A stretch of 64,000 nucleotides of DNA. It comes from Nitrospirales bacterium (GTDB lineage Bacteria > Nitrospirota > Nitrospiria > Nitrospirales > UBA8639). The stretch covers positions 672,001-736,000 of the forward strand of contig CBDCWC010000003.1 of NCBI GenBank assembly GCA_965223295.1, given 5' to 3'. A program made the position numbers and the translations under genes. This document shows positions 1-64,000 of the stretch, piece by piece. The notes beneath the pieces are model-generated. The model was not told the DNA's origin, did not search any database, and was given only the letters and a program-made list of their open reading frames with translations. The first letter of the stretch is position 1. Each line of letters begins with the position of its first letter.

Positions 1-1
1 G

Positions 2-358
2 TTAGAAGCTGTGGGACGTACAAGCGAATCCGGCGTCGCACTAGCACAGCAAGCACTCCAGGGATTTCAGCCCGCGTTAATTTTAAATCGCATGGCAGAC
101 AAATCCCGCATCAACACGCTGCACTTGCAACATTTGCTCAAACAATATGTGGGAACCGACTTGTCTGTTCTTGGCAATATCCCTGAGGACCCCCAGGTGC
201 AGCAGTCCATCTTAAAATACTTGCCCATCGTGGAATTCTCTCCCACTGCGCCGGCCACCTTGGCGTTTGATCAAGTATGCGAAAATGTCTTGAAACTGAT
301 CATGCCACAGAAGAGTTTCGAAGAGAGTCTTGAAGAACCGAGGAAATTACGAGCCTAG
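2..358 (+). CDS. C-terminal part of a MinD/FlhG/ParA-family ATPase (5' end outside window)
   Basis: Frame is open from the window edge; LILNR...LGNIPEDPQV..SI...P.....P..PAT.AF is typical of MinD/FlhG C-termini. Confidence 0.7.
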   Translation, partial: LEAVGRTSESGVALAQQALQGFQPALILNRMADKSRINTLHLQHLLKQYVGTDLSVLGNIPEDPQVQQSILKYLPIVEFSPTAPATLAFDQVCENVLKLIMPQKSFEESLEEPRKLRA

Positions 359-394
359 GGCATTTCGAAATCTTCGGACATCTCAATAAGGACA

Positions 395-1291
395 TCAAGA
401 CGGGTCCGAAGGCAGTAAGTTACGAATCGCATTTGAGAGGGACTTAAGCGTCATCGAGACACTTTCTAACTCAGCGCCTTTTTTCTGCAACTCTGATTGC
501 ATGGTGGAGACTTTATTCACCAATCGATTATGTTCTTTAGAAACTTTTGTAAAATCTTCCAATGATTTTTCCAGCTGCTTGACCTTTTTCTCCAAGCCAC
601 TACGAGCTTTCTCAGTGGATTCTGCCTCCCCCTTCAAGGTCGCTAATTCTGTATTTAAAGAATCAACCATGTTTTCAGCAGATTGCAAATTTCGCTGGGC
701 ATCAGTTTTATCTTCTTCGCTTTCTAGAAATTGTTGGTTAAGCCGATCAATGACACCTGCCCATTCACGAGCCACCCCACCCAGGGAATCTGGTACGGCC
801 GCAAGGGATGATTCCTTCCCCAACCGCGCCACCGCTTGCTGAACCCAATCAATAAATAAGGTTGCCTCACGAAAATTCAAGTCTACCGGTGCGGAAGGCT
901 CCGCAGATGAAGACGAGACATCGGCACGCGGTTCTGGCTCAGGAGATGGCGGGGGAGGAGCGTCTTTTGACGATGTACTGACGGAAGATTCACTATGAAA
1001 CTGTTGTAGTAGGACCGCCACACAATGTCGACAAAATGGCTGTTCTGATGATGGACAGGAACATTTTGTCGACAACGTCCCACCACGTAACTTAATCGTT
1101 TGCGAATAGACGCCGTAGGTACCATTGACTTCGGCCACCACTTGCGTACCATTGGCTTCTAAGATATTGACGCGCTGATCAGAAAAGTACTGATTCCCTA
1201 TTTTAAAGACTTGCCCCCCAACAACAGACTGGACCATATCAGGATCCAATTGGCCAAGTTCTTGTGCAGAACATGAAATTCGGTTTCTCAT
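395..1291 (-). CDS. SWIM zinc-finger protein with Pro/Ser linker and C-terminal coiled coil
   Basis: CSCP-x5-CRH SWIM motif; heptad-rich Glu/Lys/Leu C-terminal half. Confidence 0.8.
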   Translation of the reverse strand: MRNRISCSAQELGQLDPDMVQSVVGGQVFKIGNQYFSDQRVNILEANGTQVVAEVNGTYGVYSQTIKLRGGTLSTKCSCPSSEQPFCRHCVAVLLQQFHSESSVSTSSKDAPPPPSPEPEPRADVSSSSAEPSAPVDLNFREATLFIDWVQQAVARLGKESSLAAVPDSLGGVAREWAGVIDRLNQQFLESEEDKTDAQRNLQSAENMVDSLNTELATLKGEAESTEKARSGLEKKVKQLEKSLEDFTKVSKEHNRLVNKVSTMQSELQKKGAELESVSMTLKSLSNAIRNLLPSDPS

Positions 1292-1497
1292 ATCACCCTC
1301 ACATTAAGAGATAGGAATATATCAATCTTCATGAACGAATCAAGGGGAATATTTCAAAAACAAATTGTACCGAGAATGAACGTAAGAGCCAACCTTTTGA
1401 AGCTTTTCTTTTATAATCTTGATTTCTAATGTTACAGACACAAGCAAGATCCAAAATCTTACCTAAGACAAACGCTCCAACGCTAGCGCGACGAAAA

Positions 1498-1549
1498 GGG
1501 TCAGACTCGATTAAATTGACAGGCGACTAAATTTAATCGAGTCTGACCC
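1498..1549. repeat. REP-like perfect hairpin (GGGTCAGACTCGATT family), copy 1; may act as terminator for tRNA-Lys
   Basis: 20-bp perfect inverted repeat (1498-1517 / 1530-1549); sibling at 58853-58924. Confidence 0.85.
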
Positions 1550-1579
1550 CTTATTAAGAGGAAGGGTATAAGCTAATTC

Positions 1580-1655
1580 TGGTGAGCCGCGAGCGGCTCG
1601 AACGCTCGACCCTCGCCTTAAAAGGGCGATGCTCTACCAACTGAGCTAGCGGCTC
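1580..1655 (-). tRNA. tRNA-Lys(UUU)
   Basis: 76-nt cloverleaf: GAGCCGC/GCGGCTC acceptor, TCGCC-CTTTTAA-GGCGA anticodon arm, TTCG T-loop, encoded CCA. Confidence 0.97.
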
Positions 1656-1665
1656 ACCGAAAACG

Positions 1666-1694
1666 ATGCTAACAATGGTCCTAATCGTTGTCAA
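1666..1694 (-). promoter_or_regulatory. sigma70 promoter of tRNA-Lys
   Basis: TTGACA-N17-TAGCAT about 10 nt upstream of the tRNA 5' end. Confidence 0.7.
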
Positions 1695-1724
1695 ACAACA
1701 GCTGAAAAACCATGTTGAGAGAAA

Positions 1725-3029
1725 TTATTTGGAACGAGCACGCATGAAAGGATTTCGAAGAACGATGGTTTCTTCCCGTCTAGAGCCTGTTGAAATCATG
1801 GCAATAGGACAGGACACGAGTTCTTTGACACGCGCTAAATACTTTTTAGCGGCAGGCGGCAACGCTCGATAGGATGTCACCCCGGTGGTATCGGTTGTCC
1901 AGCCTGGCCAACGTTCGTAAACCGGCCTACAATTCTCCAGCACTTCTAGATCAGCCGGCATTTCCCGATACAACTTTCCTTGATAACGATAGCCCGTACA
2001 GATCTTCAACTCCTGGCAACCATCCAGCACATCCAGTTTCGTCATCGCCAAAGACGTTAAGCCATTCACTCGCACGGCATACCGTAATAACACCACATCA
2101 AGCCAGCCACATCGTCGCGCTCGTCCCGTCGTCGCTCCATACTCATTACCTCGTTTCATAAGTTGGGTGCCCATGGCATCTTCTAACTCTGTGGGGAATG
2201 GCCCACCACCCACTCGAGTGGTATAGGCCTTGGTCACACCTAACACCGCCGAAATATTAGTAGGTCCCACTCCTGTCCCAGTGCAGGCGCCCCCCGAACA
2301 TGAGCTCGACGATGTCACATAGGGATATGTCCCAAAATCGACATCTAGATGCGTGCCTTGAGCTCCCTCGAACAACACTTGTTTTCCACTGGCAAATACG
2401 CGATCAAGGAGCAAAGGTACATCAGCAATATGAGGCCGCAAACGTTCTCCGTAAGCCTGGTATTCTTTAAAGATGGATTGCACGGTGAATCCCTTGGCAT
2501 GATAGATACGCCGCAAAAACGCATTAATCTCCACTAAATTTTCCTGGATTTTTTTCTTCAAGATATCAGGATTCAGCAGATCACCCATGCGGATACCCAC
2601 ACGGGCCATTTTATCCACATACGCCGGACCGATACCCCGACCGGTGGTCCCAATTCGGCGGGCACCCTTCGCTTTCTCTGCCGCCTTATCAATGGCTTTA
2701 TGATAGGGCATGATGACATGAGCTCGTTGACAAATGAGAAATCGCTTGCCAACCACAATGCCCTTTTCCTTCAACCCATCGAGCTCACCGATTAACCCTC
2801 CAGGATCGATCGCGACGCCATTACCCAAAACACACAATTTTCCGCGATAGAGCACCCCTGAAGGAATCAGGTGGAAGATAAAAGTCCCTTTGTCAGTAAT
2901 GACCGTATGTCCGGCATTCGACCCGCCCTGATAACGGACAATCACATCCGCATCTCTGGCAAGCAGGTCAACAATCTTGCCTTTCCCTTCATCACCCCAC
3001 TGTGAACCAACCACGACGAGCGCCGACAT
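1725..3029 (-). CDS. purA: Adenylosuccinate synthetase
   Basis: GSQWGDEGKGK, GGSNAGHT, EGAQG, GATTGR.RRCGW motifs; start moved to ATG 3029, which has a GGAGG RBS. Confidence 0.98.
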   Translation of the reverse strand: MSALVVVGSQWGDEGKGKIVDLLARDADVIVRYQGGSNAGHTVITDKGTFIFHLIPSGVLYRGKLCVLGNGVAIDPGGLIGELDGLKEKGIVVGKRFLICQRAHVIMPYHKAIDKAAEKAKGARRIGTTGRGIGPAYVDKMARVGIRMGDLLNPDILKKKIQENLVEINAFLRRIYHAKGFTVQSIFKEYQAYGERLRPHIADVPLLLDRVFASGKQVLFEGAQGTHLDVDFGTYPYVTSSSSCSGGACTGTGVGPTNISAVLGVTKAYTTRVGGGPFPTELEDAMGTQLMKRGNEYGATTGRARRCGWLDVVLLRYAVRVNGLTSLAMTKLDVLDGCQELKICTGYRYQGKLYREMPADLEVLENCRPVYERWPGWTTDTTGVTSYRALPPAAKKYLARVKELVSCPIAMISTGSRREETIVLRNPFMRARSK

Positions 3030-3169
3030 GGGCACCTCCACGCAATCATAATTATCCGGGCACAAAAAAGCTCTGACGACGACTAAGCCAGAGCGCGACC
3101 GTTTCATCGTAGGTCGCATGTTGCAAATTGTCAACGACGAAATGCACGGCAACACAACCGGCCTGTTTC

Positions 3170-3198
3170 TTGACCACATGCAAAACGCGTGATAGCAT
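3170..3198 (+). promoter_or_regulatory. sigma70 promoter of tRNA-Ala
   Basis: TTGACC-N17-TAGCAT just upstream of the tRNA. Confidence 0.65.
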
Positions 3199-3210
3199 CA
3201 TCTTCGGTAT

Positions 3211-3286
3211 GGGGCTGTGGCGCAGTTGGGAGCGCGCGTGAATGGCATTCACGAGGTCGCCGGTTCAATCCCGGCCAGCTCCACCA
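3211..3286 (+). tRNA. tRNA-Ala(GGC)
   Basis: 76-nt cloverleaf, G3:U70 alanine identity pair, CGTGA-ATGGCAT-TCACG anticodon arm, CCA end. Confidence 0.97.
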
Positions 3287-3382
3287 ACCTTCCTTATTCT
3301 TACGGTTTTCTGACATTCATCCCCGACAGGAGAGAGTCAGTATCATCGGCCTATTGCCGAAACAGAGATTTGTGGTTTCACT

Positions 3383-5245
3383 ATGCTGCATATTGAACGC
3401 CTCACAAAAACCTTTCCGACGAAGCCTTTATTTTTAGAGGCCTCGGCACACCTGAAGCCTAATACTCGAGTAGGGTTAGTCGGACCAAACGGATCCGGAA
3501 AAACCTCGCTCTTACGTATGATCCTCAACGAGAACGATATCGAGAGTGGACGTATCCGAAAACGGCCGCATCTCCGCCTGGGCTATCTCCCGCAGGAATT
3601 AGAAACACTGCCTGGAAATACCATTTTAGATGCCACCCATCGCGATGAATTTCCGGAGTATGAGGCCAAACGCATTCTTTCTGGGCTTGGCTTTCAGGAA
3701 ACAGACTGGGATAGAAAAATCAAAACCCTTTCCGGCGGATATCGCATGCGCGTGGCTTTGGCCTACCTTCTTTTGTCCGCTCCCGACGTCTTGATGTTGG
3801 ACGAGCCCACCAACCACCTTGATAAACCTACACAACGATGGTTAGAAAACTTTCTCCTCAATTCACCATTCACGTTACTCATCATCAGCCACGACATTAA
3901 ATTTCTCGACAAAATGGTGACGCACATCTGGGAAGTCCGCAATCACACCTTGCAAGAATATCGCGGCAACTACACCCGCTTCCAGAAACTCAAAGCTGAA
4001 CGGGATGCGCAGGAAGAAGCGGCCGCCAACCGACAAGCTAAAGAAATTAATCGCGTCCAATCGTTTGTGGATCGATTTCGGTATCAAGCCAATAAAGCCA
4101 CTCAAGTTCAATCGCGCATTAAACAACTGGAAAAGGTCAAGCGCATTGAATTACAGCGCGACGCAAAACGCCTCAAGTTCAAATTTCCTGAACCTCCCGC
4201 AAGCGGAAGAGAAGTCTTGGATCTACAAAATATTCACAAACGATATGGCGAAAAAATTGTCTACCAAGGATTAGATTTTTCCATTGAGCGAAGCCAACGT
4301 GTTGCGTTTGTGGGAGAAAACGGGGCCGGGAAATCAACACTCCTCAAAATGCTCGCTGGCGTTCTAGAGTTTGAAGAAGGCACACGAAATGTCGGGCACG
4401 GCGTCACCATCCATTATTTCGCGCAGCACCAAGCAGAAATTCTTCACCCTGAACATAGCATCTTAGACTCACTGGAGGAAGCCGCTCCTCTAGCCGAACG
4501 AAATTTTCTGCGTGGCCTGGCTGGCGCCTTTCTCTTTTCGGGCGATGATCAACACAAACCCATCAAAGCCTTGAGTGGAGGGGAAAGAAATCGTGTGGCC
4601 CTCGCCCGCATGCTGGTAGAACCAGCCAATACGTTGCTCTTGGATGAGCCGACCAATCACCTAGACCCTGCCTCGGTAGATATGCTGACGGACGCCCTTC
4701 TCCAATTCCCTGGCACAATCGTTTTTATCTCACATGACCCGACATTTCTTATGCGTGTGTCCACACGCGTTGTAGAAATTGATGAAGGCAAGGCCAGAGA
4801 CTATATTGGAGACTATGAATACTATTGCTGGAAACGAGCCAAGGAACTGGAAGACGAAATTCCGCCCGAAGCCAAACCCGAAAAGAAAAAATCTAAGAAA
4901 AAGCAGAAAGCCAACAAGGTCAAACGCACTACCGAGCCGTTTACAAATGGAACCCCCACTGCAACCGGCGCACCCTCAACGACTCCATCTCGACGTGACC
5001 TCTCAAAAAGTATTGCCCGATTAGAAAAACAAGTGGCTAATGCAGAAAAAGAGATTGCCGCGCTTGAAGAACAAATCAAAGCCCGCGACAGGGAACTCGC
5101 GGCCCCCGAAACCTACCAAGATTACTCCCGCTGGAACACCCTCCACCAAGAACGTGAATCATGGGGTCGCCAACTAGATCGTCTCACCCACAAATGGGGT
5201 GACCTCAGTTCCCAATTAGAAAAACAACAATCCCAAATTTCCTAA
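3383..5245 (+). CDS. ABC-F family ribosome-associated ATPase
   Basis: Two NBDs (GPNGSGKT/GENGAGKST, LSGG, LDEPTNHLD), no TM segments, C-terminal coiled coil. Confidence 0.93.
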   Translation: MLHIERLTKTFPTKPLFLEASAHLKPNTRVGLVGPNGSGKTSLLRMILNENDIESGRIRKRPHLRLGYLPQELETLPGNTILDATHRDEFPEYEAKRILSGLGFQETDWDRKIKTLSGGYRMRVALAYLLLSAPDVLMLDEPTNHLDKPTQRWLENFLLNSPFTLLIISHDIKFLDKMVTHIWEVRNHTLQEYRGNYTRFQKLKAERDAQEEAAANRQAKEINRVQSFVDRFRYQANKATQVQSRIKQLEKVKRIELQRDAKRLKFKFPEPPASGREVLDLQNIHKRYGEKIVYQGLDFSIERSQRVAFVGENGAGKSTLLKMLAGVLEFEEGTRNVGHGVTIHYFAQHQAEILHPEHSILDSLEEAAPLAERNFLRGLAGAFLFSGDDQHKPIKALSGGERNRVALARMLVEPANTLLLDEPTNHLDPASVDMLTDALLQFPGTIVFISHDPTFLMRVSTRVVEIDEGKARDYIGDYEYYCWKRAKELEDEIPPEAKPEKKKSKKKQKANKVKRTTEPFTNGTPTATGAPSTTPSRRDLSKSIARLEKQVANAEKEIAALEEQIKARDRELAAPETYQDYSRWNTLHQERESWGRQLDRLTHKWGDLSSQLEKQQSQIS

Positions 5246-5480
5246 ATTCTCTATAAGACCTGTTTTTTTCAATCAGAAAATCATACTAGGAATCGCTTTG
5301 AGCATCCAAGGGCCTAAGACTTTAGGTACTTGGCATGCTCTGCCATATCATCAGGACACTCATAGATACGATGCTAATTTTCTCTTCTATTTCAGACATA
5401 TTAGAAAAATCAGGAATGTCACATGTGGCAATTTGACTTGATAATCTTAATTGCGAAGGCCGGAGATGCTTCCCGCTCAG

Positions 5481-5864
5481 TTAATCTGAATTATACGCCT
5501 CTGATACTGAGAATTCTTTCATGATCTCGGCTATTCCCTCTTCTTCCGCACTCGCAAGTCGTTGCTTGAGAGAAGTAATTTCGTGAGTGCGCTTGAGTAT
5601 GTCCTCCTCTCGAAACGCTTGACGTTGCGAGATCAAGGCCTTCAAGAATCGGATGCGAACTCTGAGTAACCGCTTAGCCAAGTGGAAAACATTCTTTGCC
5701 TTCTTTCGCCGTTTCTCGGAATCAGCCTCTGCCAAGAACGATTGGACTACCTGCTGGACAAGTTGTTCCGCGTCTTTAACAGCGGTTATATGTGTGTATC
5801 CCGTGCCGTAACCTGCCACTGCGCCACCGGAAACCCTCCTCCAAGGATCCCGGTTAATTACCAT
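5481..5864 (-). CDS. Hypothetical helical protein
   Basis: 127-aa ORF in the intergenic islet; no motif recognised; start uncertain. Confidence 0.45.
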   Translation of the reverse strand: MVINRDPWRRVSGGAVAGYGTGYTHITAVKDAEQLVQQVVQSFLAEADSEKRRKKAKNVFHLAKRLLRVRIRFLKALISQRQAFREEDILKRTHEITSLKQRLASAEEEGIAEIMKEFSVSEAYNSD

Positions 5865-6275
5865 GTTGGTCTTTATCGGCTTTTCTTAGGAAGATCTAGA
5901 TCAATTTAAGCCAATTCGATAAGGTCTTAAGCATGCGGTGAAAGAAGCACCTGAAACTTGGGGCATTCGTTTACATTCTCGACAGTTTGGCTATTTCGAA
6001 AATCCAAAAATTTAGCATCCAAACAGCTACTCTAGGCTTAACCCGATAACCGACGCCTGTGGCCCAGCTCCATGAGCAGATACTCCGATTTGGAGTCATG
6101 GCTAGATTTTGTACTCTAGCCATATAAAGGGAAGGTTCCCCCCTATACCTTAGACGTATCTTCCAATCAGTATTGGGGCGCTCTTCCTAGACTTTTCGCA
6201 GCTCTAAGAAATTCATCATTTCCACACAGCAAGGTTTTTCCTATTGTACAGACAACAGATTGATTGTGAGGATGA

Positions 6276-6716
6276 TTAGCTGGGGTCAGGGAAAGGATTG
6301 ACTATCGTCATTGCCCCTATCTGTTGCCCAGCCTGAAGATCTTCGGAATACAGAGTGGTGACTCCACCTCGATTGGCAGCTTCAAGAATGAGAGAATCCC
6401 AAAATGACATTTGATATTTAGCTTGCAGGTCAATAGCATTCAGCACAGATTGTTCATCATTCACGACCACATCCCAGGCACACAGATCTTCAAGGATGGT
6501 GCGGGCTTTTTTCCTATCAATCGGATAAGGAATTTTTTGAGTCAAACTAACGAAGAGTTCTTGAAGAACTTGTGTGCTCAGCACACCAGCTTCTGTATTC
6601 CATAGATTGAGAATAACATCTCTTGCTACTTCTCGTTTTCGCCCAGCCGTTGCATCATGAGCATACACCAGCACATTCGTATCCACAAAAACCTTAGTGG
6701 CGGTCATGAAGCTCAT
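6276..6716 (-). CDS. PIN-domain (VapC-type) toxin
   Basis: FVDTNVLVY, STQVLQE, SFWDSLI, YSEDLQ acidic PIN motifs. Confidence 0.92.
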   Translation of the reverse strand: MSFMTATKVFVDTNVLVYAHDATAGRKREVARDVILNLWNTEAGVLSTQVLQELFVSLTQKIPYPIDRKKARTILEDLCAWDVVVNDEQSVLNAIDLQAKYQMSFWDSLILEAANRGGVTTLYSEDLQAGQQIGAMTIVNPFPDPS

Positions 6717-6939
6717 CTCGGGTAGAGGAAGAATGTCCCTTGGTTCCTAAATTCAACCCCTTTTTGAGTAGCGAGAGATGCCGCTGTTTGGCTTTTTCAT
6801 AGCCTGTTGGTTGCTCAACTCTCCCTCGTAACACTTCTCTCATCAATTCGCTCAGGGACTTCTCTTCTTGAGCCGCCAGAATTTTGGCTTTTCTTAAAAG
6901 GGTTTTGGGAAGAGAAAGTGTGACATTTTGACGATCCAT
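6694..6939 (-). CDS. Ribbon-helix-helix (CopG-like) antitoxin
   Basis: NVTLSLPK.LL..AK..A...KSLSELM RHH pattern; TRDELHDR tail; overlaps the toxin start. Confidence 0.88.
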   Translation of the reverse strand: MDRQNVTLSLPKTLLRKAKILAAQEEKSLSELMREVLRGRVEQPTGYEKAKQRHLSLLKKGLNLGTKGHSSSTRDELHDRH

Positions 6940-6963
6940 GACAGTCTCCTGAAATACATTAAT

Positions 6964-6995
6964 TCACATAATTATGTATATCACATAATTGCGTG
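6964..6995. promoter_or_regulatory. Putative TA autoregulatory operator pair
   Basis: Perfect palindrome ACATAATTATGT (6966-6977) plus degenerate CACATAATTGCGTG (6982-6995) just upstream of the antitoxin. Confidence 0.65.
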
Positions 6996-7251
6996 TACAT
7001 CAAAGTTCCTCTGTAGGCTCAACAAAACCCTGGAGTCATATTAAAACCTCAGCACAGATGTAGGTCTGTACGTGTACTCCAAGCAAGAATGGAATCTGAA
7101 AACACGTAGCCTTTTAGTTGACCCAGCGTCAGCAGACCAACGCATGCTGCTAGACTCTAAAGGTCCGCAGTGCACTCAACCGGCCGCCCTCGCATATAGC
7201 ACACGTCCGCCTAATTTAGATGAGGCCAGACATGGAGTCAATTTGCATATG

Positions 7252-7438
7252 GGGAGTGTTGAATAACGAAGACACCAAAGGCCATTTTTCTCCAGAAAAC
7301 CTCTGGCGATCAACAGCGTCGGGGGCGGTTCAAAAAAATCTGCCCTAAGTCTGTGGAAGGGTTCGTCCCGTCCTGAGGTTTCTCGAGGGAATGACCACAG
7401 CCATTTTGGCCCGCGAAGCGTTCTAACATGACGTGAGC
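7252..7438 (-). mobile_element. Degenerate, truncated long-form MITE (family B) with nested REP-like units
   Basis: 7252-7335 matches the reverse complement of 55478-55561; cagccattttg...acgtgagc matches the family core; the other end is missing next to the asnS stop. Confidence 0.75.
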
Positions 7439-7450
7439 CTGAATGGGTGC

Positions 7451-8752
7451 CTAAGGATAGAGAGTGTAGAGCATTCTGGGGAAGGGGATGGTTTCCCGCA
7501 CATGGTCCAGGCCACAGATCCAAGCCACGACTCGCTCAATTCCCATCCCAAAACCGGCATGCGGTACACTGCCGTACCGCCGTAAATCTACATACCACTT
7601 AAAGGCCTCTTCCGGCAGATCATGGGCTTTAATTTGCTGACGCAGTACTTCAAGATCATGAATGCGTTGGCCTCCTCCTATAATTTCGCCATAGCCTTCT
7701 GGGGCTAACATATCCATGCACAAGGCTAACTCAGGACGTGCTGGATCTTTGGCCATATAAAACGCTTTGGCTGCCGCTGGATAACGGTGGACCAGAACAG
7801 GACGATCAAAAGATTGAGCCAAAATCGTTTCTTGTTCACTCCCGAAATCATCGCCAAATTGAATGTCCACACCTTTTTCTTTGAGCCGGGCAATCGCCTC
7901 TTCATAGGTAATTTGTGGAAAAGGTGGCACCATCGCTTCTAGTGTCGCTATATCCCGCTCAAGAATTTCTAGTTCAGTACGACGATCCTCGAGAACTCGC
8001 TGAATTACAGTTGCCACTAACTCCTCAGCAAGCTGCATCACATCAGATAGTTCGGCAAAGGCAATCTCCGGCTCGACCATCCAAAATTCCATAAGATGCC
8101 GCCGTGTTTTTGATTTTTCCGCTCTAAACGTTGGTCCAAAACAATAGATTTTTCCAAAGGCCATCGCCGCCGCTTCGCCATAGAGCTGGCCGCTTTGCGC
8201 CAAATAGGCAAACTGATCGAAATACTGTGTCTGAAAGAGTGTTGTCGTGCCCTCGCAGGCATTCGGAGTAAAAATTGGCGTATCAATGAGTGTAAAGTCT
8301 CGTTCATCAAAAAAGTTTCGGCAGGTTCGGATGATTTCATGGCGTATCCGTAAAATGGCATGTTGGCGACTAGAACGCAGCCACAGATGCCGATGTTCCA
8401 TTAAAAATCCCACTCCATGTTCTTTTGGTTGAATGGGAAAGGGTTCGGCAAGATGCGCGACTTCGAAATTGACCACATCTAACTCATACCCACCTGGGGC
8501 CCGCGCGTCTTTTCGGGCCAGTCCAGTCATAATAATTGAGGATTCCTGTGTGACTTGCCCACATAACGCAAACTGTTCATCCCCCACCGTCGACTTACTG
8601 ACGATGGCCTGAATATCCCCAGAGCCATCACGAACCGTTAAAAAGCTGAGCTTCCCACTTGAGCGCCGCTGACGAAGCCATCCTTTAATGGTGATTTCTT
8701 GCCCTTCGTATTGGGCAATTTGTTCAATAGTCACCACAGAATGCTGAGACAT
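7451..8752 (-). CDS. asnS: Asparagine--tRNA ligase
   Basis: OB-fold N-terminus, [41 protein letters not shown]. Confidence 0.96.
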
Positions 8753-8785
8753 GCTGATTCTCCTTTGGCTCTCACACAGAATAAA

Positions 8786-8815
8786 TTGACACCCAGAAAA
8801 TTCACTGGCTATGAT
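8786..8815 (+). promoter_or_regulatory. sigma70 promoter for the rhodanese gene
   Basis: TTGACA-N18-TATGAT; an opposite-strand TTGACA (8823-8828) faces asnS. Confidence 0.5.
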
Positions 8816-8873
8816 GCTTAATTGTCAAAGGATGTCTTTTTAAAAAAAGTAAAATAAGGGAGGCCCTATACAT

Positions 8874-9194
8874 ATGAGCTATACAATCACCGTGAGTGAA
8901 TTAAAGACACGGCAAGATAAAGGGGATAGTATTTTCTTATTAGACGTGCGTGAACCACATGAATATTCAATGGCCAAAATTGAAGGGTCCGTGCTCATTC
9001 CCTTGGGCGAACTTCCTAATTCCTTAGATAAACTTGATAAGAATAAAGAAATTGTGGCCTATTGCCATAAAGGCATGCGCAGTGCCGATGCCGTAGGCTT
9101 TCTCCTTCAACAAGGGTTTTCAAACGTCAAAAATCTAATTGGAGGAATTGAATCTTGGTCAATAGAAATCGATAACTCTGTGCCACGATACTAG
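8874..9194 (+). CDS. Single-domain rhodanese (sulfurtransferase)
   Basis: LLDVREP.EY, YCHKGMRS active-site loop, NL.GGI..W. Confidence 0.92.
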   Translation: MSYTITVSELKTRQDKGDSIFLLDVREPHEYSMAKIEGSVLIPLGELPNSLDKLDKNKEIVAYCHKGMRSADAVGFLLQQGFSNVKNLIGGIESWSIEIDNSVPRY

Positions 9195-9229
9195 CAGGTC
9201 AGCGAGACCCAGATACCCAGTATATCTCT

Positions 9230-10159
9230 TCATTGTCGTTGACTTCGAAAGAACTCTACCGTCGACTTGAGGCCATCCGACAATGAAATTTGCGGTTCCC
9301 ACCCAAATTGCTCTTGCAATTTCCTGATATCTAACACACTGCGAAACTGTTCACCTTTTTTCGCAGCGCCAAATAATTCCTTACAGGAACTGTTGGTCAG
9401 GGTTTTGATAATGGCGTAACATTCATTCACCGTACTTTCCTGGCCAGTCCCAACATTATAGGCACCCTGAATGTCTTCACCTAGGGTTGTCATAATAGAT
9501 TCCACCACGTCATCTACATAAATAAAATCCCGCGTCTGCTTTCCTGTGCCATTCACAATGGGCTGACCACCGTCTAGCATGAGTTTAGAAAAAATTGCGA
9601 CAACCCCAGCCTCCCCTTCTGGTTCTTGGCGAGGGCCGTAGACATTGGCAAAACGCAGGGATACAGATCGAAGCCCCATCTCCTTCTCATAATACGCCAG
9701 GTATTTTTCTCCAGCTAACTTGCTAATCCCATACGGAGAGAGAGGGTCAGTACGATGGGATTCTGGAGCCGGGAACACCTCTTGCTCTCCATAAATTGCT
9801 CCGCCCGAAGAAGCAAACGACACTTTTCGTACACCATTTTTCACCGCGTGCTCTAAAAGATTCAACGTCCCGAGAATATTGACATCCGCGTCAAAGCTTG
9901 GATTCTCAGTTGAATACCGCACATTCATTTGTGCGGCTAAATGTACAAGGATTAGTGGGCGTTCATTTCGAAAGACACGTTCAATGCGCTCATTTCGAAT
10001 ATCCATTTTATAGAACGTCGCTCTTTTATTGACTTGCTGGCGTTTTCCTGTGGAGAGATTATCCATGACAATGACCTGATTGCCTTCTTGGACTAGTCGA
10101 TCGACCAGATGTGATCCAATAAAACCTGCCCCACCTGTGACCAAAACCTTTACCCCCAT
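9230..10159 (-). CDS. NAD-dependent epimerase/dehydratase (UDP-glucose 4-epimerase-like)
   Basis: GGAGFIGS, YGISK, NVYGP, RDFIYV. Confidence 0.92.
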   Translation of the reverse strand: MGVKVLVTGGAGFIGSHLVDRLVQEGNQVIVMDNLSTGKRQQVNKRATFYKMDIRNERIERVFRNERPLILVHLAAQMNVRYSTENPSFDADVNILGTLNLLEHAVKNGVRKVSFASSGGAIYGEQEVFPAPESHRTDPLSPYGISKLAGEKYLAYYEKEMGLRSVSLRFANVYGPRQEPEGEAGVVAIFSKLMLDGGQPIVNGTGKQTRDFIYVDDVVESIMTTLGEDIQGAYNVGTGQESTVNECYAIIKTLTNSSCKELFGAAKKGEQFRSVLDIRKLQEQFGWEPQISLSDGLKSTVEFFRSQRQ

Positions 10160-10219
10160 GAGATTCCCTTACCTTTCAGATCCCAACGGTTCATGATTCA
10201 TTCACATCTCTCAATATCT

Positions 10220-11005
10220 TCAAGATTCAGCAAGTGCCCGTTTCTTGACGCCAATGAGGATTTCCTTATTGCCCCGTTTGCCGGAGACAGACGAATCCAT
10301 CACACCGACAAGCTCCAGAGACAACGAGGCCGCATAGTTAACAAACTGCTCTTTGACCAATTTCCTCAATGTTTCATCACGAACAATCCCCCCTTTGCCA
10401 ACGTGTCCCTTCCCGACCTCAAATTGAGGTTTAATCAACGCCACCAGGTAGCCCATCGGCTTGAGCAGCGGGAGAAGCGCCGGCCATACCATCTTGAGAG
10501 AAATAAACGATACATCAATGACCACTAGATCTACAGGTTCTGGAATATCATCCGGCCGCACATACCTAATATTAACTCGATCCATCACAACAACTCGAGA
10601 ATCAGTCCGTAAACCCCAATCTAATTGACCATAGCCCACATCCACCGCATACACGCGCCGAGCGCCCCTCTGTAAGACACAGTCTGTAAATCCTCCTGTT
10701 GAAGCACCGACATCCAACACAACCAACCCCTGACACGATATATCAAACTCTTCTAAAGCCGGAGCAAGTTTTTCCCCACCTCGGCTGGCAAATTGGCGTT
10801 CAGGCTGAATAATGTTAACGTCAACTTCAGGGGGCACGGCTTTTCCAGGTTTATCACTGACCAGCCCTTCCACCCTGACCCGCCCCGCCAGAATAAGACG
10901 ACTCGCTTGGTCACGGCTTTGCACCAACCCGCGAGAGACCAAGAGAGAATCTAATCGCTGCTTTATGGTTCTTTTGAGTGGACGGGAAGATTCTAATGCC
11001 GTCAT
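10220..11005 (-). CDS. tlyA: TlyA-family rRNA 2'-O-methyltransferase
   Basis: S4 domain, SRGGEKL, DVGASTGGFTD, DVSFISL, LIKPQFE. Confidence 0.95.
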   Translation of the reverse strand: MTALESSRPLKRTIKQRLDSLLVSRGLVQSRDQASRLILAGRVRVEGLVSDKPGKAVPPEVDVNIIQPERQFASRGGEKLAPALEEFDISCQGLVVLDVGASTGGFTDCVLQRGARRVYAVDVGYGQLDWGLRTDSRVVVMDRVNIRYVRPDDIPEPVDLVVIDVSFISLKMVWPALLPLLKPMGYLVALIKPQFEVGKGHVGKGGIVRDETLRKLVKEQFVNYAASLSLELVGVMDSSVSGKRGNKEILIGVKKRALAES

Positions 11006-11047
11006 CCACTCTCCAGGAAGAAAAGAACAGAGAGATGAGAGGAAATT

Positions 11048-11293
11048 TTAGGATTCAGTAGAATGAGGTTCCTCCAGCGAAAAGGCTTGAAGACGCTTTC
11101 GTCCATCCTTATCTTGCACAAGGATTTCCACTTTTTTTTCAGCGTCATCCAACATCTTCAAACAGGTCTTCGACAATTTGACGCCTTCTTCAAATACTTT
11201 TAATGACTCATCTAAGGAAAGTTCGCCTTCTTCCAACTCGGTCACAATGGTTTCCAAGCGAGATAGAGCTTTTTCAAATTTTATTGTCGCCAT
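11048..11293 (-). CDS. xseB: Exodeoxyribonuclease VII small subunit
   Basis: FEKAL.RLE.IV..LE.GELSLDESL..FEEG. Confidence 0.95.
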   Translation of the reverse strand: MATIKFEKALSRLETIVTELEEGELSLDESLKVFEEGVKLSKTCLKMLDDAEKKVEILVQDKDGRKRLQAFSLEEPHSTES

Positions 11294-11366
11294 GATGTTC
11301 AGAGTACCGGTTTCGAAAACATTTCCAAAGTATTATAGCGCTCCTACCCCCTGAATCAAAAGCATA

Positions 11367-12725
11367 TCAAGATTTGGACGTATCTATATTCTCAACTCTG
11401 CAGACCAACTCGCCTTCGGACAATGTCGTATGAATTTTTGACCCAACCGTCGTATCCGTTGATTTTTTCAGGACTTTTCCATTGCGGAGATCTTTGACAA
11501 TACTATATCCCCTTGCCAGAACCGCCAGAGGACTTAGTTGATGCATCTGGGAGATCGCTAACGTGACTTTTTGACGTTGATGAAGAACGGTATTTTGGAC
11601 ATTCTGAACCAGTTGTCTATTTATTTCGGCTAACTTGTCTTGTTCCCGACGAATTGCCAAAAGAGGACTGGTTGCCCAAATTGCTGATTGATGCTGCACT
11701 AACAAGAGCTGAACATTTCGACACCAGTCCTTCACTTTTTGATACAACTGCCGCTCCAGGTCGTCTACCCGTTGTATGAAGCGGCTAAGAATAAGCCGTG
11801 GATCAGGTAATCGTTGATCCAACTGCTGCACCTGCACTTTTAACAGGGTCACGATAGCTTTGAAAGCACGGTCCAACCTCGAACGATGATGGACCACCTG
11901 TTCCTTCACGATCGTCCGATCAGGAACTACCAATTCTGCAGCGGCAGAGGGAGTGGGAGCTCGACAATCCGCAACGAAATCAGAAAGCGTCAGATCGGTT
12001 TCATGACCAATTGCCGATACCACCGGAATGCGAGAAGCCGCAATTGCCCGCACGACCCGTTCTTCATTGAACGCCCATAAATCTTCTAGCGATCCTCCAC
12101 CTCGTCCTACAATGATCACATCAACCACTTGCGATTGAGAACGTAATTGATTCAACACCTGAATAGCTGCGACGATTTGACCTGAAGCCGCCGCTCCCTG
12201 GACAGCCACAGGCGCTAGGAGAACCTGAGCCAATGGCCATCGACGGTGCATAATGGTTAATAGATCATGAAGTGCCGCCCCAACGAGTGAGGTCACAACC
12301 CCAATTCGTTCAGGAAAGGATGGCAGGGGCTGCTTGCGAGATTCCTGAAAAAGACCCTCAGCTCCTAACTTCGCTTTCAGTTGCCTAAATGCGAGTTCTA
12401 ATTCTCCTACCCCCTTGGGTTCCACAGCCTCCACCAGCAGTTGATAATCTCCCCGAGGCTCATAAACCGTCAGACGCCCGAGCACGAAAACTTCCAACCC
12501 ATCTTGAAGGGCAAATTTCAGTCGTTTAGCTTGGCTACGAAACAGCACGGCTCGAATCTGACTGCCTTGATCCTTTAACGTGAGATACTGATGTCCGGAA
12601 GATGGACAACGAAGGTTTGAAATTTCCCCTTCCACCCTCACCGAAGGAAATTGCTGTTCTAGATTCGACCGAATTTGTCTCGTGAGCTCCGAGACGGTTA
12701 GCAGAGGCGGGAAAAGTTCGAGCAC
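11367..12725 (-). CDS. xseA: Exodeoxyribonuclease VII large subunit
   Basis: GEISN, SGH.Y.TLKD, RGGGS.EDLW.FN, GHETD, PTPSAAAE, L.RGY. Confidence 0.97.
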   Translation of the reverse strand: MLELFPPLLTVSELTRQIRSNLEQQFPSVRVEGEISNLRCPSSGHQYLTLKDQGSQIRAVLFRSQAKRLKFALQDGLEVFVLGRLTVYEPRGDYQLLVEAVEPKGVGELELAFRQLKAKLGAEGLFQESRKQPLPSFPERIGVVTSLVGAALHDLLTIMHRRWPLAQVLLAPVAVQGAAASGQIVAAIQVLNQLRSQSQVVDVIIVGRGGGSLEDLWAFNEERVVRAIAASRIPVVSAIGHETDLTLSDFVADCRAPTPSAAAELVVPDRTIVKEQVVHHRSRLDRAFKAIVTLLKVQVQQLDQRLPDPRLILSRFIQRVDDLERQLYQKVKDWCRNVQLLLVQHQSAIWATSPLLAIRREQDKLAEINRQLVQNVQNTVLHQRQKVTLAISQMHQLSPLAVLARGYSIVKDLRNGKVLKKSTDTTVGSKIHTTLSEGELVCRVENIDTSKS

Positions 12726-12734
12726 GGAACGAAA

Positions 12735-13514
12735 CTATTCCAATAACCGGACACGGGAAATATGTGTGGTTTTTTTGGTGGCCGAGTCTATGGTCACGAT
12801 CGCACCAGACAACACAGACGGACCAGACGCCACTTCAAATCTTCGAGGAAGTTGGGTCAAAAATTTTTGAATCACTAGATTTGGCTTCATGCCGATGACG
12901 GATTGCACAGGCCCCGTCATTCCTACATCAGTCAAGTAGCCAGTGCCTTGAGGTAAAATTTGTTCATCGGCCGTCTGCACATGCGTATGCGTTCCCAAAA
13001 CGGCAGAAACTTTTCCATCCAAAAAATAACCCATTGCCATTTTTTCCGAGGTGGTTTCAGCATGCATATCCACAAGAACACAGTCGGTCTGCGTGCTTAA
13101 TTGTGACAATTCCCGCTCTGCCACACGAAAGGGACAATCAACCAGGGGCATGAAAACCCTGCCCATCAGTTGCAGAATTCCTAACCGTTCGCCATGGACC
13201 GTTTCAATCACACAAGCTCCTTTACCAGGCACACCATCGGGATAATTCGCAGGCCGAATCACACGGGATTCTTTTTGCAAATACTCCATGGCCTCCCGCT
13301 TATCCCACGCATGATTGCCTAATGTAACGGCCGACAAACCCAAATCAAAGAGTTCTTGGGCTATATCCGGCGTAATCCCAAATCCACCGGCCGAGTTTTC
13401 TCCATTCCCGACTACAAGATCAATAGCATAGTCCTCTACAACGCTCGAAAGGTGTTTTAACAATACCCGGCGACCGGGTTCGCCCATGATATCTCCAATA
13501 AACAAAATATTCAT
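12735..13514 (-). CDS. YmdB/TIGR00282-family metallophosphoesterase
   Basis: GDIMG.PGR, NGEN, GNH, HAETTSEK, GTHTHVQT; directly after rny. Confidence 0.93.
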   Translation of the reverse strand: MNILFIGDIMGEPGRRVLLKHLSSVVEDYAIDLVVGNGENSAGGFGITPDIAQELFDLGLSAVTLGNHAWDKREAMEYLQKESRVIRPANYPDGVPGKGACVIETVHGERLGILQLMGRVFMPLVDCPFRVAERELSQLSTQTDCVLVDMHAETTSEKMAMGYFLDGKVSAVLGTHTHVQTADEQILPQGTGYLTDVGMTGPVQSVIGMKPNLVIQKFLTQLPRRFEVASGPSVLSGAIVTIDSATKKTTHISRVRLLE

Positions 13515-13541
13515 ACGGCGCGTCTACCAACTCCTCAATGA

Positions 13542-15104
13542 TTATTTGGCAAATTCGATAAATCGATTTTCACGAATCACCGTAACTTTGATTTGTCCAG
13601 GATAGGTCAGTTCTTGTTCAATTTTTTTAGCTAAGTCCCGGGACAGCGCAAAACTTTCAGTCTCGCTCAACTCCCCCTGTCTGATGATTACCCGGACTTC
13701 CCGTCCTGCTTGAATCGCATAAGCCTTATCAACACCGGAATACCCCGTGGCCAAGGATTCCAATTTCTCCAACCGTTTGACATAAGCTTCCAACGTCTCC
13801 CGCCGTGCACCAGGACGAGCCGCTGAGAGCGCCTCAGCTGCCGCGACTAAAACGGACTCAGGGCAGAGCGGTTCAACTTGCTCATGATGGGCCGCAATAG
13901 CATTCACAATGAGTTCCGACTCACCCCATTTCTTCGCCATTTCTGCTCCCAACATGGCATGAGTGCCTTCTTCTTCATGACTCACCACTTTTCCAATATC
14001 ATGAAGCAAGGCCCCTCGTTTGGCGAGTTTCACATCTAATCCCAATTCGGAAGCCATGATTCCGCAAATATACGAAGCTTCACGAGCATGATATAAATTA
14101 TTTTGCCCATAGCTCGTGCGGTATTTCAGCCGACCTAATAATTTCACGATCTCGGGATGAAAATCTGAGAGGCCCACCTCAAAAATGACTTTTTCGGCCT
14201 CATCGCGCATGAGCTTATCCACATCACCTTTGACCTTTTCAACCACCTCTTCAATCCTCGTCGGATGAATCCGACCGTCCTGCATTAAGCGCTCTAAGGA
14301 AACTTTCGCGACTTCCCGTCGTAATGGATCGAACCCGGACACAATCACCGCTTCCGGCGTTTCATCAATGATCAGATCTACTCCCGTTGCCGCCTCTAAG
14401 GCTCGAATATTTCGCCCTTCTCGACCAATAATTCGTCCCTTCATGCCATCATTGGCCAAAGGCACGACTGATATCGTGGCTTCATTGACATAGTCCCGGG
14501 TAATTCGTTGAATAGAGCGGGTGACAATTTCACGGGCATCCCGATCTGCCGCCTCTTTGGCCTCATCTAAAATCCGTTTAGTGAGTAGAGACGCATCAAG
14601 TCTGGCTTCCGTCTCAATTTCACTTAATAACTGACGCTTCGCCTCCTCAGCCGTAATCCCTGCCACCTGCTCAAGCGCCAAACGATGCTCTTTAATCGCT
14701 TGCTCACAGGCAGCCGCCTGCTTCAGTAGGCCCTCTTCCTTCTCTTTAAGGGCCTGTTCTTTACGCCGAAGCTCTTCATCACGTTTATCAAACTGACTCA
14801 CCTTTCGATCAAGCGCTTCTTCCCGCTGATGAATTTTCCGGTCGGCCGCCTGGATTTCATTACGCTTTTCTTTTTCTTTTGCCTGTAGTTCTGATTTTGC
14901 CTGAAACAATAAATCCTTGGCCTCGATCTTAGCTTCCTTCACCACATTTTCCGCTTCCCGGTGAGCATTTTGGGTAAGCTGCTGAATTTGGTCTTCCGCT
15001 TCGGAACGTCGCTTGGCATCTAATTGTTGTTGAAACACTTTTGACAAGACGAAACCCATGGCTAGTCCAACGACACCCAGCAATATAGGCATTAGCATTT
15101 CCAT
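13542..15104 (-). CDS. rny: Ribonuclease Y
   Basis: N-terminal TM, coiled coil, KH (KGRIIGREGRNIR), HD (LLHDIGK), AIQAGRE; start set to ATG 15104 behind AGGAG. Confidence 0.97.
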   Translation of the reverse strand: MEMLMPILLGVVGLAMGFVLSKVFQQQLDAKRRSEAEDQIQQLTQNAHREAENVVKEAKIEAKDLLFQAKSELQAKEKEKRNEIQAADRKIHQREEALDRKVSQFDKRDEELRRKEQALKEKEEGLLKQAAACEQAIKEHRLALEQVAGITAEEAKRQLLSEIETEARLDASLLTKRILDEAKEAADRDAREIVTRSIQRITRDYVNEATISVVPLANDGMKGRIIGREGRNIRALEAATGVDLIIDETPEAVIVSGFDPLRREVAKVSLERLMQDGRIHPTRIEEVVEKVKGDVDKLMRDEAEKVIFEVGLSDFHPEIVKLLGRLKYRTSYGQNNLYHAREASYICGIMASELGLDVKLAKRGALLHDIGKVVSHEEEGTHAMLGAEMAKKWGESELIVNAIAAHHEQVEPLCPESVLVAAAEALSAARPGARRETLEAYVKRLEKLESLATGYSGVDKAYAIQAGREVRVIIRQGELSETESFALSRDLAKKIEQELTYPGQIKVTVIRENRFIEFAK

Positions 15105-15444
15105 CGTCTGACTCCTATTCGTTTCTCTTTGCACTGCCTGAGGAAAAACTCATCAAAGAAATATAAGCCCCCTTCGAGTGCATAACGTGACTATAGAGAA
15201 GAGAAAGTCAAAAACCCCTTGAGGCAGGGAAAAAGAAAAGGGAAGAATTGAAGAAACAGCTTACCTATCAACTAGGATAGATAGCAGCTTGGGGAAACGG
15301 AAGTTGGTGCGAACAGTTGAAACATCGTGTTTTTGGCTCTGCAACATTTTGCAACACATGCTCTGATTGAAGCCAGACAGACTGCTGCTCAAGGACAGGA
15401 GAAGGGCCCAATTGCCTGAAAACTGGGAGACTGCATTCAAACAG

Positions 15445-15605
15445 AAGGACCCGCCATACTCCTTGGAAAAAGCTTTAGAAGGCAACTCACAACTCGATTT
15501 CCATACATACCATTGATTGTTTCGAAGAAATTTCAAACACCGTTCTACCGTGCTTCCGACACAACCCGCGATGATAAAGAATTGTACGATCATGGCGGGA
15601 TCCCT
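15445..15605 (-). ncRNA. ssrS: Candidate 6S RNA
   Basis: Lies downstream of zapA; ends pair (GGATCCCGCCAT / ATGGCGGGTCC), with an internal bubble, G-U-rich inner stem and apical TGTTT/AAACA hairpin; boundaries approximate. Confidence 0.55.
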
Positions 15606-15830
15606 ATTTCTTTCCCTCAGAAGGGAATATTCCTTTCTTTCTTTGAAATTCAATAACTTATGAATATTAAAATATCAGAATATCGCCCCTTATTTCAATA
15701 ATACAGAATGACCAGATATGGCACATTTCTCGGCACAAATTTCATGCCTAAAGACCCAAGAACACAAGCATTTGTTTTGAAAGAAAATATTCTGTTGATA
15801 CAAGAACAGGAGTGAAACGAACCGAATAGC

Positions 15831-16124
15831 TTAACCGGAGTGGGCTTCTAAGTGTTCGTCAATGGTTTCCACTAAGAGTTGGGCCCGACGCTCAATTTCA
15901 CTTTCCCCCGATTCACCATGCCGCTGCAGTCGAAGGAGCTGATCGGTGGCATTAATAGCCGCCAGAATGGCCAGCTTGGTCGGTGTACTGGTCCGGGTTT
16001 GTTTAGCCAGTGTGCGCATTTGCGAATCTACAGATTCCGCGAGTTCATGAAAATAGGTCTCATCCCCTTCACCTTGCAAGGAGAATCGCTGACCAAAGAC
16101 TTCAACCTGGATAGTCTTTGTCAT
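15831..16124 (-). CDS. zapA: Cell division protein ZapA
   Basis: IQVEVFGQRFSL...VD..MR...KLAILAAIN pattern; zapB-zapA-rny synteny. Confidence 0.9.
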   Translation of the reverse strand: MTKTIQVEVFGQRFSLQGEGDETYFHELAESVDSQMRTLAKQTRTSTPTKLAILAAINATDQLLRLQRHGESGESEIERRAQLLVETIDEHLEAHSG

Positions 16125-16139
16125 AGTTCCATTCGGTCA

Positions 16140-16373
16140 TTAATTGTTCGAACGGTCCAAAAACTCAAGTTCGTCTAGCACCTTTTCAATTTTTGAACGA
16201 ATCGTCGTCCGCTCATCTTCCCAACCTTGAGACATATCTTGGTGCTTGGCTAATCGTTCACGAGTCGCGTCAAGTTCTTGCTCAAGGTGAGATTTATCTT
16301 CTCGTAATTCCACCACTAAATCAAGCAATTTTCGAACCCGAACTTCCAGCTTCTCCATTTTTTCGACACTCAC
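16140..16373 (-). CDS. ZapB-like coiled-coil protein
   Basis: 77-aa pure coiled coil directly upstream of zapA. Confidence 0.75.
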   Translation of the reverse strand: MSVEKMEKLEVRVRKLLDLVVELREDKSHLEQELDATRERLAKHQDMSQGWEDERTTIRSKIEKVLDELEFLDRSNN

Positions 16374-16408
16374 GGAACTCTCCTTTCTCTTAGGTCTAAA
16401 CGAGCGGG

Positions 16409-16437
16409 ACTATAGTGCGTTCAACAAAACCTGTCAA
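16409..16437 (-). promoter_or_regulatory. sigma70 promoter of zapB-zapA
   Basis: TTGACA-N17-TATAGT overlapping the slt stop region. Confidence 0.7.
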
Positions 16438-18691
16438 GAGAAATAGCGGGACAGGCTTCATCAAATATAGCTCGGTAAATTCGATAACTCCCCACCACCC
16501 GCTTAACGTATCCGCGAGTTTCCCGATACCCGATTAATTCGACAAATTCATCTGCTGGACGATGGCCATGGCTGGCTATCCACCGCCGCACCGGTTGAGG
16601 GCCAGCATTATATGCCGCCACAGCATAAATGATGTTTCCCTGGAATTCACTCAGCAGTTGGCCCAAATAATGCGACCCTAGTTGAATATTATACTTAGGT
16701 TGATAGAGCCAATCAGTTTGGTATTTTGCCTTGGTAAGATTTAATTGCTGCGCCACACGGTTGGCTGTTCTGGGCATCAGTTGCATCAGTCCAACTGCAC
16801 CAACCGGAGAAACAACCCTAGCACTATAGAGACTTTCTTCACGGATCAGTCCAGAAACTAAAAACGGGTCTACATGCTGCGGGACAAATGATTGAATTAA
16901 GGCTTGATACCCGATAGGAAATGCCCCGGACCAGGCAGGTGAGGATTGCGGGAGCTTTCCGGTTCTGAGAGTCTGCCCAAAATGGCGAATGGCCAAACGA
17001 ATGCCAATATCATAGGCTCCAATCTCCTTCGCGAAGGATATCAATTGAGGAAAGATTTCCTTGTTTGAACCCTGACGGACATACACCTGTTCAAATTCTT
17101 TCACAGCCTCTTGTGATAACCGAACAGCTTGCAGAGCTTTGAATTTTTGAAAATGGATATCCTGAGCAAGCTTGTCTGAAATTTCCATCGGCTGAGAGTC
17201 GTTGGCAACCAATACAGCTAACGATTGAGGATGCTCTTCATTGAAACCAAGGGAACCGAGTTTTGTTTGTGCCAATTGCCCATAGTAGGTCAAAGGAAAT
17301 GCTTGGCTGACAGTTTGCCAATGCTGTCTGGCCAATGCCAATTGTCCCATGTGATGGTATGAACGAGCCAACCAATACATGGCTCGTGAAGCCGCATGCA
17401 GAGTGGAAGTTGTCTTTGGGTTTTTGGTTTTATTGATGATGTCCTGAAGTATTGAGATCGCTTGAGAAAATTGCTCACGTTGATAATGGATCCATGCCAA
17501 CTTCCAGAGAGCCTTCAGTTTTTTGGAACGTTTCTGAGCAACCTGTGCTGCCTTCTGATAAGCCTCCGCTGACTCAGCCAGACGATCCTGATCGCGCAAC
17601 CAGACTCCGTAGAAGGTATATAGTTGAGCCTGTTGATCTCCTGTAAGGTGATCAGCAGGCAGCTTCTTCACCAAACTGGCAAGCTGTTTGCCTTTACCTT
17701 GTCGTAAATAGACCCGTCCTAACCAGACCCAGGCCTCTGCTTGTCGGGAAGAAGACGACTTAGCAAGCATCTGTAATGATGGTTCAGCTTGACCGTATCG
17801 TTTCAACCTCGCAAGGGCCTTGGCTAACATATAGTGCGCATGAAAATATTGCGGCGTTTGTTTGGAGACCGCCACAACCTTTCGCAATTCCTTCACCGCC
17901 TTGTTCAAGGCTCCACTCTTATACAAAGACGTGGCACGCTGATATCGTTCGCCTTGAGTTGGGACAAACCCCGAATTTTCTTCTTGGCCGAGTTTTTTCT
18001 CAGCCTGAAGACGTTCCGACGCCAATGGATATTTCCACCACAATTCTCGCAGTATCTCTCTCATTTTATCGTTCTGCCCCACCCGCTCCGCACATGTTCC
18101 GATTTGAAGTACCGCACGGGCAGCATTGGCATGTTGAGGTTCAATCTTTAAGGCTTCAGAAAAGACAGAAACAACTGCTAAACAATTTCCAAGCCTAAAG
18201 AGAATGCTTCCACCTGTATACAACACTTCAGCTCGAAGACGTGAATCGTGATACCTTTGAGCAAACTCCAACACCACCTTTCCCGCTTCTTCCCATAACT
18301 CTGCCTTCTCATAGGCTTGGAGTAGCCACAAATGGAGATAATCACTCAGAACAGGAAAATTGCTAAGTGAAGACTGTAATAACGGGATGGCCTGTGTCGC
18401 ATTCACGGTTCGAAGAGCATACCCATATCGAAGGGTTGCCCGTTTGGCCCAAGGATTTTCGGCATATGTAGTGATGATTTGTTGAAAGAGTTGGTCAGCC
18501 TTGTCGGCTTTGCCTAAAACCTTTGAGCGAAACGTTGGCTTGTCAAATTCCACGAGCAGTTCCAAAAAGCAACTTTCAGGGTTCTGACAGGGAGCCGTTG
18601 GTGGATTAAGCGAAGCCACGGTGGAGGGTAACAACACAAGGCACCCTATTATGAACACTCCACTTATGCCATACCGGAGGAGGTTGCGCAT
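16421..18691 (-). CDS. Soluble lytic transglycosylase with TPR repeats (Slt70-like)
   Basis: Signal peptide, TPR-like helices, IREES, GLMQLMP.TA, AAYNAG, ETRGYV. Confidence 0.93.
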   Translation of the reverse strand: MRNLLRYGISGVFIIGCLVLLPSTVASLNPPTAPCQNPESCFLELLVEFDKPTFRSKVLGKADKADQLFQQIITTYAENPWAKRATLRYGYALRTVNATQAIPLLQSSLSNFPVLSDYLHLWLLQAYEKAELWEEAGKVVLEFAQRYHDSRLRAEVLYTGGSILFRLGNCLAVVSVFSEALKIEPQHANAARAVLQIGTCAERVGQNDKMREILRELWWKYPLASERLQAEKKLGQEENSGFVPTQGERYQRATSLYKSGALNKAVKELRKVVAVSKQTPQYFHAHYMLAKALARLKRYGQAEPSLQMLAKSSSSRQAEAWVWLGRVYLRQGKGKQLASLVKKLPADHLTGDQQAQLYTFYGVWLRDQDRLAESAEAYQKAAQVAQKRSKKLKALWKLAWIHYQREQFSQAISILQDIINKTKNPKTTSTLHAASRAMYWLARSYHHMGQLALARQHWQTVSQAFPLTYYGQLAQTKLGSLGFNEEHPQSLAVLVANDSQPMEISDKLAQDIHFQKFKALQAVRLSQEAVKEFEQVYVRQGSNKEIFPQLISFAKEIGAYDIGIRLAIRHFGQTLRTGKLPQSSPAWSGAFPIGYQALIQSFVPQHVDPFLVSGLIREESLYSARVVSPVGAVGLMQLMPRTANRVAQQLNLTKAKYQTDWLYQPKYNIQLGSHYLGQLLSEFQGNIIYAVAAYNAGPQPVRRWIASHGHRPADEFVELIGYRETRGYVKRVVGSYRIYRAIFDEACPAISLDRFC

Positions 18692-18726
18692 GACTCAATC
18701 ACTTCTATTCATATTGTTTATCTGTT

Positions 18727-18867
18727 GGGCACCTCTAAAAACTGAAATTTTTTCTGAGAGCAAGGAAGCGGCGCGCGGAAAACCGCAGTGTATGGGCCAA
18801 TACATGAAGATTTGAGCATGCCGCTGACGCCGCCATCGGGAAAAATCTTCAGTTTTTAGAGGTGCCC
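18727..18867. mobile_element. MITE family A, copy 1 (141 bp)
   Basis: 20-bp perfect TIR GGGCACCTCTAAAAACTGAA; TGTT duplicated on both flanks; sibling at 32205-32344. Confidence 0.9.
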
Positions 18868-19098
18868 TGTTGTTATTAACTTCCATATCAATTTCTTCAT
18901 TGAAAGAACACTCACAGAAAATCTTACTTGCTCTCTGTGAAAATGCAGCACAAAAACCCTTTTTTCTGTTGAAAGGGATAAGATAAAAGAAAGGTTGAGG
19001 ACAAAATTTTTGAGAGGCTACGTGTTAGATCAGGAATTGAAAATAGAGCCTGAGTTGCAGATTCAAGGTGCGCTCTCAGAAATGCTTCGCGGCACATT

Positions 19099-19839
19099 TC
19101 ATCTGAGAGTGAAAGGAGAAGAAAGGTCTCGCATCCATCCTTGCCACAATGGGAGATAGTCCCATAAGCCCAAACGCAAGAGATAGGCTTCTCCTTCCCA
19201 ATCGATCACACCATCACCATCCTGCGCAATGCCTCCCCCTTCCAATATATTGGCAATGTACACCGCTGTGAGAGGAGAAAACCCCCTATGAGGAGCCTGG
19301 AGTGGCTTGTCATGAAAAGTCACAATATTTAGCAATTCTTCAGGAATCCCCCATCGAGCCAAAAACTTGGCCCCGCTTTTCGCATGCGTCGTACCTAAAA
19401 AGTTTTCCTCTAAGGTACGTAACTCTCGTCCGCGACTCTGAGCCAAATCCACGACTGCCATAAACACCTGTGGCTGCTGGGTCAGAAACATTAACATGCC
19501 GATATCATGAAGAAGGCCTCCGACAAACGCTTGCCAGATCTGCGAACGATCAACCTGTTGATGGATGGCAATTAATGCTGCCATATAACCCGTTCGCACA
19601 CTATGTTGCCACAAAATTCTGAGAGAAGATGACGAGATTTCAAAACCCTCTGTTAACAAAAACACCTCAACCCCAATACTCAATCCGGATTCCAGATTGG
19701 TAGGGATAGGTCCAATCTGTGAGGTCAGAGCATAAAAATATTGCTCCAATTCATCGGTTTCAAGCAAAGAACCTTCTGCAACTGCACGCTCTCTCGTCAT
19801 ATTTCCAACTTCATCATTCTGAAATTTCATGTCATCCAA
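19099..19839 (-). CDS. HDOD-domain signalling protein
   Basis: LWQHS...A, AFVGGLLHDIG, THA..GA..L.RWG.P, HDKP; N-terminus of the domain looks short. Confidence 0.85.
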   Translation of the reverse strand: MDDMKFQNDEVGNMTRERAVAEGSLLETDELEQYFYALTSQIGPIPTNLESGLSIGVEVFLLTEGFEISSSSLRILWQHSVRTGYMAALIAIHQQVDRSQIWQAFVGGLLHDIGMLMFLTQQPQVFMAVVDLAQSRGRELRTLEENFLGTTHAKSGAKFLARWGIPEELLNIVTFHDKPLQAPHRGFSPLTAVYIANILEGGGIAQDGDGVIDWEGEAYLLRLGLWDYLPLWQGWMRDLSSPFTLR

Positions 19840-20088
19840 AGAAATAGTGGCTTTTGATATTTACAGTCATCATTCTTTATCATGCTCCATATTAAGGCCT
19901 AAGAGCCCCCCTGACAGCCGATAGACCTTCTCGTCACCTTTTCCTCGGTTATCCGCCAAAGTCTCTTAAGAACCCCCGCACTGACAGACCATGAACCTCT
20001 GTCAATATCTTAAAAAGAGAAAAAGCCACACAAAACCGATAGTACGCGATGAGCGGGGAAAGAACGTCAGAAGTGAGTATTCGCGATT

Positions 20089-21939
20089 TTACAGATCGGG
20101 AAAGTGAAAGGTGCCGGGTAAATCCAAAGAGAAGGTAGCCCCATGCCCCATACCCTGGCTATGAGCTCGCAAGGCTCCACCAAGATTTTTAGCGACCAAC
20201 GCGCCATTATGCAAACTCATGCCGCGTCCGCCCTTATTGGTTTGATTACCTTGTCCAAAAATTTTAGTCAGATCTTCAGAGGCAATGCCGACTCCAGAAT
20301 CTTGAACTTCTATGCGAACAGCATCCGGCGGACCAGGAACCAGTATCGCTCGTATCACGAGATGTTTCACTGGCACCTTTGCCATAGCCTGGCAGGCATT
20401 TCGAATCAAATCGACTAGAACTTCCAAGACTTGATGCTTCTCGACAATGAGCTGGGGAATTTCCTGAAATTCTCGAGTCACATCAATCTGCGATGTCTCA
20501 AAGAGCTCTTGATTGGCTACCAGAGCTTCCTCTAGTAATTCGTTCACAAAGAGTGGCTCGGTTATGCGGCTTGGTTTAGCCAGATCTTGTTGTACAGCCA
20601 CACAATGTTGCGCCTGTTGGGTATTCTCACGCAAACGCTTGAGTTCAGCTAGCGCCATTCGTTGTTCTTCCAATAATTGGCTGGATAATTTCTCTAAATA
20701 GGCCGGAACTTGTTTCCCTTTGGGATTGATTGAGAAATAGCTGCCAAGATCCTCTTGATGCTTCTGAAAGAGTTGCGAAATCCGCCCCACATCTCCGACG
20801 ATCGACTTTGTCACCAAGTCCGTCACCACGCCAATCGAAACATTAATACTATTCAACACGTTCCCTACATTATGCAGGACATCCGATGCCACTTCCGCCA
20901 TCCCAAGCTGTCGTGAGGTATCCAATAATTGCTGGTGCAATTGCAATTTTTCTTCCTCCATCCGTTTGCGTTCAGTAATATCCTGGGCCACACACACTAA
21001 CCCCTGAAATTGCCCTTGTTCATCCTGCATCATCGACCCCGAAACTGAAATTGGAATGCTTAGACCATCACGCGTCAGGAAACTTGACTCAATGCCACTC
21101 ACTGACCCCTGCAGCAGCAAGTTCTCGATAATAGAACCCTGGGCGAACTCTGCTCCAAATATCAGTCCGGGAGATTGTCCTACTAATTCATCCTCCGCGT
21201 ATCCTAAAAGGTCCAGCAAGGACGGATTCACGGATCCAATTGTCATATTGGCATCAATCACCAAGAGAGAATCTGCCATCGAACGCAAAACGTTTTCCAC
21301 ATAGACCTTCGAGGTGGCTAAATCATCTCTGGCAGATGCCAATTCAGCAAGTTGGGCCTCTACCTCTTGAGTAGACGGAGACGTGTTCAAACCCTCTACC
21401 ACTTCGCTTGCTGTACATTCTGCTGACTCATGTGTCCCCACTTGTGAAGAAGAGCCGGAAAACGCACTGAGACACGAGGCCAATTGCATGACCTCTTCCG
21501 GCAGTCCGGGCATCAGAAACAAAGCCCATTGCTCAGGACGACTCAATCGCAGTTTTCCTTCTCGTAATACGGTATCTCGAGACAAACACAGAATACATCG
21601 CACCCTGCTATCTATTTGCCAAATCTTTTCAATATTCTCTTGTACCGAATCCCATTCTTCGGAACCTAGCGCTAAAAAGACTAACGAAAATGAAGCACCT
21701 GTCCGTTGCCCCTCGTCTATATGCTGGAAAGCCGCCTCCCAATCTTCCACGCTCACCAGGTTAAAAGACACTGCTTCCGGCTTAATGGGTAGCGTCTGCG
21801 CTACGTCCATGGGTCCCTCCTCCGAGGAAACCCTATCATGAGCAACACACAACGCTTGCCTCAGAAAATCATGTGTGGTGCGATCATCACCAATTGACAA
21901 CACATGTCGAGACATAGGGTGTGTTATCACGCGTTTCAT
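20089..21939 (-). CDS. Pseudo-receiver + PAS + histidine kinase (LHNVGN H-box type)
   Basis: PAS/PAC ending QDITERK, VLHNVGNVLNS, DLIRNA, DSGVGI, GATF. Confidence 0.88.
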   Translation of the reverse strand: MKRVITHPMSRHVLSIGDDRTTHDFLRQALCVAHDRVSSEEGPMDVAQTLPIKPEAVSFNLVSVEDWEAAFQHIDEGQRTGASFSLVFLALGSEEWDSVQENIEKIWQIDSRVRCILCLSRDTVLREGKLRLSRPEQWALFLMPGLPEEVMQLASCLSAFSGSSSQVGTHESAECTASEVVEGLNTSPSTQEVEAQLAELASARDDLATSKVYVENVLRSMADSLLVIDANMTIGSVNPSLLDLLGYAEDELVGQSPGLIFGAEFAQGSIIENLLLQGSVSGIESSFLTRDGLSIPISVSGSMMQDEQGQFQGLVCVAQDITERKRMEEEKLQLHQQLLDTSRQLGMAEVASDVLHNVGNVLNSINVSIGVVTDLVTKSIVGDVGRISQLFQKHQEDLGSYFSINPKGKQVPAYLEKLSSQLLEEQRMALAELKRLRENTQQAQHCVAVQQDLAKPSRITEPLFVNELLEEALVANQELFETSQIDVTREFQEIPQLIVEKHQVLEVLVDLIRNACQAMAKVPVKHLVIRAILVPGPPDAVRIEVQDSGVGIASEDLTKIFGQGNQTNKGGRGMSLHNGALVAKNLGGALRAHSQGMGHGATFSLDLPGTFHFPDL

Positions 21940-21983
21940 ACGTTTTTCCTGATAAAGATCATGAGGTGGAGAAAAATGAATTT

Positions 21984-22001
21984 GTTGACATGTTTGTCAA
22001 C
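21984..22001. promoter_or_regulatory. Palindromic site GTTGACA-N4-TGTCAAC
   Basis: Perfect 7-bp arms about 45 nt upstream of the kinase start. Confidence 0.5.
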
Positions 22002-22095
22002 TTTCACGTATTTCCGGATCACAATTTTGTGTCGTCATGAAAAAAATAAAACATCCATAATGTATAGATTCCACAAAGACAAAAGCACACACAGA

Positions 22096-23175
22096 TCAAT
22101 CCTGTGAAGCAGGCAACGTGACAGTAAATGTCGACCCTTCTCCAACAGATGAGCAAACCGATATTGCACCCCTACATTGATTGACAATTCGTTGACAGAC
22201 CGCAAGCCCTATACCTGAACCACCATATTCCTCAGATTGGTGTACGCGCTTGAACATGCCAAAAATCTTATCAAGATATTCAGCCGGAATCCCGACGCCC
22301 TCATCCTGAATTTTGACCTGGCAGAGCCACTCCGGCGTTTCTGGCCCACTATGACGACGATCCTGGATTTTCATCCCGGAAATATGAATGACCGGAGCCA
22401 CACCGGATTTGTGAAATTTCAACGCATTGCTCAAGAGATTCTGAAATAATTGACGAATCATAACCGCATCCCCTTGAACCATTGGCAAATCTCCCACATA
22501 CACCTTTGCCTCCAGTTCATCAATCTGTGCGCTGAAATCAACCAGAATGTCTTCTACTATGTTCCATAAAGAAAGAAGTCCGCCATTTTGATCGGAAGCA
22601 CGAACCCTAGAATACAGTAACATCCCTTCGATTAATTGCTGCATTCGGCTGGCGGCTTTCGTCACACGATCTACATAACCTTTCCCCTGCTCATTCAGTG
22701 AGGATCCGTGCTTGACCCGTAACAAATCTAAAAAAACTTGAATGGAATGAAGCGGCTCCTGCAAATCATGGGCAGCCAACGAGGCAAATTGCTCTAAATC
22801 ACGATTCGATCTCGCCCATTCCTCGGCCTTCTGCCGGAGAACCAATTCTTTTTGTTCTCGTTCGTGCAACTCTTTCAAGAGTTGATCGCGATCCGCCAAA
22901 ATTTCCACAGTGCGTATCTCTAACTCTCGAACTGATTGCGTCAATTGCTTTTCGATTTCCTTCTGCCTTGACAAATCCTGCTTGAAACGATGATTGGCTT
23001 TTTGCAACTTCGCCACTTGACTCGAGACCGCAGACTCAGTGTCATCGGTGGGAGATCCTGTCGTTACCTGACACGACTGATTCAACATTCGCCTTTGCTT
23101 TCCATTGAAAACAACATGACCGTCATACAAGAAACCCAACGTCTTGTACTTCTCTTGTGCATACAGAGCATTCAA
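22096..23175 (-). CDS. Cytoplasmic histidine kinase (HisKA, AHDLQEPL type)
   Basis: AHDLQEPL, QNLLSNALKF, DEGVGI, GSGIGLA; start uncertain. Confidence 0.9.
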   Translation of the reverse strand: MNALYAQEKYKTLGFLYDGHVVFNGKQRRMLNQSCQVTTGSPTDDTESAVSSQVAKLQKANHRFKQDLSRQKEIEKQLTQSVRELEIRTVEILADRDQLLKELHEREQKELVLRQKAEEWARSNRDLEQFASLAAHDLQEPLHSIQVFLDLLRVKHGSSLNEQGKGYVDRVTKAASRMQQLIEGMLLYSRVRASDQNGGLLSLWNIVEDILVDFSAQIDELEAKVYVGDLPMVQGDAVMIRQLFQNLLSNALKFHKSGVAPVIHISGMKIQDRRHSGPETPEWLCQVKIQDEGVGIPAEYLDKIFGMFKRVHQSEEYGGSGIGLAVCQRIVNQCRGAISVCSSVGEGSTFTVTLPASQD

Positions 23176-23194
23176 TGCTTTCGCGCCAGAACAA

Positions 23195-24487
23195 TCAAGA
23201 CAGCACCGCTTCTTTCTGCACTGGGAACGTTAACTCGAACGTGGCACCTTTCCCCACGCCGTCACTGTGAACGTGCATTGTCCCTCCCATATCCCGAATG
23301 GCTGCAATCGAACTATGGAGGCCAATCCCATTTCCATCTTTCTTCGTGGTAAACCCTCGCGTAAACAACTTTGATATATGTTCCGGCGCAATCCCAATCC
23401 CGCTATCTCGAATTCTCAAAACTACAGATTCTTGACCATCAGATTGATATTTGACACTGAGATTGAGGACATGATTTTCCTGGATATGTTGCAGCATGGC
23501 CTGTTTAGCATTGCGAAGAAGGTTGACCAAAATCTGAAGCAACTGATGTTGGTCAGCCCAAACAGCCGGCACTTCTTCATAATCACCACAAGTCGTCATC
23601 CAATTCGAATCTTCTGGCTGGAAACTCAATTCCATGGCATGAGACAAAATGTCGACTAACGCTATTTGCTCCATTTCGCCTACTGACTTGGCCATAGCTT
23701 GATGAGACAAAATAACTTGCCTCATATGGCGAATATTTCTGACGACCCCTTTCATTTCTTTCAAAACCGTTTGCTGCTCTTCAATGAGATGGTCTCCGAG
23801 CTTTTCAAGGGAAGGAGGGATACGTTTGCCTTTGGGGTCTTTCGTCAAATAGGTTCCCAAATCCTCCCGGTGAGTCGCGAGCAATTCCGCCACTCGATTC
23901 ACGAGGGTCACTGAGGATTGAGCAACGAGAGACTCAACCATATTTGCGGCAACCATCACACTCGTTAACACATTGCCTACGTTATGCAAGACCGTTGATG
24001 CCACATTGGCCATTTCTATTTTGTACTCTGTTTCACCTAACTGCATCCGAAGCTGTTCCTGTTCGACCATAAACTGTTGCCGTTCCTGCGCCAAACTACA
24101 TCCCCACTTCAATATGACTGGCACGATCGTTTCATCCACCCGACAACCAACACCATCTTCAAGCATCTTGCTCTGATTTGGGCTGCTCTCTTCAACGTTC
24201 ATGACCCCGATGATCATAGTTTTCTGACTGTTCAATTGTCGTTCAGAGATTTCTTTCCAGGCCCGCCCATCTTGACGACAGTCAACAATCATGACATCGG
24301 GTAGATTTCCTGACAGACAGTCAACCACGGCCTCCTGGGCGGTATTTATCCATTTCACCTTTGGACTTGGTTGAAGAGATGTTAGTACCGTACGACAGTC
24401 ATGAGAAAGCTCAGCGTCCTGGAAACCGACCAACACGATCTCAAGAGACACTTTTGGGGAAGAGGATTGGGAATCAGAAGACAACAT
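23195..24487 (-). CDS. Receiver-like domain + histidine kinase (LHNVGN type)
   Basis: PDVMIVD, VLHNVGNVL, NLLRNA, DSGIGI, GFTTKKDGNGIGL. Confidence 0.88.
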   Translation of the reverse strand: MLSSDSQSSSPKVSLEIVLVGFQDAELSHDCRTVLTSLQPSPKVKWINTAQEAVVDCLSGNLPDVMIVDCRQDGRAWKEISERQLNSQKTMIIGVMNVEESSPNQSKMLEDGVGCRVDETIVPVILKWGCSLAQERQQFMVEQEQLRMQLGETEYKIEMANVASTVLHNVGNVLTSVMVAANMVESLVAQSSVTLVNRVAELLATHREDLGTYLTKDPKGKRIPPSLEKLGDHLIEEQQTVLKEMKGVVRNIRHMRQVILSHQAMAKSVGEMEQIALVDILSHAMELSFQPEDSNWMTTCGDYEEVPAVWADQHQLLQILVNLLRNAKQAMLQHIQENHVLNLSVKYQSDGQESVVLRIRDSGIGIAPEHISKLFTRGFTTKKDGNGIGLHSSIAAIRDMGGTMHVHSDGVGKGATFELTFPVQKEAVLS

Positions 24488-24649
24488 GAGGAATCATTCA
24501 TCTTCAGTGCTAACGAGGAAGGCAACTTTTTTAAATGTTCACCGATACTACTCTGTGAGAATCGTACCTTTTCTCATATCCAAACTTTTCACATCGAATA
24601 TACCTGTACTCGTCTGACGATTATCGGATTCTTAAAGAATCTTAGAGAA

Positions 24650-25213
24650 TTAGTCAGCTTTGACTGTTTCGTCAGCTCGCTCTTCAGCCCACTTAGCCAA
24701 CAGATCTAATTGAGACTTGGCTTGCCGTGTTTCCGCCCACCGTTTAGTTAGTGAATTTGCTAACTGCCACACCTCAATGTTGTCAAAAGGCTTTCGGAGA
24801 ATGAGCAACTGATCATTCTTATTCAGACGTTGAATAACATCCTCCCACGCATGATCAGAAAATGCCGTACATATGACGATTTGCAATTCCGGATCTTCCT
24901 GCCATAAATGTTCAACCGTCTCGACTCCATCCCAACCAGGAGGCATGCGCATATCCACAAATGCTACGGCGTAGGGATTCTTGGCCTTCATCGCTTCCTG
25001 AACCATGCGATAGCCCATTTGTCCTTGATCTGCACATTCCACTTCGAACTTTTCTACGACTTTTTGCTCTTCAACGTCGCCAAACAATTCAGCCCGAACT
25101 TCCTGTAGCAATGAGGTGTCCAAGGAACGTTCCAGAATTTTCCGGAAATCGTCGTGAATCGCCACATTATCATCAATAACTAAGATCCGCCTGTTACCTT
25201 GTTCCATGTCCAT
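24650..25213 (-). CDS. Stand-alone response regulator with inserted loop
   Basis: ILVIDD, FVDMRMPPGWDG, CTA, RKPF. Confidence 0.9.
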   Translation of the reverse strand: MDMEQGNRRILVIDDNVAIHDDFRKILERSLDTSLLQEVRAELFGDVEEQKVVEKFEVECADQGQMGYRMVQEAMKAKNPYAVAFVDMRMPPGWDGVETVEHLWQEDPELQIVICTAFSDHAWEDVIQRLNKNDQLLILRKPFDNIEVWQLANSLTKRWAETRQAKSQLDLLAKWAEERADETVKAD

Positions 25214-26082
25214 TACCGTGTTTCCTCCATGTGAATAACTGGGAGATCAAGTGTAAAAATCGCTCCCTGATTCGGCCCATCACTCCACACACGCAACGCT
25301 CCACCAAGATCTTTTGCCGCTAAGGCACTGGCGTAGAGGTTTGGCAGGTGATCTAACTGAGTCCCTGGTTCTTTAGGTGAAAAAACCTGTGTCAGATGAT
25401 CCGAGGCTATCCCACAACCAGAATCTTCTACTTGCAATCGTACAAAGCCGTCCCGGTCTGAACAGGGCAACACATGCAGAACCAAACGATGAGGCCGTCC
25501 CGTCTCCTCATTCATGGCATTGATCGCATTCCTGATCAGTGTCACCAAAATAGGCCTTAGTTTCGCCATCTCCAAAATACCTTCTCCAACAGCCTGATAG
25601 TCATGAATCACCTCTATACCCATCCGATCCAATTCTGCACGATGAGCAAGAACCACCTCATCCAAGGCATCAGAAAACTGAATGGTGTCCTTCAAACCAC
25701 CTGCTCGTTCGGGTGCATATCCAGTCGTCAGCAAATATTCCATTTGCTCTAAATAATAATTCAGGGTTGTGAGCTCCGTGAGAGCCTTCAAATGCTTGTG
25801 TCTCAACTCCTGACTCAATTGTCCTAAGAAAAATGGAATCTTTATCCCCTTAGGATCTTGCGTGAGATACCATCCAATATTGTCTTCGTGGTCGATTAAC
25901 ATATCAGAGACGCGCCTGATATCCTCTATCTGAAATTCTCGCAATTGCTGATTGATCAAACCTGTTGAGACATGCACACTATTCAACACATTTCTCATCT
26001 TGTGAAACACAGACTCCGCCTCTGCAGTTGATCCAGACTTTGTTTGAGCTTCTGGTAGAACAGCTGTCATAGTTGGCATCAA
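25213..26082 (-). CDS. Degenerate histidine-kinase core (no sensor domain)
   Basis: FHKMRNVLNS, LIRNA, DSGCGI present; G2 box not recognisable. Confidence 0.8.
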   Translation of the reverse strand: MMPTMTAVLPEAQTKSGSTAEAESVFHKMRNVLNSVHVSTGLINQQLREFQIEDIRRVSDMLIDHEDNIGWYLTQDPKGIKIPFFLGQLSQELRHKHLKALTELTTLNYYLEQMEYLLTTGYAPERAGGLKDTIQFSDALDEVVLAHRAELDRMGIEVIHDYQAVGEGILEMAKLRPILVTLIRNAINAMNEETGRPHRLVLHVLPCSDRDGFVRLQVEDSGCGIASDHLTQVFSPKEPGTQLDHLPNLYASALAAKDLGGALRVWSDGPNQGAIFTLDLPVIHMEETR

Positions 26083-26478
26083 AATTAGGAACTATTGATG
26101 AATCTCTACTCGACTCCCTGGAATCGAGACCACTCAACACCAAACATTTTCAACAACGACCAGGAAAGAGGCTCAAATCAAACACCACTGTCACGCAGTC
26201 TGGCATTCCACGCCTGTATTACGGAATAATTCGGTCATTTGACCAAGAACTTTAAAGAGAATTCATGAAAACAGTTCGGAAAAATCAAAAAACGTGCTAC
26301 CATCCTCTAGGCGTACCCTACCATGGATCTTTCCCCATCGGGTCAGAGATACCTGTACCTCCACGAGGTTACCCTGTCGTCACCGCCCATGCTTCATAAC
26401 ACTCTAATTCACATTGATGAGAAAAACGTCAGCGCCCTCACTGGGGATTCCTCAATTTCACAATAAACCGATCTTCTC

Positions 26479-29400
26479 GTGACGGATTCTTCCGCACAGA
26501 CCTCACCAAGCTCCACACCCTCCGGGGCAATACGCGGCTTGCTCATCGCCCAATTTTTTGGGGCATTTAATGACAATGCCTGGAAACTGATGGTTGCCCT
26601 TCTCGCCATCAAACAAGTGGCCGCAACCACAGACATATCTGGGCCAGCTTTTGAAATGGCCTCACAAACCCAAACCACTCAAGCCTTTGTGATCTTTACC
26701 CTTCCCCTTATGGTGGTTTCCGCGTTTGCTGGAATGTTTTCCGATCGTTTCAGTAAACGAACCGTCATCGTCATGATGAAAGCTCTAGAAGTCCTTTTAA
26801 TGGTAGCAGGCACCACAGCCCTCTTTTTTAACCCCGAAGGTGGGATGTGGCCACTGTGGGTCCTAGCTGGCATGGGAGCACAAAGTGCACTGTTCAGTCC
26901 TTCAAAATATGGCATTCTTCCTGAACTCTTGCCTCACCAACGACTATCCTGGGGGAATGGGCAATTAGAGCTCTGGACATTTGTGGCAATTATTGCGGGA
27001 ACGGCACTAGCTGGACCTCTCTTAGAACTTTCAGGATCCACACCCTGGGTAGCGGGAACCGTGTTGATTCTCTTTTCGGGTCTTGGACTCGGAGCGTCCT
27101 TTTTCATTCCAGCAGTGCCACGCGCAAGACCAGATGGCGGTATACGTGAAACATGGCAAGTGGCCTGGGAAGCTTTCCGGTCAGACCGAGTCTTGGCCTT
27201 AGGCATTCTTGGTTCTATTGCTTTTTGGACGCTGGCCAGTTTGGTGGGTCAGGATGCTCTGGTGTACGCCAAAGCCGTTCTGCATTTATCTGACACTTAC
27301 TCTGGCTTTCCTCTTGCGGCTTTTGGCGTCGGAGTTGGCATAGGCTCACTGTTAGCGGGAAAACTCTCTGCGACAAAAGTCGAATTAGGATACCTCCCGT
27401 TAGGTGGAATCGGCATCACCCTCAGTCTAGTGGCCTTAGGACTTTGGAGGCCACAACTAGGAGGCACTCTTCTCTGCATGAGTTTTCTCGGACTTTCAAG
27501 TGGATTTGTCGTTGTCCCACTCAATGCACTCATTCAATGGCGAGCACCAGCAGATCGCCGGGGAGCCGTCATTGCGTTTTCAAATACTTTAGTCTTCGGA
27601 GGCGTGTTATTGGGTTCTCTCGGATCGGGAGCGTTGGCAAACGTTGGGTTGAGTGCCAGCGCTATTTTTCTCGTTTCCGCATGTGGAAGCGTTTCACTTA
27701 CCATTTGGGCCATGTACCAACTTCCAGAAACATTTATTCGATTACTGTTGGTCTTGTTCACCCATACGCTTTATCGGTTAACCATTATAGGAAGGGAGCA
27801 GATTCCCCAAGAAGGCGGAGCATTACTCGTTCCCAATCATGTTTCGTTCATTGATGGATTTTTTCTTTTAGCGACGACAGACCGCCCCATACGATTTCTG
27901 GTAGATCAAATCTATTACGACCATCGATTCCTCAATCCCTTTGCCAAAATCATGGGCGCCATTCCAATTTCGTCCAACGGAACTCCACGAGAAATATTGC
28001 ATGGGTTGCGAGAAGCCGGTCGTCGCCTGGATGACGGCGAATTAGTCTGTATCTTTCCTGAAGGTCAAATCACGCGCACGGGGAATCTCTTACCCTTTCG
28101 CGCAGGTTTTACCCGCATCGTCAAAGGCAGGGATATCCCTATCGTCCCAATTCATTTAGACCGCGTGTGGGGCAGTATCTTTAGTTTTATCGGGGGAAAA
28201 TTTTTGGCTAAATGGCCATCCCGCATTCCGTATCCCATTACAATGTCTATCGGACATTCCCTCCCCTCGACAACCTCCGCCGATGAACTGCGTCAGACTA
28301 TTCAAGAGTTGGGGGAAGCCGCTTGGCGGATACGGGAAACCGACCGGCGCCCCATTCACCATGGTTTCGTAAGATCTATGCGGACACACCCCTTTCGGTT
28401 TGTCTTTGCTGATAGTACGCGGCCTCATGTCAGCTGTTTCGAAGCCTTGACGGGAGTCATCGCCTTGGCCAGAGCACTCCGGGAGTCTTGGGAAGGACAA
28501 CATACGGTAGGCATCCTGCTTCCTCCAAGCGTGGGTGGAGCGCTTGCGAATATTGCGGCAACATTGTCGGGCCGTACAACAGTGAATATCAACTACACAG
28601 CGGGAATCGCGGGTATGGAATCGGCCGCAAGACAGGCCGGCTTAACCACCATCCTGACTAGCCGCGTGTTTCTAGAAAAGGCCAAACTGGAATTGCCTTC
28701 CAACCTTACGCCGATTTGGATTGAAGACGTTCGAAAAACGATTGATGCTCAAGATAAATTCCTGGCCATGTTCCTGGCGCTCTGTGCTCCTGTTCGACTG
28801 CTGGAACGAAGCTGTGGTGCCATTACCCGCCCATCCATCACCGATTTAGCCACGATCATTTTCAGTAGCGGAAGCACTGGAGAACCCAAAGGTGTGATGC
28901 TCAGTCATTTTAATTTGGATTCTAATGTTGAAGGCGTTGCACAACTTCTCCATATCGACCAACATGACCGGGTGTTGGGTATTTTGCCTTTCTTTCATTC
29001 GTTCGGCTATCTCGCCACGCTTTGGTTCCCGACGATTCATGGGGCAGGCGTGATTTTTCATCCTTCCCCATTGGATGCCGGAGGCATTGGCGAGCTCATC
29101 GATCACCACAAAGCCACAGTTCTCTTGGCCACTCCAACCTTTCTGCAACTTTATGTACGGCGATGCTCCCCGGAACAATTTGGTTCATTGCGTATCGTCC
29201 TCACCGGAGCAGAGAAACTATCTGACCGGCTCCTAGTCGCGTTCGAAGAACGATTTGGTATTCGCCCAATCGAAGGCTATGGCGTCACGGAATGTGCACC
29301 GGTCATCTCAGTCAATTGCCCGGATTTTCGTGCAGCAGGATTCTTTCAACCAGCTTCCCGAAGAGGCACGGTAGGACAACCTCTCCCTGGGGTGTCGCTT

Positions 29401-29928
29401 CGCATTGTCGATCCCGATACCTATGAACGTCTGCCCGTTGGGCAATCAGGAATGCTTTTGGTGAAAGGGCCAAACGTGATGGAGGGCTACCTTGGTCGGG
29501 AAGATCTCACAGCCAAAGCCATGAAGGATGGGTGGTACATTACAGGAGACATTGCCAAATTAGATGAAGACGGATTTTTGACGATTACTGATCGACTCTC
29601 ACGATTCTCGAAGATCGGTGGAGAAATGGTCCCACATGGACGCGTGGAAGAGGCTCTACACCAGGCCATTCGGGCCGAAAGCATGATGTTAGCTGTGACA
29701 GCCATTCCTGATGAGCGTAAAGGGGAACAACTTGTGGTCTTGCATACTTTGGAAGAATCAGCTATCCCTGAACTACTCAATACGGTGGCAGAGAGCGGCC
29801 TTCCGAATCTATTTATTCCACGACGCGATAACTTTATCAAAGTTGAACAGTTGCCGATTTTAGGAACGGGCAAGTTAGATTTACGTTCTCTCAAACGTCT
29901 TGCTCTTGAACATAAAGCACAATCCTAA
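26479..29928 (+). CDS. aas: Fused LplT-like MFS / acyltransferase / acyl-ACP synthetase (Aas-type)
   Basis: MFS (QFFGAFNDN, FSPSKYG), PlsC (NHVS..D, FPEG), adenylation domain (FSSGSTG.PKG, EGYG.TE, TGD). Confidence 0.92.
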   Translation: MTDSSAQTSPSSTPSGAIRGLLIAQFFGAFNDNAWKLMVALLAIKQVAATTDISGPAFEMASQTQTTQAFVIFTLPLMVVSAFAGMFSDRFSKRTVIVMMKALEVLLMVAGTTALFFNPEGGMWPLWVLAGMGAQSALFSPSKYGILPELLPHQRLSWGNGQLELWTFVAIIAGTALAGPLLELSGSTPWVAGTVLILFSGLGLGASFFIPAVPRARPDGGIRETWQVAWEAFRSDRVLALGILGSIAFWTLASLVGQDALVYAKAVLHLSDTYSGFPLAAFGVGVGIGSLLAGKLSATKVELGYLPLGGIGITLSLVALGLWRPQLGGTLLCMSFLGLSSGFVVVPLNALIQWRAPADRRGAVIAFSNTLVFGGVLLGSLGSGALANVGLSASAIFLVSACGSVSLTIWAMYQLPETFIRLLLVLFTHTLYRLTIIGREQIPQEGGALLVPNHVSFIDGFFLLATTDRPIRFLVDQIYYDHRFLNPFAKIMGAIPISSNGTPREILHGLREAGRRLDDGELVCIFPEGQITRTGNLLPFRAGFTRIVKGRDIPIVPIHLDRVWGSIFSFIGGKFLAKWPSRIPYPITMSIGHSLPSTTSADELRQTIQELGEAAWRIRETDRRPIHHGFVRSMRTHPFRFVFADSTRPHVSCFEALTGVIALARALRESWEGQHTVGILLPPSVGGALANIAATLSGRTTVNINYTAGIAGMESAARQAGLTTILTSRVFLEKAKLELPSNLTPIWIEDVRKTIDAQDKFLAMFLALCAPVRLLERSCGAITRPSITDLATIIFSSGSTGEPKGVMLSHFNLDSNVEGVAQLLHIDQHDRVLGILPFFHSFGYLATLWFPTIHGAGVIFHPSPLDAGGIGELIDHHKATVLLATPTFLQLYVRRCSPEQFGSLRIVLTGAEKLSDRLLVAFEERFGIRPIEGYGVTECAPVISVNCPDFRAAGFFQPASRRGTVGQPLPGVSLRIVDPDTYERLPVGQSGMLLVKGPNVMEGYLGREDLTAKAMKDGWYITGDIAKLDEDGFLTITDRLSRFSKIGGEMVPHGRVEEALHQAIRAESMMLAVTAIPDERKGEQLVVLHTLEESAIPELLNTVAESGLPNLFIPRRDNFIKVEQLPILGTGKLDLRSLKRLALEHKAQS

Positions 29929-29983
29929 TTATCTTCATAAGTGACTTTCGCTGTTCCTTCGAAAAACCACTTTTTTAATAAAC

Positions 29984-30976
29984 ATGGTTAAGACTAATAC
30001 ACCTAGCGAACCTTTAATAGATTGTCATGTACATTTGGCCGCGCTCCCTGAGGGCAACAATGGATGCCTGATTTCCTCCAGAATGTTGAAAAGCCCTCTT
30101 TTTCGCTTTTTATTATGGAAACATCAACTTTCACCCAACAACCCCGCTGCGGCAAATAGGAAATACCTCAATGATTTACGGACGGAGTTACGAGCGTCAC
30201 GACATGTTCAACAGGCAGTTCTACTGGGGATGGACGGGGTCTACACCAATGAAGGGCGCATCGACCTTCAAGCCACAGAATTCCTCATTAGCAATGACTA
30301 TGTACTACAGCAAGCCAAAGACTATCCCAATGAATTTTTAGCAGGAGTGTCGATTAACCCCCAACGGATTGACGCCATTGAAGAACTCCATCGCTGTGCG
30401 GAAGCCGGCGCCACGCTCGTGAAAGTCTTGCCAAATTCCCAGCAATTTGATCCATCGCAAGCTCGTTACAAAAAATTCTACCAAGAACTGTCCAAACTCG
30501 GACTTCCATTACTCAGTCATGTCGGCTATGAATTCAGCCTCATCGGCAAAGATCAATCAGTGGGCGACCCAAACCGCCTTCGCACCGCGCTAGATGAGGG
30601 AGCCACCGTCATTGCAGCCCATGCCTGCAGTTATGGCTTAATGATCTATGAAAAATTTCTTCCCACTCTTTTGCAATTTGTTCAACGCTATCCTCATTTC
30701 TATGCTGATATTTCAGCCCTCACGCTCCCCAATAGATTGGGAATGTTGTTAAAACTCCGACATCATCAAGAGGTGTTTGATCGGTTGATTTTTGGTACCG
30801 ATTATCCTCTCTCAGTTTTTCATCTCCCCACGTGGGGCGTCACAACATTTTCGACCCTTCGACATATCATGCGTACGACGAATAGATTCGACCGGCAATT
30901 CCTCGTCTGTCAGAATTTGGGACTCGGCTTTACCTCCCTTCAAACCATCCTTCGTTCAACACAACCCAATCTGTAA
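29984..30976 (+). CDS. Amidohydrolase_2-family metallohydrolase
   Basis: IDCHVH, SHVG, AAHA, FGTDYP. Confidence 0.87.
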   Translation: MVKTNTPSEPLIDCHVHLAALPEGNNGCLISSRMLKSPLFRFLLWKHQLSPNNPAAANRKYLNDLRTELRASRHVQQAVLLGMDGVYTNEGRIDLQATEFLISNDYVLQQAKDYPNEFLAGVSINPQRIDAIEELHRCAEAGATLVKVLPNSQQFDPSQARYKKFYQELSKLGLPLLSHVGYEFSLIGKDQSVGDPNRLRTALDEGATVIAAHACSYGLMIYEKFLPTLLQFVQRYPHFYADISALTLPNRLGMLLKLRHHQEVFDRLIFGTDYPLSVFHLPTWGVTTFSTLRHIMRTTNRFDRQFLVCQNLGLGFTSLQTILRSTQPNL

Positions 30977-31177
30977 TGCCCAGGACTACGCTCCGGGCTT
31001 TTTGCCATACCGTTCAGCTCTATTTGCGTTCATTTCTTTAAGTTTACAGGGTAATCACCCGAAAAAATTCTTACCCCAGGCATGTAATCTGAGCCAACAA
31101 ATTTCTGTCTGCTGGGGTAAAGCAAACTTGAGAATCCAAAGTTTTCTCTGAAAGGTAAAAAAGGAGTTAGTAATCCT

Positions 31178-31564
31178 ATGAGCCGAATTCTCATTACGGA
31201 CGATTCATCAGCCCAACGGATAATCGTCTCTGGCATCGCCCAGAATATGGGACATGAAGTCGAAATTGCGACCAATGGCCAAGAGGCTCTGGAAAAAATA
31301 CAAGCCAACCCACCTGATTGCTTACTCTTGGATCTGCTCATGCCCATCATGGATGGGATTGGACTACTTGAAACCTTGGAAAGCAAAGGTATCAAAATCC
31401 CGATCATCGTGCTCACCGCCGATGTTCAAGTCGGTCTAAAAGAACAATGTCTCGAATTCGGGGTGACCACATTCATGAATAAGCCCATTAAAAAAGACAA
31501 ATTACAAGAAGCCTTAGAGGCGATTCTCTCTTCACCACAGCCCATAGGGGCGCCATGTACCTAA
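31178..31564 (+). CDS. CheY-like single-domain response regulator, copy 1
   Basis: ITDD, LLDLLMP.MDG, LTAD, NKP. Confidence 0.93.
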   Translation: MSRILITDDSSAQRIIVSGIAQNMGHEVEIATNGQEALEKIQANPPDCLLLDLLMPIMDGIGLLETLESKGIKIPIIVLTADVQVGLKEQCLEFGVTTFMNKPIKKDKLQEALEAILSSPQPIGAPCT

Positions 31565-32166
31565 CCCCTCAACAGCTCGATGCCTTACAGGAACTCATGA
31601 ACATCGGCATAGGCCGAGCAGCTGGCTCATTGAATCAACTGTTTGACAAACCTGTCCGAGTAAATATTCCCAGCATTCGTTTGGGGAAGGCCCAAGATTG
31701 CGTCCAGGACCCTCTTAGCCCAGATCCATCAGCCTATTCATCAGTGGGACTGCCGTTTCACGGAAGGTTTTCTGGGTCAGCTTCCCTTCTCTTTCCTCGG
31801 GACAGTGCCGCGAGTTTAGTCTCTTTAGTCATTGGAGAGGCTCAAAACTTTGGCACCATGGACACGCTCCGGGAAGCCACGTTGACAGAAATTGGTAATA
31901 TTGTACTGAATGGGGTTATGGGTTCCTTTGCCAACGTTCTCCAAGAAAAGATCACGTATGACGTCCCGTGTTACCAACAAACCTCCGATCCAGAGTTATT
32001 CCAGACAGCCTCATCACATTCTGAAGACCCCGTGCTTTGGGCTCAAACTCAATTTACGATTGAAGTTGATGATATCTCCGAGGACATTATGCTCATGCTT
32101 GCCATCTCAGATCTCGGACTTCTCCTGACAACTCTCAATAAACTTTTAGACCCCCAATGCGCCTGA
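31555..32166 (+). CDS. CheC-family phosphatase, copy 1
   Basis: Two E-x2-N motifs (ELMNIG.GRAA, EIGNIV). Confidence 0.9.
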   Translation: MYLTPQQLDALQELMNIGIGRAAGSLNQLFDKPVRVNIPSIRLGKAQDCVQDPLSPDPSAYSSVGLPFHGRFSGSASLLFPRDSAASLVSLVIGEAQNFGTMDTLREATLTEIGNIVLNGVMGSFANVLQEKITYDVPCYQQTSDPELFQTASSHSEDPVLWAQTQFTIEVDDISEDIMLMLAISDLGLLLTTLNKLLDPQCA

Positions 32167-32204
32167 ATAAATACGCTTCATCCAAACTCACCCCATTCTC
32201 TTAA

Positions 32205-32344
32205 GGACACCTCTAAAAACTAGGATTTTGTGTGAGGGCAAGGAAGCCGCGCGCGGAAAACCGCAGTGTATGGGGGAATACATGAGGATTTGAGCATGCG
32301 GTTGACGCCGCCATCGCGGAAAAGGACAGTTCTTAGAGGTGCCC
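32205..32344. mobile_element. MITE family A, copy 2 (140 bp)
   Basis: Imperfect TIR GGACACCTCTAAAAACT / AGTTCTTAGAGGTGCCC; internal sequence aligns with 18727-18867. Confidence 0.88.
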
Positions 32345-32593
32345 TTTAAAAACTTGGAGGTTCTCTCGGAAAACCTGTTCGGTTCAATCATTTCATCCCT
32401 CCAGTAACTCTGCTCTTCCTTTTTTCACCTTTTGACCAACAGCTCCCTTTCACTTCCACACTGCCTTTTTCATTAAGATTCTCCGAAAGACACCCGAAAA
32501 AAGATCTATTGAGTTATTCATAGGATAGAAAATCTTTTCCTCAACAACGACTTGTAAGTATCCTTCTTTCAACCCATAAGGAGAACAACATTC

Positions 32594-32980
32594 ATGAGCC
32601 GTGTATTAATTACCGATGATTCCTTACTCCAACGCAGAACCCTTTCTGCCATCGTAGCGGACATGGGCCATGAGGTCGACACTGCCTGTAATGGCCAAGA
32701 AGCCGTTGAGAAGATTCAAGCAGACCAACCTGACTGCTTATTACTGGATATGCTCATGCCCATCATGGATGGTGTCCAAGTCATAGAAACCTTGCAATCT
32801 CGTGGTGTGAAGTTGCCCATCATTGTTCTCACTGCCGATGTGCAGGACTGGTTGAAGGACCGATGCCTGGAATTGGGAGCCACCATGTTCTTGAACAAGC
32901 CCGTCAAGCAAGATCAATTGCGACAGGCCCTGCAAGACATCCTGGCTGCGCCACAACCCACGGAGGCGCCATGCACATAA
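32594..32980 (+). CDS. CheY-like single-domain response regulator, copy 2
   Basis: Same 128-aa length as copy 1, about two-thirds identical by manual count. Confidence 0.93.
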   Translation: MSRVLITDDSLLQRRTLSAIVADMGHEVDTACNGQEAVEKIQADQPDCLLLDMLMPIMDGVQVIETLQSRGVKLPIIVLTADVQDWLKDRCLELGATMFLNKPVKQDQLRQALQDILAAPQPTEAPCT

Positions 32981-33609
32981 GTCCTGATCATCTCGATGTC
33001 TTACAAGAACTGCTCAATATCGGGGTTGGACGAGCCGCCGGGTCCCTGAACCAGATGTTGGAGAAACCCATCCGACTACATGTGCCTTTTATTCGAGTAG
33101 GAAAACCAGACGAGGTTTCTCAAGAAATACAAAAAATGCAGGAAACCACGTTATCCTCTGTACAATTACCCTTTAAAGGAACATTTCAAGGATCGGCCTG
33201 TCTGCTTTTCCCGACAGACAGCGCGGCAGCCTTAGTGACCGCCCTCACCGGAGAAGCAGAAGATACGGACACGATGGACTCCTTACGAGAGGCCACACTG
33301 ACCGAAATTGGTAATATTGTGCTCAACGGTGTCATGGGCTCGTTGGCCAATATTTTACAAAATCAGATTACCTACTCCGTTCCGTTTTATGAGGAAACAT
33401 CGTTGCAGGGATTACTCCAACCCTCACGATCAGAATCTTCCGAAATGGTTCTCTGGGCCCACACCCAATTTACCATTGAAGATTACGATCTGACGGGAGA
33501 TATTATGCTGATGTTCGGCATCCCTGATCTTGGCCTGCTCATCAACGCGGTAAGCGAACTTTCCCAATTAACAACATGTCAACATGTCTCAGCAGGATCC
33601 ACTTCTTAA
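32971..33609 (+). CDS. CheC-family phosphatase, copy 2
   Basis: ELLNIG.GRAA, EIGNIV; start moved to ATG 32971 (GGAGG RBS, same overlap as copy 1). Confidence 0.9.
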
Positions 33610-36600
33610 CTTAGTTATCCTCGATCATCTTCCCCAAGGCATTTTCATTCTTCGACCGAATGAGACCGTCGCCTTTTGGAATCATTGCCTAGAGGACTGG
33701 ACAGGTATTCTAAAATCAGAAATTGAGGGCACTCCCGTAGCAACGCATTTCCCCCACTTAGGTACACCAAAATACACCTCGCGCTTTGAACCACTCTTTC
33801 AGGGAGGTCCCCCTGCTACCTTTGCCTCACAATTTCATCCGCAATTCCTACCCTGCACCCTTCCTAGTGGGCAATCCCGAGTCCAACAGACAACGGCCAA
33901 AGCCATCTGGCATGAAAGGACACAAGAATGGCAGGCCTTAATTATCATTCAGGACATCTCGGACCTCCACCGCCAAGTTGCTGAATCCCAACGACTCCGG
34001 AAACAGGCCCAAGTAGAAATCAGTGAACGCAAAAAGGCCGAAATCGCACTGGCCGATCAAAACCGCTTATTAGCATTAGACGCGGAAATAGGGAAAATCA
34101 TCACGCAAAACCATGAATTCCAACCTCTCATGCAGGAATGCACCCAAGCCATTGTGCAGTATCTCAATGCACATTTCGCTCGAATCTGGATCCTCGATCC
34201 AACCCAGCAAATCCTTGAACTGCAAGCCAGCGCAGGACGCTACACTCATTTGAATGGTCCCCACAGCCGCATACCAGTCGGGCAATACAAAATCGGGCAG
34301 ATTGCCGCAGAGAAAAAACCTCATTTGACCAATGCGGTCGTCGGAGATCCGCGTGTCTCAGACCAAGAATCGGCCAAACAAGAGGGACTAATTGCCTTCG
34401 CCGGATACCCCTTACTCCGAGATGAAGAAGTACTGGGCGTACTGGCAATATTCTCCAAATATCCGTTGACAGACTTAACCTTGGATACACTTAGGAAGGT
34501 AGGAAACCGAATTACAGTAGCCATTGAACGCCAAAAATACCACCACGCCCATCAGGAACTCTCTCTTCGATACGAACGTATTTTGGCTTCAGTAGGAGAA
34601 GGGATTTACGGGTTAGATCTGGAGGGCCTGACTACCTTTGTCAATGAGGCTGCAGCCAAAATGCTGGGGTATGAAACAGATGAACTCATTGGGCTCCCAA
34701 TGCACACTGCCTTGAAGGATGGTTCCACACACCATATCGAAAACGAAATCCTGTGGCGCAAAGACGGGACCTGGTTCCCAGCAGAATACACCAGCATGCC
34801 GATTTTTGATGACAAACATCAGTTAACAGGTACTGTGGTCACGTTCAAAGATATCACAGAACGGAAAGAGATGGAGAAAGCTCAAGCTCATCTTCAACGA
34901 GCCGTTGACCAAGGAGTTGAAGGACTGGCCTTGCTTGATAGTAACGGCGATTATACGTATATCAATCCTGCCCATGCAGCAATGTATGGCTACAGCGTCG
35001 ATGAACTATTGGGACTATCATGGAAAATGCTCTATTCAAAGGATCAGTTACAGCTTCTTGAAGAGATCTGTCTCCCTCAACTCCGTAATTCGGGGAAATG
35101 GCAGGGAGAGCTCCTCGGCCTTCGAAAAGATGGAACGAACGTACCGGTGGAGATTTCGTTGTCCTTACTCATGAATCCAGATGGTTCCTCGGATGGTCTG
35201 GTATGTACCTGTCGCGATATGACGGATAGGAAACGAGCTGAGGAACGATTCCGACAAGCTGTAGAAAGTGCACCAAGTGGAATGATCATGATTGATTCAC
35301 AGGGTTGCATTGTCTTAACCAACCAGGCAACTTCCGAATTATTTGGATACGGCCCAGACGATTTGATTGGGTCATCGATCGAACAACTCGTTCCTGATCG
35401 TTTCAGAACTCACCACCCCGAACACCGCGCCAAATTTTTCTCGAATCCCCACCCACGGAAAATGGGAGCAGGGCGAGACCTCTTCGGCCTGCACAAGAAT
35501 GGCACAGAAGTCCCCATTGAAATCGGCCTGAACCCCTTCAAGACAGAGGAAGGAACCTTTGTGTTGGCGTCAGTCGTCGATATTACTGCAAGAAAGTTGG
35601 AGGAAGAACGCTTTCGTTTGGTTGTGGAAACCACTCCCAATGGCATGATTATGGTCGACACCTCGGGCAGAATCGTCCTGGTCAATCAGCTCACCGAATC
35701 GTTATTCGGATATTCACGAGCCGAACTACTAGGGCAGCCAATTGAAATATTAGTGCCACTGCCTTTCAGAAAAGAGCACCCTCATCAACGCGCAAAGTAT
35801 CTCACCAACCAGATACAGAACCGAGTCATGGGGAAAGGGCGGGAACTGTGCGGACTGCATAAAAATGGACGTGAAATTCCCATTGAAGTCGGACTGAACT
35901 CCATTAAAACACAAGAAGGGCTCTTCATTTTAGCCTCGGTGGTAGATATTACTGAGCAAAAAGCTGCTGAGGCACAACTCAAAAAAAACGCTGACGCCCT
36001 TGAACAGAAAAACAAGGAACTCGTCATTACCCGAGATCAAGCACTCGCGGCCGCACGGTCAAAAAGCGAATTTTTAGCTACCATGAGTCATGAGATTCGC
36101 ACCCCCTTGAATGGCGTCATCGGCATGACTGATCTGCTGCTCGGCTCGAATTTAGATGCCGACCAACACGAGATCGTGGAAACCGTGAAACATTCTGGTG
36201 AATTCCTGCTCACCATCATCAACGATATTTTAGATTTCTCCAAAATCGACGCCGGGAAATTAGACTTGGAAGTCATCACCTTTGATATTCGAAAGGTCGT
36301 AGATGAAGTCTTAGACATCCTTGCCGAACGCGCTGGGCAAAAGGGCCTTGAATTGATTGGCTTAGTCTATGCCGCAACCCCTCAACACGTACTAGGTGAT
36401 CCAGGCCGAGTCAGACAGATTCTGTTTAATCTCATCGGCAATGCCATTAAATTTACCCAAGAAGGAGAAATCGTCGTGGACGTTTCCGTGAGCCAGACGA
36501 CGACCGACATCACAACCCTGCGATTTGCCGTCACGGATACGGGAATTGGCATTGCCCCTGAAGCCCAACAGACCCTCTTTGAGTCGTTTACCCAAGCGGA

Positions 36601-38143
36601 TAGCTCGACCACCCGGAAATTTGGGGGCACGGGCCTTGGGTTGGCCATATGCAAACGCCTGGTCAACATGATGCAAGGAGACATGGGCGTGACCAGTGAA
36701 GAAGGACAGGGCAGCACCTTTTGGGTGACCATTCCCTTTACTCATGGAGCTACGTCTTCCATGATGGCACCCCCCCCGACGACACTCCAGGACCGTCGGG
36801 TGTGCATCGTCGAGTCCCATGACACGATCCGTTTCCTCTTGCAACACTATGTCGAGTCTTGGGGAATGATTTGCGAAGTCGCACAAAACGGAAACGACGG
36901 ATTCGCCTTGCTCGAGAAAAGAACCAAAGAGGGAAACCCTTTTGATATCGCCCTGTTGGACCATACGCTCTCAGAAGCGAGAGAGGAAGATGGATTTTCC
37001 TTAGCTCAACGTGTTCGACAAGATCCCGAGATTTCCCACATTCCCCTTATTCTCATCTCCGCTCTTGGAAAACGAGGCGAGGGGAAACTGGCTCAAGAGG
37101 CCGGATTCAATGGGTATCTTACGAAACCCATTCGACATCACCAATTACAAGAATGTCTCAAAATGGTCTTGAGTGGTCACTCGCCTTCATCGACCTCCCG
37201 TGAATGTTCTTCTCCTTCATTGACCACAAGACATACGGTGGAAGAAGCGCAGGCTCGTACTCAATGCCAGATTCTTCTCGCTGAGGATAACGTCGTGAAT
37301 CAGAAGGTGGCTGTCCGGATACTGCAAAAACTGGGCTATCGAGTTGATGTCGTGAACAATGGGCAAGAAGCCATCGTAGCAATTGGGCGTACGGCCTATG
37401 ATCTGGTACTCATGGATTGCCAAATGCCCGAATTAGATGGCTTAGAAGCCACGCAGAAGATTCGGGAATTGGAAGAAGAAAAAAGTGAAAAGGAAGAAGT
37501 GGAAAATAACGGACTCATAGAGGCCAACCCTCCTTCTGATATTTCACTTCTCCCTTCTCACTCAAGAATACCCATCATCGCGCTAACCGCCAATGCGTTG
37601 CCCGAAGATCGAGAAGCCTGCCTTCAGTCTGGCATGGATGATTTTTTATCTAAACCTGTCCGGCTGGAAGAATTATCCACCATGATGACCAGATGGTTGC
37701 CTCACCTAGCTGACAATGAACGCATCAAGCAATCCACAGAAAAAACTAATACTCACGCGCCTACAACAAGACCTCAATCACTAGATAAAAACATCATTCA
37801 AAACCTTAAAGATCTCGGGGGAGCAGAAGATCCAGAATTTTTCCTGACAGTTATTGATCAATTTCTCGAAGATTTGCCTCGTCATTGTGAAGGAATCAAA
37901 CAAGCCATTGAACAGCAAGATGGTATGGCACTAACCAAGTCAGCCCACACCTGTAAAGGTTCTTCTCGATCAATTGGAGCTACGGCGTTGGCAGAAATCA
38001 GTTATACCTTAGAAATCATGGGGCGTGAAGCATCTCTGACAGACGCGGCCGAAATATTTAAAGAATGGCTACAGGAACAAGAACGGACAAGACAGGCGCT
38101 AGAACAGGAGAAAGCGCAAGTAACTACCCCACCTCTCTGTTGA
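33584..38143 (+). CDS. Multi-PAS/GAF hybrid histidine kinase with two receivers and HPt
   Basis: PAS, GAF, four further [18 protein letters not shown], two REC domains, AH..KGSS HPt. Confidence 0.95.
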
Positions 38144-38188
38144 AGTAGCCTACATCGTCAAACAATTGGAATTCGCACTGGTCAAAAA

Positions 38189-38222
38189 TAAAGCTCCACG
38201 CCTAACAAGACGAGGAGCTTTA
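38189..38222. terminator. Probable terminator between convergent genes
   Basis: TAAAGCTCC / GGAGCTTTA stem with A/T-rich flanks. Confidence 0.6.
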
Positions 38223-38272
38223 CTTTAAAACCCTTAGGAGATTCTAACCTCCTTATTCCATCACATCAAACC

Positions 38273-39085
38273 TTAAGCACGCGTGGATTTCTTTCGCCAG
38301 AAATACCCCATGAGACCAACCAGCCCTGTACCGAGCAAGAGGCCTGTCGAGGGTTCTGGAATGGGAGCTGTAGCTTGAGAGATCGTGATTCGTGCCACTT
38401 GATAACTATCCTGTGTAAAGTCTCCATCAGGAAAGGCCGTCAGAATATTCCCGCCAGCAATAAATCCTGAGTGAGCTGCAACTACCCCACCTTCCGTCAC
38501 ACCTGTGTTCGGAGCTATTTGCGCCAGCGCTGCGGTATTCGCAGGAATCTCATCATTCACTTCCGTCCCAGCATCTAAAACCGATGATCCCAAGATAAAA
38601 AAGTCAGCGCCAAGAAAACTTCCGCTATCATCAAAAACTTGGATGCTTTCTGGATCCCCGTTCGCGATAAAAGCATCGTTACTGGGAATCACCATAGCCG
38701 CATAACTGAAATATTGGTTGGTGGACAAGCTGCTATCTAATGTAAACAGCTGGGAAGCCACCCCTCCTGGACCTACAGGGCCACCGGGTAACGTGGCTTC
38801 GATCGTTCCCCCACCGCTTTCAAGAAAGTCATCAGCTAATGGAGCCGTATTGCCATCTTCGGCAAGCCGTTCCAGCGCCGCTGAGGTAGCTGTTCCATTA
38901 TCGTACGTATCAAACGTCCCATCGTGAAATCCCACCCAAAGTGGAGTTAACAGCGTTCCGCCGACATTCGAAATTTTTACCTCTAGCGTTGTTGATGCTG
39001 CAAACACTAGAGATGTTGTCAGAACTAAACCAGCAATGCCCCCTACTCCTACCACATGCGCCCCGGCCCACAATCGCAGTTTCAT
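38273..39085 (-). CDS. Spondin_N-domain PEP-CTERM surface protein
   Basis: Signal peptide, LERLAEDG, M.IPSNDAF, DAGTE.NDE, C-terminal IPEPST + TM + RKK. Confidence 0.9.
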   Translation of the reverse strand: MKLRLWAGAHVVGVGGIAGLVLTTSLVFAASTTLEVKISNVGGTLLTPLWVGFHDGTFDTYDNGTATSAALERLAEDGNTAPLADDFLESGGGTIEATLPGGPVGPGGVASQLFTLDSSLSTNQYFSYAAMVIPSNDAFIANGDPESIQVFDDSGSFLGADFFILGSSVLDAGTEVNDEIPANTAALAQIAPNTGVTEGGVVAAHSGFIAGGNILTAFPDGDFTQDSYQVARITISQATAPIPEPSTGLLLGTGLVGLMGYFWRKKSTRA

Positions 39086-39196
39086 GAGAATGGCTCCTTC
39101 AATGTGAGAATGTTGGCAACAAACAGATCGGAAAGTCCGACTCTATGCTCCTGTCTACGTTCAATATGTTTTGTTACAAACACCCCCTGAACCCTC

Positions 39197-40372
39197 TTAC
39201 CAGCCTATCTTTTGCATGCGATCGACCGCCTCCGCCAATCGTTCCTTGGTCGTGGTCACGGTCATACGGATATACCCCTCTCCGGGATCCCCAAACCCAT
39301 TTCCCGGCGTAGTCACAATCCCTGCTTTTTCAATGAGATGCGCGGTAAAAGATGCAGAGGTAAAGCCTTTCGGTACCCCGATCCATACATAAAAAGCAGC
39401 CTCAGGTGTCTCTAACGACAAGCCAAGTTTTTTCAATCCCGCCACGAGCACATCACGCCGTTCTTGATAAATATTTCGCAGATCATTCGTGACAGAATCC
39501 TCTAACTCCAATGCTGTCATCCCCGCTTCCTGAATCGCTTGAAACACTCCTGAATCAATATTGGTTTTGACTTTGCCTAGTCCAGCAATCACTTCCTGAC
39601 ACCCAACCGCAAACCCCACACGCCAACCAGTCATATTGAATGTCTTAGACAGAGAATGAAACTCTACGCCCACATCCATCGCCCCTTCCGCCTCAAGAAA
39701 ACTGCATGGCCGTTTGCCGTCATAATAGATTTCCGAGTAGGCCGCATCGTGACACACAATAATGTGGTGTTCTTTTGCAAAGTCGACCACTTTCTTGAAA
39801 AATTCTTTGCTCGCGACAACCGATGTCGGGTTATTGGGCGAATTTAAAAACATCATTTTGGCTTTTTGTGCGACTTCTGTAGGGATCGCGGCCAAATCAG
39901 GCAAGAACCCATTTACTTTTGTTAGTGGCATCACATGAGATGTGCCTCCGGCAAAACTCACGCCGACAGGATAGACGGGATATCCAGGGCTCGGGACCAA
40001 CACCACATCTCCCTTATCAACAAAGGCCAATGGCACATGGCCGATTCCTTCTTTTGAGCCAATGAGTGTCAACACTTCTGTCCTTGGATCAGCCGTGACT
40101 CCAAACCGACGCTGATACCATTTCGCGACAGCCGTCCGAAACGACAGCATCCCATCATACGAGGGATATTGATGGTGCTTGGGATCGCCAGCAGCCTGCC
40201 GTAGGGATTCAACAATGGGCTCTGGTGTGGGTAAATCTGGGTCTCCAATTCCCAAGTTGATGATATCCATACCACCTTCAATGGCCTTGCGTTTCATGTC
40301 ATCAATCGCAGCAAATAAATACGGCGGCAACGTGCGAATACGATCCGCATATTGAATAGGAAAACTTGCCAT
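39197..40372 (-). CDS. dapL: LL-diaminopimelate aminotransferase
   Basis: LPPYLFA, LGIGDPD, GSKEG, PNNPT, D.AY, SLSK.FNMTGWR; start at ATG 40372 (upstream extension is MITE-derived). Confidence 0.88.
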
Positions 40373-40412
40373 GAACGTTGACTCCTTTCTGTATGATGCT
40401 TGAATAAATAAT

Positions 40413-40602
40413 GGGTCTGTTGAAAAAAGCCGCCAGCGGCGTTCTCGCCCTTTTTCCGTGCTCACGTAAGACCAGTACGCTCCGCGCGTAAAAATGGCTA
40501 CGGCCTTGCTGAACGGACTTTTTTGAACAGACCTGAGGCCTCTGACATGTGACGTCGCAGAGACGAAATTTGGCCGTTGATATCATCATTATTCAACAGC
40601 CC
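40413..40602 (+). mobile_element. MITE family B, long form (190 bp)
   Basis: GGGTCTGTTGAA...TTCAACAGCCC ends, internal end at 40533, ATAAT duplicated on both flanks. Confidence 0.9.
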
Positions 40603-40710
40603 CATAATCAGTCGTTACGGTACCAAACTTTCAGTCAGTTAGGGTAAAACACACCAAACTTTTTAATGTCGTCTGAAAGGAACAGTATCTGAGAACTCTA
40701 CGGAAGATTA

Positions 40711-41385
40711 TTACATGAGATGCTCGATCAGTTGATTGGCCAATTGATGCAATACCGGAAGATGCGTCTTGGCTTGAGTCTGAATCGTTTCGGAAGGAAT
40801 CCCTCCTCTATTGACATCATCTGGGCATTCCCGACAAAGCGCTTCAATGCCCGGTTCTTCAATTTCCGGGTGAAACAATAGCCCATAACCACGAGCAGGC
40901 AAGTGAAACGCTTGCACCGGAAAATCTTCAGAAGCCATTAAAGACTTGACATCGGGAGGAAGGATAATCCTTTCACCATGCCATTGAAACACTTCAAACT
41001 TATCAGCCAGTTGGCTAAACACAGGATCCCTTTTCCCAACATCCGTGACCGTGACTGGGACCATCCCAATTTCAAACGTTGGCCCAGGTGACACCGAACC
41101 ACCCAAAACCTTGGCTAATAATTGTGCACCGAAACAAATTCCAAGAATGGGGATGCCCTTGTTCATCGCCGCTTTCACAAATTGTTGTTCTTTTGCAATC
41201 CACGACTCCGGATCATTCACCGACATGGGTCCACCCATTATCAGCAAGAAATCACTCGATTCCTTCGGCGGCCCCTCTTCCGGCACCAGTCTTGTCTCAA
41301 CTATATAGCCCCGCTTTTCCAAAGCCTGACGAAAAGCACCGGGACCTTCAAATGGTACATGCTGCAGACAAGTGGCAATTTTCAT
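40711..41385 (-). CDS. Class I glutamine amidotransferase-like protein
   Basis: GGPMS, GICFGAQ, FQWH, FHPE. Confidence 0.9.
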   Translation of the reverse strand: MKIATCLQHVPFEGPGAFRQALEKRGYIVETRLVPEEGPPKESSDFLLIMGGPMSVNDPESWIAKEQQFVKAAMNKGIPILGICFGAQLLAKVLGGSVSPGPTFEIGMVPVTVTDVGKRDPVFSQLADKFEVFQWHGERIILPPDVKSLMASEDFPVQAFHLPARGYGLLFHPEIEEPGIEALCRECPDDVNRGGIPSETIQTQAKTHLPVLHQLANQLIEHLM

Positions 41386-41532
41386 AAAATTGGCACCAAC
41401 AATGACACAGAAAGTTACAGAGGCACGGAGAATTGAAAAAGAGGAGAAGAGCGGGAGTAAGACTTAGAGAAAAGGGAGGTTACCTCAGTATAAAAATTAA
41501 CCGGTGCCTGACTACACTCGAATGCTTCAACA

Positions 41533-42204
41533 TTACGACAAACATCCGTTAGTGGCAAACCCGTTGGCAAACATTGATTGATGTCCACTTTTCTTATTCA
41601 CGCATTCGACGAGATGCCAAAATCGAAGAGGGTTCACCTTCTTTTTACTCGCGACGATGAGACTCGTTCCTTCCAAAACCGTATTAAGTGCTAAGTCAGT
41701 TCGAAATCCGATATGCTTACACATGGGAGAAATAAATTTCTCAACCGCAGCAATCACTTTATTTCCATTACTAAAGTGATTCAACATGATGATCCTGCCT
41801 CCTGGCTTGCACACCCGGATCATTTCATTCACCACTTTCCGATAATCTGGAACCGCAGTCACGACATAAGCCGCCATCACAATGTCAAAGGTATCATCAG
41901 GAAGCTGCATATTTCCCGCATCCATAGTTTGGAGCGTGACATGCGATAAATTGAATTCGTCTACCCTGCGATGGGCATGCTCCAACATGCCCTCAGAAAG
42001 ATCAATCCCCAAGACGTCGCAATGCGACGGATACAAGGGCAACGCTTCACCCGTGCCGACTCCCACTTCTAAAACTTGGCAACCTGGCTCAATTGGCAAT
42101 CCTCGTACAGCAGCCTCCCGTGATTGTTTAAAAGCTTTTCCAAACGTGTGATCGTAGACAGATGCATAGGCTGTATACACCCGTTCCACTTTCTTATTGT
42201 CCAT
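41533..42204 (-). CDS. SAM-dependent methyltransferase, PmtA (phospholipid N-methyltransferase)-like
   Basis: Y...YD..FG, VLEVGVGTG, RVCKPGG.I..LNHF. Confidence 0.8.
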   Translation of the reverse strand: MDNKKVERVYTAYASVYDHTFGKAFKQSREAAVRGLPIEPGCQVLEVGVGTGEALPLYPSHCDVLGIDLSEGMLEHAHRRVDEFNLSHVTLQTMDAGNMQLPDDTFDIVMAAYVVTAVPDYRKVVNEMIRVCKPGGRIIMLNHFSNGNKVIAAVEKFISPMCKHIGFRTDLALNTVLEGTSLIVASKKKVNPLRFWHLVECVNKKSGHQSMFANGFATNGCLS

Positions 42205-42308
42205 GCGTCCCCCCTAGTGGTGTCTTACTCATTCCACACCCCTTCGAAGACTTGTGAATTGATACCATGAAATTTGAAAATTCGCTGAAACAGGGGAAAT
42301 TGAACGAT

Positions 42309-42400
42309 GGCGGGAACCCAGATTTTTATGCCGGCCTGGGGACGGCCCACCGACTCACAACCTAACGGATGTTAATCTACCGAAGTCGAGTGAGCGAGTC
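42309..42400 (-). ncRNA. Candidate structured RNA (hairpin + H-type pseudoknot), family unknown
   Basis: GCCG/CGGC stem whose loop CCCAGG can pair with downstream TCTGGG after an AUAAAAA linker; flanking GGTGG/CCGCC pairing; upstream CTCAC/GTGAG hairpin. Confidence 0.35.
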
Positions 42401-42592
42401 AACTCTTATTCTTCACAACTCACTGATTGTAGAAACCTTTCTGCCAAATGACCGATCATTTGCGTATCATAAAATACATGGTTCTGTTCACAACGTGAGC
42501 ACTACCTGGGATTGCAATGCTTCAGGGGCTGCTCTACAATTCTGTCCCTCTATTTATTTTCATACGTGCCATAGCTCCGAAGGAGAACGGAC

Positions 42593-43255
42593 ATGAACAT
42601 TGGCTTTTTATGTTTACGATTCCCATGCATAGTATTTGTACTCGCCGCCCTGGGCACAATGACACAACCTTCAGTGTCATCAGCCATTGATTTGGACATC
42701 AGCATGGAACAGGCAAATGAATCCCTCGCTGCCGGCCGGCAAACTATGGAAGCTGCCAATTCCGTTGAAGATGTGGCTGCAGTCATGAAAGCTTCGGAAA
42801 AAGCCAGCCGTGTCGGAGCCGATCCTGAAGTCGATCCTTGCGGAACCCATGCCATTTTACGTACACGACGATATTGGCTGGAATATTTTGGTCGGCGTGA
42901 AGCTGCCGAATCTAAACGCCAAAAAAAGGATATCCGTATGCCTGAGGCTAAAATTCAAGAAATCCTGGATATGCCCTATCTGGAAGTGGAGGTCAGATTG
43001 TGCGGGGAAGAAGAATTTTTTGCCGAGGGAGCCGAAATTGCACTCCAACAAGGCAATCTCACTGCCCGACCAGTAGATATAGGCCCTGCAGAACGGGGTC
43101 GAAAAAATCCGGGGCCTGCCCCTAGCTTTCGCTCCCGCTTTACAGCGAGATTTGCCTATGCCGACTTTGACCCACAGGCACCAGGCACGTTGGCCGTTTT
43201 TTTTCCAGACGGAAAACTGATTAATATTCCGGCAGACTTCTCAAAAATCCAGTAA
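42593..43255 (+). CDS. Exported hypothetical protein
   Basis: AGGAG RBS, signal-peptide-like N-terminus, two Cys in the mature part. Confidence 0.75.
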   Translation: MNIGFLCLRFPCIVFVLAALGTMTQPSVSSAIDLDISMEQANESLAAGRQTMEAANSVEDVAAVMKASEKASRVGADPEVDPCGTHAILRTRRYWLEYFGRREAAESKRQKKDIRMPEAKIQEILDMPYLEVEVRLCGEEEFFAEGAEIALQQGNLTARPVDIGPAERGRKNPGPAPSFRSRFTARFAYADFDPQAPGTLAVFFPDGKLINIPADFSKIQ

Positions 43256-43376
43256 GAGTCTGTTGAAAAAAGCCGCCAGCGGCGTTCTCGCCATTGTTCC
43301 GTGCTCACGTAAGACCAGTACGCTCCGCACGCAAAAATGGCTGCGGCCTTGCTGGACGACATTTTTGAACAGACCC
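43256..43376 (+). mobile_element. MITE family B, short form (121 bp)
   Basis: G(A)GTCTGTTGAAAAA...TTTTTGAACAGACCC; GTAA duplicated on both flanks (includes the upstream stop codon). Confidence 0.9.
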
Positions 43377-43449
43377 GTAAAGGAGAAGTGAAAAGCAGAA
43401 GCACGAACAAAGTAGAACTTTCAACTCTTCCTATCTTACTTTTTCTTTT

Positions 43450-45189
43450 TCACTTCTCACTGATAATTCCTTCGACTTCACGCAGCGTATACAAATGATG
43501 GTACAGCCCACGTTGCTCTAAGAGTTCCTCATGCCGCCCTTCTTCAACAATTGTTCCTCGATGAAGCACAAGAATGCGATCCGCCCGTTGAATGGAAGAG
43601 AAACGATGCGCGATCATCAAAGTGGTCCGCCCTTTCATGAGCTCATCCAATGCACTCTGCACCAACGACTCTGATTGGCTATCCAATGCCGACGTCGCCT
43701 CATCAAGGATCAGAATTCTGGGATTTTTCAATAAGGCTCGTGCAATCGCAACTCGCTGCCGTTGTCCGCCTGATAGGTTTATACCCTTCTCCCCTAATAC
43801 AGTCTCGTACCCCGCCGGAAGGGTTTGAATAAACTCATGGGCATTGGCCCGCTCACTCGCTTCCCGCACCTCTTCTTCAGAAGCATCCCAACATCCGTAT
43901 CGAATATTTTCGTTAATAGTCCCGCCAAATAAATGCGTGTCTTGGGGAACAAGTGCTAATTGATGATACAAACTGTCTAATTCAATGGATTTAATATCAT
44001 GCCCATCAATAAAAACTTTTCCCATGGTCGGATCATAAAAACGGTGCAGCAGATTAATGATCGTCGTTTTTCCTGCGCCTGTGGGCCCAACCAACGCCAC
44101 ACATTCACCCGCTTCAATGGAAAACGAGACGCCCTCTAGTACAGGGCCCCGACCGTCATAGGCGAATTGTACGTCCTCGAACTGCACAGCACCCTGAATC
44201 GGATTCAATGCCTGAGCATCAGAAGCATCTTGTATATCCAATGGAGTATCCAGCAATTCAAATACACGCGTCATGGCACCTTGCACTTCTTTCACTTGCG
44301 TAAATATTCTGGCAGCTGACCCAAACGGACCAATAAGGATTCCCGCAAACAGCACAAAGGCAAACAATTCCCCAGGAGACAATTGCCCTTCAATGACTTG
44401 CTTCCCCCCATACCACAACACTCCAATGGCCATGGCAAAAGTAAAAAACGTAATGACCGGGACAAAGACAGCTAACACGCTAGTCCGCTGCATGGTGGTT
44501 GCTAAGAGGTTATCAACTGCTGAACGGAACCGTGATTCTTCTCTCTGCCCTTGCACAAATGACTTCACCTCCCGAATACCTGAGACCACTTCCTCGATAA
44601 GCGTCGTCACATGCGCGGTTTGATCTTGAATTTTCATTGACAATGATTTCAACCGTTTTCCAAACAGCCGGGCCACCAGCGCGAGCAACGGCAAGAGAAT
44701 CAGAATGAGCACGCACAAGCGCCAATTCATGACCAACAGAAATCCGACCCCTCCAATAATTGTCACCAGATGCTTCAGCGCATCTAAGGGAGTTTCGGTC
44801 AAGAGGTTTTGAATCACACCAACATCATTCATTAAACGGGAAATCAATTCCCCCGTTCGTCGTTTGGCAAAAAATTTCAGCGATAGCCGATGCAGATGCG
44901 AAAAGACATGCGTGCGAAAATCCGCCATCACCCGTTGGGAAGCCAGCGCGGTGAGATAGCTATGGCCCATGGACAACAGCCCCTGCCCCACGACTAACCC
45001 AATAAACACCCATACCATAGACGTTAACTGCTGAAGGTCTCGATGAACTGTGATCAAGTCCCATAAAAAACCTCCCAACTTAATCATTGCCAAATTGCAG
45101 GCAGCCACACCCATGACGGCTACGCCCGCGCAGACCATGATCATCATCTGAGGTCGAACAAAGGGCAAAAATCGAGACCACTGGTTCAT
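43450..45189 (-). CDS. MsbA-like ABC exporter (TMD+NBD)
   Basis: TM domain, GPTGAGKT, LSGGQRQR, LDEATSALD, AHR. Confidence 0.92.
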   Translation of the reverse strand: MNQWSRFLPFVRPQMMIMVCAGVAVMGVAACNLAMIKLGGFLWDLITVHRDLQQLTSMVWVFIGLVVGQGLLSMGHSYLTALASQRVMADFRTHVFSHLHRLSLKFFAKRRTGELISRLMNDVGVIQNLLTETPLDALKHLVTIIGGVGFLLVMNWRLCVLILILLPLLALVARLFGKRLKSLSMKIQDQTAHVTTLIEEVVSGIREVKSFVQGQREESRFRSAVDNLLATTMQRTSVLAVFVPVITFFTFAMAIGVLWYGGKQVIEGQLSPGELFAFVLFAGILIGPFGSAARIFTQVKEVQGAMTRVFELLDTPLDIQDASDAQALNPIQGAVQFEDVQFAYDGRGPVLEGVSFSIEAGECVALVGPTGAGKTTIINLLHRFYDPTMGKVFIDGHDIKSIELDSLYHQLALVPQDTHLFGGTINENIRYGCWDASEEEVREASERANAHEFIQTLPAGYETVLGEKGINLSGGQRQRVAIARALLKNPRILILDEATSALDSQSESLVQSALDELMKGRTTLMIAHRFSSIQRADRILVLHRGTIVEEGRHEELLEQRGLYHHLYTLREVEGIISEK

Positions 45190-45290
45190 AGAAATCCCAT
45201 AGTGCAACAATGCCGTTAGAGAGGGGAAAAAGAATAGTTACACACAAACAAATGAAGAACTAAAAGCAGACAGGAACGAAGGATTGGGAG

Positions 45291-45512
45291 TCAATCGAGT
45301 TGAATAACTGATTCGATTTGCAATTTATTGATTGCGACAAACTCCGAATGGTGGGTGTCATCGATAAGGACATCGGTCAGATTAAGAAATCTGACCGATT
45401 CATCATTCAGTACATCCGAAATTCGATTCCGCATCGGGGGAATTAAGAGCTCACCAACATAGGTTGAAAGTGAGGAACGCACCTTTATGCGAACTTTCTT
45501 CCCTTGGGACAT
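45291..45512 (-). CDS. Small conserved-looking protein (DUF6812-like)
   Basis: G.L.....RISD.LN....F..LTD.......F.A.NK..I pattern recalled for this family. Confidence 0.6.
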   Translation of the reverse strand: MSQGKKVRIKVRSSLSTYVGELLIPPMRNRISDVLNDESVRFLNLTDVLIDDTHHSEFVAINKLQIESVIQLD

Positions 45513-45546
45513 AGCAATATTCTTATCCCTGCCGACCTATAGAAGA

Positions 45547-45642
45547 TTAATTGCGCCGCTTCGCGAACTTCATGCGGCGGCGAAGTTTTTTATGTTTATG
45601 CTTGCGCATCTTCTTCCTCCGCTTTTTGACCACACTGGACAT
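45547..45642 (-). CDS. 30S ribosomal protein bS22 / AURKAIP1-COX24-type basic peptide (31 aa)
   Basis: MSSVVKKRRKKMRKHKHKKLRRRMKFAKRRN; below the ORF-track cutoff. Confidence 0.92.
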   Translation of the reverse strand: MSSVVKKRRKKMRKHKHKKLRRRMKFAKRRN

Positions 45643-45871
45643 AAGTAATAGATTCCTGGGTTAAAATAATGGTAGATGGCAAGGCAATAGGAACGTATTC
45701 AACTTTTGAATGCTTAGGGAAAAGGCCAATGAAACAGCTGGGTACCTATCATAGGGTAAAGAAATGTGTCAAGAAAACTCATGTATCATAGCTGGTCACA
45801 GACCCGAGAGTCATCTTCTCTTTAGAAATTTCCTTGACCCCTCCGGCACACCTTCTTCATGATAGGGCCTC

Positions 45872-46369
45872 ATGGGAAAGGAATCCGCTGTCATCACACG
45901 CTTTTGGGTCTGGGCAATCATGGCTACATTCGGAATGGTGTGTCTTGCAGGAACTGGATGTTCCAAAAAAGAGCCAAAATATCCAGAAGATCATGCCCGG
46001 TTTCAACGAGTGGTCCAGGCCATCAAATCACTTGAAACCGCTTATGTCAACAAAGATCAAACCGCATTCCACGAGCTTCTCTTGCCTCTTGAGCAGCTGG
46101 ACAACTTGGAAACCGAGGCAACGAGAGATTTTGCGGCCTTTGACACCATTCAGCTTGACGTGACGGTGGACCGCATTCTCATCGATGGAGATCGAATTTC
46201 GGCCTTCATATCCTGGCAAGGCCAATGGCAACGTACTGCGCAAGAATCAAACGACCAAGCCAGAGGCCATGGAGTGCTGCTGTGGAGCGGAGCTCAAGTC
46301 ATATTACTTCGCGGAATAGAAGGTGACCTGCCATTTGGCATGGCATCCCGCCTCAACATCGCCTCCTGA
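45872..46369 (+). CDS. Putative lipoprotein
   Basis: Hydrophobic leader ending LAGTGC. Confidence 0.75.
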   Translation: MGKESAVITRFWVWAIMATFGMVCLAGTGCSKKEPKYPEDHARFQRVVQAIKSLETAYVNKDQTAFHELLLPLEQLDNLETEATRDFAAFDTIQLDVTVDRILIDGDRISAFISWQGQWQRTAQESNDQARGHGVLLWSGAQVILLRGIEGDLPFGMASRLNIAS

Positions 46370-46408
46370 TTTCCGCAAACCCCACTCTCATATCTCAACA
46401 TTCTTACG

Positions 46409-48058
46409 ATGGCTTCTTCCACTGCTAAAGTTCCAGGACATTCTCAAGTCCTTTCTACTGATTTCCTCATCATTGGCGCTGGGGTAGCTGGCCTGCGTGC
46501 AGCCTTGGAATTATGTCGACACGGAGAGGTTACCATGGTGGCGAAAGGCGGACCTCAAGATAACAACTCCTTCTATGCCCAAGGAGGCGTAGCGGTAGCC
46601 CTTAGTGAAGAGGATGACGTTGATCTCCACTTCACCGATACCCTCAAAGCCGGGCATCAACTATGTTCACGCCCGGCCACAAAAGTTTTGGTTGAGGAAG
46701 GTCCCGACCGGATCCAAGAACTCATTGACTGGGGCGCGAAATTCGACACGATTGATGGAAAATTGGCATTCACAAAAGAAGGCGCTCATAGCCGTCATCG
46801 CGTCTTGCGGGCAGGGGGGGATGCCACCGGAAGTGAGATGGTTCGGGCCTTGGGTGTGAAAGCTCAAGCCCTCAAGAATCTTAAATGGCTGGGCAACCAT
46901 TTTGGTGTCGAATTGATTATTCAGGACGGTCGTTGCTGCGGGGCTTTCGTACTAGATGAACTGAAGGGTATTCAGAAAACGATTCTGGCCTCAGCCGTCC
47001 TGCTGGTCACCGGCGGAGCAGGACAAGTCTACGCTCGGACCACCAATCCACCCAATGCCACCGGCGATGGCATTGCCATGGCCTACAGAGCCGGAGCAAT
47101 TTTAGAAGACATGGAGTTCGTTCAATTTCATCCGACTTCCTTATATTTGCCCTCAAGCCCCCCGTTTCTCCTGTCAGAAGCCCTCCGCGGTGAAGGAGCC
47201 ATTCTTCGAAATAACCGAACTGAACGGTTTATGACACACTATGATCGCAATCTAGAACTGGCCCCGCGAGATATCGTCTCGCGCGCCATTTGGACGGAAA
47301 TGCAACGCACCAAAGCCCGGCACGTCTATTTAGACGCCACACATCTCAAAGCATCCTTCTTAAAAGAGCGATTCCCTACCATCTATTCTACTTGCCTACG
47401 ATACGATATCGACATCACTGAAGAATGGATACCCGTGTCCCCCAGCGCCCATTATTTTATGGGTGGCGTCAAAACCGACCTTCATGGCGCCTCAAACATC
47501 CTCGGCCTCTATATCGCCGGCGAAGCCGCCTGTTCAGGTGTCCACGGCGCCAACCGCTTAGGCAGTAACTCTTTGTTAGAAGGATTGGTTTTCGGCTTGC
47601 GCGCCGCACGAGCAGCCTATCGTTATTCAGCAACCTGTTCGCCCCCGAATGTTGTTTCAGCATCTACCCGTAGAAGAACATCGAAGAAGAAGCTGACCGA
47701 ACAGGACATTGAAAAACTGAGAAATTCTCTACGGCGTTTGATGTGGACGAAAGTTGGGTTAATCAGAACGGAAGAATCGTTACACAAAGCCCTTGAACAA
47801 CTTCTACAATGGTCTCACAAACTGCGAGTGCCCCCGTTTAATCGAGCAGGCCTTGAAGCGCAGAACATGATTCAGGTGGGGCAATGTATTACCGAAGCCG
47901 CCCTGTGGCGTTCCAACAGCGTAGGCGCCCACTATCGGGAGGACATTCCACTGTTTAAAGGCTTGAATTGGAAAGTCCATAGCCAGAATCACATACCGGC
48001 CCCCACTCCATCGGGATCCTTTCCTTCGAGGAAAACCAAAAAGGTACGGCATCGCTGA
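46409..48058 (+). CDS. nadB: L-aspartate oxidase
   Basis: GAGVAGL, NS.YAQGG, EG.HS..R, QFHPT, SEALRGEG, HY.MGG, HGANRL.SNSLLE. Confidence 0.95.
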   Translation: MASSTAKVPGHSQVLSTDFLIIGAGVAGLRAALELCRHGEVTMVAKGGPQDNNSFYAQGGVAVALSEEDDVDLHFTDTLKAGHQLCSRPATKVLVEEGPDRIQELIDWGAKFDTIDGKLAFTKEGAHSRHRVLRAGGDATGSEMVRALGVKAQALKNLKWLGNHFGVELIIQDGRCCGAFVLDELKGIQKTILASAVLLVTGGAGQVYARTTNPPNATGDGIAMAYRAGAILEDMEFVQFHPTSLYLPSSPPFLLSEALRGEGAILRNNRTERFMTHYDRNLELAPRDIVSRAIWTEMQRTKARHVYLDATHLKASFLKERFPTIYSTCLRYDIDITEEWIPVSPSAHYFMGGVKTDLHGASNILGLYIAGEAACSGVHGANRLGSNSLLEGLVFGLRAARAAYRYSATCSPPNVVSASTRRRTSKKKLTEQDIEKLRNSLRRLMWTKVGLIRTEESLHKALEQLLQWSHKLRVPPFNRAGLEAQNMIQVGQCITEAALWRSNSVGAHYREDIPLFKGLNWKVHSQNHIPAPTPSGSFPSRKTKKVRHR

Positions 48059-48064
48059 GAGCGA

Positions 48065-48949
48065 TCATCTCGCGGGCATCGTTAAACAGGGGCCTAAAAA
48101 TCGATTGAGATTCTGCTGAAAAACGTTGTACAGCTCTTTGGTGATGAAGCCTTGTTTCCCATGGCTTATTGGATGACTTCCAATTCTTGAGACAGCCATA
48201 ATTTCACTGCCCGTATTTGTGATAAAGCATTCATCGGCCTGTTGCAGTTCCTCTATCATGTATTTGCCTTCTTCCACTTTGACACCCTGCTTCCTTGCTA
48301 ACTCCATGACGACGTCTCGCGTTACACCCTTCAAAATGCCACATTTAACAGCCGGGGTATACAATCGTTGGGCCCTTACAAAGAAGATATTACTCGTCGT
48401 ACATTCCGCAACATAACCATCCAGATTTAACATCAAGGCATCATCCGCCCCCCCCTGATTCGCCTCCCGTTTCGCCAAAATATTATTCAGAAAACTGGTT
48501 GCTTTAATTTGAGGAGGCTGCGCTTTCTGAGAGTTTCGGCATACAGACGACACGTGCAAAGTCAAACCCTGGTCCCGCCGCTGCTCGGAGTACGTCTGAA
48601 CAGATTTCGCCATCACGACAAGAGTGGGGTGGGCACACAACTTCGGGTCAATCCCAAGTTCCCCTTGACCGCGAGAGACCGTCACCCGGAAACCCGCATT
48701 TTGCAGGTGATTGCGATCCAACAGTTCACGAAAAATTGGCAACCATTCGTCATCGTGTATGGGGAGATTCAGTCCAATAAGTTCACAAGATTGGTGAAGC
48801 CGTTCGAGATGACGTTCCCAAAGAAATAACTTGCCCTGATACACCCGCAATGTCTCATAGACACCGTCCCCATATAAAAAACCATGGTCTAACACAGAAA
48901 TCTTGGCATCCCGTTCTTGGATAACATCACCATTTAGATAAACCCACAT
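48065..48949 (-). CDS. Class IV PLP aminotransferase (PabC/IlvE-like)
   Basis: DHGFLYGDGVYET, HL.RL, E...SNIF, L.GVTR; follows the pabB-like gene. Confidence 0.88.
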   Translation of the reverse strand: MWVYLNGDVIQERDAKISVLDHGFLYGDGVYETLRVYQGKLFLWERHLERLHQSCELIGLNLPIHDDEWLPIFRELLDRNHLQNAGFRVTVSRGQGELGIDPKLCAHPTLVVMAKSVQTYSEQRRDQGLTLHVSSVCRNSQKAQPPQIKATSFLNNILAKREANQGGADDALMLNLDGYVAECTTSNIFFVRAQRLYTPAVKCGILKGVTRDVVMELARKQGVKVEEGKYMIEELQQADECFITNTGSEIMAVSRIGSHPISHGKQGFITKELYNVFQQNLNRFLGPCLTMPAR

Positions 48950-48957
48950 ATCTTGAC

Positions 48958-50448
48958 CTAGATTTCTCCCTCCGATTGAAGGACTTGAAAAAAGGCTTGG
49001 GCTTTATGCAATGTTTCCTCATACTCCCGAATGGGATCGGAATCTTCGACAATGCCCGCCCCAACTTGAAGATACCCATGCTCCTGTGTCAGTAGTAAGG
49101 TGCGAATCACAATATTGAGATCAAGATTTCCATTCCATCCGATGAATCCGATGGACCCTGTATACAATCCTCGCCGTACCGGCTCTAAACGTTCGATGAG
49201 TTCCATGCAATGAACTTTCGGTACACCCGTAATCGTCCCTCCCGGAAACACCGCCCGAATGACATCAAAAGCATTGCGATCTTCCCTCAACTGCCCAAGC
49301 ACGTGCGAGACTAAATGCATGACATGTGAGTAGCGTTCGACTGTCATAAACTCATCGACTCGAATAGACCCATACCGACAGACCCGGCCCAAATCATTAC
49401 GCGCCAAGTCTACGAGCATGAGATGTTCTGCCCGTTCTTTGGAGCTTGAAAGCAACTCTTCCACTAAGCGTCGATCCTGAGCCATTCCCTCGCCACGCGG
49501 CCGGGTCCCTGCAATGGGACGCATATCAGCATAACCACCTTCCAGCCGGACCAAACGTTCCGGCGAATTGCAGACAATGACATCCGATTCAAGGACAAGG
49601 AATGCTGAATGAGGAGAAGGATTGACCCGTCGCAATTGATGATATAGAGCGGCTCCAGCCTGAGCCGGCGATGGAAAATTCCGATGCATACCTTCAACCT
49701 GAAATCGTTGAGAAACATTGGCTTGATAGATGTCTCCTGCAGCGATGAATTCTTGGCATTCCTTCACCCGGCGCTGATATTCCGATGCCACTTGCCCTTG
49801 ATGAATGTCGAGAGAAAATTGACCAGGCTTGATTTCTGCAACAGAATGATCCATGGACCGCAACTTGATCTCAAGATCAGACAATCGTGCGTCCCCTTCC
49901 CGTGCCAATTGCTCGCAATCTTCACTGGCCACCCGTTCTGGAGAAGGCGAATACACAAGCCAGACCGTTCCGTCATGATGATCAACCACCACAAACGTTT
50001 CCACAAAGAAAAAATACAGATCCGGAAACTGAAGATCATCGACAGTATATTCGGGAAGTGCTTCAAACGTTCTGGCTAAATCATAACTCAAATATCCAAT
50101 TGCCCCCCCGATGAACGGCAAAAAAGACGGGGCAACTGACACAATCGGCTCGGTAAAAGTTCGTTCCAACAACGCAAACGGTTCCCCTTTATGTTCTTCC
50201 CACCTCCCTGCTACATAGGATTGCACCGAACGTCTCTTGCCTCGCATAACACGGTCAGGTTCACCGCCTAGATAGGAGTAACGTCGAGAAACACCTTGTT
50301 GAAACCAATTATGTTCGAGAAAAAACGAGTGGGGAGCATAGTTGGTAACTGCAATATACAACTCGAAAGGATCGTGAAAATCTATGGAACATTGCCGCAC
50401 GAGAGGAAAGATACTGGGACTGTTAGGTATTTCACTTCGATAGCCCAT
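48958..50448 (-). CDS. Chorismate-utilising component I (PabB/TrpE family); 5' end interrupted by a MITE
   Basis: GDIYQ.N, NPSP, SPERL, PIAGTRPRG, EH.MLVDL.RND, FPGGTITG.PK, GAGIV.DS. Confidence 0.9.
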   Translation of the reverse strand: MGYRSEIPNSPSIFPLVRQCSIDFHDPFELYIAVTNYAPHSFFLEHNWFQQGVSRRYSYLGGEPDRVMRGKRRSVQSYVAGRWEEHKGEPFALLERTFTEPIVSVAPSFLPFIGGAIGYLSYDLARTFEALPEYTVDDLQFPDLYFFFVETFVVVDHHDGTVWLVYSPSPERVASEDCEQLAREGDARLSDLEIKLRSMDHSVAEIKPGQFSLDIHQGQVASEYQRRVKECQEFIAAGDIYQANVSQRFQVEGMHRNFPSPAQAGAALYHQLRRVNPSPHSAFLVLESDVIVCNSPERLVRLEGGYADMRPIAGTRPRGEGMAQDRRLVEELLSSSKERAEHLMLVDLARNDLGRVCRYGSIRVDEFMTVERYSHVMHLVSHVLGQLREDRNAFDVIRAVFPGGTITGVPKVHCMELIERLEPVRRGLYTGSIGFIGWNGNLDLNIVIRTLLLTQEHGYLQVGAGIVEDSDPIREYEETLHKAQAFFQVLQSEGEI

Positions 50449-50606
50449 AGAGCCTCGTATTGAGATCAAACTCATGAAACAGGGGGGAAAGTTCAAAAAA
50501 GTTCGTCCAGCAAGGCCCCAGCCATTTTGATGCGCGGAACGTACTGCTAATACGTGAGCACAGCAAAATGGCGAGAACGCCGCTGGCGGATTTTTTCAAC
50601 ATTCCC
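50416..50606 (-). mobile_element. MITE family B, long form (191 bp), intragenic
   Basis: Family core at 50485-50606, outer end GGGACTGTT at 50416, ATACT duplicated at 50411-50415 and 50607-50611. Confidence 0.85.
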
Positions 50607-50638
50607 ATACTTGAAGAAAGAGGGGTTGGATCTGTCAT
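50607..50638 (-). other. Orphaned original 5' end of the pabB-like gene (MTDPTPLSSS-I)
   Basis: Removing the MITE and one TSD joins ATG 50638 in frame to IFPLVRQC. Confidence 0.7.
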
Positions 50639-50672
50639 CCCCGGCCGATGAGTGGGAAGAAAGGTCAAGAAA

Positions 50673-51311
50673 CTAAGGATTTTCCTGTGGGTCAGCAGGA
50701 GGAGGGGCCGTCGTTCTCATAGCATTCGCGGCTTCTTCCGGCGCTAGGATCCCTTTTTGGACAAGAGATTCTAACAGACCTTTCACAGCTTCTTCCGGCG
50801 AACGACGGAGTCCACGAACCCGAATACTGGGGGGGAAAAAACGCAGATAATCAGGATTATTGACACGAATGGTGACCGCTTCACTTTCACTGAACGGACC
50901 AAGATCTTGATCAGTATGAGGAATTCGGAAAAACGGTTTCCCATTCGCCAACAGGCCATCAGGGCCGATAATCTCTAGCCGGTCTGAAATATCCTCACCG
51001 GAGATTTCTTTCACGGTATCCACCACCAAAATCAAGGAGTCAGCAACAAGCGGATCACCTGTTTGATTTTTGACCCTCACAATAAATTCCACTTCACTCA
51101 CAGAGGTTAAGCCGGTTCCAGACAGGGCATCAGGATCTTTATATTGAACAACGGGAACCACCCCCTCCGTGACATCGGGGAGTTCATCAACCGAAGGATT
51201 CGCCAAAGCCAGGCTTCCAGTCGCAAAAAGAGTCGACATGACAGCACCCAGCAGTTTTACGTTGAACATCATCCCACGATTAGAGAGAAAGTGAAAAAAG
51301 AGCACTCTCAT
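50673..51311 (-). CDS. Exported hypothetical protein
   Basis: Signal-peptide-like segment ending SLALA; true start may be about 51272. Confidence 0.72.
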   Translation of the reverse strand: MRVLFFHFLSNRGMMFNVKLLGAVMSTLFATGSLALANPSVDELPDVTEGVVPVVQYKDPDALSGTGLTSVSEVEFIVRVKNQTGDPLVADSLILVVDTVKEISGEDISDRLEIIGPDGLLANGKPFFRIPHTDQDLGPFSESEAVTIRVNNPDYLRFFPPSIRVRGLRRSPEEAVKGLLESLVQKGILAPEEAANAMRTTAPPPADPQENP

Positions 51312-51462
51312 AACTTGAAAAATCTTCGATTGACTAAAGAGACGAAAACGATAACATATTGTATCATATTTAATGAACGGTAGGCCGCTTTTGGCTTGAC
51401 AAGATTTCCGATATTTGGTTGAATGAGAGCCCTTCCAACAACTCGTCTTGCCGGTCTACAAC

Positions 51463-51681
51463 ATGGCATCTTCTCAGGATCCACTGTTTTCGGGACTTGG
51501 AAAGGCAATGCGAGTGGGGACGGACCTACTCGCCGCCCTGATCGTCGGTGGATTCCTCGGATGGTTAGTTGATTCATATGTGTTGGAGACGACACCGTGG
51601 GGTATGACGGTTGGGTTGGTGCTGGGATTAATCGCTGGAATACGTAATGCCTACCGGGCCGCTCAACGTTGGGGAACATAG
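51463..51681 (+). CDS. AtpZ/AtpI-family membrane protein
   Basis: GG.LG...D.....T.PW.....L.LG...G.RN pattern; first gene of the F0 cluster. Confidence 0.85.
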   Translation: MASSQDPLFSGLGKAMRVGTDLLAALIVGGFLGWLVDSYVLETTPWGMTVGLVLGLIAGIRNAYRAAQRWGT

Positions 51682-51711
51682 TCTCACGATTTCACACAAT
51701 TAGGTTCAGCA

Positions 51712-52437
51712 TTGGAAGATCCATTACATCCCTTCGAGCTACATAACTTCATCCCGCTTTCCCTATTCGGTCTAGACATTTCGATTAACAAGGCCGTGTT
51801 GTTAATGTGGATTGTGGTGGGCGTCGCGTCGTTCCTGCTCTTAAAGGCTGGGGCAGCTAAATCGCTTGTCCCATCCAAACTTCAGAGCATGGCGGAATTG
51901 CTAGTGGAGTTTATTCGAGGCATCATTCAGGGTACGATGGGTCCATTGGGCATGCGCTATTTCCCACTTATCAGCGCATTGTTTCTGTTCATTTTATTTT
52001 GCAATCTTCTTGGACTAATACCCGGATCATATACTGTCACCAGCCAAATTATTGTCACAGGCGTCTTTGCCGTGATTGTGTACGGCCTGAGCCTTGTCAT
52101 CGGATTTCAATTACATGGCTCCAAGTTTTTAGGTATATTAGTTCCTCCTGGCACACCAGGATGGCTCCTGCCTTTAATGATTCCGATTGAATTGATTAGT
52201 CAGTTAGCTAGACCAATCTCTTTAGCTGTGCGATTATTTGCAAATATGACAGCAGGGCATGTCATTCTGGGTGTCTTATTTGGGTTAACGATTGCGGGCG
52301 GACTGCTCATTGGATGGCTTCCTTTTTCTTTCACCATTGTCTTATATGGTCTAGAGGTCGGTATCGCATTCATTCAAGCCTATATATTTACGGTCTTAAC
52401 GTGCGTTTATATGGGTGATGCTATTCATTTGCACTAA
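51712..52437 (+). CDS. atpB: F0 ATP synthase subunit a
   Basis: N.LGLIP, RP.SLAVRLFANMTAGH, QAYIF. Confidence 0.96.
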   Translation: MEDPLHPFELHNFIPLSLFGLDISINKAVLLMWIVVGVASFLLLKAGAAKSLVPSKLQSMAELLVEFIRGIIQGTMGPLGMRYFPLISALFLFILFCNLLGLIPGSYTVTSQIIVTGVFAVIVYGLSLVIGFQLHGSKFLGILVPPGTPGWLLPLMIPIELISQLARPISLAVRLFANMTAGHVILGVLFGLTIAGGLLIGWLPFSFTIVLYGLEVGIAFIQAYIFTVLTCVYMGDAIHLH

Positions 52438-52504
52438 TCACGTTCAAACCATGAAAGTCAGTCATTACTATTAGTCCCTTTTAAACTGGGAGGACCATAT
52501 TACA

Positions 52505-52732
52505 ATGGATTCTGCAGCAGCAGCACTTTTGGGAATGGGCCTAGCGGCCGCAGGTTTTGCAGGTGCCGGCATCGGCATTGGGTATATTTTCGGGAAAATG
52601 ATCGAAGCCGTCGCACGGCAGCCCGAGGCAGAAGGCCGAGTCGGGAAGTATATGTGGATCGGTTTCGCGCTGGTTGAAGCCATCGCACTTTACGGTCTGG
52701 TCATTGCCTTTATCATCATGGGCAAAGGATAA
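52505..52732 (+). CDS. atpE: F0 ATP synthase subunit c
   Basis: GxGxGxG, ARQPE, ALVEA. Confidence 0.97.
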   Translation: MDSAAAALLGMGLAAAGFAGAGIGIGYIFGKMIEAVARQPEAEGRVGKYMWIGFALVEAIALYGLVIAFIIMGKG

Positions 52733-52746
52733 GGGGCGAGTGTGCC

Positions 52747-53253
52747 ATGCCACAATTTGACTCACATTTCTTTTCGTCTCTGATTTTTTGGGAACTGATT
52801 TCGTTTGGCATTCTGCTCTGGGTACTCTACAAGTATGCTCTCCCTCCCATTCTCGAAACACTTGAAACCAGAGAGAGAAAAATTCGAGAGAGCTTAGACC
52901 AAGCCGAGCAGAGCCGAGCCACGGCTGAGCAGAAGCTGAAGGAATACGAAACGAAGCTCCAGGCAGCGGCCAAAGAAACGGAAACACTCATGACCGAAGC
53001 CAAACAAAAAGCGCAGCAGCTCCTGGATGAGAACCAGCAACGACTCCGTGCCGAGACCGATCGAATGAAAGAAGAAGCCGCCCAAGATATTGAGCGAGAA
53101 CGACGGAAAGCCGTGCAGGATATCAAAGACCAAACGGCTGATCTTGCAATTTTGGTCGCAGAAAAAGTCATTGGCCGCAGCTTGTCAGATGATGACAATC
53201 GTCGGTTTGCTCAAGAAGCCTTAGCTGAAGTCGCGGCCCATTCTAAAAATTGA
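52747..53253 (+). CDS. atpF: F0 ATP synthase subunit b
   Basis: MPQFD, N-terminal TM, PPI...LE.RE..I, long charged helix. Confidence 0.93.
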   Translation: MPQFDSHFFSSLIFWELISFGILLWVLYKYALPPILETLETRERKIRESLDQAEQSRATAEQKLKEYETKLQAAAKETETLMTEAKQKAQQLLDENQQRLRAETDRMKEEAAQDIERERRKAVQDIKDQTADLAILVAEKVIGRSLSDDDNRRFAQEALAEVAAHSKN

Positions 53254-53329
53254 TCTTGGTCAGCAACAATCTATTGCAGACTAGATTCTCAGTTTTAGGA
53301 ATTCAGAAAACTACTTCACAAAACATTCC

Positions 53330-53360
53330 AAAGAGGGAAGGACAACTTCCCTCTTTTTTT
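53330..53360 (+). terminator. Intrinsic terminator between atpF and larE
   Basis: AAAGAGGGAAG / CTTCCCTCTTT stem followed by a T run. Confidence 0.85.
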
Positions 53361-54177
53361 ACCCTTGCGAATTTCCGCCACCTGCACGATACCCTTCCAA
53401 GTCAACGGTCACAGTCTTAAACCCCAAGTCTTTCAAGGCGGCAACAAGACGAGACCGCCGAGGCTCTTCCGCCAGCAACGGAATTTCTGAAGATCCAACT
53501 TCGATGCGGGCCATTTCTCCATGTAGGCGGACACGTACCTGAGTCAATCCCTCTGCCAACAAAAACGCTTCGGCCTGTTCAACGCGAGATAACGATGCTG
53601 TTGTAATAGAAATCCCTCGGGCGATTCGAGAGGATAGACAAGCCGCTGCAGGTTTTTTCCAATTGGCTAGGCCCAAAGCTTGAGCCAATTGTCGGATATC
53701 AGACTTATTGCAATTGGCTTCTAATAAGGGGCTTTGCACACCTAACTGTTTTCCGGCTTGAATGCCGGGCCGGTCTTCACCCATATCATCAACATTCGTT
53801 CCATCCACAATTGCTTGAAAACCAGCATCCTTTTGAATCTTTGACAGCAACTGATAGAGATCCGTTTTGCAATGAAAACAGCGCGATGCATCATTCTGCA
53901 CAAATGCTTCGATTTGTAATTGATCGGTTTCAACAATCTGTAGTGGCACACCAATGTCTTGACACAAACGCCGGGCATCTTCCAGTTCACTCTGAGTCAA
54001 GGTCGGCGAAGTGGCAATAACGGCTTTGGCCGACTGCGCAAGAGTATCAACAGCCACCTTCAATACCAATGTGCTGTCTACTCCGCCCGAAAAGGCCACG
54101 ACCACAGATCCCAGATCTTGAAAAATTTTCTGTAACTGGCCGTATTTACGTTGAAGGGCTGGCTCAAGACTCAGCAT
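53359..54177 (-). CDS. larE: LarE-family PP-loop sulfur transferase (TIGR00268)
   Basis: AFSGGVDS, RCFHCK, DGTN.DD...RPG, ACLSSR, RVR.H, DL.GYR. Confidence 0.92.
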   Translation of the reverse strand: MLSLEPALQRKYGQLQKIFQDLGSVVVAFSGGVDSTLVLKVAVDTLAQSAKAVIATSPTLTQSELEDARRLCQDIGVPLQIVETDQLQIEAFVQNDASRCFHCKTDLYQLLSKIQKDAGFQAIVDGTNVDDMGEDRPGIQAGKQLGVQSPLLEANCNKSDIRQLAQALGLANWKKPAAACLSSRIARGISITTASLSRVEQAEAFLLAEGLTQVRVRLHGEMARIEVGSSEIPLLAEEPRRSRLVAALKDLGFKTVTVDLEGYRAGGGNSQG

Positions 54178-55261
54178 AAATTGGAAGCACTCGTTTGGGA
54201 TGAGGCATGGAAGCTTTTAACATTTCTGAAGCCGATTGCCCTAATTGCCCACAGGCCCCTAAGACATCATCCCCTCGGCTTTTGCGGAGAAACGCATCCA
54301 GTCCTCGATTGCGAAGAATTTGCTGAAATGCCTCAATACTTTCCGGAGCCGAACGTCGAAATGCACTACCGGAGAATTCATTAAACGGAATGAGATTAAT
54401 CTTATATCGAATGCCGCGTAACAATGAGACCAATCGATTGGCATCTTCTCGGGTATCATTCACACCGGCAAGCAAAACATACTCAAACGTCAATGGACGC
54501 TCACTAGACATGACATATTCACGACTGGCCTGTAATAAGGCTTTAAGATTGTAACGCTTATTCACGGCTGGCATTAGATAGTCTCGTTGCGCGTTCGTGG
54601 TCCCATTCAGAGAAATCGCTAGATTCACACCTAAACGTCGAACATCTGGAAACCGTGGAATCCAGCCTGCTGTCGACACCGTGATACGCCGAGGGGAAAA
54701 TCCTAATCCCCATTCAATATTTGTTAAACGTTGGATCGCGTCAGCTAGCGCTTCAAAATTCATCAACGGCTCCCCCATACCCATAAAAACCAGGGAGGTA
54801 AGATGCTCTGGTTCAAGCAGCATGGCTTGCACATTCAACACTTGACCAACAATCTCATGGGCCCGTAAGTTCCGTTTAATCCCCATCTGTGCGGTTAAAC
54901 AAAACCCGCAATCCAATGTGCAGCCCACTTGGGAAGAAATACACAATGTCCGACGACGTTCTTCCGGAATCAACACAGTTTCCACAGACAAGCCATCGGC
55001 CAAGCGCCATAAAAACTTTTTGGTGCCATCACCAGAGACCCGAGACGAGATCTTTTCATCCTTGTGAATTGTAGCGACTCGCTGCAAGCGCTTTCGATCC
55101 ACTTTGGACAGGTTGGTCATCGCATCAATATCAGCAACGCGATGCTGATACAACCATTGCAAAATTTGCTGGGTTCGATACCGAGGCCAACCAAGCTCTT
55201 GGACCAAGACTTTGGTTTCTTCCGCATTGAGAGCTAACAAATTCACTAAAGACGTCTTCAT
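54164..55261 (-). CDS. rlmN: 23S rRNA/tRNA m2A radical-SAM methyltransferase
   Basis: CISSQVGC...C.FC, MGMGEP, FEYVL, NLIPFN, ACGQL. Confidence 0.96.
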   Translation of the reverse strand: MKTSLVNLLALNAEETKVLVQELGWPRYRTQQILQWLYQHRVADIDAMTNLSKVDRKRLQRVATIHKDEKISSRVSGDGTKKFLWRLADGLSVETVLIPEERRRTLCISSQVGCTLDCGFCLTAQMGIKRNLRAHEIVGQVLNVQAMLLEPEHLTSLVFMGMGEPLMNFEALADAIQRLTNIEWGLGFSPRRITVSTAGWIPRFPDVRRLGVNLAISLNGTTNAQRDYLMPAVNKRYNLKALLQASREYVMSSERPLTFEYVLLAGVNDTREDANRLVSLLRGIRYKINLIPFNEFSGSAFRRSAPESIEAFQQILRNRGLDAFLRKSRGDDVLGACGQLGQSASEMLKASMPHPKRVLPIYAES

Positions 55262-55336
55262 TTTCAATCAATTACTCAGAATGTATCTCCACAACATGGC
55301 CTGATCATACCATCTCTTTGGAACTCTGCCACTCAA

Positions 55337-55561
55337 GGGCCCGTTGAAAAAAGCCGCCAGCAGCGTTCTCACCCTTTTCCCGTGCTCACGTACTGCCAGT
55401 ACGCGCCGCGCGCAAAAATAGCTGTGGCCTTGCTGGACCTGGCTTCGCCGAAGCGGCTTCGCGCAGGCGAGTGGACATTTTTGAACGGCCCCGATGCTGT
55501 TGATGGCGAACCGCTTCCGGGCGAAATATGGCCTTTGATATCTTCATTATTCAACACTCCC
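55337..55561 (+). mobile_element. MITE family B, long form with nested palindromic insert (225 bp)
   Basis: GGGCCCGTTGAAAAA...TTCAACACTCCC; ACTCAA duplicated on both flanks; extra about 33-bp palindrome near 55438-55470. Confidence 0.88.
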
Positions 55562-56005
55562 ACTCAAAAATCTTGGAGATTCCTTTTGTTGTGATTTCGA
55601 TATAATTCTTAGGTTTTTATACTTATCTACATATAGGCAAGAGAAAACAAACCAAAACAGCCGCAGTCAAATTCAATATCTGAAATATCCTTGAACATTG
55701 CATAAATCAGATCTTTGGGCAAGCATCGATTAAAGCATCATACTCTATTCAATTTAGGAAAAAGTTTTTATTTTTTGATGGCTATACCTATATTGGAAGA
55801 CTTCATGGTAGTCAATTTTATATCATCAATCTACCACATATTGGTCTTGATAGTGGTCTGTATACTTCTAATTGCTTCAGCTAAATACATTTAATCATGC
55901 TGATACCGAACGCCATACAAACGTACCATATACTCCACAGAGACAAATCATAATTTGTATCATTTACAGGAAGCATAGAAAAAATTTTAAATTAAAGCTT
56001 GCTTG

Positions 56006-56053
56006 TTGACTTTGCTTTAAAACACGAATAAAATTACCACCAATATATGGTGG
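56006..56053 (+). promoter_or_regulatory. sigma70 promoter with an operator over the transcription start
   Basis: TTGACT-N17-TAAAAT (56006-56034) followed by palindrome CCACCA-ATATA-TGGTGG (56037-56053). Confidence 0.75.
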
Positions 56054-56063
56054 AGCGAGAAAG

Positions 56064-56588
56064 ATGGAGAATCGGGATGATGAACTCGAAGATATCCTTG
56101 GCGGCTTGGAACAACGGATTAGTGTGTACGAACGAAAGCGCAAGGAACTTAAAAAACAGCGGGAGCAATTAGGTGAAGAAATCGCAACGGTTGAGAAATA
56201 CTTGGAGCTGGCAAAAACACTCTATCGGGTGGAAGCTGACAAAGCGAAACTGGCCAACCTCTCAATCCAAATCGCCTCACAAGAAAAAGGAGCCGTGTCG
56301 ACATCTGACGTCGACGCTGCGGCTCAATCGCGAGAGATTCTTCTGGGGCGGAGCAAGTATGTCGGACGAAGTGTCCCGGATGCGGTGTACATGGTTTTGC
56401 AAGAGGTAGGTCATCCCTTGCATGCCAAAGATCTGTATCAACGACTCAAAGAAGGTGGAATGCCCATCAGAGGAAAAACGCCCGTGACATCCATCGCCAC
56501 TTCCTTAAAACGAGATTCGCGATTTCGTAAAGTGGGGCCGAATACATTCGAAGTGACACATGACAAACCTTTAACGAAAGTGGTTTGA
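56064..56588 (+). CDS. Coiled-coil + C-terminal winged-helix (HARE-HTH-like) protein
   Basis: N-terminal heptads; DA.Y.VL...G.PLH.KDL...L......GKTP..SI...L.RD.RF.KVG..TF winged-helix pattern. Confidence 0.8.
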   Translation: MENRDDELEDILGGLEQRISVYERKRKELKKQREQLGEEIATVEKYLELAKTLYRVEADKAKLANLSIQIASQEKGAVSTSDVDAAAQSREILLGRSKYVGRSVPDAVYMVLQEVGHPLHAKDLYQRLKEGGMPIRGKTPVTSIATSLKRDSRFRKVGPNTFEVTHDKPLTKVV

Positions 56589-56637
56589 CAAGATAAGGGA
56601 TCAAGAGTTCCCTTCTTGGAGAAAGGAGGTGAGTGTC

Positions 56638-56724
56638 TTGGCCGTCACGAAGAAGAAAGCCGCTCCCAAGAGAAAAGCGGCGTCCGCTAAACCGAAAGCC
56701 AAAGCAAAAACTAAGAAAAAGTAA
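56638..56724 (+). CDS. 28-aa Lys/Ala/Pro-rich histone-H1-like microprotein
   Basis: AAAGGAGGTGA RBS, TTG start, MAVTKKKAAPKRKAASAKPKAKAKTKKK, then a terminator. Confidence 0.8.
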   Translation: MAVTKKKAAPKRKAASAKPKAKAKTKKK

Positions 56725-56747
56725 CCTGCAGTTCCCACCAGCAGTAC

Positions 56748-56785
56748 CGCCGGGGGTAGGGCCACCTGCTCCCGGCGTGTTTTTT
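56748..56785 (+). terminator. Intrinsic terminator
   Basis: CGCCGGGGGTAGG / CCTGCTCCCGGCG stem followed by TGTTTTTT. Confidence 0.85.
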
Positions 56786-56887
56786 ATTTCCTTACCATTG
56801 TCTACTCGCCTCAACGTTCCTTACAATTCTCTACATTCCAAATAGACGTGGAATTCCTGATAGCTCCCTCTTTCCCCTCACCCAACC

Positions 56888-57697
56888 ATGATGCTCTCTT
56901 CTAATGAAATCGACAACCTCACGCAAACGGCCATTCAAGCTGCCCGGCAAGGTGGCACCATCCTGCAAGACTATGCACAAAAGGGCTTTACCATTCATTC
57001 TAAAGGCGAGGCCATTAACCTCGTCACCGAAGCTGACTTACAATCAGAGAAAGCGATCATTCAGACAATTCGTCAAGCATTCCCAGATCACCAGATACTA
57101 AGCGAAGAAGAAGGCGCACAGGAAAGCCCGCCACATGCCATCAAATGGATCATCGACCCGTTAGACGGCACGGTGAACTTCGCACATGGCTTTCCTATGT
57201 ACAATGTCTCAGTCGGAATTGAATACAACGGGACCTGCGTCATTGGCGTGACGTACGATCCCACTCGCGATGAACTGTTTCTTGGACAACAGGGGCGTGG
57301 TGCAACACTTAATGGCAATCCTATTCACGTATCAGAAGCACCAACGCTCGAGCAAGCCTTACTTGTCACAGGCTTTGCCTATGACGTCCATACGGCCACA
57401 GACAACAATCTCAAAGAATTCTGCGCCTTCACGGTACGTGCTGGAGGCATGCGCCGCACAGGCACGGCAGCCATTGATCTCTGCTACATTGCTTGCGGTC
57501 GCCTGGATGGATTTTGGGAACTCCAACTTAAACCTTGGGACACCGCAGCAGGTAAAGTCATTGTGGAAGAAGCGGGAGGGAAAATTACAAACTACAAGGG
57601 AGAACCGTATTCTATATATGGCACCACCACCCTAGCCACCAACGGCCTCATCCACGATGAAATGAGAAACGTGATGAGAGAAGCGCGAACACCATGA
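56888..57697 (+). CDS. suhB: Inositol monophosphatase family protein
   Basis: VTEAD, EE, WIIDPLDGT.NF.HG, WD.AAG. Confidence 0.92.
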   Translation: MMLSSNEIDNLTQTAIQAARQGGTILQDYAQKGFTIHSKGEAINLVTEADLQSEKAIIQTIRQAFPDHQILSEEEGAQESPPHAIKWIIDPLDGTVNFAHGFPMYNVSVGIEYNGTCVIGVTYDPTRDELFLGQQGRGATLNGNPIHVSEAPTLEQALLVTGFAYDVHTATDNNLKEFCAFTVRAGGMRRTGTAAIDLCYIACGRLDGFWELQLKPWDTAAGKVIVEEAGGKITNYKGEPYSIYGTTTLATNGLIHDEMRNVMREARTP

Positions 57698-57791
57698 GCC
57701 CTTCTCTCACCACTCTGTTTCCACCCCACTGCATCAGTGGCCTCTCTTCGATTGGAACAAATTGGCCGAGGCGAGATGGATTCCTCATTGA

Positions 57792-57978
57792 GGGTCCCTT
57801 GAATACTTCGATCTCAAGTTTCGAAAAACCTTCAGAGCAGCGGTGCCTTCAATTCGACGGGAATGGTCAAAAAAGTCCGTCCAGCAAGGCCGCAGCCATT
57901 TGATGCGCGGAGCGTACTGGCAATACGTGAGCACAGCAAAAGGGCGAGAACGCCGCTGGCGGCTTTTTTCAACAGCCC
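57792..57978 (-). mobile_element. MITE family B copy (core 57859-57978; probable outer end at 57792)
   Basis: Core aligns with the other copies; GGGTCCCTTGAATA resembles the outer end; no TSD seen. Confidence 0.8.
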
Positions 57979-58138
57979 CCTAAAAGAAAGAACGCGATAT
58001 TTGACATGAAGGAAAGCCCCATCATTCCAAAGAGATTGCCCTACAGAAATTTCGGTTATCGATTTTTAGTTTTCGCGATGTGAGGCAATATCAAAAATGG
58101 ACGTGAGAAGAACAAAACAGCGCAGCCCAAAACCGGCT

Positions 58139-58669
58139 TCAATTAGATTCAGCGAGCAGGCGTTGGATGGTTTGTTCTGTTTGCTCATAGGCCCCTTCGC
58201 CGATGCGGGTATATTGAATCATTCCCTTTTTGTCAATCACATATAACGTCGGCCAGTAGCGGTTTCGGTAAAGCCGCCAGTTCTCAAAATCATTGTCGAT
58301 CGGGACCGCATAGGAGATGTGGTTTTCATGCACATAGTTTTTGACTTTATCTATTTCCTTCTCATAGTCAAATTCTGGCGAGTGCACGGCTATGATGACT
58401 AACCCCTGATCAGCATACTTCTTATGCCATTCCTTCACATACGGTTCAATGTTTCGGCAGTTCCAGCATCCAAACGTCCAGAACTCCACCATCACCACTT
58501 TGCCTCTCAACTCCTCCATCTTGAGCGGCTTTGAATTTATCCAAAATGGACTGATAATCTCTGGCGCTTGATTATTCTTAGCAAAACTTATTGAGACAAA
58601 ATTCAATATGGCACTGACCATACTGAAAATTACCAGACTTCTTAAGATCTTCTTTTTTCTGGCTCTCAT
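58139..58669 (-). CDS. Exported thioredoxin-fold redoxin (TlpA/DipZ-like)
   Basis: LRGKVV.VEFWT..CWNC, VHSPEF, YWPT.Y.IDK.G. Confidence 0.9.
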   Translation of the reverse strand: MRARKKKILRSLVIFSMVSAILNFVSISFAKNNQAPEIISPFWINSKPLKMEELRGKVVMVEFWTFGCWNCRNIEPYVKEWHKKYADQGLVIIAVHSPEFDYEKEIDKVKNYVHENHISYAVPIDNDFENWRLYRNRYWPTLYVIDKKGMIQYTRIGEGAYEQTEQTIQRLLAESN

Positions 58670-58852
58670 CTTTCAGTCTCCCTTTCAAATCTTGATATTC
58701 TTTCTAAATACATACCAAGAGTTCCCCAACTTTTTACTCTTGCTGCGGTTCACCCTCAATAGCGAGAGGGCTAACGCCTACTATTAAAACTACTTTCCCG
58801 TCTTCTCGATCAGTCTATTTAACTATCCATCTATTACAAACACTACAAGAAT

Positions 58853-58924
58853 AAGGGGTCAGACTCGATTTAATTTCCGCATATATCAGCAATAATGCAA
58901 GAATTAAATCGAGTCTGACCCCTT
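58853..58924. repeat. REP-like perfect hairpin (GGGTCAGACTCGATT family), copy 2
   Basis: 23-bp perfect inverted repeat (58853-58875 / 58902-58924) just after the prfC stop. Confidence 0.85.
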
Positions 58925-58938
58925 TTTAAGCCAATTGT

Positions 58939-60540
58939 TTAGCCCATGCCTTTGAAGTCGTGTTGGGGGTTGCGTTCACGGGCGAAGTTTTTGGACCAGG
59001 CGCTGCGGAACAGAACGACGGGGCGATCTTGACTGTCCTTGACCACCAAGGCATCAGACGGAGGCCTAAATGTATCCACATCTCCCACTAACCAGGCGCT
59101 GGATTCGTATGGCAACATATCCACGATAGCTCTGACGCGATATTCGTTTTGCAAGCGAAACTCTAAGACATCAAACTGGAGACGCCCGACGGCCCCGACG
59201 AAAAAGTCCAAGCCATCCAAACTTCGCATGATTTGAATGGCGCCCTCCTTCGCAAGTTGCTCAATCCCTTTATCGAAAGACTTTCGCATGGTGGTATCCT
59301 TCGGACGAACCCGTGCAAAGACTTCAGGTTGAAATTGAGGAAGCGGTTTGTAGTTAAAACCTTCTGTCAAGGAGATGGTATCACCAATTTGAAACGCGCC
59401 CGTATTAATAATTCCGATCACGTCTCCCGGATACGCGGCATCTACCGTGTTTCGTTCTTTGGCAACCATGCTGTGCGGACGGGATAGCCTCACATCGCTT
59501 TTTGTCCGATGATGTTTCACAACCATGTCCCGATCAAATTTTCCCGAACAAACGCGCATGAAGGCGGTACTATCTCGATGACGTGGATTCATATTAGCCT
59601 GAAGTTTAAACACATAGGCGCTAAAAGGCACCTCTGCGGGATCAATAGCTTGTTCTTTTCCATCTGAAGTTTCAGCTATCCGGGCATGGGGATGTGGGGC
59701 CATATCCACAAAGGCATCAAAAAATGGCTCCACACCGAAATTGGTGAGAGCCGATCCAAAAAATACCGGTGTAACTTTCCCATCCTGAAACGCATCAATT
59801 GAAAACGGATTCCCCGCAATCTCTAATAACTCTAGATCATGCTCTAACTCTTCCCAGATGTAAGTTGGCACGCGACTCTTCAGAGAAGGATCATCTAGAG
59901 ACAACTCGGTCAATTCCGGCTTAGCTGCTCCAGCCTTCGCAGTCTTAGTATAGAGCAACACCTGACAGGTTTCCCGGTTCACGACACCCATAAACTCGCG
60001 CCCGGATCCGATGGGCCAATTGATAGGACTTGCGTGAATCCTCAAAATTTCCTCCACTTCAGCCATCAGGTCCAACGGTGGTCTTCCAGGAAGATCCATT
60101 TTATTAATAAACGTCAGCACAGGAATTTGACGAAGCCGGCAGACTTCAAACAGTTTTCGAGTTTGCGTTTCCACACCTTTAGCGGCATCGATGACCATAA
60201 TCGCACTATCGGCAGCTGTTAGTGTGCGATAGGTATCTTCGCAAAAATCTTGATGGCCAGGCGTATCCAACACATTGATTACGGCCTCTTTGTAAGGAAA
60301 CTGCATCGCGGAGGCCGTGATGGAAATGCCACGCTCCTGCTCCATTTCCATCCAATCCGAGGTGGCCATTTTTGAATTTTTTCTCGCCCCGACCATGCCA
60401 GCCGTTCGAACCATGCCGGAATACAACAACAGCTTTTCCGTTAACGTCGTCTTGCCAGCATCAGGATGGCTAATAATCGCAAACGTTCGACGCTTACTCG
60501 CAGCCGCACGAATTTCTTGTTGAAGTTGAGATGGCGTCAT
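58939..60540 (-). CDS. prfC: Peptide chain release factor 3
   Basis: RRTFAIISHPDAGKTTLTEK, SDWM.ME..RGIS, DTPGH.DF.EDTYR, GAVG.LQF. Confidence 0.97.
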   Translation of the reverse strand: MTPSQLQQEIRAAASKRRTFAIISHPDAGKTTLTEKLLLYSGMVRTAGMVGARKNSKMATSDWMEMEQERGISITASAMQFPYKEAVINVLDTPGHQDFCEDTYRTLTAADSAIMVIDAAKGVETQTRKLFEVCRLRQIPVLTFINKMDLPGRPPLDLMAEVEEILRIHASPINWPIGSGREFMGVVNRETCQVLLYTKTAKAGAAKPELTELSLDDPSLKSRVPTYIWEELEHDLELLEIAGNPFSIDAFQDGKVTPVFFGSALTNFGVEPFFDAFVDMAPHPHARIAETSDGKEQAIDPAEVPFSAYVFKLQANMNPRHRDSTAFMRVCSGKFDRDMVVKHHRTKSDVRLSRPHSMVAKERNTVDAAYPGDVIGIINTGAFQIGDTISLTEGFNYKPLPQFQPEVFARVRPKDTTMRKSFDKGIEQLAKEGAIQIMRSLDGLDFFVGAVGRLQFDVLEFRLQNEYRVRAIVDMLPYESSAWLVGDVDTFRPPSDALVVKDSQDRPVVLFRSAWSKNFARERNPQHDFKGMG

Positions 60541-60566
60541 GATGTTTTCGGAAGACCAGGGCGATG

Positions 60567-61955
60567 CTATAGGTCTTGTAAGCGTCCTTGTGAGCGCGCC
60601 AGATTAATCCGGGCAGCATTAAAATTAAAAAGGGATTCGATGACATTATCTCGCGCTTGAGCCACGGAGGTTTGGGCATTAGTGACTTCAATATTAGTGG
60701 CGACTCCCACGGCAAAGCGCTCGCGCGCCAGTTCCAATTCGGTGAGAGACAGCTTCAGCCCTTCTTCAGCAACGGCCACTTGTTTGCTGGCAGAGTGAAG
60801 CGTCAACAGCGCATCGCGAACTTCCAACGTGACCTGGTAACGGATATCTTGCGTAGTGATCTCCTCCTGCCTAACCAAGCTCTTACTTTCCGACACGCGG
60901 CCTTCGCGTTGACCACCATCAAAAATAGGCACAGTCATTAAGACTTGTACATTGTCGGTTGTCAACATATCGGGAATTTGATTCCCAATTAACCCAATAT
61001 CTCCAAATGCTTGAATAGACGGAATTCTTTCACTCCTTACTGAACTTAAGGTCAGCGCTGCCAGACGTTCTTTTTGTTTTTGCACTTGCAACTCTGTCCG
61101 ATTATCTTTGGCCACCTGTAAGGCCTCGACTAACGTTTGCTTGGGCACAGGAATCATGGCCATGGTATCGGTCAAAACTAAGGGCACATCAAACGAGAGT
61201 CCAATGGACCGAATAAGATTTAGTTTGGCACGATCACGTTCATTTTGAGCCACGAGTAGTCGTTGCCGTTCATTTTCTAACTGCACTTTGGCGCGAGTGA
61301 CATCTAAACTGGTGGCCATGCCTGCCGCTTTCCGCTCCGTAGCTAAGCGTAGTAGTTCTTGATTCAATGTCACATCAGCTTTGCGGGCTTCCACGGCAGC
61401 TTCCGCTCGCAAGGTTTCCAGATAGACCAGTCCCACGGTCGCCATGGTGTCTCGTTTCGTCACCTCGGCATTCAGTGATGCCACATCTACACCGGTTTTT
61501 GCTGCCCGCCAGCGTTGAATCAAACTCAGGCTCAATACATTTTGAGTCAATGCCGCGCGGGCTTCATAAAAATCTCTTGGGTCCGTCACCGTAGGACTTC
61601 CACCAAATGACCCCGTAAAGAACCGACGCCGCGCGCCACTGACTTGGCCGGAAATGTTTGGGAGCAAGGCGCCTAATTGTGTATCAGCTACATCTTGCGC
61701 TTGGATAATACGTTCTTGAAAAATCCGAACCGTCGGATTTTCATCCACGGCGGCATCCATGGCTTCTCGCAAACTAAGTTTCAACACTGGAACATCAGGT
61801 TGGGACGGACCTTGCTGTTCAGTGGCCGCCAGTCCTGGGCCACTTATGGCACAGAAAACCACTAGCAGTCCCAATTTGAAAACCCATGCTAGAGATCCAA
61901 ACTGAAAAGATTGTTGTTGGGTAGCTTGAGTCACATGACAAAGGTTCTTCATCAC
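60567..61955 (-). CDS. TolC-family outer-membrane efflux protein
   Basis: Signal peptide, LSL.EA...A...NP, PIFDGG, RF..G..T..EV. Confidence 0.9.
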   Translation of the reverse strand: MMKNLCHVTQATQQQSFQFGSLAWVFKLGLLVVFCAISGPGLAATEQQGPSQPDVPVLKLSLREAMDAAVDENPTVRIFQERIIQAQDVADTQLGALLPNISGQVSGARRRFFTGSFGGSPTVTDPRDFYEARAALTQNVLSLSLIQRWRAAKTGVDVASLNAEVTKRDTMATVGLVYLETLRAEAAVEARKADVTLNQELLRLATERKAAGMATSLDVTRAKVQLENERQRLLVAQNERDRAKLNLIRSIGLSFDVPLVLTDTMAMIPVPKQTLVEALQVAKDNRTELQVQKQKERLAALTLSSVRSERIPSIQAFGDIGLIGNQIPDMLTTDNVQVLMTVPIFDGGQREGRVSESKSLVRQEEITTQDIRYQVTLEVRDALLTLHSASKQVAVAEEGLKLSLTELELARERFAVGVATNIEVTNAQTSVAQARDNVIESLFNFNAARINLARSQGRLQDL

Positions 61956-64000
61956 TTACACTTCTCTCATCCCTGCGGATACAGTAGGTTTCGACTGCAT
62001 GAGATTCACGCCTGCCTTCTTCACATCCATGAAGAAACTAAACAACGCTGGCACCAAAATGAGAGTAAATATTGTCGAGGTCACCAAACCACCTAACACA
62101 ATACTACCAATGCCACGATAGAGCTCAGACCCAGCTCCTGATGCGATGACTAATGGGAAAAGACCAAAAGTGGTGGTTAGCATGCTCATCATGATAGGAC
62201 GAAAACGCGTCCGAACTGATTCGGCGATAGCTTCTATGGGATCATCGGTAGACCAGGTCTTCGACGATACCATGGCATCATGTCCTTCCCGACGTCTGGG
62301 GTCAAGAAAATTTAAGGCTTGATGGACAACCAAGATCGCATTATTGACAACGACTCCTAGGAGAATAATAAACCCCAACATCGTCAACACATCCATGGGC
62401 TGATGCGCCACAAACTGATTCACTAACGCCAAACCCAGTAAGCCTCCAGCCGCAGCCAGAGGCACACTGGTGATAATGACCAACGGATACAAAAAACTCT
62501 CAAATAAGGCCGCGATCAGCAGATACGTAATCAGCAGCGCCAACAACAGATTCCATTTTAGGGCATCGTACGTCTTCGTCAAATCATCAGCAGTTCCCGA
62601 CAGCCGAATATTGTAGAGTTCTCCTAAAGAGCCTCCTTCCTTTAATGGCATAATAATCTGATCTTGTAGCAACGCCATCGCCGTTTCGATCGGCATCTTC
62701 GATGGTGGAATAACCTGAATCACAATCGCGCGCTCACGTTCAATATGATTGATCTGCTCTGGACCGGGAACCAGTTCAACATTCGCAATGGCCCCAACGG
62801 TGGTCAATCGCCCTCCTGGGGTATGAATCGGAATTTTTTGGATATCTTGAGTCCGCGTGGCATATCGGTCTTCTCCTCGAACCGTCAAATCAATCTCATC
62901 CCCCTCATATTGAAAATCACTTGCCTTGGCTCCATCGACAAGTGCATTAATCGTAAAACCCAGCTCTTGATTCGTCAGTCGAAGATCCGCAGCCCGATCC
63001 CGTCGTAACTTCACATGCAATTCTGGCGTTCCCAAATCTAGACTGGGCTTAGGCCGAACTTGGGCATCAGGCATGACGCCCTTGACTTGCTGAAAAATTT
63101 TTCCACCTAACCCCACTAATGTATTCAAGTCGGGTCCGGTGATTTCCATATCGATGTTTCGACCTTCGCCAAGGCCTCGTTGAAACAGACTCCGCTGAGT
63201 AATAATACTGATGACTCCTGGCAAATCTGCAGTCGCCTTGCGCATCAGTGGAATCAGTTCTTTCACCCGCCCATCCTCGTTTGTCCGTGCGCCCATAAAC
63301 ACCATCCGTCCAAGTGCCACATAGAAGAAATTTCGAATACTCGGACCATCCAGTTGCGCCTCTTCCTCTGAGCCAGGCTCAGCATCCCAGTAGGGGCTTA
63401 ATACCGATTCGATCGTGTTCCCCATTTTCACAAAGGTGTCCATATTGTAGCCAGGCGGTGGCAACAAGATGCCCATGACTAGATTGCGATTTCCCGTTGG
63501 CAAATATTCGGCTTGCGGCACGAGCATCCACGCCGCGACTCCAGACAATCCTATGAGACCGGCAATCGTGACAAGACGAAGAAACCCGTTTCGACAAATC
63601 ATGGACACAAACGCACTGAGACGCCCGGCAAGCCCTGAATGTCGAAGAGCCCCTCCATTGTGCGAAACAACGGAAGCCTCCTCCCATTCGTCTTGGACAT
63701 CTTGGTTCGTGGGAACATCATGGCTTTTCTGACGTGTCGTCAAAATTCGTGCAGACAAACTCGGAATGACAGTGATCGAAACCAACAGGCTGAGGCCGAC
63801 ACCAGCACTAATCGCAATGGCGATATCCCGAAAGAGTTGTCCCGATTGCTGCTCAATAAAGACAATAGGGATGAAAACGGCGATAGTGGTTAAGGTACTG
63901 GCTAACACCGCCCCCCAGACTTCAGTCGTCCCATCATAGGCTGCTTGAACAAGAGACTTACCTGTTTCACGGTGGCGATAGATGTTTTCCAACACCACAA
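61956..64000 (-). CDS. RND (AcrB-family) efflux permease, 5' part outside window
   Basis: V.ENI.R, STLTT.AVF.P, G.VVNNAIL, R.RPI.M..LTT..GL.P. Confidence 0.93.
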   Translation of the reverse strand, partial: VVLENIYRHRETGKSLVQAAYDGTTEVWGAVLASTLTTIAVFIPIVFIEQQSGQLFRDIAIAISAGVGLSLLVSITVIPSLSARILTTRQKSHDVPTNQDVQDEWEEASVVSHNGGALRHSGLAGRLSAFVSMICRNGFLRLVTIAGLIGLSGVAAWMLVPQAEYLPTGNRNLVMGILLPPPGYNMDTFVKMGNTIESVLSPYWDAEPGSEEEAQLDGPSIRNFFYVALGRMVFMGARTNEDGRVKELIPLMRKATADLPGVISIITQRSLFQRGLGEGRNIDMEITGPDLNTLVGLGGKIFQQVKGVMPDAQVRPKPSLDLGTPELHVKLRRDRAADLRLTNQELGFTINALVDGAKASDFQYEGDEIDLTVRGEDRYATRTQDIQKIPIHTPGGRLTTVGAIANVELVPGPEQINHIERERAIVIQVIPPSKMPIETAMALLQDQIIMPLKEGGSLGELYNIRLSGTADDLTKTYDALKWNLLLALLITYLLIAALFESFLYPLVIITSVPLAAAGGLLGLALVNQFVAHQPMDVLTMLGFIILLGVVVNNAILVVHQALNFLDPRRREGHDAMVSSKTWSTDDPIEAIAESVRTRFRPIMMSMLTTTFGLFPLVIASGAGSELYRGIGSIVLGGLVTSTIFTLILVPALFSFFMDVKKAGVNLMQSKPTVSAGMREV

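Follow-up and report, generated by a model that had tools for sequence, protein, structure and literature searches.

A conserved Nitrospirota operon encoding a coiled-coil HARE-HTH protein and a lysine-rich microprotein, a candidate DNA-architectural or regulatory unit

The question raised by this locus is what a 174-aa protein with a putative DNA-binding domain and a 28-aa Lys/Ala/Pro peptide, encoded one behind the other in a Nitrospirota genome, would do together, and whether the smaller of the two is a gene at all. This phylum includes the principal nitrite oxidisers, as well as the complete ammonia oxidisers, of soils, waters, and treatment plants; its members grow slowly and are hard to manipulate genetically, which is why little is known of their chromosome organisation and regulation. 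The locus lies in a window of 64,000 nucleotides, the whole stretch of DNA analysed here, and was originally predicted to be a self-contained chromatin module. Its promoter, 174-aa gene, Shine-Dalgarno (SD) site, 28-aa ORF, and terminator were all found as predicted between positions 56006 and 56785 of the plus strand, which carries every feature described below unless noted otherwise. This arrangement is beyond chance, since 55 of 57 orthologous loci share the layout and the substitutions follow a coding-type pattern.

The unit opens with a sigma-70-type promoter, TTGACT-17 nt-TAAAAT, at 56006–56034, which agrees with the consensus at 10 of 12 positions, bears out the claim of a near-consensus promoter, and sits in a block that is almost identical among the readable loci of the genus. 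The AT-rich region described upstream is likewise present, with a GC content of 0.30–0.355 over 55500–56099 versus 0.43–0.59 in neighbouring sliding windows. This tract is simply the promoter region of the 174-aa gene itself. The palindrome first taken for the operator (CCACCAATATATGGTGG, 56037–56053) is not conserved as such: its left arm varies among relatives, and only the right arm, which overlaps the ribosome binding site GGTGGAG of the large gene, is kept. A different element, the inverted repeat TTAAAGC-N15-GCTTTAA at 55992–56020, straddles the -35 box and is a candidate operator, the 174-aa protein being its putative ligand. Its half-sites are spaced 22 bp from centre to centre, its core AAAGC...GCTTT is retained in the genus loci, and related palindromes (GCTTTAAAGC and AAGCATGCTT) occur at promoters in other families; a scan of both strands of the 3.78-Mb genome found this single site. 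Rfam and tRNA scans of 54000–59000 returned nothing relevant.

The second gene of the unit, a micro-ORF with a TTG start, spans 56638–56724 (stop codon 56722–56724) and encodes the 28-aa peptide MAVTKKKAAPKRKAASAKPKAKAKTKKK. It is preceded by the very strong ribosome binding site of the original prediction, a full-length SD sequence (AAAGGAGGTGA, 56622–56632) that ends 5 nt before the start, and either GGAGGTGA or GGGGGTGA stands ahead of the peptide start in 55/55 loci having the ORF. The peptide contains 12 Lys, 8 Ala, and 2 Pro residues and neither Asp nor Glu, giving a net charge of +13 and a pI of 11.6, so that the acid-free composition resembling a histone H1 tail, noticed at the outset, is accurately described. 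Downstream of the orthologous large gene, 55 of the 57 Nitrospirota genomes examined carry the micro-ORF with the same SD, start, and Lys/Ala/Pro composition; of the two exceptions, one locus (L016) runs into a contig end and the other (L036) carries a degenerate peptide ORF. The length of the orthologous peptides ranges from 11 to 71 aa with every length change in frame, and those of 33–71 aa are built from KKKPAA- and KKAPAKK-type repeats.

Among 14 orthologues of the same length, the 29 codons vary in 6, 9, and 25 columns at the first, second, and third positions, respectively, and pairwise codon differences comprise 874 synonymous versus 279 non-synonymous changes. This concentration of variation at third codon positions, together with the presence in 55 of 57 genomes, identifies the micro-ORF, on comparative grounds, as a real coding gene. 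As anticipated, no gene caller records it; the exact 28-aa sequence does not occur in a collection of 15 billion proteins, and the peptide has no Pfam or NCBIfam match. Of eight sequencing runs, a single RNA run, a metatranscriptome (word share 0.04), contained any of the stretch, with its depth mostly on a dispersed repeat; its contigs showed small depth at 55972–56055 and 56644–56727, among a few other bins, and three runs of unrecorded kind (X2, X4, and X5) covered the whole stretch. The metatranscriptome is silent for or against expression, since contigs cannot give level, ends, or strand.

The operon is closed by a GC-rich hairpin of 13 pairs with the loop GCCA (56748–56777) and a T-run that extends the element to 56786, in line with the strong terminator expected there. 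An RNAalifold consensus of 23 sequences from three families retains the 13 pairs, eight of them with compensatory changes. The hairpin is present in nearly all of 53 distinct sequences examined and the T-run is restricted to some lineages; the element is an intrinsic terminator or a 3′ stabiliser of the operon. In the 23-sequence alignment, a C-rich motif, TCCCACC (56733–56739), just past the peptide stop, also forms conserved columns.

These signals raise the possibility that the micro-ORF is a regulatory device in which the act of translation matters, be it through stabilisation of the mRNA by a bound ribosome, sensing of lysine-tRNA, or control of the hairpin, and in which the peptide itself has no function. 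The conserved pairing of a full-length SD with a weak TTG start would suit such a device, as would the lack of a U-run behind the hairpin in several lineages and the location of the C-rich motif past the stop codon and ahead of the hairpin's G-run, where it could pair alternatively unless masked by a terminating ribosome. We regard this as very improbable: in four families the downstream neighbour is either convergent or missing, which leaves nothing to attenuate. The neighbour is convergent in 10/20 loci examined, being lpxC (PF03331, 278–346 bits) in 3/3 tested, one each from families f2, f5, and f14, and is co-oriented only in the genus of the window, so that the layout of a leader-peptide attenuator, in which a small ORF and its terminator precede a regulated gene of the same orientation, is not the one found. 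In addition, the constraint falls on the amino acids, with third positions free to vary (all four bases are used in Ala codons), the Lys/Ala/Pro composition persists over the whole length range of 11–71 aa, and independent paralogues with terminators of their own encode the same kind of peptide.

How closely the two genes are joined is best seen in families f5 and f14, where the stop codon of the large gene lies inside the SD of the micro-ORF and the peptide start follows 6 nt on in 8 of 9 loci. In these deeper-branching lineages the sequence context points to translational coupling of the peptide to gene 1. Readthrough of the gene 1 stop was considered and ruled out for f5 and f14, as an additional in-frame stop separates the two genes in four of the nine loci. 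Fused forms were sought as well: none of the best 150 cluster representatives has a K-rich tail, and no fused protein turned up in a search for longer ones (306–2000 aa), a negative to which the search tool assigns little evidential weight. In a set of 121 near homologues, P0091 (219 aa, encoded on a 1-kb contig) continues in frame into the peptide and two others (P0024 and P0043) read past the large gene in another frame; P0091 is not counted as support because it is a single case and may be a sequencing error.

The product of the large gene (56064–56588) has the predicted architecture of coiled coil (about aa 2–74), linker (about 75–100), and winged helix (about 103–164), on which the Pfam scan and the AlphaFold2 model agree. 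Residues 103–163 match positions 2–67 of the 71 in the HARE-HTH profile PF05066 (E 9.7e-8; 32.7 bits versus a cut-off of 25.9). The model (mean pLDDT 80.3) comprises a confident long helix over residues 2–74, a low-confidence linker over 74–100, and a winged helix over 104–164, with blocks of pLDDT 76–88 across residues 101–160; the last of these domains shows the three helices (104–115, 121–130, and 140–150) and the β-hairpin wing (strands 154–158 and 161–164) of its fold class. It is basic (net charge +5, pI 10.1) and is followed by a C-terminal tail of 9 residues with a net charge of +1. The a and d positions of the coiled-coil heptads are 81% hydrophobic, and a PDB profile search returned GCN4-like coiled coils alone.

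Homodimer prediction gave a score of 0.59, versus 0.00 for the best of three controls, a mark reached by 20/30 proteins solved as homodimers and by 1/23 solved as monomers, with the reservation that a coiled-coil prediction may score through its resemblance to the numerous coiled coils already solved. Contact agreement between runs was at least 82% and the pLDDT of the partner at least 71. The residue numbers of the contact pairs sum to about 65–69, which indicates an antiparallel arrangement. Modelling thus suggests that the 174-aa protein probably forms an antiparallel coiled-coil dimer.

With regard to the winged helix, a Foldseek search of the PDB gave no match at E ≤ 0.001. The top match was chain E of an S. 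aureus RNAP–promoter complex (8x6g_E, E 0.0042, target TM 0.65), and the N-terminal domain of the B. subtilis delta subunit (2krc) and the delta-containing complexes 6zca_D, 7f75_L, and 9a6y_A were also among the matches. The RNAP delta subunit (RpoE) binds the polymerase and not DNA, a point against DNA binding by the 174-aa protein, and is composed of an N-terminal HARE-HTH domain followed by an acidic tail. As delta is both a member of the same Pfam family and the nearest structural neighbour, the 174-aa protein could be an RNAP-associated factor of this kind, its HARE-HTH docking on the polymerase and the peptide modulating contacts between polymerase and nucleic acid. This is improbable in view of the reversed domain order, which places the HARE-HTH at the C-terminus behind a coiled coil predicted to dimerise, and of the absence of the long acidic tail, in place of which a basic peptide is supplied in trans; moreover, none of the structural matches reaches E 0.001, and they extend to generic winged helices such as Z-alpha, Rok, Fur, and forkhead domains. 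In the structural comparison with Rok and HARE-HTH envisaged in the original prediction, the match to the winged-helix DNA-binding domain of Rok is weak (5zuz, E 0.029, target TM 0.50) and ranks below RNAP delta and Z-alpha.

Orthologues of the 174-aa protein were found in 38 of 41 relatives and in 53 of 201 genomes of the phylum (E ≤ 2.4e-42). They belong to families f1–f5 and f14; none occurs in the 20 other families of the phylum sampled, and f20 contributes four weak matches to the coiled coil only. The unit is thus as lineage-specific as first proposed, and by its comparative record the operon is bicistronic, conserved, and Nitrospirota-specific. Proteins of the same architecture and length, with 27–30% identity over the full length, are encoded by Acidobacteriota (Blastocatellia, Pyrinomonadaceae), whose uncharacterised homologues form a neighbour cluster in the ESM Atlas (score 0.95). 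No Lys-rich micro-ORF follows the gene in any of the 22 acidobacterial loci examined, of 80 fetched.

The claim of a two-part system holds as regards linkage and fails as regards obligate partnership, for either gene persists alone. Three genomes of about 99% completeness (G226, G108, and G157) have no HARE gene and keep the peptide with its hairpin at the syntenic site, and L036 keeps the HARE gene beside its degenerate peptide ORF. One or two stand-alone peptide paralogues, with the SD and start context of the operon copy and terminators of their own, occur in the genus, where a pattern search recovered them in 28 of 41 genomes (reversed-pattern control, 0/41). A looser phylum-wide pattern proved unspecific, matching 177 of 201 genomes and many ordinary gene starts, and served solely for finding the cassette in the three HARE-less genomes. 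Along with the peptide-free Acidobacteriota homologues, these cases indicate, at the level of gene content, a pairing by co-expression rather than an obligate partnership.

Given the genus paralogues, the peptide may have a task that does not involve gene 1. The two products might then share an operon and nothing else, the peptide being a general-purpose polycation, acting on RNA, ribosomes, or polyphosphate, or else a ribosome-associated microprotein, and the 174-aa protein an ordinary autoregulated transcription factor. We consider this unlikely, though it deserves serious weight. Survival of the cassette after loss of the HARE gene, the genus-wide paralogues, and an inverted repeat with a single copy in the genome, which is what a specific regulator would have, all speak for it; tiny basic ribosomal proteins do exist in this genome, including a bS22-like ORF elsewhere in the window (45550–45642, minus strand; NF047430, E 3.6e-7), separate from the micro-ORF, and the H1-like AlgP is placed on polyphosphate granules by a reference annotation (PMC13052382). 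Against it stand the linkage of the two genes, maintained across two or more classes of Nitrospirota, and the embedding of the gene 1 stop in the peptide SD in f5 and f14, a tightness typical of co-functioning products. Furthermore, the Lys/Ala/Pro composition is unlike the Arg/His-rich motifs of bS22, and the peptide matches no ribosomal protein model in NCBIfam.

The best explanation, favoured at a confidence a little short of even, is that the operon produces a DNA-architectural or regulatory dimer together with a diffusible, H1-tail-like polycation. It starts from the observed gene structure, conservation, coding signature, fold class, and separability of the two genes, while the dimer is a model and binding and condensation are inferred. 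Briefly, the gene 1 product would dimerise through its long, probably antiparallel, coiled coil, a geometry that would hold two basic HARE-type winged helices, each on a flexible linker, at the two ends of a rod about 9 nm long. It would bind DNA, one putative target being the single-copy inverted repeat at the -35 box of its own gene, with autoregulation as the consequence, and it may double as an architectural or bridging protein. From gene 2, the full-length SD would drive synthesis of a microprotein of 11–71 aa (28 aa in the window) that is nowhere annotated and that would act as a diffusible polycation neutralising a polyanion, most likely DNA, in the manner of the H1 C-terminal tail or protamine. 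The two products would then approximate a split H1, the winged helix and the Lys/Ala/Pro tail being provided in trans.

The peptide probably coats DNA or another polyanion. In the same genome, topoisomerase I and a DksA/TraR-type protein carry Lys/Ala/Pro stretches similar to it, a context in which a nucleic-acid role of the peptide may be seen. H1-like polycations can bind polyanions other than DNA, which counts against the DNA reading, and peptides of 11–13 aa would be very short for a chromatin protein; the three HU/IHF-family genes of the genome were also counted against a chromatin role. A separate idea, that the peptide substitutes for polyamines or HU, is unsupported, as the genome has these HU/IHF genes and two spermine-synthase-domain matches with partial profile coverage. 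A bolder version of the favoured explanation would make the oligo-lysine microproteins (11–71 aa, several loci per genome) dedicated chromatin counter-ions, with the ancestral copy translationally coupled to an antiparallel coiled-coil HARE-HTH bridger of DNA, and the two products a putative split linker-histone-like nucleoid system, unique to the phylum, whose small subunit escapes all annotation pipelines; this we hold to be distinctly doubtful.

Whichever reading applies, the locus adds a well-supported protein-coding gene of 11–28 aa, conserved phylum-wide and absent from all annotation, and an uncharacterised coiled-coil and HARE-HTH family, found in Nitrospirota and Acidobacteriota, whose candidate operator can be tested. 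Since the locus naturally separates a winged helix from an H1-like tail, one could examine in trans what a polycationic tail contributes to DNA binding. There is also a practical warning in that standard proteomics and annotation both miss Lys-rich microproteins, because trypsin destroys them and their lengths fall under the limits of gene callers.

Comparison with known systems places the two products near several families. A literature search, mostly of titles and abstracts, found no paper on the 174-aa protein family or the peptide. The xenogeneic silencers H-NS, MvaT, Lsr2, and Rok combine N-terminal oligomerisation with a C-terminal DNA-binding domain, a plan shared by the 174-aa protein with its N-terminal helix, predicted to dimerise, and its C-terminal winged helix; none of these four families appeared in Pfam and NCBIfam scans of the protein at E ≤ 1. 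The ribosomal protein bS22 is a tiny, very basic, strongly expressed product that gene callers routinely overlook, as the peptide would also be, but has an Arg/His/Lys motif of its own. The peptide is Lys/Ala/Pro-rich, repetitive, and free of acidic residues, as are bacterial H1-like proteins, and shares its repetitive composition with the chlamydial Hc1/Hc2 (HC2, PF07382), the Burkholderia-type NF038053 family, Pseudomonas AlgP, and the Rv3852 family. The longer orthologues give weak compositional matches to HC2 (E 0.19–4.8), NF038053 (E 0.012), and Rv3852_fam (E 0.01), all of them far below the curated cut-offs, with 7.7–12.3 bits versus 40 for HC2 and 7.9–15.9 bits versus 80 for NF038053. 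At 11–71 aa, the Nitrospirota peptides correspond to a tail only, whereas the profiles of the H1-like families span 145–195 positions.

The closest parallel in overall design is linker histone H1 itself, in which a winged-helix globular domain is followed by a Lys/Ala/Pro C-terminal tail. Sequence homology to H1 was not detected in Pfam profile searches, and the Nitrospirota winged helix is of the HARE type and carries an N-terminal coiled coil predicted to dimerise. What the two systems have in common is the pairing of a winged helix and a compositionally very similar Lys/Ala/Pro polycation; unlike in H1, the Nitrospirota parts are separate genes that are able to exist apart.

Among the new results, the most secure is a protein-coding gene of 11–71 aa that is phylum-wide and unannotated. 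Its representative in the window, whose source genome comprises 3.78 Mb in three contigs, is a micro-ORF (56638–56724) that starts with TTG, encodes the 28-aa product MAVTKKKAAPKRKAASAKPKAKAKTKKK, and lies between the Shine-Dalgarno sequence AAAGGAGGTGA (56622–56632) and a GC-rich hairpin of 13 pairs with a T-run (56748–56786). On its 5′ side are a 174-aa ORF (the large gene, 56064–56588), the promoter TTGACT-17-TAAAAT (56006–56034; 10/12 matches), and an AT-rich tract (55500–56099) with a GC content of 0.30–0.355 versus 0.43–0.59 in adjacent sliding windows. All the elements listed in the original prediction, namely the promoter, 174-aa ORF, strong RBS, 28-aa ORF, terminator, and AT-rich region, are present. 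The divergent gene upstream is rlmN (TIGR00048, 370.6 bits), and the gene that follows on the downstream side encodes an inositol-monophosphatase (IMPase) family protein.

The DNA downstream of the large-gene orthologue was inspected in 57 different genomes, and the micro-ORF was present in 55 of them, with a Shine-Dalgarno site of the GGAGGTGA or GGGGGTGA type and a TTG or ATG 5–8 nt on. The 55 products, two of them truncated by a contig end (L031 and L032), open with MA(T/V/A), continue with Lys/Ala/Pro repeats, and contain no acidic residue when read from this start. As for the two misses, one contig stops 1 nt past the large gene (L016), and the other locus carries a decayed ORF, MKTFTATKAKTTAKAK, without a Shine-Dalgarno site (L036). 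Peptide length ranges from 11–12 aa in family f3, 12–13 aa in most of f2, and 14–15 aa in f5, through 16–18 aa in other f2 genera and 26–29 aa in the window’s genus, to 33–47 aa in f14, 36–44 aa in genus g8, and 58–71 aa in genus g4, with the frame kept in all intact versions. Among 14 same-length orthologues from the genus, variable columns at codon positions 1, 2, and 3 number 6, 9, and 25 of 29, and pairwise codon differences amount to 874 synonymous versus 279 non-synonymous. Such third-position-rich, mostly synonymous variation is what purifying selection on a protein, not on an RNA motif, leaves behind, and on this comparative evidence the micro-ORF is a real gene. The expectation that a conserved small subunit missed by gene callers would be found downstream of the orthologues was thus borne out. 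A GTG 8 bases 5′ was rejected as the peptide start because it falls within the Shine-Dalgarno site. Neither start variant occurs in a collection of 15 billion proteins, the 28-mer has no Pfam or NCBIfam match, and longer orthologues gave sub-threshold compositional matches to HC2 (E 0.19–4.8), NF038053 (E 0.012), and Rv3852_fam (E 0.01). Elsewhere in the window, a 31-aa minus-strand ORF, MSSVVKKRRKKMRKHKHKKLRRRMKFAKRRN (45550–45642), matches the bS22 model NF047430 (E 3.6e-7; 30.2 bits, slightly below the cut-off of 34) and is another tiny basic gene likely to escape gene callers.

The large ORFs of f5 and f14 end in ...ERG or ...ERR, with the closing triplet of GGAGGTGA serving as their TGA stop; 6 nt further on, in 8 of 9 loci, comes the peptide start. 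Judged from this layout, the two genes are translationally coupled in the classic manner. The Nitrospirales families have kept the Shine-Dalgarno site, and there a spacer of about 40–145 nt has opened up between the two genes. A hairpin of the GGGGG...CCCCC type lies 15–30 nt past the stop in nearly all of 53 distinct downstream sequences, followed by a U-run in only some, and an alignment of 23 sequences from three families gave a consensus of 13 pairs, 8 with compensatory double changes, a conserved loop, and a C-rich motif on the 5′ side. In the window this motif, TCCCACC (56733–56739; TCCCCGCC and TTCCCCTC in relatives), sits between the peptide stop and the hairpin G-run and could pair with that run or with the Shine-Dalgarno site; a single fold predicted no alternative structure. 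Of 20 loci inspected, 10 have a convergent gene after the peptide, and the three such neighbours tested (from f2, f5, and f14, one per family) all proved to be lpxC (PF03331, 278–346 bits). On this basis the small ORF closes the operon and is not a leader peptide. A purely regulatory role for the micro-ORF is very improbable.

Around the large-gene promoter the genus shares a near-invariant block, inside which lies the inverted repeat TTAAAGC-N15-GCTTTAA (55992–56020), unique in the genome; related palindromes, GCTTTAAAGC and AAGCATGCTT, occupy the corresponding promoter position in other families. This repeat is the likely operator; the palindrome first proposed for that role (56037–56053) was unconserved when upstream regions were compared across relatives. 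In f2, f3, and g8 (L021–L035, L047–L054), the motif GCTTGCTT recurs directly 5′ of the large gene’s start codon (GTG, TTG, or ATG), with its complement AAGCAAGC a few bases further upstream. The pair hints at a 5′-UTR hairpin that would mask this codon, and several starts in these loci have no obvious Shine-Dalgarno site. In one homologue, protein P0091 (219 aa; a public 1029-nt contig), the large ORF reads in frame via the spacer into the peptide, and in P0024 and P0043 it reads through in a different frame; natural stop-loss variation or faulty assembly may account for these cases. Two copies of an element of about 100 nt, 89–91% complementary, bracket the HARE-HTH gene, peptide, and IMPase block (55337–55438, plus strand; 57879–57979, inverted). 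With 40 scored copies dispersed genome-wide at 86–93% identity (from 264 first-look candidates), no Rfam match, and no tRNA identity in Rfam and tRNA scans, it resembles REP or MITE repeats and is not particular to this locus. A further inverted repeat (58850–58927; 33-nt arms, 88% complementary, 12-nt spacer) lies just past the 3′ end of a minus-strand 533-aa GTPase-like ORF, in the gap after a 176-aa ORF; Rfam gave it a chance-level plant microRNA match alone (28 bits versus a gathering score of 80).

Of 41 relatives, 38 carry an orthologue of the large gene. By the source names of the large protein’s homologues, the window’s genome belongs to Nitrospirota or Nitrospirales. When 201 genomes were drawn evenly across Nitrospirota, 57 were matched by the large protein, 53 strongly (E ≤ 2.4e-42): the window’s own genome, f1 (13/13), f2 (30/33), f5 (2/2), and f14 (7/7). 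Four weak matches in f20 cover the coiled coil alone within much longer frames, and no match came from the other 20 families sampled, e.g., f11 (0/50), f15 (0/20), and f16 (0/15). Searched exhaustively, a set of 1.84 billion cluster representatives returned 439 matches at E ≤ 0.001 and just 4 at E ≤ 1e-30. The same search yielded full-length proteins of like architecture, 27–30% identical, which a genome scan placed in Acidobacteriota (Blastocatellia, Pyrinomonadaceae), in agreement with the ESM Atlas. No family member has a solved structure, and the titles and abstract openings of the literature searched make no mention of the family.

Residues 103–163 of the large protein match HARE-HTH in Pfam (E 9.7e-8; 32.7 bits versus a cut-off of 25.9). 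An AlphaFold2 model from a 28-sequence alignment (mean pLDDT 80.3, pTM 0.40) shows a single long helix at 2–74 (block pLDDT 94–98 over 11–60), a low-confidence linker at 74–100, and a three-helix winged helix with beta-hairpin at 104–164, in keeping with the coiled coil, linker, and winged helix originally described. The long helix has a heptad register with 81% hydrophobic a/d positions and is slightly acidic (net charge −3), and the winged helix is basic (+5, pI 10.1). Prediction as a two-copy complex scored 0.59, versus 0.00 in the best of three controls, a mark that 20 of 30 proteins with homodimeric structures and 1 of 23 with single-chain structures attained; because coiled coils abound among solved structures, the pass may reflect likeness to them. 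Run-to-run contact agreement was at least 82% and partner pLDDT at least 71. The interface spans residues 4–64, and its most confident contacts join residue i with roughly 65–69 minus i, so the model indicates an antiparallel coiled-coil dimer. Foldseek gave no PDB match at E ≤ 0.001; its top row, at E 0.0042 (target TM 0.65), was 8x6g_E from an S. aureus RNA polymerase complex (chain E). Next came Z-alpha domains of ZBP1 (E about 0.02), the DNA-binding domain of Rok (5zuz; E 0.029, target TM 0.50), and the N-terminal domain of B. subtilis delta (2krc; E 0.11). A profile search of PDB sequences found GCN4-type coiled coils alone (E about 0.06). Of the two relationships proposed for structural comparison, HARE-HTH held, and the Rok match is weak and stands behind the polymerase chain. 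Taken together, the Pfam, AlphaFold2, and structure-search results make the fold class secure, with DNA and polymerase both candidate ligands. A polymerase-associated, delta-like factor, to which the top Foldseek row lends support, is improbable.

Linkage over at least two classes, with the predicted coupling, favours co-function of the two products. Four findings speak against their being an obligate pair. Three relatives, each about 99% complete (G108, G157, and the single-contig G226), have lost the large gene, neither the large protein nor its family profile finding a match there, and retain MATKKAAKKKKK-type ORFs with Shine-Dalgarno site and hairpin, syntenic and between the same flanking genes (L138/L139/L140), where about 650–700 nt show no similarity to the HARE-HTH gene; in G226, weak colinear tblastn remnants (residues 30–59, E 0.005; 93–109; 139–159) suggest a decayed pseudogene. 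Conversely, G009 keeps the large gene with a degenerate linked peptide ORF (L036). Beyond the window, the window’s genome also has two Lys-rich micro-ORFs that stand alone, with like, near-perfect Shine-Dalgarno sites and hairpins of their own: one of 45 aa (C3:1145962, plus strand, L145), which follows a membrane-protein gene at a distance of about 375 nt, and one of 28 aa (C3:1618330, minus strand, L146); the 45-aa type is conserved in most genus genomes, G009 included (pattern in 28/41, reversed control 0/41). Finally, none of 22 Acidobacteriota homologue loci examined (of 80 fetched) carries such an ORF. The peptide would therefore have a function of its own, the operon providing co-expression. 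The lineage-specific character of the unit stands, strong large-gene matches in the draw of 201 genomes being confined to f1, f2, f5, f14, and the window’s own genome, and the two-part system survives as linkage and coupling, not as an obligate partnership. That the genes are functionally unrelated neighbours, as such independence would allow and their linkage disfavours, is unlikely, though a reading of some weight.

A DNA-associated, co-expressed pair of products is our tentative reading, at a little under an even chance, and a small remainder is left for none of the four readings; the original observation is confirmed and extended, and its interpretation partly supported. With its length free and its composition fixed, the peptide would act through charge, as a gene-encoded polycation. 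Comparable Lys/Ala/Pro stretches in the window’s genome make up the tail at the C-terminus of topoisomerase I and extend a DksA/TraR zinc-finger protein at its N-terminus, which points to a nucleic-acid-centred use; two further Lys/Ala/Pro-rich proteins have no Pfam family. Such stretches lie outside the window at L143 (873 aa), L142 (183 aa), L141 (326 aa), and L144 (262 aa). RNA and polyphosphate are possible targets, and a reference annotation places AlgP on polyphosphate granules (PMC13052382). In the modelled antiparallel dimer, a basic winged helix at either end would suit contacts with two sites spaced by about two helical turns, or the bridging of separate duplexes. Linker histone H1 combines a winged helix with a Lys/Ala/Pro tail, a combination that the locus resembles, here split into two genes; the resemblance may concern the mode of action, not family membership. 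The HARE-HTH protein and the H1-like polycation are of known kinds, and the new element most firmly established is the unannotated gene found across the phylum.
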